Source: Octopus vulgaris
Lineage: Eukaryota
Direction: 5' to 3'
Length of the DNA stretch: 64,000 bases
NCBI GenBank assembly: GCA_951406725.2
Contig: OX597828.1
Location: forward strand, 28,768,001-28,832,000
Of the stretch, positions 1 to 64,000 are shown in pieces (position 1 is the stretch's first letter; each line of letters starts with the position of its first letter). The notes under the pieces were generated by a model, which saw only the letters and a program-made list of their open reading frames with translations, ran no database searches and had not been told where the DNA came from. A program made the translations under genes and the position numbers.

Positions 1-371
1 CCATTCGCACAAACACCGAGTCTATCTCTTCCTCAAACCACATATACAAATACGATATTTTGATGTATACATACAGGAAAAGAAATACACACATCAACGT
101 CACACACACACACACACACACGCAAATAGACTGGTATGTAGGTAGGTAGATTGATAAATAGACAAATTGAGAGAGAGAGAGAGAAATTGATAGATAATAA
201 TCAATTACAGTTGTAAGTTTTATGCAGAGTAATGTCATAAAGGTTTGAAGATTGTTTTATCAAAGTCATTAAACTTTAAGTAACCCAAGTATAACCTTTA
301 ATACACACACATACACACACACACAGACACACACACACACATACACACACACACATACACACACACAGTCT

Positions 372-1428
372 ATGGAAGACGAAGACTTCAGTGAATTGCA
401 TATTGTACATTGCATGCTTTACGGATTTTGTAAGAGCAACAACACTACACATGCAAGAGAAAACCTTTGTGTTGTATATCCGAATGATGTGAGTGTTCGG
501 AAATGCCAAATGTGGGTTAACAAATTGTTGTAAAACGGTGATTTCGATATTTTTGGGTGGATATCGACCCGGAAGACCAACCGTTCTCAATAATGATGCA
601 GTGGAAACAACATTCGAAGTGGATCCGAGATAAAATACCGAGGATTTATCCCCGAAATCTTAATAAACCTTGGTCCACTGCGCAATATCATGTCAAGAAG
701 ATTGGGAAAGCGTTTTGAGAAGAAAGTGGATACGTTAGGGAATAACTCTGGGGGATATAAAATAGTGCCTTCAACAATTTGCTAATCAGAAACGAAGAAA
801 CATCTTTTCTTAATCCAGTTGTAACAGATGATGAGAAATGGATTTCTGTGCCAACCTTATTAGTAAGAAGCAGTGGTTGTCGCCAAATTGAAATCCACTT
901 ACACCACTCAAATCAGATTTACACCCAAAGAAGATTTTGTTGAGTGGCTCGTGGAAAAAAATAGATATTGTTCACTTCGATTTTTTGGAACAGGGGGATA
1001 GACATCCCCACAGAACTTTTATTATCAACAACTTTAACAGGTCAACATTTTGTTCGGAAAACCAAACGGAGTCATCCAGTCACATGATAACACAAGGTCA
1101 CATTCAGCGAAGATTACCCAAGAAAAGATAATTTCATTTTGCTGGGGATCTCTGCCTCATCCGCTCTACTCACCAGACCTAACGCCATCAGATTCAGGTC
1201 ACTTCAACACTTCGCCAAAAGGTATAAAAATTTCAGAAGCGATCACAATGTTGAAACAGCATGGCAAATATTGCTCTGGTTAATTTTCCTAAAGAATGAG
1301 AAAACTGGTTTCGAGGTGGGAAAATGATGGAAATTATATCTTTGAATGAATAAATATATTTACAAAAAGGGTTATGCTGATCTGAAGCTATTACAGGAAG
1401 TGCGACATTATTTTTCAGTACCTCTAAC
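372..1428 (+). mobile_element. Decayed mariner (Tc1/mariner) transposase with 3' TIR remnant
   Basis: ATG at 372 reads MEDEDFSELHIVHCMLYGFCKSNNTTHARENLCVVY...VSVRKCQMW, a mariner HTH region. LNPVVTDDEKWI near 810-845 matches the TGDEKW motif. HPLYSPDLTPSD (ORF 1050-1283) matches YSPDLAPSD. Many frameshifts. TIR-like GCGACATTATTTTTCAGTACCTCTAA at ~1402-1427. Confidence 0.88.
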
Positions 1429-1497
1429 ATACAAGCACACTCACACTTATATACATACATACGTGCCTACATATATTTGAGTGTATATATATGACAG

Positions 1498-1600
1498 TGG
1501 AGGCGCAATGGCCCAGTGGTTAGGGCAGCGGACTCGCGGTCATAGGATCGCGATTTCGATTCCCAGACCGGGCGTTGTGAGTGTTTATTGAGCGAAAACA
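1498..1600 (+). mobile_element. 5' tRNA-like head only of SINE family C
   Basis: GGAGGCGCAATGGCCCAGTGGTTAGGGCAGCGGACTCGCGGTC...TTCGATTCCC carries A/B boxes and is near-identical to the 5' end of the full copy at 26825-27208 (minus). Confidence 0.85.
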
Positions 1601-1691
1601 TCAGTACCCCTAACATACAAGCACACTCACACTTATATACATACGTACGTGCCTACATATATTTGAGTGTATATATGTGACTGTGTGCAAC

Positions 1692-1722
<31 letters not shown>

Positions 1723-2001
1723 TACACACACACACGGAGTAGAAGCTATGTGTGCAAATAGATGTACGACTGCTACTGTTATGTTTAGAGTTTCACATAG
1801 ATTATAATAATCCGGCCTGCTTCGCTTCCTGTAGAGTTGTTAATTAATTACTGTACTGACTAACATTACTAGTTATGAGCTACAGAGCAAGTGTAGGAAG
1901 AATAAGGATATCCACAAGTTTATATTATAGTTCCTATGCGCATTTCTCCATTATGGCTGTTTGGATGCATTATGGCAATATAAATATTTCATTTTGTTGA
2001 T

Positions 2002-2195
2002 CGGTGGTTCTCAACCAGTGTACATATGGTCCATGACGGTCCATATAAGATTTTTGTAGACGCCACGCAATAAAATAGTAAATTGGAGATCCACAATCAT
2101 ATTTTAAGGGCTCTTGATATATTTACTTTAGATAAAGGTATTGTTATGTATTACTAAGAACAGCTAGGTTTTTTTCTCTAACATTTTACATAATT
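2002..2195. mobile_element. Possible hAT (Charlie-like) non-autonomous element fragment
   Basis: Begins CGGTGGTTCTCAACC, close to the CAGTGGTTCTCAA terminus of hAT-Charlie elements. No matching right end was found. Confidence 0.3.
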
Positions 2196-2210
2196 CAATC
2201 TATACTCCAC

Positions 2211-2628
2211 AGGCGCAGGAGTGGCTGTGTGGTAAGTAGCTTGTCTACCAACCACATGGTTCTGGGTTCAGTCCCACTGCGTGGCATCTTGGCCAAGTGT
2301 CTTCTGCTATAGCCTCGGGCCGACCAAAGCCTTGTGAGTGGATTTGGTAGACGGAAACTGAAAGATGCCTGTCGTATATATGTATATATATGTGTATGTA
2401 TGTGTGTATATGTTTGTGTGTCTGTGTTTGTCCCCCTAGCATTGCTTGACAACCGATGCTGGTGTGTTTACGTCCCCGTCACTTAGCGGTTCGGCAAGAG
2501 ACCGATAGAATAAGTACTGGGCTTACAAAGAATAAGTCCCGGGGTCGATTTGCTCGACTAAAGGCGGTGCTCCAGCATGGCCGCAGTCAAATGACTGAAA
2601 CAACTAAAAGAGAAAAGAGAAAGAGAAA
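2211..2628 (+). mobile_element. tRNA-derived SINE family A (CORE-like), full length
   Basis: Head AGGCGCAGGAGTGGCTGTGTGGTAAG...GGGTTCAGTCCC, a CORE-like segment (consensus across copies CCTTGGGCAAGTG), an internal TA/TG microsatellite and an AAAGAG tail. About 20 copies or fragments in the window. Confidence 0.9.
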
Positions 2629-3048
2629 GATACAAGTTAATATGTGAAAATCAGAATACGAATTTTGAGAAAAGTATCTTAAACGGTTGGTACTTAAAGA
2701 GGGATGTACACAAGTTTTGCTGATAGCAAGGTTAATCGCGAACGTTGCATAAAAATTCGCAATGAGCTCAGTTAATTTCTTGAGCTCTACAAAGAATTGA
2801 AGCGCCATAAGCATCAAACAGTTTTGAATAAGTTCTTTGTCTCTCAAATAGATGTTGATGATGATAAACTATAAGCTAGAAGACAGTGCCTATCATCCTT
2901 CCAGTAACACCAATACCACCACAAGAACTAGCGTTCCTCACACGGCAGAAAATATATTTTATTGTAAGAAGGCATGGTATAACGATATTGCGGTTCTAAT
3001 TTGTTCCCTAACGTATTCCTCTTCAAATATTTTCTAGATACACAAATA

Positions 3049-3410
3049 GTTCAGTCCCACTGCGTGGAACCTTGGGCAAGTGTCTTCTACTATAGCCCCG
3101 GGCCGACCAAAGCCTTGTGAGGGGATTTGGTAGACGGAAACTGAAAGAAGCCCGTCGTATATATGTATATATATATATATATATTTCTTTACTACCCACA
3201 AGGGGCTAAACACAGAGGGGACATACAAGGACAGACAAAGGGATTAAGTCGACTACATCGACCCCAGTGCGTAACTGGTACTTAATTTATCGACCCCGAA
3301 AGGATGAAAGGCAAAGTCGACCTCGGCGGAATTTGAACTCGAACGTAACGACAGACGAAATACGGCTACGAATTTCGCCCGGCGTGCTAACGTTTCTACC
3401 AGCTCGCCGC

Positions 3411-3457
<47 letters not shown>

Positions 3458-3632
3458 TGTGTGTATTTGTGTGTGACCCCTAGCATTGCTTGACAACCGA
3501 TGCTGGTGTGTTTATGTCCCCGTTACTTAGCGGTTCGGCAAAGAGACCGATAGAATAAGTACTGGGCTTACAAAAGAATAAGTTCCGGGGTCGAGTTGCT
3601 CGATTAAAGGCGGTGCTCCAGCATGGCCGCTT
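3049..3632 (+). mobile_element. SINE family A copy interrupted by a family B SINE
   Basis: Family A sequence at 3049-3180 resumes at ~3455-3632 after an oppositely oriented family B insertion in its internal (TA)n. Confidence 0.85.
3183..3413 (-). mobile_element. tRNA-derived SINE family B (Nin/Deu-domain-like)
   Basis: Minus strand reads AAGGCGGCGAGCTGG...GAGTTCAAATTCCGCCGAGGTCGACTTTGCCTTTCATCCTTTCGGGGTCGATAAATTAAGTACCAG, which resembles the Nin/Deu conserved domain. Many copies in the window. Confidence 0.88.
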
Positions 3633-4202
3633 CAAATATTATCTAGATACACAAATAGTTCTGTATGTTATTTAAAAATTGTTATTTTCATGCATAAAAA
3701 TAATAATGGTAATGTTGCTTCTTTGAATTTGTTGTTGTTTCGAGATTTCACGTTATGAGGATCCGCATCTTCCATAAACTCACAATGTTCGTAAAGCGGG
3801 TTTATATCTATATCAGATAATTATAATCCAGGCTATGATCTCGTCAGCACTTCATTAGGAAACTGTCTAGCATAGTATTTCGTAAACTGAAGAAATATCA
3901 GTTAATATTCAATTGGTTAGAAAGGATAACGATTAGAAAGTCCAAGGTGTAATGCAACGGGTACCTCACAGAGAGTATATAATAATAACATTTTTATATT
4001 ATATGTGTAGTGTGTGTAGGGAACAAATGATATAAACCTACGTTTATCATAATTTCTTATACGTTTGCTGTATACCAACACCATTAATAATCCTTTCTAT
4101 TATATGTGTAGTGTGTGTAGGGAACAAATGATATAAACCTACGTTTATCATAATTTCTTATACGTTTGCTGTAAGTCTGCCACCACGCCGTCTTAGACAA
4201 CA

Positions 4203-4402
4203 ATAATCCTTTCTACTAAAGGCACAAGGCCTGAAATTTTGGGGAAGGTGATTACCAGGGCTCAACTGGAACTTATTTCATCAACCCCGAAAGGATGAAA
4301 GGCGAAGTTGACCTCGGCAGAATTTGAACTTAGAACGTAGCGACGGACGAAATGCCGCTAAGCATTATGTCCGGCGCGCTAACGATTCTGCTAGCTCGCC
4401 GC
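4203..4402 (-). mobile_element. SINE family B
   Basis: Same head and core as 3183-3413, with the alternative GCCTTGTGCC...AGAAAGGATTATT tail. Confidence 0.85.
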
Positions 4403-4815
4403 TATAAAAATATTAATAATACTAAGAATTATAAGTAAGCAAGCCGTTTACTGAGAGCAACCTCGATGATGATAATCTAGGTGTAGCTCTTAACCTAACG
4501 GTAACAGTCATATATCTAACCGCACACAATATAAATATATAAATGTATATATATATATATAGTCAAAAGCAGAGGGAGGACACTTGTGTAACATTAAATA
4601 TTGGTCATTTACTAAAATTTTTACAAAGACTTTCATGCATTGAATTAGAATTCATAGAATGAATTGGAAATCATTTAGTTTTTAGGTTTAATAATTACTG
4701 TTTATTGTTTTAGTCTAGTTTGGCACTTGATGTGTGTGTGTGTGTGTGTGTGTATATAAGTGTGTCTACATATACACACACACGTGCACGCATACCTACA
4801 AATACACACACACAC

Positions 4816-4861
<46 letters not shown>

Positions 4862-4914
4862 CACACACACAAACACACATGAAACAGCCATACATGTGTG
4901 TATGTATGTGTAAT

Positions 4915-4946
<32 letters not shown>

Positions 4947-5179
4947 CACACATGTATATGTATATAATTTCTATTTGCAAATGGGTGAGTTTACTGCATT
5001 GAGCTGCAGTATTTGTACAAAACCTCTCTAATAGTTAAAGTAATTAAAATATTAATAAGTATCCATTGTTTAGAATTCACAGGCCGTTTGTTGAAACATA
5101 CTATTGTCTCTCTTCAACTAATTTCAGCTGGTCTCATCTGAAAACACACTTTTCTAATCAATCTGAGATAATTATAGTT

Positions 5180-5635
5180 CCACTCATTATTGTTATCGTA
5201 GACATCATCGTCGTCGTCGTTATTGTCCTTTGTAATAGTCATCATCATCATCATCATCATCATTAGTATTATGTAGTCGTCGTTGTCGCCATCATCATCA
5301 CCGTTATCTTCACCCTCTTCCTTCTCCTTTTCTTCCATCATCATCGTCGTCATAATTTCACTCACTGCGTTGTCGTCGGCACCATCATCATCATCATCAT
5401 CATTGTCATCATAATATACATCATCATCATCATCATCATATCCTCTTCACGGCCACTCATCGCCAGCATCAACATCACCGCCACCACCACCACCACCACG
5501 ACCGCCAGAACCACCACAATTACATTTACGGCCACAGCATCAGGCTCCACACCCGCGCGTTACTACCACGACCACCACCACCACTTCTGCCACCATCTTC
5601 ACCACCACCACCACCACCAAAACTATTACTATTAC
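5180..5635. repeat. Compound (CAT)n/(CAC)n/(CGT)n trinucleotide low-complexity tract
   Basis: Directly visible. It explains the poly-H/M/D/V ORFs. Confidence 0.9.
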
Positions 5636-5990
5636 CCCCTACACACTCCACACATCATCTCTTACCCCCCCCCCCCATGACAGTCTACCCACCCCACCGC
5701 AGTCATTCCATCCCAATTGTTCTCTCATCCCCAGCATCTCTGTCTCGTCACAGTAATCATAAACAACGTGATAATGACATAATGAAAACAATTGCTATGC
5801 TACTTAACAGTACAATTACTCTTCGTAATTAATTAATAACGTGAGAAAAGTTTGTCTAAGACGTCAATCAATGCTTTGCTCTGACTAAAGAGGCCACAAT
5901 TGGTTTGGTAAAGAACATTCTAGATTAAAGTGTATATTCTAATGACTGACATGTATTAAAACATTGAATAGTATGGAACTGGTTGCTGTC

Positions 5991-6052
<62 letters not shown>

Positions 6053-6067
6053 ATTCTCATCATTAAG

Positions 6068-6915
6068 AAGGCGGAGAGCTGGCTGAATCGTTAGCACGCT
6101 GGGCGAAATGCTTTACGGTATTTCGTCTGCCGTTACGTTCTAAGTTCAAATTCCGCCGAGGTCGACTTTGCCTTTCATCCTTTCGGGGTCGATATATTAA
6201 GTACCAGTTGCGCACTGGGGTCGATGTAATCGACTTAATCCGTTTGCCTGTCCTTGTTTATCCTCTCTGTGTTTAGCCCCTTGTGGGCAGTAAAGAAATA
6301 GGTATTTCGTCAGCCGTTACGTTCTGAGTTCAAATTCTGCCGAGATCGACTTTGCCTTTCATCTTTTCGCGGTCGATTAAATAAGTACCAGTTACGCACT
6401 GGGGTCGATGTAATCGACTTAATCCCCTCTTCCAAATTTGGAGCCTTGTGCCTCTGGTAGTCATCATTAATGTGGCGGCGAGCTGGCAGAATCGTTAGTA
6501 CGCCGGCAAAATGCTTAGCCATATTTCGTCTGGTACTACGTTCAAATTCCGTGGAGGTTGACTTTGCCTTTCACCCTCTCGGGGTCGATAAATTAAGTAC
6601 CAGTTGTATACTGGTACCAGATGTAATCGGTTAATCCTTGACCGGAATCTCAGGACTTTTACTTACTGTACAAAGGATCATTACTATTAATATTCAGGTG
6701 GCGAACCGGCAGAAGCGTTAGCATGCCGGACAAAATGTCAAGTGGCATTTCGTCCACACTTACGTTCTGATTTCACATGGCGTCAAAGTCACTTTTGCCT
6801 TTCATCCCCTCGAGATCGATGAAATAAGAACCTGTTAAGTACTGGAGTCGGTGTAATGAACTTTTATCCTCCCTTCACAAAATTCCTGGTTTTGTGCCGA
6901 AATTTGAAACCGCTA
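6068..6915 (+). mobile_element. Head-to-tail cluster of four family B SINEs of differing divergence
   Basis: Copies start at ~6068, ~6301 (5'-truncated), ~6474 and ~6697, immediately after (TTA)n at 5991-6055. Confidence 0.85.
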
Positions 6916-8130
6916 TCACTATTGTCGTGGTTCTGTTGTTGTTGTTGTACTTGTTGTTGTTATTGTTATGGTCGTTATTGTTTGTTATTGTTGTTGTTGT
7001 TGGCTGTTAGTGGTTTTGTTGTTGTTATTGTGGGTGTTGTTGTTTTTGCTGTAGTTGTAGTTTAACTCAATTCTGCTGTAATCAAGGACGACGTTCTTGC
7101 CATGACCATCCATCTAAAATGATTTTCAGCTATATTGAAAGACACGGTAAAATGGCTAAATTAGCTTCGCAGTCATGAGAGGCTGGGTTTCGATCCTATA
7201 TCATTGCATTTTGGTCTTTTACTCAGAGCTTCGGCTCCATCAACATCTTGGGATGGAAACTGAATAGCAGGAAAGACGGTTAACTATTTGGAAGAAATCT
7301 GTCTGTCAGGTGGATTCTACCTATAACACGTAATTAAAATGACCACCCACCCTTGTCTCATAAGGGGTTATATTGATTCGATCCAAGAATTTCATTAATG
7401 GTACACATATCTTAGGAATATTCAGTCACTTAAACGTTAATTCGATGAGTCGGCCCGCCATGATCTATTGGTCAAACAACTGTTGATCGAACACTCACCG
7501 TCGAAACCAACGATAATTTTTATTTGAATGTCATCCATTTGAAAGTTGTCCGATATGATACCTAATTTTCTGTCCACAGAGATATGCGTATGTGTTTTGT
7601 GTATGTACGTATGTAAGTACATACATATATGAGTGTGTGCGTGCGCGCTTTGTGTATGTGTGTGCCTGTGTGTATAAGCAAAGTGTTTGCATCAGTCAAT
7701 AATGTATATATGTATGTGGGCGAAAACCTATAGGTGTGTATGGAGCAAAAATAAAATGAACAACTCTTAAATGTACGAAAAGACAGAGATGTCACGACTG
7801 GAATGTCTTCGATTGTAAGTGTGTTCGATCAAGTCTGGCCTCATCATTATCATCATTATTAATAACAGCAATGACATGTAATCTAACATCGATTAGATTC
7901 ATCAGCTTGACATAGCCGTTTAAAACCGGTTTTGTAGCAGTTTAGTGCGGGTCACAGAAACTTGTGTGCCTCTGTCACGAGCACAGTATAACCACGAGGT
8001 CACGCGATCAACCATCGACCGTTTCAGATGCAGCTCGACCACATCCAGACTCGACTATCTGTGATGAGACTCAAAATACACTACAAAGAAACGGTGTTCT
8101 TAAGGTGTGTTTTTTTTCTCATACTAACCT

Positions 8131-8362
8131 ATTTCTTTATTACCCACAAGGGGCTAAACATAGAGGGGACAAGCAAGGACAGACATAGGTATTAAGTCGA
8201 TTACATCGACCCCAGTGCGTAACTGGTACTTAATTTATCGACCCCGAAAGGATGAAAGGCAAAGTTGACCTCGGCGGAATTTGAACTCAGAACGTAACGG
8301 CAGACGAAATACCGCAAAGCATTTCGCCCGGCGTGCTAACGTTTCTGCCAGCTCGCCGCCTT
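8131..8362 (-). mobile_element. SINE family B
   Basis: Near-identical to 3183-3413. Confidence 0.88.
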
Positions 8363-8587
8363 CAATACTAACCGTTTACTTGTTATAGTCATTGGACTGC
8401 AGCCATGCTGGAGCACCGGCTTGACAAGTTTAGTCCAACAAATTGACACCACCGCTTAGTTTTTGAAGTCTGAAGTCTGATATTTATTGTATCGACTTCT
8501 CTTGCCGGACTGCTAAGTTGCAAGGGTATAGACAAACTAACACCACCCGTCACACGGTGGTGATGGTGGGGACAAACACAAACACAC

Positions 8588-8636
<49 letters not shown>

Positions 8637-8753
8637 ATTCGGGCGAATAAGGTACTTAAATGGTAAGGCATCTGGTTGGGTCAGAATCGAAATGTATATA
8701 CACCAACTATAGACGTGAACACAAAATTTGGTACTGCAGTACAAGTAAAAACC

Positions 8754-8799
<46 letters not shown>

Positions 8800-8807
8800 C
8801 ACAGACA

Positions 8808-9420
8808 CGAGGAGAATTCAAAAGTTATCCGCACTTTTGCCATAACATATCTTTATTAGTGTCACAGTGCCTTCTGCGCATGTGTGCTTATAACTGATAC
8901 TGTTGTAGTCATGTGATGGAAGTTTGAGCTTGATCGCGCCATTTTTCTTTCTGGCTTTACAATGTAAGCTTGGCCGCTCACTAGTAATGTACCCCCAAAG
9001 AAGAACAAAGACCAGTGATCCGCGAATAGTAATGGTGAACCGGTCCGCCATTCACACCTCTCGAGCTTGCTGAATTTTCTCGTCAGTGGTGGAGGTTGAC
9101 GTGTGTCCTGCTCCCTCTTCGTACATCATGCTTGCCCGGACACTTTTAAACTTTTCAATCCATACATACACACTTCTACGTGGTAGTGCACTGTCCCCAT
9201 ATTGTACTAAAAGCCTCCGGTGAATTTCAGCATCTGACACACCTTCCGACCAGAGAAATCGGATCACAGCTCTCTGTTCTTCTTTGGTGCACATTGCTAG
9301 TGGAGCGGCCATGCTTACACAATAAAACCAGAAAGAAAAATGGCGCGATCAAGCTCAAACTTCGATCACGTAACCACTATAGTACAAACTATAAGCCCGC
9401 GTGCACAGAAAGTGTGACGA
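8808..9420 (-). mobile_element. Mariner-derived fold-back element with N-terminal transposase fragment (9052-9312)
   Basis: ORF MAAPLAMCTKEEQRAVIRFLWSEGVSDAEIHRRLLVQYGDSALPRRSVYVWIEKFK... is a mariner HTH domain. Segments ~8870-9023 and ~9260-9415 are diverged inverted copies. TIR-like ACGAGGAGAATTCAAAAGTTATCCGCAC at ~8807. Confidence 0.85.
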
Positions 9421-10046
9421 TCAGTATAAGCTCGTGTATAGGCACTCCGGAACTGCAGCAACCCCTATTTCCACTTGATATTATCGATAACATTCAATAT
9501 AATGAGTCCTTTTTTCTTTAATTCTTTCTTTATACTTGTACATCATACAATCCTTAAGCTTATTGTCAGTAGCCATCCCCTAGTTTATGAAAAAAACACA
9601 AAACTTCTTGTTATAGAACTGTGCGCTTCACAGTTACAGCGACGTGGTATTTGGATGTTGCGCGCATGTTCACATGTCCGAGATAGGGAGCTTCACGCTA
9701 AGGAGAGAGAGAGTACTGTGTGAACGACAGTGTCGACCCCGGTGTTCCGGTGAAAGGTAGTGTTTCTTTTTGACTCCGCGTGTTTTGTGCTTAAAAACGT
9801 CCTTATATTCTTGAATGTGATGAAGTGTAGAATTAGGTTATTATTCTGCTTCTAGCTTCACTGTTTTTGCCAGGATTTGAAAATTAGGGCAAATTTCCAC
9901 CCTGCCTTATTTTGTGATTTAGGGGGAATTTATGAACAACAAGGATTAATTCGCGGCGGTGTTCAGTGAACAAATTAAGCACTCCCCGAACCCATCAAGT
10001 TTATGTATAAATTTTCTTTTTGTAAGTTTGTTTCCTTTTACACAAT

Positions 10047-10454
10047 ATTCTTTTCTACTCATGACACAAGGCCCGAAATTTTTGGAGAGGGGGCGAGTCG
10101 ATTAGATCGTCTCCAGTACGCAACTGGTACTTAATTTATCGATCGGATGAAAGAATGAAAGGCAAAGTCGACCTCGGCGGAATTTGAACTCAGAACGTAA
10201 AGACAGACGAAATACCTATTTCTATTTCTTTACTACCCACAAGGGGCTAAACACAGAGGGGACAAACAAGGACAGACACACGGATTAAGTCGATTATATC
10301 GACCCCAGCGCGTAACTGGTACTTATTTAATCAAGCCCGAAAGGATGAAAGGCAAAGTCGACCTCGGCGGAATTTGAACTCACAACGTAAAGACAGACGA
10401 AATACCGCTAAACATTTCGCCCGGCGTGCTAACGTTTCTGCCAGCTCGCCGCCT
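10047..10454 (-). mobile_element. Two tandem family B SINEs, one of them 5'-truncated
   Basis: The core GAAAGGCAAAGTCGACCTCGGCGGAATTTGAACTC appears twice (~10157 and ~10347), each with a different tail. Confidence 0.85.
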
Positions 10455-10814
10455 TCCTTTTACACAATATTAAAACAATGGCTAAAAATTTTCTGAAGCA
10501 GCACCCCCATTAATTTTATCTACAGGCCGCCAATGGTGATGATAATAAAAAGATATGTTAATACGAAAGGGGATCGGTATGTCAAGGAATAGATCCAACG
10601 TTTCCTGAAACGTGTCGTAAAGGCGGTTAAAAGAGGTTGAGGGAGAATTTACACTCCAGCCTTGTAAAACCCTCTTCAGGAATGACTACCTAAACTGACC
10701 CCTGGGCTGGAGGGTTGTCGCCTGAGTGGTGCAAAGGTGTCACCTGCTAGAAATAGGGAATCATCAACAAATGGAGGATGCGGCGACGCGCTGTTATATC
10801 GCATTCCCCAATAT

Positions 10815-10885
<71 letters not shown>

Positions 10886-10899
10886 TTACTACTACTCTA

Positions 10900-11020
10900 T
10901 TCTTTGACTTGTCCAGCATAGGATGCCCTACTTGGGGCTTGTGTTTTGCTGGCATAGTTCTCGGAGCCACTGAGGCACAGAAGCCACCACCCTACGAAAA
11001 GGACTCGACTATTATGGGTC
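10900..11020 (-). mobile_element. RTE-clade LINE 5'-UTR-like fragment
   Basis: Minus strand CCTTTTCGTAGGGTGGTGGCTTCTGTGCCTCAGTGGCTCCGAGAACTATGCCAGC...GTAGGGCATCCTATGC resembles the RTE/Bov-B 5' UTR pattern. Recognised from memory, not by search. Confidence 0.45.
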
Positions 11021-11071
11021 TCCGAATTATGGTGAAAAAATTGACCGCTGGAGTACTTGAACTCAAAATGT

Positions 11072-11443
11072 AAATGTAGGCGTGGCTGTGTGGTAAGAAG
11101 CTTACTTCCCAACCACATGGTTCCGGGTTCAGTCCCATTGCGTAGTACCTTGGACAAGTGTCTTCTATTCTAGCCTCGGGCCGACCAAAGCCTTGGGAGT
11201 AGATTTGGTAGACGGAAACAGAAAGAACCCGTCGTATGTATGTGTGTATGTCTCGCATCACCGCTTGACCACTGGCGTTGGTGTGTTTACGTTACCGTCA
11301 CTTAACGCTTCGGCCAAAAGACACCGATAGAATAATTACCAGGCTTAAAAAAGAAGAAACCTAACTACTGGGGTCGATTCATTCGACTCAGAAGGCGTTG
11401 CCCCAGCATGGCCGCTATCAAATGACTGGAAAAGATAAAAAGA
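11072..11443 (+). mobile_element. SINE family A (diverged)
   Basis: Colinear with 2211-2628. Confidence 0.85.
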
Positions 11444-11610
11444 TATGGCTTTCACGATGATTTAAGAATATGGTAATGATGCCATTACAGTTATTGAAAT
11501 ATCACATTTAACAAATATTAATCGTTATATAATATTTCTCATCGACAATCCTTTTTAAAAGAAATATTTTTAAATATTAACACCAATGGAAAGTTAATTC
11601 AAATTACTTA

Positions 11611-11824
11611 CTCTACTCTTTACTCTTTTACTTGTTTCAGTCATTTGACTGCGGCCATGCTGGAGCACCGCCTTTAGTCGAGCAAATCGACCCCGGGACT
11701 TATTCTTTGTAAGCCCAGTACTTATTCTATCGGTCTCTTTTTGCCGAACCGCTAAGTGACGGGGACGTAAACACACCAGCATCGGTTGTCAAGCAATGCT
11801 AGGGGGACAAACACAGACACACAA

Positions 11825-11855
<31 letters not shown>

Positions 11856-12029
11856 CATATATATACGACAGGCTTCTTTCAGTTTCCGTCTACCAAATCC
11901 ACTCACAAGGCATTGGTCAGCCCGGGGCTATAGCAGAAGACACTTGCCCAAGATGCCACGCAGTGGGACTGAACCCAGAACAATGTGGTTGGTTAGTAAG
12001 CTACTTACCACACAGCCACTCCTGCGCCT
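11611..12029 (-). mobile_element. SINE family A, full length
   Basis: Reverse complement of 2211-2628 at high identity. Confidence 0.9.
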
Positions 12030-12141
12030 TAGATTTTTATCTTTTAAAAAAAATAGAGAAAACACTCAAAGACATCCTTTCAGCTGCAGTTTTTCTATGA
12101 AAATGGTATTTACAAAACAAAAGAATTTAATGACATTAAAA

Positions 12142-12343
12142 CAGTAATCCCTCGCCGTATCATGGGTTATCATTTAAGCTTACGCCGATTCCTCCGTGGT
12201 ATCGTTTTTTTTTTTTGCATTTACAATAAAATAAATATATACGAATTATAAAAATAATTTTAAAAATTTGCAGTACTCTACTCCGCGGTTTTTCATCTAT
12301 CGCGGGTTAGAACGTAACACCCGCGATAGTCGTGGGATTATTG
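12142..12343. mobile_element. Tigger/pogo-type MITE
   Basis: Termini CAGTAATCCCTCG and CGTGGGATTATTG are an 11/13 inverted match, followed by TA. Internal hairpin TATCGCGGGT...ACCCGCGATA. Confidence 0.65.
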
Positions 12344-13929
12344 TATTTCAAATCTATGTCATAGCCACTCCCAAAGGCTCGTTTTATATTCATTTTTGAT
12401 CTTGTTTCAGGGACTGGGGGTACTTCCATGAGGGGTTTAGTCAAGGAAATCTAACCCAGCACTTCGCTTTTCTTTCTTTCTTTTTGGAAGCTTTCTGTTG
12501 GTCTTATACAAAACAATACCGGCTGTTAAGTGGTGGTGAAGGGACACACACACACACACACGACGGGCTTCCGCGCAGTTTCCGCCTACCAAATTCGCCC
12601 TAAAGACTGCCCTGGGCTATAGCACAAGTCATTTCCCCAAGATGCTGTACAGTAAGACTGAACCTAGAACCACATGGTTACAGAGCAAGCTTCTAAATCA
12701 CAAAGTCATTTTTGCGCCTATAATTTTCCTTTCCGTAATTAAAAGCAAAAATTTAATTTAGAATAACTTTGAAATCTTTTTGTAAAAAAAGAAAAAAAAT
12801 TAAAACCATGAGTAATTCATCTCAGAGTTATTTCCCTTGTTTCTTCCGTCCTCGCTCGGTTCGTTCCATTTCCATACAGCACACACATACACACATCGTG
12901 ATTTCGTATTGTTGCTTGTGAGTCACAAAGCAGCAAACAACAGTAGTGGAAGAAGAACACAGAGGCAAACGGTTCTCAGTTATGATTTCCATGGTGGGGT
13001 GAGGGGCAGAAAAACAGCGACCATCTAAGTAGTCACCCAGTTTGCTAGAAATAACAGTCAAATCTACCTCAAATCACACTTTAAACAAGATTGAACCTAC
13101 ATAAGATAACAGAGTACTAGATAGCTAAAAATAAATACTGGGTGGTCACAGTAGGAATGTCTGATCAAGGCTGACATAGGTTATATAACAATAACAACTT
13201 TAGAATGTTTCTGTTTTTGTGTTGCGAGTTCGAACCTTGCAGCAGTCGGCTTTGCTTTTTATCTTTTCAGGGTAAGTTTCCGCAGAAATTTTCCACTGCT
13301 CCGATGATGGAGATTTGTAGAAGCGGTGGAGCACCGGTGAATCTCAATACGATTCCCCGGTTTGCTAGAAATAACAGTCAAATCTCTCCCAAGTGCACAC
13401 ACTCTCTCGCCTTGAAGAAAGGAAAGTCTATTTTGGATAATTAGTTCTTGACATGATTGTAAACCGATTTGATGGACATGGTCGGAAGGCATTTAAGCAT
13501 AGAATTGTTTTATTAGATACGACCTGGGATTAAACAATAATAATTTTGTCTTCCATACTCTTGGGTTCGGTTAAAATAAGTACCAGCTAAATACTGGTGT
13601 TGATATAATCGAATAACACACTCCCCACAAATTTCAGACGTGCCTATAGTAGGAAGGTGGCCCCGAGGTCGACTTTGCCTTTCGTCCTTCTGAAGTCGAT
13701 AAAATAAGTACCAGTTGAACACTCGGGTCGACAGTTTTATATTTAAGAGATGAGGAATTATGTACATTATTTACATTAACAACAGAATGAGGACAAATAT
13801 CCGTCAAATGTAAATAATGTAAATAATGTACTGGGGTCGACGTAATCGACTTACCTGCTCCCCGATATTGCTGGCCTAGTGCAAAAATTTGAAACCATTA
13901 CTACTAGATCATTATTATTATTATTATTA

Positions 13930-14183
13930 TCTATTTATCACAGGTTTTGTTGGAACCCCTGGAGTCTTGCATGCGTAGCGGGTTTACTACCTGCAGCCTA
14001 CGGTACCATGCTATTCGTTCTTTTCAACTATCTTAAAAAAATTCCTGATTGTTCTGGCCGTGCCAGGGAGGCAAAACTTTTGTAACAGTTCTGCTTGGCA
14101 CTCTATTCTGATTTCTTTTGTATCCCCCCTGATGCCATCTGATACTGTCCCCAAAGACCCAACAATAATTAGCACTATCTTCA
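13930..14183 (-). mobile_element. Short 5'-truncated 3' end of an R4/Dong-type LINE
   Basis: Diverged duplicate of ~14197-14455, bounded by (TTA)n on both sides. The minus strand encodes the IVLIIVGSLGTVS C-terminal RLE region. Confidence 0.8.
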
Positions 14184-14196
14184 TTATTATTATTAT

Positions 14197-14494
14197 TTCT
14201 TTTTATCGTAGGTTTTGTTGGAACTCCTGGAGCCTTGCATGCGTAGCGGGCTTACTACCTGCAGCCTTCGGTACCATGCTATCCGTTCTTTTCAGCTCTC
14301 TTATACTTTCTTGATTATTCTGGCCATGCTAAGGAGGTAAACCTTTTGTAACAGTTCTACTGGGCACTCTATTCCAATTTCCTTTATATCTTCCTTGATG
14401 CCTTCTGATACTGTTCCCAAGAACCCAACAATAATTGGCATTATCTTCACTGTCTTCATTTTCCATGGCCGGACTATTTCGTACTTAAGAGGGT

Positions 14495-14582
<88 letters not shown>

Positions 14583-17490
14583 CCTATCTATCTACTTTTT
14601 CGCCTTCCTTCTTAAATATTCGTGGGTCAAAGAGGCATGCAACATGAACTATATGGCACATGTGGTGCATCTTATCGACCACCACTAGGTCCAGTCTGTT
14701 ATGCTCTAGAACCTGATCTGTTTGGACTGGGAAATCCCAGAGGATTTTGCTAGTTTCCGACTCCACCATTCTCTGCGGTTTGTGTTCATACCCGTCTCGC
14801 CCCTTTCTAGCCCCCACTTTTCGCACAATTTCCAGTGTAACACTTTCGCTACCTGATCGTGTCGCCACAACTCGTAGTGGTTTAGGACAAGCCTATAGGG
14901 AATTCGTTCGTGGTATGGGTAATGATTTCATCCACTCTATTGCAGATGTAGCACAGCAGAGACACTTGCTCATTCCTAAGGTTGACCCTCCAGTTCGTGG
15001 CCAAAGCTTGGTCCTGCATTTCTAGTATAGTGCTCTCACTCTCTTTTTTAGGGTTCCTTTCATCAGCCAATCCCACCTATTTTCTCCAGCAACTTCTGTT
15101 GTGGTTACATGAAATTGTGTAGTCCCTTCTTGCGTAATTCTTCTTCATGTCCTTCTTATAATAATAATAATAATTGTGTACAGTGCTCAGGTGCACTACA
15201 ACTCATCTAAAGTGTATATATAATCAGGTGTAGTTTCGGCGGATTTCGGAAAGCATGAGGGCCTTAAAGGATGCAGTGTCATGGCAGTCAACAACTGACG
15301 CAGGCAGTTTATTCCATGCTTCAGCAACTCTGAACGTGAAAAAATGTTTCCGAAAGTCATGGGAGCTGTGTTGTTTTCTGACTTTGTAGGCATGTCCACG
15401 TGTGTTAGACACATGGAGATCAAAAAGGTGTTCAGTGTTGTTGTTGGTGAGGTGGTTGACAACTTTGTAGGCGTTTACCAAGTCCGTCGCCAGACGCCGG
15501 AGCTTCAGTGAATCCATGCCCAGGGGAACAAGGCGCTCAGAATATGGTAGGTGTCTGATGGAGGGTATGCGTTTGGTTGCACGTCTCTGGACAGATTCCA
15601 GGAGGTCAATGTTCTGAGCAAGATAGGGGTTCCAAACTGATGATGCGAATTCCAAGTGTGGTCGTACCATAGCTGTATACAGTTTTAAATAGATGGCTGG
15701 AGAGCGGCTAACAAAAGTCTTGCATGTCTTCCTTTGTTTTTCCTTTTTTCTCTGCTCTCAATACTCCCTCATTCCTAACAGTCACTAGTAAGGCTTCTTT
15801 ACTTTGAGCTAAGTATCTCATTGAGCTTTCGAGTTCGATACGCACGCACTCTTCCACACTTATCAATCCTCTTCCTCCATTTGCTCTCTTCATGTACAGG
15901 CGATCAGTGTTTCTGCACGTGGATGATGAGCTCCATGCATCGTTAAACGCTCTCTTGACTTCCTGTCCATTTCTTTTTGTTCCTTCTCTGTCCACTTCAA
16001 CATTCCAGCACCATACCAAACTACTGCGACTGCGCCCGAGTTTATTGCCGAAATTATATTTCCGGCATTTGCTTTTGAAGCTAATATTTTTCTCACTCGC
16101 CGCCGGTACTCTCTTTTTGTCTTTTCCTTCACATCATTGTGTTTAATTCCATCTGCCTCAAGTATTCCCATGTATTCATAGCCGGATTAGGGTCGAATTG
16201 CCTTCATCATTTCATCACTTGCCAACCATATACCTTCTGTTCTGAACAGCTTTACTCATCTCATCACTATCGTAGCATATTTCGAGAAAATATGGAGAAA
16301 ATCCGCACAGACTGGACTAGGCTGTCCAGTACTGCCTCAGATTTTGTGAATCGCTTCTGGTCGTCAATGAATAGCAAGTGGTTCAGTTTTCCCTTACCTC
16401 TTCCCACATAATACCCCAACTTTGTTTTCTGTAGTATTTCGCTCAACGGAATCATTTCCAGCACGAAGATCAGTGGCGACACACTGTCCCCACTGAAAGA
16501 TTCCTCTCTTGGTTTTCACCTCTCCTAATACTCGATTCTCTGCAGCCAATACCGTTTTCCAGCATGTTATGCTATTCCATAAGACTTCTCATATTCTCTG
16601 CTACTCTATACATTTCCATTGTTTTTATTATCCAGGAGGGTGGTATCATATCGTATGCTTTGCGATAGTCAAACCCATTCCGTGCTCAGGTTTGTGTCTT
16701 CTCTTACAGTTCCTGATAATTAGATTATCAGTTAAGAGCTGATCCTTCGTTCTAAATACCCCCTCGTCCCTAACTGTCACTAGCAAGCAGCCCACTGTTT
16801 TTCAGGTATCTATACAATTCACTGGCTCACGCACCTGACATTAGTTCCCATATTAGCGGAAGGCATGTTAGTGGTCTAAAGTTGGATGCAACATTTCCCT
16901 TTGCAGGATCCTTAGCACAGAATTTTGTCATTTGGCTGGGTACTCTGCCTTTCTGCAAGTACTCATCTAGCTGTTGCGCTATCATTTCATGGAACCCTCT
17001 CAGCTTCTTCATCCAATAATTTTTGTGGTTATCTTTATGTCTTCTTGGCCTTCTATATTTTTTAACCTATCTTGGATTTTATGTAGCCACTCCGCTTCAT
17101 CATTATGCTCAACAGGTTGGTCCCAGATCCCTCTCCAGAATGCTCTACTTTCCTCTGCATCTGGTATCATTGTTACGTGTAATTGCCCATCTAATTCCTG
17201 AAATAGTTTCTTCTGATTTTGCCTCAATTGTTTTGTTCTGTTGTCATATCTTTCCTGTTTTGCTTTGCTTTGTTTCTACTCTTTGTTTCAATTCTTCCAA
17301 TATCACATCATAACCTTTATCTCTTATTCTATATGTTCTTTCCAGCTTTCTTATGCTTTTGTTCTGCAATTCCCTTCTTCTCAATCTATCAATTTGTCCT
17401 GAATGTCTTTTTAACTTTGTTTCTCATAAATTCCTCTACACCAAAATGGTTCTTTACGTTCTCTTTGTTCTCTTCTTTTGTATCCAACAC
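14197..17490 (-). mobile_element. Decayed R4/Dong-clade non-LTR retrotransposon (RT, CCHC knuckle, restriction-like endonuclease)
   Basis: Fragments: ASNFRPLTCLPLIWELMS (RT), SPLIFVLEMIPLS...KLNHLLFIDDQK, RLYMKRANGGRGLISVEECV, LCYICNRVDEIITH and KILWDFPVQTDQVLEHNRLDLVVVDK (RLE). Multiple stops and frameshifts. Flanked by (TAA)n. Confidence 0.92.
15158..15717 (-). mobile_element. CR1/L2-group LINE 3' fragment nested in the Dong element
   Basis: ORF 15224-15670 VRPHLEFASSVWNPY...LESVQRRATKRI...YSERL...TRGHAYKV...RKHFFTFRVAEAWNKLP is the CR1 ORF2 C-terminus. It has a short 3' UTR and a (TTA)n tail. Confidence 0.92.
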
Positions 17491-17529
<39 letters not shown>

Positions 17530-17530
<1 letters not shown>

Positions 17531-18026
17531 GAGTGAGAGAGCAGCGCATGCCATCTAAATGACACTGGGGTAAAATATACGAAGCCCGGTATACCCATCA
17601 GGACTGCCTGTCTGATAAGGGTGCACCAGGCACATGCATCACGACCATATGTACACGACATGGTGATCTCATATCAAGATAAACAGCGCATGACTTTGCA
17701 GGTGGGGCCCGTTAGAATTTTCTTCGGGTTGTGTAGCTCATCCGACTCGGAAGGTCCCTGTATAAGGTTTAAGGATGTTGAACGAATCACAAATGTTTCC
17801 AGAGGTGAATTATTCAAACCCCAAAGAATTCCTCTCAACACATGGCTATAATGTTCCCCCCACTATTTCTGCTCGTGATCAGAGACGCACAAATCGTCAG
17901 CCACCAAGGGACATGCTCAACTGGTTATGGTCAAATAACTGACAAGCAATTTTGTGGTATTGAGTAGAATATTTGCTGTAGGCCATCTTTTATACCAAGA
18001 CAAAGCATGTACATGATAACACTTCC
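17530..18026 (-). mobile_element. Unclassified ~520-bp TAA-tailed retroposon, copy 1
   Basis: Homologous to 18041-18532 and 30791-31307. The minus strand ends CTCTCTCACTC(AAT)n. Confidence 0.8.
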
Positions 18027-18040
18027 ATTATTATTATTAT

Positions 18041-18531
18041 TGAGTGAGAGAGCAGTTCATGCCATCAAAGTGACACTGGGGTAAAATATACGAAGCCCAG
18101 TATACCCATCATGACTACCCGTCTGATAAGGGTACACCAGGCACATGCATCACAACCATATGTGCGCGACATGGTGATCTCATATCAAGATAAACAGCAC
18201 ATGACCTTGCAGGTGGAGCCCAGTTAGAATTTTCTTCAGATCGAGTAACCCATCCCGATCAAAAGGTTCCTGAATAAGGGTTGTTTAAGGACTTTGAACG
18301 AAACACCCATGTTTCCAGAGGTGAATTATTCAAACCCCAAAGAATCCCTCTCAACACATGGCTATGATGTTCCCCCACTATTTCTGCTCGTGATCAGAGA
18401 TGTACAAATCGTCAGCCACCAAGGGACATGCTCAACTGGTTAAGGTCAAATAACTGACAAGCAAATTTGTGGTATTGAGCAGAATACTTGCTGTAGCCCA
18501 TCTTTTATACCAATGTACATGATAACACTTC

Positions 18532-18532
<1 letters not shown>
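18041..18532 (-). mobile_element. Unclassified ~520-bp TAA-tailed retroposon, copy 2
   Basis: Tandem with copy 1, separated by (TTA)n. Confidence 0.8.
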
Positions 18533-18580
<48 letters not shown>

Positions 18581-19377
18581 TATTCACATTTCCTAGTGGT
18601 TCAGATGTTTAACTCACGATCGTGAGGTCGTGATTTCAATTCCTAGACCGGGTGTTGTGTTCTTGAGCAAAACGCATTGTTTCGCGATCACGACACCTGG
18701 CGCGTGTCACGTCGTGCGCTTATTCAGGCAAAAGTTCTTTTAATGGAAGAGGTGCTCTGATGTACAACACATACATTTGGTCACCATAATGAAATCATTT
18801 ATGCAGGTCGTGCAGCTAAAGCTGAACACTCATACGTCATGTCCGATGCGGAGTCTATTGTCATTATTATTATTATTATTATTAAGGCGGCAAGCTGGCA
18901 GAATCCCTAGCACACCGGACAAAATGCTTAGCGGAATTTCGTCCGTCTTTAATTCTTCCGAGGTCGACTTAGCTTTTCATCCTTTCGGGGTCAATTAAAT
19001 TTTAAGTACCAGTAAAACACTGGGGTCGATATAAACGACTAATCCGGGGTCAGGCAAACAGATAAATATATATCTCCCTAATCCACTAACAAGGCTTTGG
19101 TCAGCCCAAGGCTATAGTAGAAGGCACTTACCCAAAGTGCCACTGTGTGACATCTTCGGCGAGTATTCTGTACACATTTCCATATAAATGTGTGTATGTG
19201 TAGATTAAGTATTGAATACAATCATTATTCAAAATTTGTAGTTTTTACTAATAATTGTTCGCATATATGTACCACCCAAATATACTCACGTGCTATTTAT
19301 TTCAGATAAGTTTAAATAATGAATTTAGTGTATATATATCCACGCAGTGCGCGTATATGTATGCACACAATTGCACA

Positions 19378-19822
<445 letters not shown>

Positions 19823-20265
19823 CTGATGAAGAAATGAGACGATGGCGCTTGTAGTTAAGACGATCGCTTGGCAGTCATGTAGTTTTGGGTTCTGTCCCAC
19901 TGCGTGGTACCTTCGTCATGCTAATCCAGCAATGGCCGCGGACCGAACAATGCCCCTTGAGTGAATTTGACAGAAGGATACTGTACTGAAACTCTTCGTT
20001 TACTCACAAACAAATCTGTGTGTATGTTTGTGTGTGTGTCGTATTTCTGCTTGTCTTCACTGCTTGACATCCGGTGTTATTTTGTTTATGTCCGTGTAAC
20101 ATAGCATTTCGGCAAAAGGGACTTATAATAATAAGAAGTGGATTAAAATAAAAGAAATACTGGTGTCACATTTCTCCAACTAAACCTTTGGAGACGATGC
20201 CCCCAGCATGGCCATGATCGAGCGATTAAAACAAGTAAAAAATAAAAGAAAAAGGATAAAATATT

Positions 20266-20857
20266 GGAGAGAGAGAGAGAGGGCGAATGAGAGGGAGAGA
20301 GAGAGAGAGAAAGAAAGAGAAAGAGAGCGAGAGAGAGAGAAAGAATGAGAGTGAGAGAAAGAATGAGAGTGAGAGAAAGAAAGAGAGCGAGTGAAGAGGG
20401 AGAGAGAAAGAAAGAGAGTGAGTGAAGAGGGAGAGAGAAAGAAAGAGAGCGAGAGAGAGAGAAAGAATGAGAGTGAGAGAAAGAAAGAGAGCGAGTAAAA
20501 AGGGAGAGAGAAAGAAAGAGAGCGAGTGAAGAGAGAGAGAAAGAAAGAGAGCGAGAGAGAGAAAGAAAAAGAGCGAGTGAAGAGAGAGAGAGAGAAAGAA
20601 AGAGAGCGAGTGAAGAGAGAGAGAGAAAGAAAGGGAGCGAGAGAGAGAGAAAGAAAGGGAGCGAGAGAGAGAGAAAGAAAGAGAGCGAGAAAGAAAGAGA
20701 GCGAGAGAGAGAGAGAGAGAGAGAAAGAAAGAGAGCGAGAGAGAGAGAAAGAAAGAGAGCGAGTGAGAGAGAGAAAGGAAGAGAGCGAGTGAGAGAGTGA
20801 GAGAAAGAGAGCGAGAGAGTGAGAGAAAGAGCGAGTGAGAGAGTGAGAGCGAGAGGG
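20266..20857. repeat. GA-rich polypurine tract with GAGAGAGAAAGAAAGAGAGC-type higher-order units
   Basis: Directly visible. Confidence 0.95.
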
Positions 20858-21089
20858 ATGTGTTATGAATGACAAATTAGTAAAATAGAAACTTATGTTA
20901 CGACAGTTTCAGTTAAGGACGACGACGGCGACGACGACGTGGTCAGCGCTAATTCTATCGCCACCACCACCACCATCGCCTGCCACCACTTACAAGTCAC
21001 ACACCACGTATTAGTTACCACACGTTCCGACATTCTTTACTTGTGAAACACCTCCCCCTCTTCTACACCTTGTCACCACCACTCACCAC

Positions 21090-21426
21090 ACACACACACC
21101 CTAATATCACCGATATACTATCATACACCACGACCACAACCACAACCACCACGACCACATCACACACGTATACACACATCACACGACCCCCGCCACACAC
21201 ACACACACACACATTTGCCACACACGGTATACAAAGTCACAAGCCTTACTTACTCGCACACACACACACACACACACACATGTACATCAAACACATACGC
21301 GCACACCCTAATATCACCGATATACTATCATACACCACGACCACATCACACACGTATACACACATCACACGACCCCCGCCACACACACACATTTGCCACA
21401 CGCGGTATACAAAGTCACAAGCCTTA

Positions 21427-21473
<47 letters not shown>

Positions 21474-21525
21474 ACACACACAGACACACACACACGCAAA
21501 CACGTACATCAAACACATACGCACA
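21090..21525. repeat. Tandem duplication of ~205 bp in CA-rich DNA
   Basis: CACACCCTAATATCACCGATATACTATCATACACCACGACC...GGTATACAAAGTCACAAGCCTTACT occurs at ~21095 and ~21303. Confidence 0.9.
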
Positions 21526-21748
21526 CTCACAATTACATACCTCACATACGCATACACGTACGCCACACACACTTCACTCATCAGGCGTGCACACGTACGC
21601 ACACCTCACATAAACGCACACACACACACACACACACACACATTTATTTAACACTACGTTTCATTGATTTCCTGTTCAGTTATTTATTTTCCTAAAATAT
21701 TAATCTACCGTTAATTATCATCAACGCCATCGCCATCATTATCGTCTG

Positions 21749-21794
<46 letters not shown>

Positions 21795-22468
21795 CATCAC
21801 CACCACCACCACTATCACTACTGTTATCATTGCTATCACCATCATTATAATCATTATCATCAGTACTACTCCCACCACCACCATCATCATCAGCAGCATT
21901 GTTATAATCATTATCGCCACTCATTATTATTATCATTATTATTATTATTATTATTATTGCCACTATTATTGTTGTTGTTGTTGTTAGTTTGCGGGGGAGG
22001 TGGTATGGGTGTTGTGAATTTGACACCCCAGTGACGAAGTAACGAGTTGTGTGGAATCGAAGGTGCAATCTGCGAGAAAGTAGACAGCACACCTGTGAAT
22101 AGTTAGTAATTCCACAGTAAAGCAACGACCAATATGGAAATTAGATTTACATATTTGGCGGGGAAAATTCTATTGATGCTGAACAATATGGACGAGAAAA
22201 GAACTTGCATACACGACGGATCTATAGAATTACGCCAGTGTGTGATGTATGCAACTGTATGTGTGTGTAAATACTAAATACATGTATATGAAAGAGTGCG
22301 CATATATATATATATATATATATACATACATACACACACACACGCATATTCATGCAAACATACACACACACACACACAAGCACTACGCGCGCGCACGCAC
22401 ACATATACTCATGACACGCTACTAACCACACACTCGCAATAACCACACAGTATGTGCGTGCATGTGTG

Positions 22469-22862
22469 TGTGTGGTAAGTAGCTTGTTTACCAACCACAT
22501 GGTTCCGGGTTCAATCCCACGGCGTGGCACCTTGGGCAAGTGTCTTCTACTATAGCCTCGGGTCGACCAAAGCCTTGTGAGTGGATTTGGTAGACGGAAA
22601 CTGAAAGAAGCCCGTCGTATATATGTATATATGTAAATATGTGTGTGCGTGTTTGTTTGTGTGCCTGTGTTTGTCCCCCTAGCATTGCTTGACAACTGAT
22701 GATGGTGTGTTTATATCCCCGTCACCTAGCGGTTCGGCAAAAGAGACCGATAGAATAAGTACTGGGCTAACAAAGAATAAGTCCCGGGGTCGAGTTGCTC
22801 GATTAAAGGCGGTGCTCCAGCATGGCCGCAGTCAAAATGACTGAAACAAGTAAAAAGAAGAA
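22469..22862 (+). mobile_element. SINE family A
   Basis: Colinear with 2211-2628, lacking the first ~15 nt. Confidence 0.9.
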
Positions 22863-23999
22863 AAAAAGAAAAAGATATATATATATATATATATATGTGC
22901 GCGCGCGCGTGTGTGGGGCGGTTGGTTGGACAAACGACTAGTGCGGTGATGGTACCAACTTGTCTTCTGGTGTAAGTTCGAGTCACGTCGGACTCAACCT
23001 CTGCTATGTCGTCTTTCCGTGGTCGATGAATAAAGTACCAACCAAACAATGGCATTAACTACATTTATCTCGGAATTGGTTGCACAATATTGTGAGAGTT
23101 TTGAGGTAGAGCCTTATAACTTGTTCTTATCTAGTATGCTGCAAAACCGTCCAAGACACCAGACAGCGTGACCCAATCCTCCAATAACGATACACCATAT
23201 ATGAGGACATAAGAAAAAAAATAACAAAAGAAAAAAATAACGCACAGGCGTATTAGACGCACCCCAATTTCAACATCGAATATTCAGGAGAAAACAGTTT
23301 TAGAACATAAAAGCAGCGCTCCTCACCCTTATATGCACAAAAAACCAGTTTCATGCAAGACAATTTTCCCACAAACCGGGGGGGGGGGGTGTCTTGCGTA
23401 ATTCTTCTTCATGTCCTTCTTGCACGTCTTCCTTTGTTTTTCCTTTTTTCTCTGCTCTCAATACTCCCTCATTCCTAAGAAAATTTTCCCACAAACCGGG
23501 GGGTCATGTGCATAATAAAACACATTAAAGTGCATAATATATAATTTAATAATGCAAAAATAAGCTGCAGTCTGCAGTCAGTAACAGAGAAATAAAATTT
23601 TAAAACTTATTATTTCAGTGTGGCCAGGTACCAAACGATTCGGGGCCGTTACTGGTCTGCGACCCATTAGTTGGGTGTCCTTGCATTAAAGCACGTAATA
23701 TTCAAAGCAATCTATCAGTACGTCACACTACAGTAGAAAAAACCCCTTAGCAACAGCAGCAAACGGTTTAAAATAAAGAATAAGCAAGGAGAACACATGA
23801 AGATAAAGCAAGGATTCACGATTGTGAAAATATTCATCAGGGAGAAAATTAATTTATGGGATGTGTGTGTGTGTGTAAATTCGCATATAACACTCGGAGG
23901 GATTTTTTTTTGAGAAACTTGGAAATATGTGCATCATATATACTATCTATCAAATACTGTGTGTGTGTGTGTGTGCGTATACAAAATATAGAAATATAA

Positions 24000-24121
24000 T
24001 TAGATGTAACAAGGTACTAAATAAGCACCAGCTTTGGTAAAGATAGTCAAAATACTCCGAAGCCGTTTTTACTCCTATCTTTAGCAAAGCAGGTGTTTAT
24101 TTAGTACCCTGTTATATCTAA
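24000..24121. repeat. Imperfect inverted repeat (~48-bp arms)
   Basis: ATTAGATGTAACAAGGTACTAAATAAGCACCAGCTTTGGTAAAGATAG pairs with CTATCTTTAGCAAAGCAGGTGTTTATTTAGTACCCTGTTATATCTAAT. Confidence 0.9.
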
Positions 24122-24907
24122 TCATAATTTATATATATTAATTAATTTTGCCTATACGGCTTTTATGCTTGCGGCCACTATTTTTATGAATAATAATGTT
24201 CTTGATATATATATAAGAATTCATAAGGACCTCGAACCCACAAGAGCAAACAAGTCCCGGGTCGACCAAAGCTGTATATATATATATACTTAGAAAGGGA
24301 TGCGTGCGTTCCGTCATATAATATATTAATAAATAAAACATATGCATATATATGTACATATATGTACGTACCTACCTCTACATGTATATATACACGCATA
24401 TATGAGTACAGGACACAAAAAAACGTCAAACACAATGAGAAACGAAAACATAGACACAAACACAAGGAACGGACATTTTTCTTAAACAACAAAAAAAGAG
24501 TACAGGACAAATAACACAAGGAAAAAACCCCTTCTTCAGTCGCGATGGTTTCATCTACTCTACGTTTCGAAGGTGAAGGCGAGACGTATCTTCGATAAGA
24601 AACTTTCTTTCCTGCGAAAAGCAAATCAAATAAAATTTGAGATCTTTTTGCAGAGGGGTAAAATGGTATATATATATATATATGAAGCTACAGGATGTTG
24701 CTCAGGCGCTCAGTCTGTCCTTTAACATTGCATGATAACCCGTGTTGGTTTATTCGTGCCCCTGTAACAGTGTTTCGAATAAGTACCAAACTTTAAAAAA
24801 GAAAGAGTACGGGAGACGATTCGTTCGACTAAAACCCTTCAAGGAGGTGCTCCAGCATGGACGCAGTTAAACGACTGAAACAAGTGAAAGATAAAAGACA
24901 AAACACG

Positions 24908-25255
24908 TTGGTTCCGGGTTCAGTCCCACTGTGTGGCACCTTGGTCAAGTGTCTTTCACTATAGCCTCGGGCCGACCAAAGCCTTGTGAGTGGATTTGGT
25001 AGGCGGAAACTGAAAGAAGCCCGTCGTGTATATATGTGTGTGTGTGTTTATGTCTGTCTCCCCACTCTTCATTGCTTGACAACCGATGTTGGTGTGTTTA
25101 CGTATCCGTCACTCAGCGGTTCGGCAAAAAAGACCGATAACATAAGTACTAAGCTTACAAAGAATAAGTCCTGGGGTCGATTTATTCGACTAAAAAGGCA
25201 CGGCTCCAGCATGGCCGCAGTCAAATGACTGAAACAAGTAAAAGTATAAAAGAGT
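24908..25255 (+). mobile_element. SINE family A (5'-truncated), preceded by an older 3' fragment at ~24740-24900
   Basis: Colinear with 2211-2628. Confidence 0.85.
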
Positions 25256-25312
25256 ATATAAATGTTCTGAAAACTATTCACAGCCTTGGATTTTTTTTTT
25301 TATCTCATTCTA

Positions 25313-25343
<31 letters not shown>

Positions 25344-25879
25344 TTCCAGGTTGAGTATATTTGCTCTCCAGACAGTTTAAATCTATACTTGTGGTTGTAT
25401 CTACGTGGTTGGTTGTAGATTGTCTACGCATAAAGATAATAGTTTTAAATTCACTGGCATTTTAACTTAATAAGTACACCTTGTGTTTTGCGAAGTCTGT
25501 TTCGAGAGTGTATATAATTAAGTTCCATCCAAACTTCTTATATTTGTCCTCCGGCAGAAGACTGTTCTGCTTTATATTCAGCCCACCAATGATAAGAAAT
25601 CAAAAGCAGAAAACAATTCGTACGTGTTCCGGATGTGTATCTTTATTTTAAGATGTAAGCCTTGAGTTAGTTTTAATTTCGGCAAGTCTTCATAATATTA
25701 TGATAATTGATATTACCATTAGCAATTCGTTAGTTCTTCTCGTGCAAATCAACTCTGTATTTGGCGGAATTAATATAAACAAGATACCTTTATTCGATAT
25801 ACTAATTCATCAGTAAATATCTCAAACATATATGTACATATGGACAGACAGACAAATAGAAACACGCATCTCTCTCACA

Positions 25880-25911
<32 letters not shown>

Positions 25912-26080
25912 ATTTGTCCCTGACCCATCGCATTACAACCGATCTTGGTGTGTTCACACCCCCGTAACTTAGCGGTTCGGCATTAGAGTCCGATAGAATA
26001 AGTACCAGGTTTACAAAGAATAAGTCCAGGGGTCGATTTCTTCGACTGAAAAGCAGTCAAAATGAATGAAACAAGTAAAA

Positions 26081-26135
<55 letters not shown>

Positions 26136-26218
26136 GGTCCCGGGTTGATTCGGGGTTAACCACAGTAAATAAGGTACTCAATACATAGCAGAGTAAAATT
26201 AATTTATTATATAGAAGG

Positions 26219-26269
26219 AGCTTCTACAGGACTAGAACTGTTTCATTCAAGAGAAATCTTCAGGAAGCT
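26219..26269 (-). ncRNA. Minimal type I hammerhead ribozyme motif (Penelope/retrozyme type)
   Basis: Minus strand AGCUUC-CUGAAGA-U(UUC UCUU GAA)U-GAAA-CAG UUCUAGUC CUG-UA-GAAGCU. Perfect 6-bp helix I, intact CUGANGA/GAAA core, paired helix III and a GUA triplet. Confidence 0.8.
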
Positions 26270-26824
26270 GAATTATATATATATATATATAATTATATAT
26301 ATATATATATATATAATTATATATATATATATATAATTATTATTATTATTATTATTTGAGGTAATATTATTCCTAACTTACAGGGGAAAATTCAATTTAG
26401 AAATACTAAATCAAATTTCAGAAAATATAATATATATATATAAAAATTAGAAAAAAGCACCTTTTATCAATTCAAAACGAACAATTAAATTACGCTATCT
26501 AGAAAATTACATATAATAGAAATATTAAAATTAAAATAACAATAATATATATATATACACACACACACATTCATACACAACCTAATCTCAAATTGTACGT
26601 ATTTAATTTTTTTATCAATTATAGAATAACACCATTTTTCCTTATTACGGGACTAAATACAACATAAGATTTAATTTATATCCACACACGAACATCAGAT
26701 TCTGCACGATTCGTGTGTACAGTTGACTCATTGCTCAATTTGCTTTTAGCCGTTGTCTTGTATACAGGTTGCGATCTGGTATGCATTTTCAAATACTACA
26801 GTTATTTTGGGTTTATATTGGGAT

Positions 26825-27208
26825 GGAAGCACTCCGTCGGTTACGACGACGATGGTTCCGGTTGATCCGAATCAACGGAACAGCCTGCTCGTGAAATAAA
26901 CATGTAAGTGGCTGAGTACTCCACAGACACGTGTACCCTTAACGTAGTTCTCGGGGATATTCAGCGTGACACAGAGAGTGACAAAGCCGGCCCTTTGAAA
27001 TACAGGTACAACAGAAACAGGAAGTAAGAGTGAGAGAAAGTTGTGGTGAAAGAGTACAGCAGGGATCACCACCATCCCCTGCCGGAGCCGCGTGGAGCTT
27101 TTAGGTGTTTTCGCTCAATAAACACTCACAACGCCCGGTCTGGGAATCGAAACCAAGATCCTATGACCGCAAGTCCGCTGCCCTAACCACTGGGCCATTG
27201 CGCCTCCA
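26825..27208 (-). mobile_element. tRNA-derived SINE family C, full length (~385 bp)
   Basis: The minus strand starts with the tRNA-like head TGGAGGCGCAATGGCCCAGTGGTTAGGG...GGTTTCGATTCCC and ends ...GTAACCGACGGAGTGCTTCC. The head is shared with 1498-1600. Confidence 0.85.
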
Positions 27209-28863
27209 ACCCTGAATAAATATGGAAAACTTGAAAAATATTTGTGCGGCAAATGTTTCTATTGCAAAGAATGAAAGAAAGAAAGAGACTTACCATTATA
27301 TCGGGGCAGAAATTTTTATGTAATGCTTCCTATTCAATGCGGTGATAGCAATTGGAATACCATCAGTGATTATTGCGTGAATCTTTTGTCTGAAATGTAA
27401 GAAAGTACGGACATGAAATAAAAGACAAAAAGTAAAGCATCATTTTTATGTGGTTTGGAAGCGATTGCAAACTCTAGAAAAGGTTGCTGTGATAGAAATG
27501 TTTCTTATTCCATGGATTGGGGGTTCGAATCAAAAATGCATTCCTCCTTCCAAAGGTCCAAGCAAAATTCTTTGATTTTTTTTTTTTTATGTGAAAAATA
27601 GTTGTTTTAACAAAGGCAAAAGTCTAGAAGATTCATAGAAGGTAGGGCTATAGCTTTTTATATCGATCCTTGTACTTGATTGGGACTTTATTTTATCGAC
27701 CCCCGGCGGAACGAAAATCAATGTCGACTTCGGCAGGATTCAATCTCAGAGTATTACATATAGCGGTAACTGAGTTGTATAAGACATTCTCAGATATAGA
27801 AATTAAACCAACATTTGAAAGACATTTTTTTGTATTTTTTTTTTTACTTGTTTCAGTCACTGGACTGAGATCATGCTGGGGCATCGTCCTGGAGGGTTTC
27901 GTCGAGCAAATCGCACCTCAGTACCTATATTTTAAGTATACTCTATCGGCCTCTTTCGGTGAACAACTAAGTCAGGGGGACGTAAACAAACGAACAGAGC
28001 TTTTCAAGCGGTGGAGAGGGGGTCAGACACACACGTACTCATATACATATACGGCGGGCTTTCGCACAGTTTCTGTCCACCGAATCCACTCACATCATTC
28101 TTTTGAACTAAATACTTTTACTTTTGTTTATTTCAATTTCAACATGGAAAGATGCTTACAAGATCGTCGAGATTTTCACCAAGTTTTCTTAAATGACAGA
28201 ATCGTAACGGCGCTCGGCAAAATGCTAAGCGGTATTTTCTCTGACTCCTTACGCTCTGAGTTCAAAAGTCATCGAAGTCGACTTTACCTTTCATCCTTCC
28301 GGGGTCGATAAAATAAGTACCAAGTAGAGCACTGAGGTCAACGCAATTGACTTCTTCCTCCTCAAAATTGCTGGCCTTGTGCCAAAATTTATAAGAAAAA
28401 TTTCAAGTCTGTATGAAGATTTAAAGAAAAGTTGGTGCAATCTCTACTGATTAAATATTCAAAAAGAAAAAAGAAAACGAACATTAATGTATGTAATACT
28501 GTCTCTGTATTTTTCTTTTGATATGTTAACACTTAGAATTTGCTTACATTTTTCCATACTACTGTATAATTATATTTTTTTTCGTAAATTTTAAAATTTC
28601 CTTTTCCAAAATAAAATGTACTTTACTGCATTGTTTATTCTGTATAATAAAAATAAATTATACAATAAATGCGTCTTTTTATTGTCTTTTGGTGTTTAAT
28701 TAAATTAAAAAAGACTGAAAACTGTTTCTTAAAATTTTTATTGCACTTTTTCATTGGGCTGAAACCAATTACCATATTTTATAAGCTATAATAACTTCGA
28801 ATTCAATAAGTATGGGGTTCTTATAGTATTCATTATTTTCTTACTAATTGAGGCTTGACAGCT

Positions 28864-28864
<1 letters not shown>

Positions 28865-28907
<43 letters not shown>

Positions 28908-29106
28908 TATATACATATATGTATATATATATATACATATATATGCACATATATATGTACATATATATATACATATATATGCACATATATATGTACATAT
29001 ATATATACATATATATATATACATATATATATATACATATATATACATATATATATATACATATATATACATATATATACATATATATATACATATATAT
29101 ATATAC

Positions 29107-29159
<53 letters not shown>

Positions 29160-29261
29160 CATATATGTATACATATATATACATATATATATATGTATAC
29201 ATATATATATATACATATATATATGCATACATATATATATACACATATATATACATATATA

Positions 29262-29292
<31 letters not shown>

Positions 29293-29534
29293 ATGTATAC
29301 ATATATGTATACATATATATATACATATATATATATATGTATACATATATGTATACATATATATATATACATATATATATGCATACATATTTATATATAC
29401 ATATATATATGCATACATATTTATACATATATATATACATATATATATACATATATATACATATATATATACATATGTATGTATACATATATTTATACAT
29501 ATATTTATACATATATTTATACATATATATATAC

Positions 29535-29571
<37 letters not shown>

Positions 29572-29632
29572 CATATATATATACATATATATATATACAT
29601 ACATATATATTTACATATATATATATATACAT
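28865..29632. repeat. Long (TA)n/(TACA)n compound microsatellite
   Basis: Directly visible. Source of the 180-360 aa Y/I/H pseudo-ORFs. Confidence 0.97.
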
Positions 29633-30790
29633 AACGATTACGTCGTGTAAGAGCTATGAGAGATATTTACAACACCTTCCGTTGCTGTCACTTTTCCTTC
29701 TTTCCTTTCTTTCATTTGTTGATAATATTTTATGCTACGACGCATCAAAAATATTTCGTATACGACAATCACATCCACAATTCTACATAGACATATATGA
29801 GCCTATATGCATATGTATTCTATATAGACGGTACTACAGGGAAGCGTATGTATACATACAACTGGAAACAACCATACGTTACACACACACACAATATTTA
29901 TTCGTGTATAAGTCGCACTATTTTACTCTTGATTTTAACTGAAAAAAAAGGGTACGACTTATACAGAAGGAAAAACTAAATGTGTTAAAGGAAAACATTT
30001 TGAAGCGAGATTCAACATTAACTTGTGATTTATATACGATTTAGTGCGGTATGTGTGTATGTGTACAAAGGATACGAATACATATCCGTATATTGTACCG
30101 GGTTAATATTTATATGTAAACAGTTGGTGCTTCATTCGCATGATACTCAGAGGTTTTCACCTACATCAATTAGTGTAACCTAAAACAGTTTTGAGAACCT
30201 TCTTTTATGCCTGAATGCAGTGTGTAACTGTAGATTTCTCCTATTTCAAAAGGTACAAAATACTGAAACAAACGACAATATAGCCCAATAGAAAGGCTGA
30301 GATACTATCTAACTGTCGACTGAAGAGAAGTTTTCTTTTGGAATATTTTCTACTGACTGAGCATCCCATGGCAGGAATTTCCTGAGGTTAGCTATTATAC
30401 GCTACACAGGAAAACCGGCATACTAACCTCCATTACAACAGCCAATATGTAATTGTAGAACTATTTGTCCGCTTAGGGAGTCTACCACTCCAAGGGAGTG
30501 ATATATAGAACTTCAATCAGAGAACGTGTTTTTATCCGGTGAACTTACGTGGAGTACACAGCTAATTATTTTAGGGAAGGTTTGAACTGTCACCTGCAGT
30601 TTTTACAGACTAAGAACACGGAAATCTTCATTTTCCTAACTTGATTTACTTAGAAACTCAAGGACCAAGAGCATAGTTACTTTCCTCTACTAAAGTTCTG
30701 CTATGGTCTACTTCAATAAAATAAAATACCCATGGAGCACTCCCTCCAAAATTTCCTTGTGCCTGTAGTAGAAAATATTATTATTATTAT

Positions 30791-31307
30791 TGAGTGAGAG
30801 AGCAGCGCATGCTATCAAAGTTACACTGGGGTATAAATATATGAAACCGAATACACCCACCATGACTTCCCGTCTGATAAGGGTACACCAGGCACATACA
30901 TCACAACTATATGTGCACGACATGGTGATCCCATACCAAGATAAACAGCGCACGACCTTGCTGACGCGGCCCAATTAGAATTTTCTTCAAGTCGGGTAGC
31001 CCTTCCCACTCAAAAGGTCCCTGAATAAAATTTATTTAAGGATGATGAACCAAAGAATTCCTCTCAACACATGGCTATGATGCTCCCCTATTACTTCTGC
31101 TCGTGATCAGAGATGCACATATTGTCAGCCACCGAGAGACATGCTGAACTGGTCATAGTCAAGCAACTGACAAGTAAATCTATGATATTGAACAGAATAT
31201 TTGCTGTCTCCCATTTTTTATACCAAGACAAACCATGTACATGATAACACTTCCAATCAGTTAAGATGAGAAGCCATGAGAGCCATTGCCTGGTACTGCA
31301 TCAGGGT
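30791..31307 (-). mobile_element. Unclassified ~520-bp TAA-tailed retroposon, copy 3 (longer 5' end)
   Basis: Homologous to 17530-18532 and extends ~50 nt beyond ACACTTCCA. Confidence 0.8.
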
Positions 31308-31779
31308 ATCATCTCTATTATTATTAAGGCGCCGGAAAAAAATACTTAGTCTGTCCTGACACTGGGACAAGTTGATGAGAAAGTGGCTATCTCATCCAGA
31401 AATAGGACGAGAAAAAAAACTACCCTGAAAGGTCGGGCTGAGGTGGAAAGCGCATTCCTCACCTCCGTTATATATTAACGCCTGATCGTAGTGCCTTACC
31501 TCAGTGGGCACTTGCCCTAGTGGCCAAAAGAAATGTGGTTTTGTGGGGTTTCCACGACCATTCCTTGAATGTTTCTCTCCTTTTTGGGGAGGTTTTTTGC
31601 TTGAATTTTTGTTTTGCTTTTAAATAACATTTCGCTTTTTACATTCTTACAAGTGACCCCACTTCATATCATAATGTATCGTCTACCGTCCTCTGCCATT
31701 AGTGGTTAATAAAGAAATCATTATTATTTTCATTATTATTACTAAGGCTCGTCGCTGCGTTCCGAGTTTAAATTCTTTT

Positions 31780-32285
31780 TTGGGTCACCTTTATTACGCC
31801 ACCTCAATGATACTTTTTGGTCTTTTAATTTGTTGGTTTCACATTGGAACTGACCATGTAATTCCATGCTGAGTAGGGTTTTTTCTCTTTCGTTGGCTGT
31901 TCTTGATCGGATTTCATGAGCGCTCGCAAGTCCATTTTTGTTAAATCCTACTGTATTAGCACCATACCGCAGCAGGTCTTGTTTGCTGTTTTCCAAATAC
32001 TCTGCCAGGTTTCTTTTTTCACTGTTGATGCATTCCCGTACGCTAATCAGCCCACCTCTACCTTTACCTCTCTTCATGTAGAGCCTGTGTACATTTGCCT
32101 TAGGGTGGAGGGCTCTATGCATTGTCATTGTCTCTCGGGTAGTACGATCAAGTTGGTCAATCTGCGCTTGTGTCCATCTCAGGATGGGTGCACTATAGCG
32201 GACTACAGCAACCGCCCCAGTGTTGATGGCAGTCACAAGGTTCCTTGAGTTTTGATTTCAAGAGAAGTTTAAGGTGCTTATAAAT
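31780..32285 (-). mobile_element. R4/Dong-type LINE fragment (post-RT region)
   Basis: ORF TAINTGAVAVVRYSAPILRWTQAQIDQLDRTTRETMTMHRALHPKANVHRLYMKRGKGRGGLISV...LHGQF, paralogous to 15708-16171. Confidence 0.88.
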
Positions 32286-32508
32286 ATTAATATTATTGCG
32301 TTGAGTTGGCAGAATCGTTAACATGTCGGACAAAATGCTTAGCGGTAATTCGTTCGTCTTTACGCTCTGAGTTCAAATTCCACCGATGTCAACTTTGCAT
32401 TTCATCATTTCGTTGTCGGCGTAATAAGTACCAGTTGCGCACTGTGGGCGATATAATTGATTAGCCTCCTTCCCCACAAAATCAGAACTTGTGCCTATAA
32501 TAGACTGG

Positions 32509-32581
<73 letters not shown>

Positions 32582-32750
32582 CTAAATGTCTGTGTTGTAT
32601 TACATGAAAATACTTTGCTACTGCCCCTGTCATTTCCCCCACCCCCAGGCTTATCCTTCACTCACCTCAGAACGCTGGGTGTGTCTCGGCAAGTGATTGT
32701 AACAAACATGCAGATTAAAAGTAAATAGTAATAATAAAAGTAGTAATAAA

Positions 32751-32834
<84 letters not shown>

Positions 32835-32855
32835 TAATAATATTAAAAATAATAA

Positions 32856-33040
32856 TAACAGCAACTTTGCTGGAAAATATAACAAAGTGTCAGCTGTCCA
32901 CAACCTGTGAACTAAGGTAACACTCTTCATTCAGGTTTCAAGAACTCTGCAGAGAATTCATAATCTTCTAAGTAACGATATTTTCTCTCGATGTTCTCTA
33001 TCTTCACGTTTACTTCTACTTTTTTTCTGCATCAAGTCCT
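32856..33040 (-). mobile_element. R4/Dong-type LINE extreme 3' end
   Basis: Minus strand AGAGTTCTTGAA...CCTTAGT...GTTGTGGACAGCTGACACT matches the 3' end at 45870-45945. Sits between long TAA/TTA tracts. Confidence 0.7.
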
Positions 33041-33078
33041 TGTGGCCAATAAAGAAATCATCATCATCATTATTATCA

Positions 33079-33172
<94 letters not shown>

Positions 33173-33271
33173 GCTAATAGCTGTTCTGATAAATGGCAAA
33201 TTTCATCTCAAAAATTATGAGGTGTATTTTTTTCTTTCAGAAAGAACTCAAGGACTACATACATACATACA

Positions 33272-33337
<66 letters not shown>

Positions 33338-34410
33338 AAAACGAATGAAGACACACACAGGAAAAGTAAAAAAAAAACATGAAACTGAATCAAAGAATAT
33401 AGAAACACAAAAAGGAAGAATGAAAGAGAAAATGGCAAGCTATGAGGAAAGGAAAAAAATTATATATCTTACAAAGGGAATGTAAAAGTGTGTATGTGTG
33501 GACAAGGAAAGAAATTTGAAAGATATCAGAGAGCAACAAAACACACACACACACAGAAAAAAAATAGGGACTTTCAAAGTGAAAGAAGACAGATGAGAAA
33601 ATGAGAGAAGCGAAGTGTGGACGTGGGATGCAGGTTTGATGTTACGTTGGTGGTGATGGTGATGGTTGTTAGAAAGTTGAGGAGAGGAAACAGAATATGG
33701 AAATAAAATAAAATATAAAATTTGAAAAAAAAAAAAAAGATAAAGAGAGATAGATGAAATATAGATAAATAATAAAAAAAAAATATACAAGCATGACAAG
33801 AAACGAAGGATGCAAACAGGAAGAAGACAAAGGAGGACAGAATGAGAAAAAATAAAAGACGAAAGGAAAATAGATTATCAAAAAGGAAATATATTAGAAG
33901 AGATCCCTTTTGTGGAAAACCGATGGCCTGTGGTGAGCTGTGTGGTGGTGCAAACTTTAACTACTTCACATGTAAACTAAGACCATGTTTCATACCCGCA
34001 TCACAGTTTCGAATCCATCCTATCTAGAGCAAATTTCTTGCTGTAAGTTATATTAATTCATGTAGTAAAATAGAAGGGTCGGTAGGTTTGTAAATCGGTT
34101 GTAGCGTGGCCGATAAAATGCCTTGTGGAATTTTTATAATTTCGCTCAGTCGTGTGGAGTCTGAATCCCGTCGAGGATGACTCCGACTTTCATCCTACCA
34201 GCATTTCATCAGTGACAATCTTGACTTACACTATTCCGCTTTACTGTATTTAAAACTTCATTATTCAACGTTTGCCGACCGCATTTTAAATGATGGAATA
34301 TGATTTGAGGCAGATTTGGCGCAGGTGTGGCCACAGAGTTAAGGAATTCGCTCAGCAGCTATGTGATTACTTGTTTGAGCGCACTGAGTGACATTATGAA
34401 TAAGAGCCAG

Positions 34411-34997
34411 TGATCTGCCATATCCGCAGCTCGCCTAGACATTTGTGAGTAAAATTTGGGAGGCGGAAACTGTGTAGAATCTCGTCGAAGGGAACTTTCC
34501 CTTTTGTTGTTTTGTGGGCTTGATCCATCACTCGGCTTAACTTCACGGCCTGGCATTTAAGTACTTTTTGACGGGTTTCACTTTGTTGTAAGCATCTGGA
34601 CCAATTCTGCAGCTTCAGCTGTGCTGGATTTAGTCATAGGTTAATAAACTACAACTTAAGCCTTACAGTCCACAGGGACCTCAAAATAAATAAATAGCCA
34701 CTATTTGTTAGAGCTTCGATGAATTTATTATTTTTAAAATTAGGAACCTCCACATCATACACCGCTTAGGACCTTACCAAATTTAAATCCAGCTCTGAGC
34801 CTCTGCATAAAATATCTTCACTACTACTACTCTTTGATCTGCCATATCCGCAGCTTGCCTAGACATTTGTGAGTAAAATTTGGGAAGCGGAAACTGTGTA
34901 GAATCTCGTCGAAGGGAACTTTCCCTTTTGTTGTGATGTGGGCTTGATCCATCACTCGGCTTAACTTCACGGCCTGGCATTTGAATACTTTTGACGG
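34411..34997. repeat. Direct repeat of ~165 bp (34411-34575 and 34835-34997)
   Basis: TGATCTGCCATATCCGCAGCT...CTTCACGGCCTGGCATT occurs twice. The two near-identical ORFs in the track reflect it. Confidence 0.92.
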
Positions 34998-35649
34998 TCA
35001 ATAGAAAATATTTGGTGGGTTGAAAATGTGGATTGAACTATGTCTTTGATTAAAAACATACCTACCATGACCACACCATTTGTTTTATTCTTTCACGTAT
35101 AGTATATCTTGAACTATATTGTCCATTGGACATATTTCGTATTAAGTTTATACTTTAAGACAACAGGGCATGATTTGGGAGCGTTTCGGCGATTACATCT
35201 AGCAGATCAATACACTGTCATTCGGTTTAACACTGGCATCTGAACCTTGGGATGGTATTTAGCAACTATTTGGATCAGGTCCAACGATGAATCGTTGTCT
35301 TGCTGCTCTCTTTCTCACTGCAGAAGCCCGTGGATCGACAGTTTTTCTGCTCTATCATCAACCAATTTCAGTGGCTGAGCAAAGAGTCATCGGCGCGGTT
35401 TACCCATCTCTATCCTTTAAGTTCAAATCCAACTGATGTCAATTTTGTCTTTCAACGAAGAATAAAGGACCGGTCCATGTTGTGGTGGAAATGGCGGAAT
35501 TGTTAGAGTATCAGTTGAGATGACTTCTGTTAGATGTTTCAACAAACTCTTTGCGTCACGAGATCGAATTCTCTGTATTACTAAAATACAACCAATTGTT
35601 ATCGGAGTACTGCCAAGTGCAGATATCACTAAATTCAAAGCTGAATGTT

Positions 35650-35696
<47 letters not shown>

Positions 35697-35812
35697 GAGA
35701 GAGAGAGAGAGAGAGAGACTGCCTATGAACGTGCGATGGACTCTGAAACTAAAGACAGCGTGAGTTCATAAGAGACCTCTGTCTATCCGGAAGGTGCAGC
35801 AACGTATTCAAC

Positions 35813-35902
<90 letters not shown>

Positions 35903-36589
35903 AAATTGAGAATTAACGTTTCGTTTCATTGCTGTTATCATATCTTTATCTTTTACATGTTTTAGTCAATGGATTGCGGCCATTCTGGGGCACCTCCTTG
36001 GAAGAGTCGAACAATTTGTTCGACCTCAGTACTTCTTTTCTTAAATGTCTAATACTTATTCCATCGCTCACTTTTGCAGAACTACTAAGTTACGGGAACG
36101 TAAACAAACCAACATCGGTTAAAAAGCCTTAAAGGGAGAAATAAAAACACAAAGACACACGCACACACACGATATATATACAAACACGACGGGCTTCACC
36201 ACAGTTTTCGCCTAGCAATTTCGTGCACAAGACATTTGTCGGCTCGGAGTTATAACAGAAAACATTTCCCCAAGGTGCCGCACAATGGAACTAAATCTGA
36301 AACTAAATGGTTGCCAAATGAGCTTCTAAATAATCCAACATCAAACGAGGGGCAGAATTGACTAACTTGTGCTTTGACGGAGTATATACACACAACGGCA
36401 TTGTGGAAGTTATATTTTTCAAGATTCGGTTGCCATTTCTAGTGCATCTAATCTGCACATGGAGGACCCCGATTACTAGAAAAGTAAGTTAGCAACATTT
36501 ACTTCTCTTCGCTATCTATGCTTTGCTATTGACGCCATCTTAAAGCAAATATTTGCACAAATATATTTGAGCTATCGTGCTTATTTACA

Positions 36590-36771
36590 AACACATATAC
36601 GTATATATATATATATATATAAATATATAAATATACACATGCACATACTTACATACACATACATATATGTATATACATATGCATACATGTATGCATGTAC
36701 ATATACATACATGTATATATACATATGAATACACATACATGTATATATACTATATATACAGATATATATAT

Positions 36772-36802
<31 letters not shown>

Positions 36803-37206
36803 CACATACATGTATATATATACATACATGTATATATATACATGTATATATATATACACATATACATGCATGAATACATATACATATCTATATATATGCA
36901 TACATGTATAAATATATACATGTATATACACACACTTATACATACATGTATATATACATATATATACACGCATATATACATATATATACACACATACATA
37001 CACATATATATATCTACATATATATATATCTACATACACAGACAAATATATATCTACATACACATACCTATATATCTACGTACACACACGTACGTACACA
37101 TACTTCCGCACACATACGCACGTATACATACGTACGTATACAAACGTACATATACATACATAGAAATATATACATAAAAATACTTACATACACATACATA
37201 CATACA

Positions 37207-37238
<32 letters not shown>

Positions 37239-37301
37239 CACACATATAAATACACACATATACATACACATATATACATACACACATATATATACATACA
37301 C

Positions 37302-37357
<56 letters not shown>

Positions 37358-37375
37358 AAAGACGCACACACACAC
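36590..37375. repeat. TA/CA/TACA compound microsatellite ending in (GA)n
   Basis: Directly visible. Confidence 0.95.
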
Positions 37376-37613
37376 ATTTTAAAATCCATTTATAGATAAA
37401 TACGGAACTATCTGGAGACATACATGTATATAGACAATATGAATTTAATTTACAGTAAAATTATAGAATGAATATGATAGATATAACATTGCGATGCCAT
37501 TGTATACGTACGTATATACATGTATGAATAAATTTATACATTTGTATGCAGACACGCAGATGCTCATACACATACGTATATACGTAAGTATATACATATA
37601 TGTACACGTTTAT

Positions 37614-37661
<48 letters not shown>

Positions 37662-37850
37662 GCTTATACATTATCTATATACATATATTGTGTGTGCGTG
37701 TGTGTGTGTGTGTGTGTCTATGTGTGTGAATATATATAGTGAAAGAACGATAGAGAGAGAGAGAAAATGAGAGGGTGAGACTTTGCGGTGCGGAATATGA
37801 AACACAGACAAAGATTTTCGAAGAATGAAGGCTGTGTGCGTGTGTGTGCG

Positions 37851-37896
<46 letters not shown>

Positions 37897-40482
37897 TACA
37901 CAGAGACACTGTCTAGTTTTGTTCTCAGGGCTATAAAACCCTAATTATACTTTAGGGATTCTCGGAACACTGATTTTCATCAGCCGTACCTAGGTTCGCG
38001 ATGGTGGTGATTTTGTTTTTGTTGTTGTTGATGGTGGTGGTGGTGGTGGTGGTGGTGGTGGTGGTGGTGGTGGTGGCAGCAGTGTCTTCGGGGAATGTTT
38101 GTTGCATTGCAAGACAGTGCAAGAGAACGCAGGGGGAAGCTACGCGTTTCAGCCAATTAGCAATGGTGGTTGTAGAGACGTGAGAATGCCGGGACGTGTA
38201 ACTACACCCTGGAGGGTTGACAGTTTTCTTAGGATTGATCAATGAGTTCAAGTCGAGGGAGAGAGAGAGAGAGTGAGAGAGAGAGAGTGAGAGAGAGAGA
38301 GAGAGAGATTAAAAAAGAGGAAGAAAGAAAGAAAGAGAAGTTGAGAAGTGGTGGTGAGAATTTAAATATACTTCTCTGATCATGCTTCTATACGGCAATT
38401 AATTTAAGTAACTAATGGTGTTATTAAGTCTGCGAGAGTACTGCTCCAATATTCACTACCTCACCAACCTCCATCACCCCTCATCTCCTCTACTTACTCG
38501 GTCACTCCACCGTTTCCACCGCTAACAGACCCACTCCTAACACCACAACGACTAGAACTAACAACGCCTTTATTACGAATGCACCACCACCACCATCATT
38601 ATTACCAGCAAACACCCCACCATCATCATCACCACTATCAGCTACACCACCACCACGAACAACAACGCTACTGCGTCGATCACCGTACCATCGCCACGAC
38701 CACCACTACTTTCATCGAACAGGCTGGAGTTTGCTTGACGTGAATTTTTCTTACAAATGGATGATGTAATTTCAGGATTGGCCACTCGGTATATCCACTC
38801 TAGCTACAAGCCTTCCAGACATTTTTATTTCACTACAAAGCCTATATACATATACACATACATGTATATATACACATACACGTGTGTGTGTGTGCATTTT
38901 CTTACCATTATATATATATATATACGATTTTCTTAACACCTTTCCAAAGGTGGCTTATCTAAAAAAAAAAGTAGTTTGAATAAGCAACGACATGCAAAAC
39001 TTCGAAGTCACTATCAAAACAATTGCGATATTACACTACACACACACACACACACACAAATACACATATATAGTGACTGAGAGAAAAAGAAAGTGAGAAA
39101 GACACAGAGACAGAGAGGGTGAGAAAGAGAGAGAGAGAGAGAGAGAGTTGGCGCTAATAGGGTCGGCACATGTTTAGAAGCGTGAGCATACAATTTATAT
39201 ATCGAAACCATAAAATTGTAACATCTATAGTAAAATCTGATTTGTTATTTGCATTCATTCACAGAATATAAGGCTTGTATCGTATATGCCTTGCAGTGAT
39301 GTAGAAACGCCATATTGTATATATGTACATACATATATATATAGGTAGGTATGCTCACACATGTACCCCATTATATACACACACACGCTAATATACGTAC
39401 ATAAATACCTACATATGCATATATAAAACAAAGAAACATATACATACATACACAATACATACATACATGCGCACAAAAGACTCGGGTGCATCTACCATGT
39501 TTAGGCTAACTATTTCGATGTCTTTTTAATCGTGAGTGGATATAGACATCCTCTCTACCCTCCCGGTCTTGCCGCATCGGGACCTCAAGAATGAGGCAGT
39601 CAGAGGGTTGCACCAGCAGCCGGTCGGTGTTCATCTTTAACTGGATAACTTGGTACAACGTGAGAAAAAAGTGCGATTTGTATACACACTGAAAGTGTGT
39701 ACACTGTTGAAAACCTCCTAAACTGCGTTTTTCGCCTTCAGAAAGTAACTCTTATAGACGCATCGTGTTAACACAGGAAAATATCATCAGCGGGTGAAGG
39801 CTGCATAGCATTTCTGCTAGGTCCGGATTTCTGCTTGTTAGCTTCATCAGCAGCAAATATCCGTGTCAAACAAACATCGGTTACCAGCTGATACATTTAA
39901 ACAGGAATTGAAAGGTCACTGGTGTCGCGTTTAGCCGGCAGACTCAGCAAAAATTCATCATTTGCGATGGAAATATTATTCGTTCAACATTAGTGATCTG
40001 TACACATGCTCACCACACTGTGTAAGCTATTAAAAGCCTTCTAAACCGCAGTTTCAGACTTGAGAAAGTATCTCTTATCGACCTGTAACTCAGAAAAATA
40101 TCAACAACAGGCAAAAAGGTGTTCTGTGATTCTTTATTTCCTTGTGTATGTGTGTGTGCGTGTATGTGATCTTTACTTCCGGTAGCTAGAATTCTTATCA
40201 AAAAATCATTACAAAGTGAAACAATCCATAAAAATTATACTGGAACATCATGCATCAAACGATTTCTCAATGAAAGACAAACTGTGGTGGTAGAGTATAG
40301 ATTGAAGGAATTTAGCTACCATTTCTAGAAGGTAAACTACATAAGGACATTGTTAATGCTTCTCTAAAATAGTGTTGCTTGCTATCGCCTGCCATGGACA
40401 GCGTGTTACCAAATCATTCTGTAGTTTGCAGTTTTTAGATTTAACCAGCACCAGATGATCTGCATTTGGTTTCTTTAAAGAA

Positions 40483-40556
<74 letters not shown>

Positions 40557-40733
40557 AGAAAGAGAGGCGCATGTATAGTTGCGTGGTTAAGGAGCTTGCT
40601 TTGGAAGCACGTGGTTTCAGGTTCAGTCCCAATGCGCGGTACTTTGTCTTCTATTATAGCCCAGTGACTATAAGTGACTTCGGAATAAAGAAGCTGTGTG
40701 GAAGCTCGTTGTCTTTCCTTCTTTTCCGCTCTA

Positions 40734-40818
<85 letters not shown>

Positions 40819-40851
40819 CTTTATTTTAAAGCAGCAGAAATTTAACAAAAG

Positions 40852-40889
40852 CTGTTACTCGGAGTTTCATGTTCCCGTTCGTCGGATAG
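40852..40889 (-). ncRNA. Degenerate minimal hammerhead motif
   Basis: Minus strand CUAU-CCGACGA-ACGGGAACAU-GAAA-CUC C GAG-UA-ACAG. The core has U4C, helices I and II each have one mismatch, and helix III could close only in a dimer. Confidence 0.5.
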
Positions 40890-42255
40890 TTTTGTATGTA
40901 TGTATGTATGTGTGTGTGTCTAAGTGTTCCCACACCATTTAACGACCCTTGTTCGTTTGTTTACGTCCCCATTATTTGGCAGCTTAAGTAGCAGACTGAA
41001 AAAAACAATAGAACTGGGTTCCATTTGTTTGATTAAACCCTTCAAGGCAGTGCTCCAGCGTGGCCGCAGTGCAATGACTGAAAGAAGCAAAAAGAAAACA
41101 TTACAATAGCTACTTCAGAGAGGACCCAGTGATAAAAGTACAGGGACAGACAGACAGACAGAGGGACATCAGTTAACTAGACACGTGGCTTCCATAAAGA
41201 AACCGAATAAAACCACGGAGCGGTGATTGATCAATCCCTAACCTGACGTATCTTCTGGTTTTCTGGTCAGATTCTTGGTTCTTTGCTATTGAGGAATACA
41301 TACACATAACTATCAGAGAAAAAAAAAAAAAACTTCCAAAAGAGGTGAAACAAAGTAAAGCTTTTATGAACGAGGAAGATATTTGTCGACAACTAACAAG
41401 TTATCAAGGCAGAAAATACGAAATGTCCTACACGAAATCTTATGAGTCAGTAGTAATGTATTTAGAAATTCTCCAAGACATAAATCTTGCTATTTTGAAG
41501 GCATAATTCGCGTGAAAATTATAGGTTCCATCGTGAAATCTATTACTAACTAAATCTGATCTTTCTATGATATATGCAATTACGAGGCAAATCTCACACT
41601 ACATACCACAGTTTTGCTTCTTCTTCTTCGTTTTCTTCTCCATCCTCCTACTCTCCTCCTCATTGTTTATCAACATTAAGCCGGACCATTTTTAGAGAGA
41701 TAAAACTATGCGTGTGTGTGTGTGTGTGTGTGTTTGTATGCGCGCGCATACATATATACATGGATATATTTTCATAGTATATATGGACATATAGCAATAC
41801 ACACACGCATATATAAATATATATATATATATGTGTGTGTGTCTGTGTGTATATATGTAAGTGAATATTATGCATACATGTATATATGTAACTAACAACT
41901 TTATATATAATATATAAAGTCGATTTCTATATAAGACGAGACAGACAGATGGGCGATAAAAAAGACAGTAGTACAGAACAGTTTGACAACCATGACAGTT
42001 ATGTCAACTAAATATACTAGCGGTACGGTAATATACATAGATAAAGCGGAGCAGGAGGGGGACGAGGTGTAATAAGAATTATGGGAAATAAATAAAACAG
42101 TTTAAACGCCAAAGAGCAAAAGATATAATCTTTAAGGTAATAAAGTAATCTCAAAGAATTTGATCAGTATTTGAAGTGTTGAGATCAAATGAAGATAGAT
42201 AGAACAGAATTGACAAGACGAATGGGATTAATTGTCTCAGACTTTATTCTGAGAA

Positions 42256-42293
<38 letters not shown>

Positions 42294-43370
42294 GAGAACG
42301 AAAGCAAGGAAGAATTAGATATCAAGTTATCAATAATAATAATAATAATAATAATAATGATAATAGAAATAATAATATAAAATGATAGTGTTTTCTATAA
42401 GCGCTCTATTTGGTTTTAAATGTGTCGGATTATGGTTGTGGCTTGCTAAAATATTGTCAGTGTCCCAAAGAAACAGTCTTGATTTTGCTTATCTTTTTAC
42501 AAGCCAATGGAGATACTTCTGCGTGGTCTCTCGACATGCTTTACATAGCCGTCAAATCTCTCTCAAGTGATTGCCTACTACTTTTTAAGAAGACATTTCA
42601 TAATGTAGTCGTAGGAACACTATTAACGAAAAACAAAACGGTTTGGTCATATATGGAGTAGTTTTGATCATGTCTATTCAATAATTGCTGGATGATCGAC
42701 TTAGCAATAAAATAATAATTATGTTGTTGTCACATTTTTTTAAGGTGGGACATAGCGAAGAATATAAGATGTTTGTGATCCCCTGAATAGTCGTTCTTTT
42801 TCAATTCGTCATTTGTTCTATATTTAAAAGTTTGTATTAAACACGACGGCTCCACGAAAAGAAACAGAAAAAGAAACAGAATAACTCTGGAAAATGAGAT
42901 TAATGTTGTGGCCGATTCTGTAATCATGCAAGCACGAGAGAGTAACGGTTCAAGGAAAATAATAAAGTAGCAGAAAATAACAAATAATCCCTCGTGTTAG
43001 AGATTTATTTACATCGACAGCTTGAGCGGTTGTACATCTATGAAAGAAAGAGTCAGGAACAAGGAGTGCAGGTGTACCAGACCTTCCCCCCGGTCGTTCG
43101 AACTAGCGTCTAATGCAGCGTGGCTGCATTCGGTTCTCTTTTGTCGGCCAATATCCAGCAATGACTCCAGATTTTACGAAAAGCAATAAGAAATCGTAAT
43201 TTTCGTTTCCTATCGATGGAAACGGATATGAATAGAAATTTGAACAAAGTGGCGGGTTTTCTAGACTTCACTCGATCGAATCTTCCCTTCACTCTTATCG
43301 TCTTTACTGCGTTTACATATAAAGGTAATTAACCACACGAAGAAGAATGACCTAAAAATAAAAATATATA

Positions 43371-43600
43371 TTTCTTTACTTCCCACAAAGGGCTAAACAC
43401 AGAGAGGACAAACAAGAACAGACAAACGGATTAAGTCGATTACATCGACCCCAGTGCGTAACTGGTACTTAATTTATCGACCCCGAAAGGATGAATGGCA
43501 AAGTCGACCTCGGCGGAATTTGAACCCAGAACGTAACGGCAGACGAAATACGGCTACGCATTTCGCCCGGCGTGCTAACGATTCTGCCAGCTCGCCGCCT
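43371..43600 (-). mobile_element. SINE family B
   Basis: Near-identical to 3183-3413. Confidence 0.88.
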
Positions 43601-43981
43601 AAAAATAAAAATATAATAAACAATACACTTAGTGTGACAAGTATGGTTCGAAGCTTCCCGACCACAGGGTAACGGGTTCAATTCAGACGCGTGGCACCTT
43701 GAGAAAGCGTTTTCTACTATAGAATCGTATTTACGAGTTGAAAGAAAGGAGAGAAAGACATAAAGAGAGAAAGAAAGAGAGAGAGGGAGAGAGAAAGAAA
43801 GAGAGAGAGGGAGAGAGAAAGAAAGAGAGAAGGAAAGAGAAAGAGAAAAAAGAGATAGATAGAGAGAGCTTACACGTATGCTGCAGTACATGCCACATCT
43901 ATTTAAAGTTAAGAGGATAATGCTCAGAAAATAATATGGACGGTTGAAAGATGAAGTCTGAAATGAATTAATAAAATTGTA

Positions 43982-44028
<47 letters not shown>

Positions 44029-44216
44029 TACACACAAACATTCATACATAAATATACGCACGTATGAATACACACACGTGGTTACTTGCTGAGAGAGAGA
44101 AAGAGAGATATCTAAATACTAGTCTGCGTTTATAGAGTTACATAAACGTACAAATATATATATGTATGTATATGGAAGTGTGTCAATGTTTATGTTTATA
44201 TATAAGCGTGTGTGTA

Positions 44217-44322
<106 letters not shown>

Positions 44323-44410
44323 TTCACATTTACAGGAAACAAAAGACGAAGACAGGTGTAGGAACAACAAGTGGGTGTATTAGCTTAACGCTCGGGAAGA
44401 GTGGAAAAGT

Positions 44411-44446
44411 CTTTTACGTTTCGAGCCTACGCTCTTCACCAGAAAG
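44411..44446 (-). ncRNA. Degenerate minimal hammerhead motif (GAAACGUA type)
   Basis: Minus strand CUUU-CUGGUGA-A-GAGC GUAG GCUC-GAAACGUA-AAAG. Helices I and II are perfect, the core has A6G, and helix III is loopless and palindromic. Confidence 0.5.
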
Positions 44447-44686
44447 GATTTAGAGGGACAAAACGAAGAGAGAATGGACAGAAAAAGAAACGGAGGGAAA
44501 ATGTGCAGAGTTCAGCAGTCCAACATGACGAGATGACCGGAAAAAAGAGGCTGAATGGAAGGGAGATAATACATACATACTAGAGGAAAAAGGACATCAA
44601 AAACCGAAGCAGGACGAGTATCTCAAGTCATTGATAATATTTCCTTAGAATAAGGTGAATTTGAAGTAATTAATTCATTATCGTAT

Positions 44687-44762
44687 CTCTTACAACTGTT
44701 TCTGGGATATCCCAAGTGATAGGTTAGCATCTCCATGCACTGAGTATTCCGTCATCAAAGAC
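44687..44762 (-). ncRNA. Degenerate minimal hammerhead motif with long helix II
   Basis: Minus strand UCU-UUGAUGA-(CGGAAUACUCAGUG...CACUUGGGAUAUCCCA)-GAAAC AGUU GUA-AGA. The core has C3U. Confidence 0.5.
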
Positions 44763-45139
44763 TAGGTGAGTATGTATGAAAGTTCTAGACGGCGAGTTCA
44801 CAGGTTATAAAGGAATAATATAGTTGAGAGAAGAGTATAGAGTAAAATGGTAGATAAGAGGATACAGACAGGAGAATAAAGTTCACAGCTCATCTTCTTC
44901 TGGAGGGTATGGACGTTGGTCCGTACTTTCGTGAAGGTATAGGTCCTTAAGTATAATCCCAGGTTAACCCAGGCAGTATTTTGGCAGTATTTTGAATGTT
45001 GCGTTCATGTTGAAGGAATAGACTAAGTGGACCATTGGACTCTCTGGAAGAAGAGGAGCTTTGAACTTTATTCTTCTGTCTGTATTAATTACTTCAAATG
45101 CACCTTACTCTAATGACTTGATATCGTCTTAATAAAAGA

Positions 45140-45975
45140 AACAGCATGGAAGGAAAAAATGCACGGACAGTTTGAAAGAGATACGAACGCCAAAACAGAT
45201 ATAGAAAACTGGCGGCTATGGACAAAGAGGAGTGACCTGAAGATTGAGACAGAAGCACTTACATGCGCAGCTTAAGAACAAGTGTTATGGACCAATTATG
45301 TGAAGTGCAGAATAGACAACACCACCACTGCGACAAATGTACAATGTGTGGTGAGAGGGGCACATCCTTAGCGAATGCTCGAAATTGGCACAATGCGTTA
45401 CAAGAGAGGACTTGGCAATGTGGCAAGAATGACCCTTTGGGAGCTCTGTGGAAATCACAGCCAACAAAGATCAAAGACGTGGTATGGGAAACCCCCCAGA
45501 AAGAGTAATCGAGAATGAGAATTGAAAAATCCTATAGGCTACAATGATCCAGTGCGACCTCCTGACCAGACATCCGAAACCGGACATTGTTGTTGGGAAT
45601 ATCAATGAAAGAACATGCATGATAATCGGCATAACATGTCCCGGACACAAAAAAATAAAAGAGAAAGAAGAAAAAAAAGGGACTACGGCGATTTGAAGTG
45701 GGAAATATGAAGGTTGTGGTCAATGAGGAGAGTAGGCGTGATAGCAATAAAAACTGGTGCTCTTGGAAGTATCAGCACTCAGCTACCAACGGGGCTGAAA
45801 AAGATTGGTGCAAGTGTGAAGGTAGAACACCTTCAAAAGTCAGCATTGCTTGGAACTGTAAGAATTCTTCGCAAGGTTCTTGAAGCATGACCAGTAAACA
45901 AGTGTCACCTTAGTCTGCTGGCTGTGGACAGCTGACACTGTCCATCATAACCAGCAGAATAAGCTGTGAATTTTC
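45140..45975 (+). mobile_element. R4/Dong-type LINE 3' fragment
   Basis: Reads MHGQFERD...WTKRSDLKIETEALTCAA*EQVLWTNYVKCRID...CDKCTMCGERG (CCHC region), KPDIV (RLE PD motif) and VKVEHLQKSALLGTVRILRKVLEA*, followed by a short 3' UTR. Confidence 0.88.
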
Positions 45976-46484
45976 ATCACATTCTTTCTAATATAGGGAT
46001 CAAGCCTGAAATTTGTGGGAAGCGTGTCAGCCGATTACTTCGACCCTAGAATGCAACTGGTACTTATTTTATTGACTCCAAAAGGATGAAAGGCAAAGTA
46101 CTGTCTGTTCATTTACACCCACCCCCTTCCATGCTGTTTCTTTTAAGACGATACCAAGTCATTTAAAATATTTCTTTTGAGTAAGGTGAATTTGAACTCA
46201 GAGCGTAAAGACGGACGAAATGCCGTTAAGCATTTTGTCCGGCATGCTGACGATTTTGCCGGTCTTTCCTACTCTAGGCACAGGGCCTGATATTTTGAGG
46301 GTGGGAGGTTGTTGATTATCTCGATTTCAGTGCTCAACTGATATTTTACCGATCACCAAATGATGGAAAGCAAAGTCAACATCGGAAGAATTTGAACTCA
46401 GAGCGTGGAGAGCCGGAAGAAATGCTGCGAAGCATTGTGCCCTTCACGCTTATAATCCTGCCGAATTACTGCACGTATATATCT

Positions 46485-46769
46485 TTTACTTGCTTCACTC
46501 ATTTGACTGTGGCCATGCTGGAGCACCACCTTTTTAGTCGAGCAAATCGACCCCAGGACTTATTCTTTGTAAGCCCAGTACTTATACTATCGGTCTCTTT
46601 TGCCGAACAGCTATGTTACGGGGACGTTAACACACCAGCATCGGTTGTCAAGCGATGTTGGGGGAACAAACACAGACACACAAACATATACACATACACA
46701 TACATACATACACTTGCCCAAGGTGCCACGCAGTGGGACTGAACCCGGAACCACACAGCCACTCCTACG

Positions 46770-46772
<3 letters not shown>
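46485..46772 (-). mobile_element. SINE family A with internal deletions
   Basis: Colinear with 11611-12029 but missing two blocks. Confidence 0.85.
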
Positions 46773-46812
<40 letters not shown>

Positions 46813-47369
46813 GTATATACATATACAAACACACTCACAGAAAGGTGTATATATGGTGAGAAAATTCCTTTGACATCCATTTAATGATTATTGACCACAT
46901 AGAAACTGGTGATTGGAAAACAACAACAACAAGAAGAAGAACAATGATAAAAGAAATTAACTAATTAGGAGAGTGTTCACAATTTATGTCCAGGTGACAC
47001 CTCCCTCTTGTTAACATATCTTTGTTGGTGTCATTGGCGCGTGTAGACCACGTATCCACACTCGACAACCAAAGCAAAGCCGTGGATGTTAGAGGCGAAG
47101 ATGAAATATTTTCAGTTCTCTGTTCAAGGAAATTGCATGTGGTCGTGCACTTGACTCCCGCTGACATCCAATCTTCTCGATTAACGATAATTGTTCGAAG
47201 TTCGATCTTATTTCGTCATTACAATGGTGTAATCGTACTTTTAGAGTCTCCTTTAATCAGAGTTATGGAAGCAAACAATTGACTCATTTATAATTTATAA
47301 TAATAACAACGTTCTATTTATCGCTACATTTAATTGCACAGCAATATATTAATTTGGTGACATACACCA

Positions 47370-48190
<821 letters not shown>

Positions 48191-48300
48191 TTAATTAAAA
48201 TCTTAGGGTAGCAAGAATATTTATCGAAAAAATTCTAAGTTACCAGTGGTCTAGCGAGAAGGAAAAAATAAGTCAATAGACTATATATTATTTAGAGAAG

Positions 48301-48534
48301 AATACAGTGTACATTTAAACACAAAAGAGATACCCAAAGGATAGGATATCTGACTCACTAGAAAGAGCAGTTAAACTCCAAGCCACTAATTGTTGTAATT
48401 CCGAAAGAAGTTTTTATTTTTCAATCACTTTCGGAATTACAACAATTAGTGGCTTGGAGTTTAACTGCTCTTTCTATTGAGTCAGATATCCTATCCTTTG
48501 GGTATCTCATTTGTGTTTAAATGTACACTGTATT
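48301..48534. repeat. Near-perfect palindrome (~107-bp arms, ~20-nt loop)
   Basis: AATACAGTGTACATTTAAACAC...GTTGTAATTCCGAAAG pairs with CTTTCGGAATTACAAC...GTGTTTAAATGTACACTGTATT, about 2 mismatches. Confidence 0.95.
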
Positions 48535-48635
48535 TTTCTTTGAATTATTTATATATATATATATTTATCTTGGGAGCGATTTGCTCGACTAAAGTTGGTG
48601 CTCCAGCATGGCCGCATTAAAAATGACAAACAAAT

Positions 48636-49040
48636 AGGCGCATGTGGTTGCTAACCAACCACATGGTTCTGGGTTCAGTCCCACTGCGTGGCATCTTGGG
48701 CAAGTGTCTTCTACTATGGCCCCGGGCCGACCAATGCCTTGTGAGTGGATTTGGTAGACGGAAACTGAAAGAAGCCTATCGTATATATGTATATATATAT
48801 ATGTGTGTATGTGTGTGTGTTTGTGTTTGTCCCCCTAGCATTGCTTGACAACCGATGCTGGTGTATTTACGTCCCCGTCACTTAGCGGTTCGGCAAAAGA
48901 GACCGATAGAATATGTACTGGGCTTACAAAGAATAAGTCCCGGGGTCGATTTGATCGACTAAAGGCGGTGCTCCAGCATGGCCGCAGTCAAATGACTGAA
49001 ACAAGTAAAAGAGTAAAAGAGTAAATAAAAGAGTAAAAGA
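48636..49040 (+). mobile_element. SINE family A
   Basis: Colinear with 2211-2628, with a (AAAGAGT)n tail. Confidence 0.9.
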
Positions 49041-49206
49041 ATATATATATATATATTACTAAAGTAGGCAAATAAATGGGAAACAAGGTGGGGAAAAATA
49101 GTACTCCAATACCGGAGGTAGAGTAATATGCTTTAGTAATAAAGGCTGTAAAAACAATAAGAAAATTATCACAAAAAGGCCGATATTCTGGTGATGTTTT
49201 GCAGCT

Positions 49207-49257
<51 letters not shown>

Positions 49258-49416
49258 TTAATAATATATATATATATATTATATTAAATTAGAGATAAAA
49301 CCACTATTAGGCAAATCAAACAATGAAAAACATAAGCCAATACATAAAAATAATTAATTTATATTATTTTAAATATATATCAAAAGTATTAAAAGTTTCA
49401 TAAAAGATAATGAGTA

Positions 49417-49491
49417 AAACACTACGATCGTTTCATGGCTGTCCAATTCGTAATAATTCGAGTTATGGTTACAGTCAATCTTCAGGTAATT
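49417..49491 (-). ncRNA. Minimal type I hammerhead motif with palindromic helix III
   Basis: Minus strand AAUUAC-CUGAAGA-U UGACUGU...ACAGCCA U-GAAAC GAUC GUA-GUGUUU. Intact core. The ACGAUCGU palindrome is typical of dimer-acting Penelope hammerheads. Confidence 0.72.
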
Positions 49492-49539
49492 GAAATATTT
49501 ATCTTAGCGAGGTTTATGTCCTGTGCGGGGAAAATTTGC

Positions 49540-49890
49540 AGACCAACAGAGAAGAAATTAGAGGCTTTTGGGTTGTGGACGTTGAGGAAATTGGGCAAAA
49601 TATTCTGGAAAGATAGGATAACCAACGCTGGTGTACTAGAAAAGTTGAAAAAAAAAAAAAGAGTTAGGTCACGAAAACTATTATGTTTTGGATAGGTACT
49701 GCACTACGTGTTGTTGTTACTGAAAACCGGGAATTGTGGTGGGGAAGAGAACAAAAGGCCATCAAAGATATTTGTGGACAGATGACACGAGAGAATGGAG
49801 TGGAAAACAAGAGCCTGGCTAATTGTATGCATGGTAGCGCAGAGAGAACTGGAGAGTTTTTGACAGTCGAATCCCTGGACACACAAAAGG
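49540..49890 (+). mobile_element. RTE-clade LINE 3' fragment
   Basis: EKKLEAFGLWTLRKLGKIFWKDRITNAGVLEKL...RSRKLLCFG, then GHQRYLWTDDTREWSG, the RTE ORF C-terminal pattern. Confidence 0.8.
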
Positions 49891-49990
49891 TCACCTGGTC
49901 GATGGATGATAATATACCTGGGTGTGTATGTAGCTACGTATAAACATGTGAGAGTGTATGTGTATATGTCCGTAAGCTTACATGGCTCTC

Positions 49991-50061
<71 letters not shown>

Positions 50062-50749
50062 AGTTATCTTTGTACTTGTTTCGGGCATTGCACCGCGGCC
50101 ATGCTTGACGAGGTTTTAATCGAACGGATCGATACCAGTACATTCTTTTAAACGGTGTACTTATTCTATCTAACCCTTTTGCCAAACCACTAAATTACGG
50201 GGATGTAAATAAACAAACATCGCATGTCAAGCGGTGGTAGAAGACAGACACAGCCAACACACACACACACATATGATATAGATATATATAAAAGCAGCTT
50301 CTTTCTGTCTGAAATCCATTCACAAGGCTTTGGTTAGCCGGAGGCTATAGTACAAGACACTTGGTCTAGATTCCACACAGTGGGACTGAACCTAGAACCA
50401 TGTGGTTCAGAAGCAAACGGCTTACCACATAGCCACGCCTACACTTATATGTGAATGTTTCCTGTTATTTAGCAATCTTTCAGGCAACCCTACAACCAAA
50501 AGCTCTCAAAAACTCTCTTATCTCCTTTTTAATGGGTATTTAGAAGAAGAATTAACTCTATTTCCATTTTTTTTTAGGGTGTAAGTTTCTGATTTTAGGG
50601 TTATTTGCCTACCCTTTTTTGCAGGTCTAGCGAGTACGTAGAGTTGTCTTCAGGGCCAACGCATCGGTTTGCTATTTGAGTATGTGCTTGTGCGCATGTG
50701 TGTATGTCGCTATGGGGTTATATAAAAAAAATCCGTGTATTGAAAGCAC

Positions 50750-51995
<1,246 letters not shown>

Positions 51996-52526
51996 TGCAA
52001 ACACAAACACTTTTTTTTTTACCGTTTTCTATGTTTAACATCACCTAACCGTAACAATCCCGTCAAGTGTGCTGCGAGGCTACGAAACGAACAGGCGCTA
52101 ACTCGCATTGAGTTGGCGTTTATTAATTTGCCGAGGTTTGAAGATTCGTTTCATGCTTTGTAAACATTGATGTCTTAATGTTTTATTCTTCTGTGTTATT
52201 GTTGTTGTATTCATTGTGTTATTGCTGTTGTGATGGTGTTGGCTTTCTTGGTTTTTTGCGGTGTTGATGTTGGTGCTGTTATAGGTGCCAGAGTTAGTAA
52301 AGGAATGGTGCGCGGATTTGCCATTGCTGTTGTTTTGCTTTGACTGGTTCGCCGCTGTTAACATACATTGTATAGTTCTCAGTTGTGCATAAACAAGGTC
52401 GTTTGGCGGCTCAGAAAGGATATATATATATATATATATATATATAATTGATTGAGAAAATATTAATCCAAACTTACAGGGAAAAAAATTCAATTTAGAA
52501 TTACTAAATCAAATTTCACACAATAT

Positions 52527-52589
<63 letters not shown>

Positions 52590-52798
52590 TGTGTGTGTGT
52601 GTGTTATATTGTGTGAAATTTGATTTAGTGTTTTACTCATTATCTTTTATTAAATACTTTTAATACTTTTGATATATATTTAAAATAATATAAATTAATT
52701 AATTTTATGTATTGGCTTAAGTTTTTCATTGTTTGATTTGCCTAATAGTGGTTTTATCTCTAATTTAATATAATATATATATATATATATAATATTTA

Positions 52799-52842
<44 letters not shown>

Positions 52843-52846
<4 letters not shown>

Positions 52847-53198
52847 GTAGAAAAAAAACACCTTCTATCAATTCAAAATGATTAATTAAATTACACCATC
52901 TCGAAAATTACATATAATAGAAATATTAAAATTAAAATAACAATAAAATACCAATGATTAAGTAAATTGTAAAAAAAAATAATAAAAACGTATATAATTG
53001 GTATATATAAACGTCACGATCTCAGATCAAATCACTTGCTATGCGAGTATATCTCCGTAATACTATTTTTTTGCAATTTACTTAATCATTGGTATTTTAT
53101 TGTTTTTTAATTTTAATATTTCTATTATATGTAATTTTCTAGATGGTGAAAATTAATTGTTCATTTTGAATTGATAAAAGTTGTTTTTTTCTAATTTT
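52843..53198. repeat. Inverted repeat (~135-bp arms, ~85-bp spacer) of a dispersed AT-rich element
   Basis: 52848-52980 pairs with 53065-53193. A single arm of the same family lies at 26445-26545. Confidence 0.9.
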
Positions 53199-53546
53199 AT
53201 TTTATATATATATATATATGTGTGTGTACATACAAGTGCATATGTGTATGCATATATACACACACACATACATTCATATGCATATATATATATATGTATA
53301 TATATATTTATTTATTTGTGTGTGTACATACATGTGCATATGTGTATGCATATACATACACACATAAATTCATATGCATATATATATATATGAATATATA
53401 TATGCATGTTTGTGCACACATATTTATATACAAAAACGTGCACATACACATGTACACACACACATATATTGACACAAGCACACACACACGTGTGTCTGTA
53501 TTTAGTTGATTAATTGTACATTGCTGTTTTTTTTAATATTTTACAG

Positions 53547-53676
53547 GTAACGATGTCGACGACATCAAAAGTGGATGGTCTCCGAGTTATCAATGCAATC
53601 GTCAGATATCTGCCGTCGCTCACCGCCGGATGCGGTTTCAATCTCCACTCCAGTATTCATTTGAATATGCAAGAAG
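53547..53676 (+). other. Candidate exon of an unidentified host transcript
   Basis: Unique, CpG-rich 130 nt after the acceptor TTTTTTTTAATATTTTACAG. Two frames are open (VTMSTTSKVDGLRVINAIVRYL... and NDVDDIKSGWSPSYQCNRQ...). Weak donors at 53677 (GTGAAG) and 53690 (GTAAAT). No recognisable homology. Confidence 0.3.
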
Positions 53677-53714
53677 GTGAAGAGAAACGGTAAATTTAGG
53701 GACTTAATGTTAAT

Positions 53715-53915
53715 CAGATCTATCTACTGCCCAAATTCAAGCCCTCCACCGTTGGTTCAATTCAGCATTTTAATTCTACATTTATTAATATGCATTTTGT
53801 ATTGGGATTTGTTTAACCGACTGTACATCTCCTTCGTAACTATGCAACAGTTAAGTTGTGGTGCACCTGAGCACTGTATACAATACTTTCATTATATTAT
53901 ATTATATTATATTAT
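53715..53915 (+). mobile_element. CR1-type LINE extreme 3' end
   Basis: AGTTGTGGTGCACCTGAGCACTGTATACAAT plus a TAT tail matches the 3' terminus of 15158-15717. Confidence 0.7.
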
Positions 53916-54508
53916 AGGTTGTAATCACCAAATGTAACGGTATCATTGTAACTGGTAGACTGTGACAGATCAAGATGTAGAAAATCAGAGAAGAGGTTGA
54001 CTATTTTGTAGGTAATCATTTTCCAGATGCACAGAAGCAAAATTAAAGCAAGAAATATTTCATATTTATTATAGAATTTATTCAACTGTGACGAAGTTTT
54101 ACACAGCTGATATGAGTTCCAGATAAGTAATAGTTTAGCAACGACAACAATCTGTTCACTTTTCTCGTAAATTTGTGCCCTTCAACAAGTGTTATATTGT
54201 ATTATGTTAATCGCTGGTAGACACTCTGTATTCTGTTATGCAACTATTTTATACCACCAAGTATGTTAAAGGATTACACAAAGTAACAATTTTCAAAAAA
54301 AATTTGTTTATTGTATTTTTTTATGGTTTATCAACCCATTTTTTCTGCCGATTCCAAAAATGAAATTATTCTTTGTTTATCATCAACAGTTAAGAAAATA
54401 TGTCGACTTTGAATATTATTATGTATTCGGTATTGTTATAATGTTCCGCTACTAAATGTATGTCTAATTTCTCTTTCAGACCGATTACTAAGTTCTGATA
54501 CTTTCAGG

Positions 54509-55630
54509 ATGGCTACTAAAGTATGTAAAAATTCTCCAGATACATTTTGTTATGTGTGTGGTTATTATATTGGAAAAAAAAGCAGGTATTACATAAGATC
54601 GTGAAAGATGCCAAATTGTGGATAGCGTACAAACTATTTCAGAATGCCCATGGGTGACTAGGACAAGCCATGGGCCCCACATGTGATATGTGGAAAGTGT
54701 CGATCTACTCTAGATGGATGGTTAAGAGGTACAGGAAGGTCAATGCCTTTTGCCATTCCAAGGGTATGGAGAGATCCAAAGAACCATCACGATGACTGTT
54801 ACTTTTGTATGATCGATGTAACAAAGTACAGAAAAGTGAAAGGAAGACAAGCTCTTCAGTATCCAGACATACCATCATCTAGAGTACCTGTCCCACATGA
54901 TGACAGTTTATGAGTATCACTACCACCAGAAAATATTTCATCTGCAGACCAAGAAATGGAGGAAGCTTTCGTACCAAGAACGACTTCGGAGCCTCACTTT
55001 CCAAATCAGAGTGAGCTAGATGATTAAATCAGGGATCTGGGTCTTACTAAGTCAGGAGCTGAACTTCCTTCATCAAGGTTGAAGGAATGGAATCTACTGG
55101 GGGAAGGCCGAAAGACATCTCTGTACTGGAAACGCCATGAAGAATTTGAAATTTACTATGAAAATATTAATGATCTGTGTTATTGTAAAGATGTGATTGG
55201 TTTGTTCACTGCTATTGAACTCAAGCATGATTCTGCAGAATGACGACTGTTCATAGATAGCTCAACACAAAGTCTCAAAGCAGTGTTGCTCCACAATCGA
55301 AATAAATATCATTCTTTGCCTCTTGCACACTCCAATGTCAAAGAACTTCTCGACAAAATAAATTACGCTGAGTTCAAGTGGGATGTTTGTGGTGATTTCA
55401 AGATGCTTGCCTTCTTGCTTGGCTTGCAAGGGGGATACACAAAGTATTCATGTTTCCTTTGCTTATGGGACAGCAGAGAGTACATTGGCCCCCCCGAGTG
55501 GAACTGCAGCCAGGACTGTTAAATGTTCTCAAACAGCCACTAGTAGATTCCAACAAAATCTTATTACCCCCACTTCATATCAAACTCGGATTAGTAAAAC
55601 AGTTTGTGAAGGCCTTAGGTTTTAAAGGTA
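54509..55630 (+). mobile_element. Chapaev3-like (CMC superfamily) transposase pseudogene, 3'-truncated
   Basis: MATKVCKNSPDTFCYVCG, GD*DKPWAPHVICGKC, MPFAIPRVWRDPKNHHDDCYFC, *RLFIDSSTQSLKAVLLHN, WDVCGDFKMLAFLLGLQGGYTKYSCFLCLWDSR and LPPLHIKLGLVKQFVKAL. Stops and frameshifts throughout. Family assigned from remembered motifs. Confidence 0.8.
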
Positions 55631-55714
55631 CTATGATTTTAATGGTACTATACAGAATTATCTATGACTTAAAATTTTTAGATCTATAGTAATGAGTAAA
55701 GAAATAATAATCCT

Positions 55715-55912
55715 TTTAAGCTCAACGCCTGAAATTTGGAGGAGAAGTATAGTCGATTACACCGACCCTAGTACTCAAATGGTACTTATTTTTTCGACCC
55801 TGAAAAGAAAGGTAAATTCGATCTCGGCGAAATTGGAACTCAGCGCGTAAAGACAGATGAAATGCCACTTTGCAATTTGCCCGGCGTGCTAACGATTCTG
55901 CCAGCTCGCCAT
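55715..55912 (-). mobile_element. SINE family B (diverged)
   Basis: Colinear with 4203-4402. Confidence 0.8.
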
Positions 55913-56199
55913 CTTGACAATAAATAAATAAGTAAATAAATAAATAAATATGTATATTCTTCGCATGTTCTAGCTTTGTTCTTTGGTTTAAAATTCAAAC
56001 TTCAAATCCCGCAAAAATTAACAAGAAATGATTACCCCCCTTACAATAACTGGCCACCAGGGTACATCATATGTTTAATAATATTGTAGTTGGTACTCAC
56101 CACAAATGATGCTGACTGCTTCATGATAAGAGCTGGTGCAATGGGGGTGACTTGAAGAGAAAAGGAGCAGTATTTTCTGCCCTGAATATCATCATCATC

Positions 56200-56680
56200 A
56201 TCAGCTTCATAAGCGGAGAAACAAACAAGCTTATCCAATGCTGCTTAACATTTTTGTTGCATTCTTCCTACAGCTACATGTAGGGACCGGCTTTATTATG
56301 AATTTCTGTTCTATATTTTTATGTTATGTTTATGACTGATACCGTTTTCAGCAAAGACTTGCAGGACATCGGCTGTGCTGTTGGATCCAAACATTTAGAC
56401 ATTATTTTCCAGCTGTTTGAAGAGGAATGGGTAGACTTTTTATACGTTCTTCTAGCTTTGCAGCTCGTTCTTGTTCAAACAGCATCAGCTCCTCATCAGG
56501 CAACCTTTCTCAAGAGGATTCTTGCAAGTCAACCACATTATCTTTATCGTATTCTTCAAAGCCTTCATTATATGCAAGTGCTACAACGTCTTACTGAACC
56601 TGTTGTTGATTGTTTGGGCATTAAGTTGAGTTTCAATCCCACACCAAAATTTTAACACTGTTTTTCGTCCAGCGTACAAC
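56200..56680 (-). mobile_element. Tigger/pogo transposase C-terminal relic
   Basis: The minus strand reads DVVALAYNEGFEEYDKDNVVDLQESS*ERLPDEELMLFEQERAAKLEE, like the acidic post-DDE segment of Tigger transposases. Confidence 0.6.
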
Positions 56681-59204
56681 ATGGGAATAAATGTAAAAAA
56701 TGGCATCGCGTTACGGAGTTCGAGTTACGCATTCCTCCCGCAACCCGAGAGATTACTGTATGTGACTTACTTTCGTACTTCAGTATTCGCTTTTCAGTCA
56801 TTCTGTATCGTACTGTATTGTAAAAGTTTATTACTGACAGGTAAGTTAAACCAAATATATATTTCTAAATAAAAGAAATGTATACTTAAACATACCATAT
56901 GCTGTGATTTTTATATTGTAAACTACTAAACTTTTCCGAATTTCCGTAAGCCCCGAATTATTGGTTGTATCTCGAAGTAAGTGGTTCTACTTTATAATTT
57001 CTGTAAGCACGGTAGTTTTCATAACACTGGTGATCCTTGTGTTCATATTTATTCGTTCGTTTACACAAATGTGTGAGTTTGAGATGCATTGATCCAACGA
57101 GCTAAACCCAAGTGAAAGAGATAGATGGATTGATAAAAAAGAGAGATGGAAAGAAAGAAAGAGAGGAGGAGAAAGAAAGAGAAGAGAGGAGTAGGGAAAA
57201 GAACTATGTGAATACATATATATATATTTGTATATTATCATGTCTAAGCGTATGTCAGCATATATGTACAAGTATATGAAATGCATGTGTCTTACGCATG
57301 TATGGTACACATGTATCTACAGGAGCATCTATGCACATACGCGTGCGTGTATGCACATAAACATGCATGTACGCCATGTAGAAACGTCGATGCGTCTTAC
57401 TGACTGTGGTAGGATTAATCGTCATGATGGAGGTATAAAACCATTCACGGGTTTAATAGTTTTCGCCGTAATTGCACATTTCAAATTCTGTTGACCTCTC
57501 GATCCCAATCCTAATACTCATCGACCTCAAGTTAGGTCACGACCTTTGAGGAATAAGGAGCCTCGCTTTCAAATAAATGATAAAAAGTGGATCATCACCA
57601 AGCTGGTTGGTTGCATAATTTGAATATCAATTCGAATACATTTAGCAAACGTAGAATCGAGAATGCTAATAAACCAGCCAGACGATAACTGGTTCGAGTA
57701 TTACAGTGTACACTCACTCATTCATTAATTTCTGCCGTGTAAGGTGGATGGAGTGTGGACAGTGACTTTTTTTCCTCCAGAATCGGTAGAGCTTGAGACA
57801 AAATATCTCTGGAAATTTAGCTACCATTTTCCTTTTTAACTTCTGTGTTCAAATTGGGGAAGATATAAATTTCACCTTTCATCCGTCCAGTGTCAATAAA
57901 ATAAAGAGTAAAATTCTGAGGCAGTGGAACATGGGATAGAATGTCTTGCAGCATTTGTCACGATCATTTGCCTTCTAGGTTCAAATCTAGCCGGGGTCTA
58001 TTTATCTGAACCCTTCCGATATCGATAAATAAAGTACTAATCAAGTATTGAGTGCGAGTCTTCTCTCCCCCCTTCCTCTGTCTGTTTGTCTGTCTCTCTC
58101 AGAATCAGCTACATTATGATGTAGGAAGGGTCTAGACCTTTCAGTGGTTACGAATAGTTTTAAAATTTCATATCTAGGGTAAACCCAAAATCATCATCAG
58201 ATGATCACGTACAATTACTCCATGCATTTATCAGTGGCTTGTAACGCATCGTTATTTCAGTTGCTTTCAGAGTCTTCGGGCGCGCGCGTATACACACACG
58301 CTTACTGACGAAAGCAACCGTTTCACTAACATCTTTTACGGTACGAAAACCAAAAGCATTTATTTTGATATTCTAATTACCGTATGTCTCATTGGAAACC
58401 ACTCGCACTCATGCCCGTAAATACAGCGCAGTTGGTCTAAAGCTAAATTCCAATTGTTGATAGAAATCCATTATTCTCTGTTTTATATCTTATCTTTTGT
58501 GGGGTATTTTTGCTGATTTTGAGCTAGTGTTTGATACCATACGACATATTGGAGTCAAAGACAAAACTTCTCTGTGGTCGATTGAATTGGTAGAAACAAC
58601 AGCTAAATTTTCACTAAATCATACCCCATCCCTTTGAAAGCATGATAATATATTTCCAGATATCCCTAGAAATATAGGATCTTGTTTAGGATCGTAGATA
58701 TGGTCAATAATGGATGTTCTGGATCTGAAGAAGAAAGAGATTGCTGGAAGCGAATTTATAAGTAAACATTTGTTTAATACTTTCATTCTGTTTTCCAAAC
58801 AATATAACTTTTATCTTTGTTGCCAACTAACTTTTAAATCCCTAACTTACACTAATATTAGCTCCAACTCTATTTACGAATTTCGCCCTAAAAGTAAACC
58901 AGATACGATCTTAAAAACAAAGGTTTCTACAGAACCAATTTCTTTTACTCTAATCCCGACTCCTAGTATAGCACACTAAATTGAACCTAATACGGAACCT
59001 TAAAACTTATATGCATTCTGATTTCCATTTGAAGCAATCTCATAGCTCTTGGGCCTCCAATGTCATTTGGGAATTGTAGAGTCATTAAAATAAACCATTA
59101 TTTTTCTGTATATACACTTATATAGAGAAACATATGAATATGTGTGTGTTTATCTGTGTACATATACACACGTTTATATACACACATACACCCCCCCCTT
59201 TCTC

Positions 59205-59562
59205 TCATCTTTCGCTTGTTCCATGCATTGAATTGTGGCCATGCTGGGGCACCGTTTTGAAGGTCCCACTAGTTACATAATTTTAAGTCTGGAACCTATT
59301 CTATCGGTTACTTTTGCTAAACTGCTCAGTTACGGAGATGTAAACAAACCAACCAAACAAATTCCAGTTGTCAAGCGATGGTGAACAAACACATACACAC
59401 ACATATATATTCGACAGGTTTCCACACAGATTCCATCGATCAAGTTCCCTTACAAAGCATTTCATAAAAGACACTTGCCAAAGGTGCCGCACAATAGAAT
59501 CGATCTCAAAACCACTTAGTTGCACAGCGAGCTTCTTAACCATACAGGTATGCTCACGCCTT
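59205..59562 (-). mobile_element. Old SINE family A copy; similar copies at ~12390-12720, 19840-20250, 27843-28090, 35945-36330, 40565-41095, 50065-50440 and 61825-62010
   Basis: Recognisable blocks GGCCATGCTGGGGCACCG, GACACTTGCC-AAGGTGCC and the tRNA-like head. Confidence 0.75.
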
Positions 59563-60696
59563 TATATATATATGATTAAACAAGAGGTTAATATTTCAAA
59601 GAGGTGAGAAAGCAATCGACCGATCACGGAAGGAAATAAAAATCGACTTTTGCTGGATTTGAACTCAGAACGCAGAGTGTCAAGATTAAACGGGGGGTAA
59701 GTTCAGCGAGCTAACGCTTCAGCCAATTCGCCACCTTCTGCTTGCACATGTATTAATTAGATTTCATTTTATTATGAAAATCTCACTCATCAAATGAATT
59801 GACTTTTCAAACAGTTTCTTACGAAATCTAATATACACAAATATACGCATCGATATTTAGTTGACTATCATTGGCACCATAGCTGCAACTCAAATCGTTA
59901 AACTGGAATCAATAGTACTTTGGAATCGATAATACGAAATTTGTAATGTCTAATTAGCATTTGGAATCGGTAAATATTAGATTGGAATCAGCAATTATCA
60001 GCTGTGAATTTTGATGACATTCCGTGCGAGGTTATTGGCTTGTTGCGAGTGCTGAGTTTCGGCTTAGCAAAGAATGCAAAGCCAAGTTCAATGTAGCAGT
60101 ACTCGTCGACTTCGTGCTGGTCAATTATGCAACTACGGTGAGAATTGTCACATCTGTGATTACCATTTATATAATTAACAATTCAAGACACCGCCAAACT
60201 TGTGATTACACCGAAAAGTAATAAAAGAATAATGTTCAAGTTAGTAGTTTACATTTGTTTAGCAGGAAACAAGAGTTGGCCGCCCGGCTGATACAGAAAT
60301 CCACGCACGAAAAATAACCATCAACTAACTCCGGTTTTATTTGCGACAGATTTTAGTGGCTTTGAATTTGGGGAAACGGCTGGTGGAGGAGAATAGATAA
60401 TTTAAGAGAGTTCAAAATGAAAAAGAAAATTAATTATATAATGGTTTCTGATTTAGGCACAAGGCCAGCTAGTTTGGGGGAAGGGGTGTGTTGATGTCAA
60501 TAACTTGTACTTTATTTTATCGACCCCGCACAAACAAAAGTAAAGCAGACCTCAACAGTGTTTGAACTCAGAACGAAGGAGCCAAAACAGATATCCCAAA
60601 GCATATTTTCCATGCTCTAATAATTCTGCCAGCCTTAAAAAATAAATCAGTGAGCTGGCAGAGTCGTTAGATTGTCCGATAAAAATGCTCTGTGTT

Positions 60697-60860
60697 ACCG
60701 TATTTTTCGGCATACAAGTTAACTTTGTGTATGGTGCAAATGTTTAAACGTCGTCAATATCTTTCCGAATTCAGCTGCATTTCACATGGAATTTGTAGTG
60801 TATAAGTCGACCGACTTGTTTTGCTTGTAAATTTTGGTTTGAAAAATCTCGGTTGTCGGA
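60697..60860. mobile_element. Tc2/pogo-like MITE end inserted in a family B SINE; related bits at ~23250-23960 and ~29900-29965
   Basis: TA-CCGTATTTTTCGGC terminus and internal GTATAAGTCG motifs. The SINE resumes at ~60868. Confidence 0.45.
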
Positions 60861-61276
60861 AAAAATGGTATTTATTTCGGCTCTTAACATTCCGAGTTCA
60901 ATTCCCACCTTTCCTCTCTTCACGATCCGATAAAAATCAATACCATTCAAATATTGGAAGCAAATGTACTATGTTACACCCACCTGCCTCGGAACTTCAG
61001 ACCTTGTGCCTAAATTTAAAAATCATTTTATAAAGATTAAGTATACAATGGAATAATTTTTATGCTTGAATATGGAGAATATGAGTCTAGCAATTTGGGC
61101 AGAAAAATGTAAAACTTATAGGAATGCTATTAAGCTTTTTGATTGCGGATCGATCAAACTTTGCCTGGAATGTTGAAGGTGAGAGTGTTTAGATTTGAGG
61201 AAGCATTGCATTTCCAATTCTTATCTCCGCGAACCATTCGTTTGTATAGTGCCTGGTTAAACGTAGACTATGATAG

Positions 61277-61331
<55 letters not shown>

Positions 61332-62498
61332 CGGGTAACTTTGGAACTATGCTTGGGTAAATTGATAAAAGTTGTAATAATTATTATACGTATGCCATAT
61401 TCCCTGATCTTACCCATGGGGAAAAAGTGTTCTGTAGGGATAGTCATTCGGAATACTTTGTTACGGATCCATAAGCTAGCTTCTACCCAAGTGATTAATG
61501 AAAATAAGAGAAAAACCTAATCTGTTAGCAAACAGCTTGCTTAAAGGGCATGTAAGGAATTGTTAACTAATTGCAGAGGCTTTTTTTCAGCTATAACCAA
61601 ATACTCATCTCTTCATCTTCCTGCACGGTCTTTTCTGTGTGTGTATGTGTGTGTGTGTTAAACATATTTGAGTTAAGGTAAAAAATGTGGAGAAAAAAGT
61701 ATTCTAATATCAAAGTGAAAGTAGCGTGTTTCAGTGGAGCAGAAAACCTTCACAAACTCTTGCTAAGAATACCACGCAACCGATCATCAAGTGATCGGTT
61801 ACGAGAAACTGAATTACAATATATACGTATGTATCCCACCATCGCTTGACGGCCGTTGTTGGTTTGCTTACATCCCCGGAACTTATTGTTTCAGCAAAAG
61901 AAACGATGTAGTTGATTAAGAAAAAAATATATACTGTGGGTAATTTGTTCGACTAAAATCCTTCAAAGAGGTGCACCAGTATGGCCGAAGACCAATGATT
62001 GAAACTGAAAGAAAGATGAAGGCAACAAACCAACAAAGGAACCACCTTTCTCAAATCACAACATACTGAATTGTAGGCGGATAGATTGAATAATGTGGTT
62101 CTCGGTTCCCAGTACATTGGGAAAATACAAAAGTGTAAGAGGTCAAATGCTCTTGTTCACTGGTCTGCTCGATGGTTTGTCTGATCATAGTCTAAACAAC
62201 AACAACAAATCATCACCGGTCATTCAACGATCAGCTACAGATGTCCAGATATGCCTATAACTGCCTATACAGAGACGTTTCGGTCTATCTGTCTGTATGT
62301 GTGTATGTGATGACAGTTTACAATAAAATAGATGATAGATGATCTCAACGTGTATTATCCAATAAAAACCACATAACAATAACAAAACGAATAAAAACAG
62401 ACCTTCGTTAATAATAGATATTCCAGTATTAGTTTTGATAATGTTATCAAATATCTTACTGTCTTATCTCTCTCTCTCTCTCTCACACACACACACGC

Positions 62499-62541
<43 letters not shown>

Positions 62542-62989
62542 ATACACACACAACAATATCTGTAAATGTCTGTCTTTCTCTGTATAAACACACACACATA
62601 TACATACACACATACTATATTGTATTATATAGAGTGAAATAGAATAAAGACAAAACTACAAAAATAAAGCATAAATTAAAAAAGAATTTCACAGCATATA
62701 TAAAGTATTATTATCTTTAGTAATAATGACATAAAATATTTCGTTTATTACCGAAAATCAAATGATTTCAGAATGCAAAAGTCGATGAAATTGTCTACTC
62801 CTGGAAGCATCAAACATCGCGTTATGATTTACATGGTATATAAACACAAATTAGTTGAAATTATTATTATTATCATTATTATTATTATTGTCATTGCTAT
62901 TCCTGTTGTTGTTGTTGTAATCATTTGTTATACATGCTGTTGTGACGATTCATAGCTTCTTTTCATGATTATTTTGCTGCTATCAAATT

Positions 62990-63025
<36 letters not shown>

Positions 63026-63477
63026 TTAATAGGTTCTCATCAAATGTATATATTAGTATAAGCGTTCGCAGGTCACAGCCTAGCATAGAATTTTAGACGC
63101 AGTGAATGAGGAACGCATCTTCTGAGTGTTGAAATGATTCGCTAGAAATAACAACCGAATTTTGACCAAGTTAAAATGGCAAATGTTTGCAAAAAAAATT
63201 GGTGGATTAATTATGGATGTGATGTCATTATTTTTTAATTCTGTTTCGTAAAAATTTATGTCGTTTGTAGCAATTATTCCATGTAATAATCACTGACTGT
63301 CTGCTTTTGTGATGACGGGAGACCAAGAAGGGCCTTTGTGCAATTCGGTGGGTTTTATTACCAGAAGACATGTTAGTCTGTAAATATTGTCTTTTCCTTA
63401 TAGATGCATATATTTGACACTGACATCTACTAGCAATCCCTACATACATATATACATTATACAAAATACATATGCAT

Positions 63478-63610
63478 AGGCGCAAGAGTGGCTGTGTGGT
63501 AAGTAGCTTGCTTACTAACCATATGGTTCCGGGTTCAGCCCCACCTTGGGCAGACCAAAGCCTTGTGAGTGGATTTGGTAGACGGAAACCGAAAGAAGCT
63601 CGTCCTGTAT
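63478..63610 (+). mobile_element. SINE family A, 5' half with internal deletion
   Basis: AGGCGCAAGAGTGGCTGTGTGGTAAG...GGATTTGGTAGACGGAAAC. Confidence 0.85.
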
Positions 63611-63756
63611 ATATATATATATATACATATAGGAAAGTAAAAGCAGGGAAAATTACATCGAAAGTTCACAGTGGAGATATGTCCATAATATAAATAATAT
63701 TGTATTAATAAATGACTATATAAAGTATAACTATGATTATTTTAAAAGATTTGGGA

Positions 63757-63822
63757 GATCTTATGATCGTTTCATCAATATAAGTTAACTATTATTAGAA
63801 AGTACATCCATTCGTCAGAGGT
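63757..63822 (-). ncRNA. Degenerate minimal hammerhead motif
   Basis: Minus strand ACCU-CUGACGA-AUGGAUGUA...UAUAUUGAU-GAAAC GAUC AUA-AGAU. The core is intact. Helix III has G-to-A and helix I has one mismatch. Confidence 0.55.
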
Positions 63823-64000
63823 AAGGATGAATTTCAGTGTAGTAGATCGAATGAAAGGGATGCTATTTCAAATCGTATGATAAAGGTGTTGTTTAAAAAG
63901 CTATTGGTATAGATGTGTGTTGGTATAAACTTGGGTTAACATATTTTAAGTTCATTCCAATATTATGGACGTATCTCTGTGATTTTTATGATGTAATTTT

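Follow-up and report, generated by a model that had tools for sequence, protein, structure and literature searches.

Does the type I hammerhead motif on the minus strand at 26219-26269 of the window, as we call the whole 64-kb stretch of DNA analysed, mark an active ribozyme, and what kind of element carries it? The motif, recognized by sequence reading and by conservation in its family, is numbered here +1 to +51, with +1 at 26269. Helix I is open-ended and joins 26264-26269 to 26219-26224 (+1 to +6 with +46 to +51) through six Watson-Crick pairs. It is followed by the core CUGAAGA (26257-26263), by U10.1 (26256), which faces U11.1 (26245) in a U-U pair closing helix II, and by helix II itself, which has only 3 bp (26253-26255 with 26246-26248; two A-U and one C-G) and a 4-nt loop. 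After GAAA (26241-26244), helix III pairs 26238-26241 with 26226-26229 in 4 bp, A15.1-U16.1 included, around an 8-nt loop 3 with a palindromic centre (26230-26237), and cleavage is predicted at a GUA triplet, between 26225 and 26224 (+45/+46). The type I core (C3-A9, G12-A14, A15.1-U16.1 and an NUH triplet) is complete and all three helices are present, with U-U in place of the canonical G10.1-C11.1 pair. A preliminary description had listed the 6-bp helix I, the full core, the 4-bp helix III and the GUA cut at this position, all of which the sequence confirms.

A hammerhead descriptor matched the window only at 26219-26269 and found nothing in 300 locally shuffled windows, so the motif is more than a chance arrangement. 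Rfam returned no hammerhead in the cassette (26133-26272) even at E<=10, its Hammerhead_1 model staying unmatched, and over the whole window the 150 matches listed of 276 were all microRNA-family rows over repeats, below the gathering score. The U-U pair was considered as the cause of the miss and rejected: at the gathering threshold Rfam missed the sense-strand hammerheads of relatives closed by G-C (14/14) as it did those closed by U-U (14/14), which makes the miss uninformative about U-U. The Hydra-clade hammerheads tried here escape standard Rfam scans.

Parent element and clade

The motif lies in a 137-bp, 5'-truncated pseudo-LTR copy of a Hydra-clade Penelope-like element (26133-26269, minus strand), which differs at 0 of 137 bases from positions 889-1025 of an intact copy, L075. 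A degraded copy is rejected on this identity, and the earlier term near-intact hammerhead was right about the hammerhead and understated its state; the U-U pair is therefore the state of the family and not decay. The 32-nt 3' end has 4,299 exact matches in the genome (control, 0), the exact 51-nt motif occurs 1,343 times, and five places, counting the one in the window, match the cassette over all its 140 bases. Truncated arms in inverted orientation, partial tandems and TA targets are features of the sister loci. L075 consists of a repeat, a 713-aa ORF, a 2.4-kb microsatellite-rich 3' UTR and a second repeat, in a unit of 4,784 bp; the full ORF is present in two of the 20 loci fetched. Among L071-L090, several copies are intact except that their ORFs stop at shared lengths (501 aa for eight ORFs and 234 aa for four), so that frameshifts may have arisen repeatedly, or the assembly may be in error, at identical positions.

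The 713-aa protein (P0001) carries DKT, YRDD, CxCx5C, a YIG motif, CxxC and CxH. Its predicted fold has a mean pLDDT of 85.8, and the top five structural matches are telomerase RTs. A Pfam hmmscan of P0001 gave no RT or GIY-YIG match, and a sequence search of the PDB gave nothing useful; some homologues carry precomputed PF00078 or PF01541, which we take to be RVT_1 and GIY-YIG, respectively. P0001 reads as a telomerase-like RT with a C-terminal GIY-YIG-type endonuclease, the endonuclease being called from motifs. The Hydra clade is defined by DKT, a CxCx5C linker, a GIY-YIG core without CCHH, CxxC and CxH (Craig et al. 2021, PMC8557442; this and the other papers are cited from the parts available of each), and P0001 shows all of these features. 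The ORF is 40% identical over 713 columns to that of a metagenome locus, L219, in which the Hydra-clade RWK motif aligns with RWR of P0001, and the L219 hammerhead with its flanks reads the same as the Penelope-1_NV row in the available part of File S2 of Craig et al. The FastTree phylogeny held relatives only and no outgroup, and the tie to a named Hydra member runs through the L219 hammerhead and the 40% identity. In all 92 sampled copies the 3' end is followed by a TA-rich tract, as expected of (TA)n insertion, and the Penelope-like traits of pseudo-LTRs, partial tandems, inverted 5'-truncated copies and a one-sided tail are all seen. Judged by these sequence features, the host element, which the preliminary description had not recognized, is a young Hydra-clade Penelope-like retrotransposon, probably a new member of the clade. 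The Naiad clade, raised by an N-terminal fragment, was rejected since the N-terminal endonuclease and DKA are missing and a hammerhead is present; Hydra-1_oBim, the listed octopus family, was excluded by its different hammerhead. No relative was found in the viral contigs searched.

The element resembles other Hydra members (Penelope-1_NV, Penelope-1_HM, Hydra-1_aJap; PMC8557442, in the parts available) in its single DKT ORF, CxCx5C linker, C-terminal GIY-YIG-type domain without CCHH, CxxC and CxH, as well as in (TA)n targeting, a hammerhead near the 3' end and U-U closure. It differs from them in its 4.8-kb unit, against under 3 kb, because of the microsatellite-filled 3' UTR, and in RWR for RWK, a loop 3 of 8 nt against 1-3 nt, and more than 4,000 copies. 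With the minimal or dimeric Penelope-like hammerheads of metazoans, for which low in vitro activity is reported (Cervera and De la Pena 2014, PMC4209133), it shares a type I motif in a pseudo-LTR, mostly dispersed truncated copies and a palindromic loop 3; unlike that class as there described, it has no G10.1-C11.1 pair, no extra base after A9, a short helix II, and a helix III closable in a monomer. Poseidon of Anolis carolinensis (Frangieh et al. 2024, PMC11167929) is similar in its two internal priming sites bounding a one-sided tail, its AT-rich target and unprocessed RNA as main template; it belongs to another clade, and according to the passages available its hammerhead overlaps the start codon, whereas ours ends ~130 nt before the ATG. 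Non-LTR retrozymes, that is, tandem hammerhead repeats without an ORF, likewise place a type I hammerhead in a dispersed animal repeat, and have been proposed to derive from pseudo-LTRs (bioRxiv 10.64898/2026.07.22.740005, as far as available). Unlike them, the window copy stands alone as a truncated insertion whose parent, L075, is autonomous, and the window has no tandem hammerhead units; a short three-unit array occurs only in L014. A likely retrozyme was seen elsewhere: two canonical matches to Rfam Hammerhead_1 (L251:2636-2682 and 2917-2963, minus strand), 281 bp apart, lie on the opposite strand beside a Hydra-type element.

Closing pair of helix II

The U-U pair at 10.1-11.1 is present in all 54 ungapped family copies. 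Among 77 metagenome loci with a related ORF, a sense-strand hammerhead was found in 40 and an antisense one in 3, and the closing pair of the 40 is U-U in 18, G-C in 15, G-U in 3 and A-U in 3, with an extra base in 1. On a FastTree phylogeny of 43 proteins the U-U label changes 7 times, at least 4 of the changes being forced by starred branches; the labels were hand-set from a list with 16 G-C, the tree has no outgroup so that gain and loss are not separable, and a long-branch warning applies to two rows from the element's own genome. By our own reading of the available File S2 rows, 14 of 25 listed Hydra families are U-U-closed (PMC8557442); the available passages of that paper contain no remark on this closure. 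The earlier suggestion that U-U may be a lineage-specific variant is hence refuted: it is a Hydra-clade trait, already contained in a published supplementary table. Perreault et al. 2011 (PMC3088659, in the parts available) report U10.1-U11.1 among natural hammerheads, as the mismatch that 10.1-11.1 tolerates best; our motif carries the same mismatch, which is described there as a rare core variation and in the Hydra clade is the commonest state. Whatever the closing pair, the next pair is U-A or C-G, with the pyrimidine 5', in 39 of 40 Hydra-type hammerheads (L211-L287).

Insertion ends, and proposed transcription start and cleavage

Direct-arm starts were compared among 92 copies (the first 93 listed 3'-end matches, on contig C1, without L005, which was already included). 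Twenty-one start exactly at +1, 49 in +1..+32, 5 in -30..-1, 28 past -160, and a single one near the cut, in +43..+50. The boundary is one-sided, with 26 ends in +2..+30 against 5 in -30..-1 (p 0.0002). Since 5' ends pile up at +1..+32, short copies appear to come mostly from RNA that retained the 5' half of the ribozyme. Inverted arms end at +60..+72 in 57 of 60 matches, the other 3 being spurious upstream matches, and in sister copies they begin at or near an AT-rich site at +65..+72 (26198-26205 in the window, minus strand), a putative second priming site of reverse transcription of which the window copy retains no arm. Both arms have alleles in common in 42 of 43 cases and so were likely copied from one RNA. 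In vitro, the Penelope-like element of the anole uses two internal priming sites, nicks both strands, takes unprocessed RNA and shows protein-dependent cleavage (PMC11167929, in the parts available), and the two priming sites and one-RNA arms seen here fit that mechanism.

Junctions exactly at +1 with AGCT number 654 genome-wide, against 13 rows for the same 4-mer at +48, by patterns that differ in stringency; the AGCT palindrome favours +1 junctions whatever the RNA end, which counts against reading them as a start site. Two search patterns gave 80 and 59 junctions genome-wide in which both arms lie close to the cut. Thirteen of the 59 carry filler; three were dropped as point changes and one was re-read, and in the 10 true filler junctions the inverted arm ends at +44..+46 in 9 and at +47..+52 in 1 (binomial p 0.0004, hand-curated). 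This cluster hints at rare cleavage in vivo, with the qualification that snap-back on the hairpin described below can explain several fillers. A search for junctions with one arm ending at the cut was dominated by the 6-nt homology of helix I, and in 34 long copies, a sample with little power, no clear switch between subfamily haplotypes was seen at the cut site. In L302 the same cleavage-triplet change is found in both arms of one insertion, which indicates that the template RNA itself had a non-canonical triplet.

The TATAAA of L075 begins 29 nt upstream of +1. This TATA box varies at 1 of 6 positions in the 34 long copies, themselves selected by a pattern that contains it. The hammerheads of 33 relatives were compared, L243 among them, after removal of 4 near-duplicates, of 3 loci whose flanks were short and of the 1 with an extra base. 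Nine of the 33 have TATAWA at 35-46 nt upstream of C3 and 17 have TATA there, counts that none of 500 free-band rotations reached; in 24 of the 33, TATAWA is not in the band. This arrangement leads us to infer a transcription start at +1, the first base of helix I. Against such a TATA-based start stands the TATA-less internal promoter of Penelope of D. virilis (PMC2377424, in the parts available). The literature searched, in which supplements were partly covered, held no report of a TATA-driven start at the 5' edge of a Hydra-clade hammerhead.

The hammerhead core is conserved in the family, with at least 52 of 54 copies agreeing at each core position except N7, so that the lack of conservation named beforehand as evidence against a ribozyme was not observed. 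Of the variants common to at least 2 of the 34 long copies, none falls on the 38 core and stem positions, while 5 of the 13 N7 and loop positions carry one (Fisher p 0.0005). In the same copies, 14 of the 23 positions in -23..-1 are variable, as are 6 of the 87 in +52..+138 (p 0.18 against core and stems); +52..+138 being also well conserved, the conservation is not specific to the ribozyme. The 5' extension of helix I is not conserved, and -23..-1 diverge between subfamilies, which bears on the loop 1-loop 2 tertiary contact typical of fast hammerheads. ViennaRNA predicts a competing 8-bp hairpin at 26210-26228 (+42..+60, minus strand), of conserved sequence in the family, which spans the cut site together with helix I's 3' strand. 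In predictions that leave out tertiary contacts and include no known active hammerhead as a control, the three-helix fold has P 1.4e-3 in the 51-mer, 2.8e-4 in +1..+140 (hairpin over the cut, P 0.79) and 5.8e-4 in the 26130-26280 construct proposed earlier for transcription (hairpin P 0.63); the hairpin has P 0.63-0.98 in constructs with 3' flank to +140 or beyond, and the helix II pairs are weak (P 0.05-0.07 in the 51-mer). Folding z-scores were non-significant (motif 0.17, cassette -0.94). Fast cleavage as a monomer is doubtful on these predictions, because the hairpin is expected to hide the cut and because 49 of the 92 copies start at or inside the 5' edge, against 1 near the cut. Seven sequencing runs, guessed to be RNA, gave contigs that cover stretches of the element with no start or cut site seen; two of these contigs span the cut (X10 909-1020, X11 845-1029). 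Loose ends of X10 at C-rich sites upstream of +1 resemble what we take to be a template-switch adapter, and were rejected as true RNA ends and read as artefacts.

Taken as a whole, the data make it probable that the window holds a pseudo-LTR hammerhead in a truncated insertion, a dead-end copy of uncleaved RNA, from an element that starts transcription at +1 and whose ribozyme is a slow, conditional cutter. Intact elements would begin their RNA at +1, with the ribozyme as its first 51 nt. At a (TA)n tract, each DNA strand would be nicked by the RT/endonuclease, and a single RNA would be primed at two positions, +137 and ~+68; both cDNAs would run off the RNA 5' end at +1 and then join, giving short palindromic insertions, of which the window copy would have kept the direct arm only. 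The ribozyme, dimer- or protein-assisted, would be restrained by its weak helix II and the downstream hairpin. In the least certain step, cutting in both repeats would yield a unit-length RNA that is circularised and copied for more than one round into promoter-bearing copies. Among 30 ORF-bearing copies, by hand tally, 22 run past the TATA region, 4 start at -20..+2 and 4 later; the 22 require a template without an end at +1, which a unit RNA from +1 cannot supply. For these more-than-unit copies we favour the route of Cervera and De la Pena (PMC4209133, in the parts available), in which RNA is cleaved and ligated into a circle, over read-through of tandem copies, though the two are not separable; such tandems do exist (L090, 5,193 bp apart). 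Head-to-tail repeat arrays were also noted at L014:1280-1795 (three units) and L011:1501-2043; they are likely template jumps at the RNA 5' end and a possible origin of retrozyme-like tandems.

That the motif is an efficient monomeric ribozyme, its 8-nt loop letting helix III close so that transcripts cut themselves quickly, was the reading of the preliminary description and seems unlikely. The loop is indeed exceptional, since all 40 relatives have a loop of 0-3 nt and the available published rows for Hydra one of 1-3 nt; U-U is the mismatch best tolerated at its position (PMC3088659, as available), and the +44..+46 filler cluster would suit cutting. These points are outweighed by the scarcity of near-cut junctions (~59-80 genome-wide against 654 at +1 alone), by snap-back as a source of several fillers, by the contigs X10 and X11 that span the cut, by a predicted hammerhead fold of P ~1e-3 to 1e-5, by the missing conserved helix I extension for a loop 1-loop 2 contact, and by the palindromic centre kept in loop 3, a dimer signature. 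We hold it to be quite unlikely that the motif no longer cuts and is kept by overlap with an initiator, a 5' UTR or a protein-binding region of the element RNA. All of +1..+138 is conserved, hammerhead mutants had no effect on in vitro insertion of the anole element (PMC11167929), and Naiad elements spread without canonical hammerheads (both from the parts of the literature available). Yet variation at N7 and the loops spares the core and stems; elements with proteins ~40% identical keep core, stems and NUH triplet while the stem sequences change; hammerheads in the 77 related loci are on the sense strand in 40 and antisense in 3; and the junctions of L293, L309 and L311 stop precisely at +46 and carry fillers without a match in their surroundings.

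The least probable reading retains the element assignment and ascribes the +1 pile-up to AGCT microhomology or an RT pause instead of a transcription start. Microhomology is used at junctions wherever present, and the helix I strands provide a built-in 6-nt homology; however, the boundary is one-sided, the same palindrome at +48 is used ~50 times less, a TATA box stands at canonical spacing and divergence rises sharply upstream of +1, and an RT would presumably pause at the 3' edge of a helix, not past it. We therefore return to a start at +1 and a slow, conditional cutter. Building on it, one may tentatively picture a Hydra-clade switch, itself doubtful, in which a TATA box sets the start at the hammerhead's first base, uncut RNA is translated and leaves only 137-bp palindromic junk, and RNA cut in both repeats passes through a circle into more-than-unit, promoter-bearing copies. 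Were this true, the ratio of short to long insertions would be a fossil record of ribozyme activity, and the U-U pair and downstream hairpin would tune the ribozyme rate. According to Craig et al. 2021 (PMC8557442, in the parts available) it is not yet clear what hammerheads do in these elements; this young family, with its intact ORF and with predicted positions for the RNA start (+1), the cut (+46) and priming (~+68 and +137), makes the question testable. Earlier publications already cover pseudo-LTR hammerheads and the low activity of these, the targeting of (TA)n by Hydra-clade elements, and U-U variants.

The window locus and neighbouring repeats

The claim that 26219-26269 is the best candidate for an active ribozyme finds no support at this locus, which holds one of 1,343 identical 51-mers, starts at +1 without the family's TATA box upstream, and belongs to a class of short copies made mostly from uncut RNA with an active fold predicted to be rare. 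It is likely a promoterless dead-end copy of uncleaved RNA and not a special candidate; as one among thousands of dead-end copies, the locus itself matters little, and the family matters more. Three bases at the junction (26270-26272, minus strand) are not part of the element and are likely the stub of an inverted arm: matching bases precede +1 in L001, L003, L004 and L005, each with a long inverted arm. The cassette had been described as bounded by pure (TA)n on both sides, which holds for the target tract at the element's 3' end, a pure (AT)25 (26083-26132), while the tract at the 5' end (26274-26335) is interrupted, with 86% matches, and runs into (ATT)n.

The (AT)n target directly follows a SINE-like repeat (25916-26083), a member of a group with at least eight long copies in the window at 74-85% identity; the others lie at 2440-2611, 3484-3603, 11624-11798, 22683-22855, 25070-25244, 46482-46657 and 48839-49012. 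An older AT-rich repeat (26345-26550, 52443-52540, 52823-52950 and 53093-53219; 86-90% identity) flanks both the cassette and a fragment at 52626-52751, partly resembles the tail of the second family described next, and may itself be what remains of another Penelope-like element and serve as a target.

A truncated pseudo-LTR of a second, related family lies on the minus strand at 49300-49520 with its own U-U-closed hammerhead, whose core (49426-49485) has a long helix II and a palindromic helix III. The closure noted earlier at 49417-49491 is thus real, in a different family that gives no BLASTN match to the cassette. This family is also young, and ORF remnants in a sister locus (L346) are 31-40% identical to P0001. 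Two 3' fragments of it, at 52626-52751 and 49301-49424, are 96% identical in opposite orientation. The window further contains a 266-bp unit in two tandem copies with 85% matches (13914-14449), and a long near-perfect hairpin of ~50 bp (48357-48478), possibly a small inverted-repeat element, for which the best Rfam match was MIR7127 at 61 bits against a gathering score of 100.
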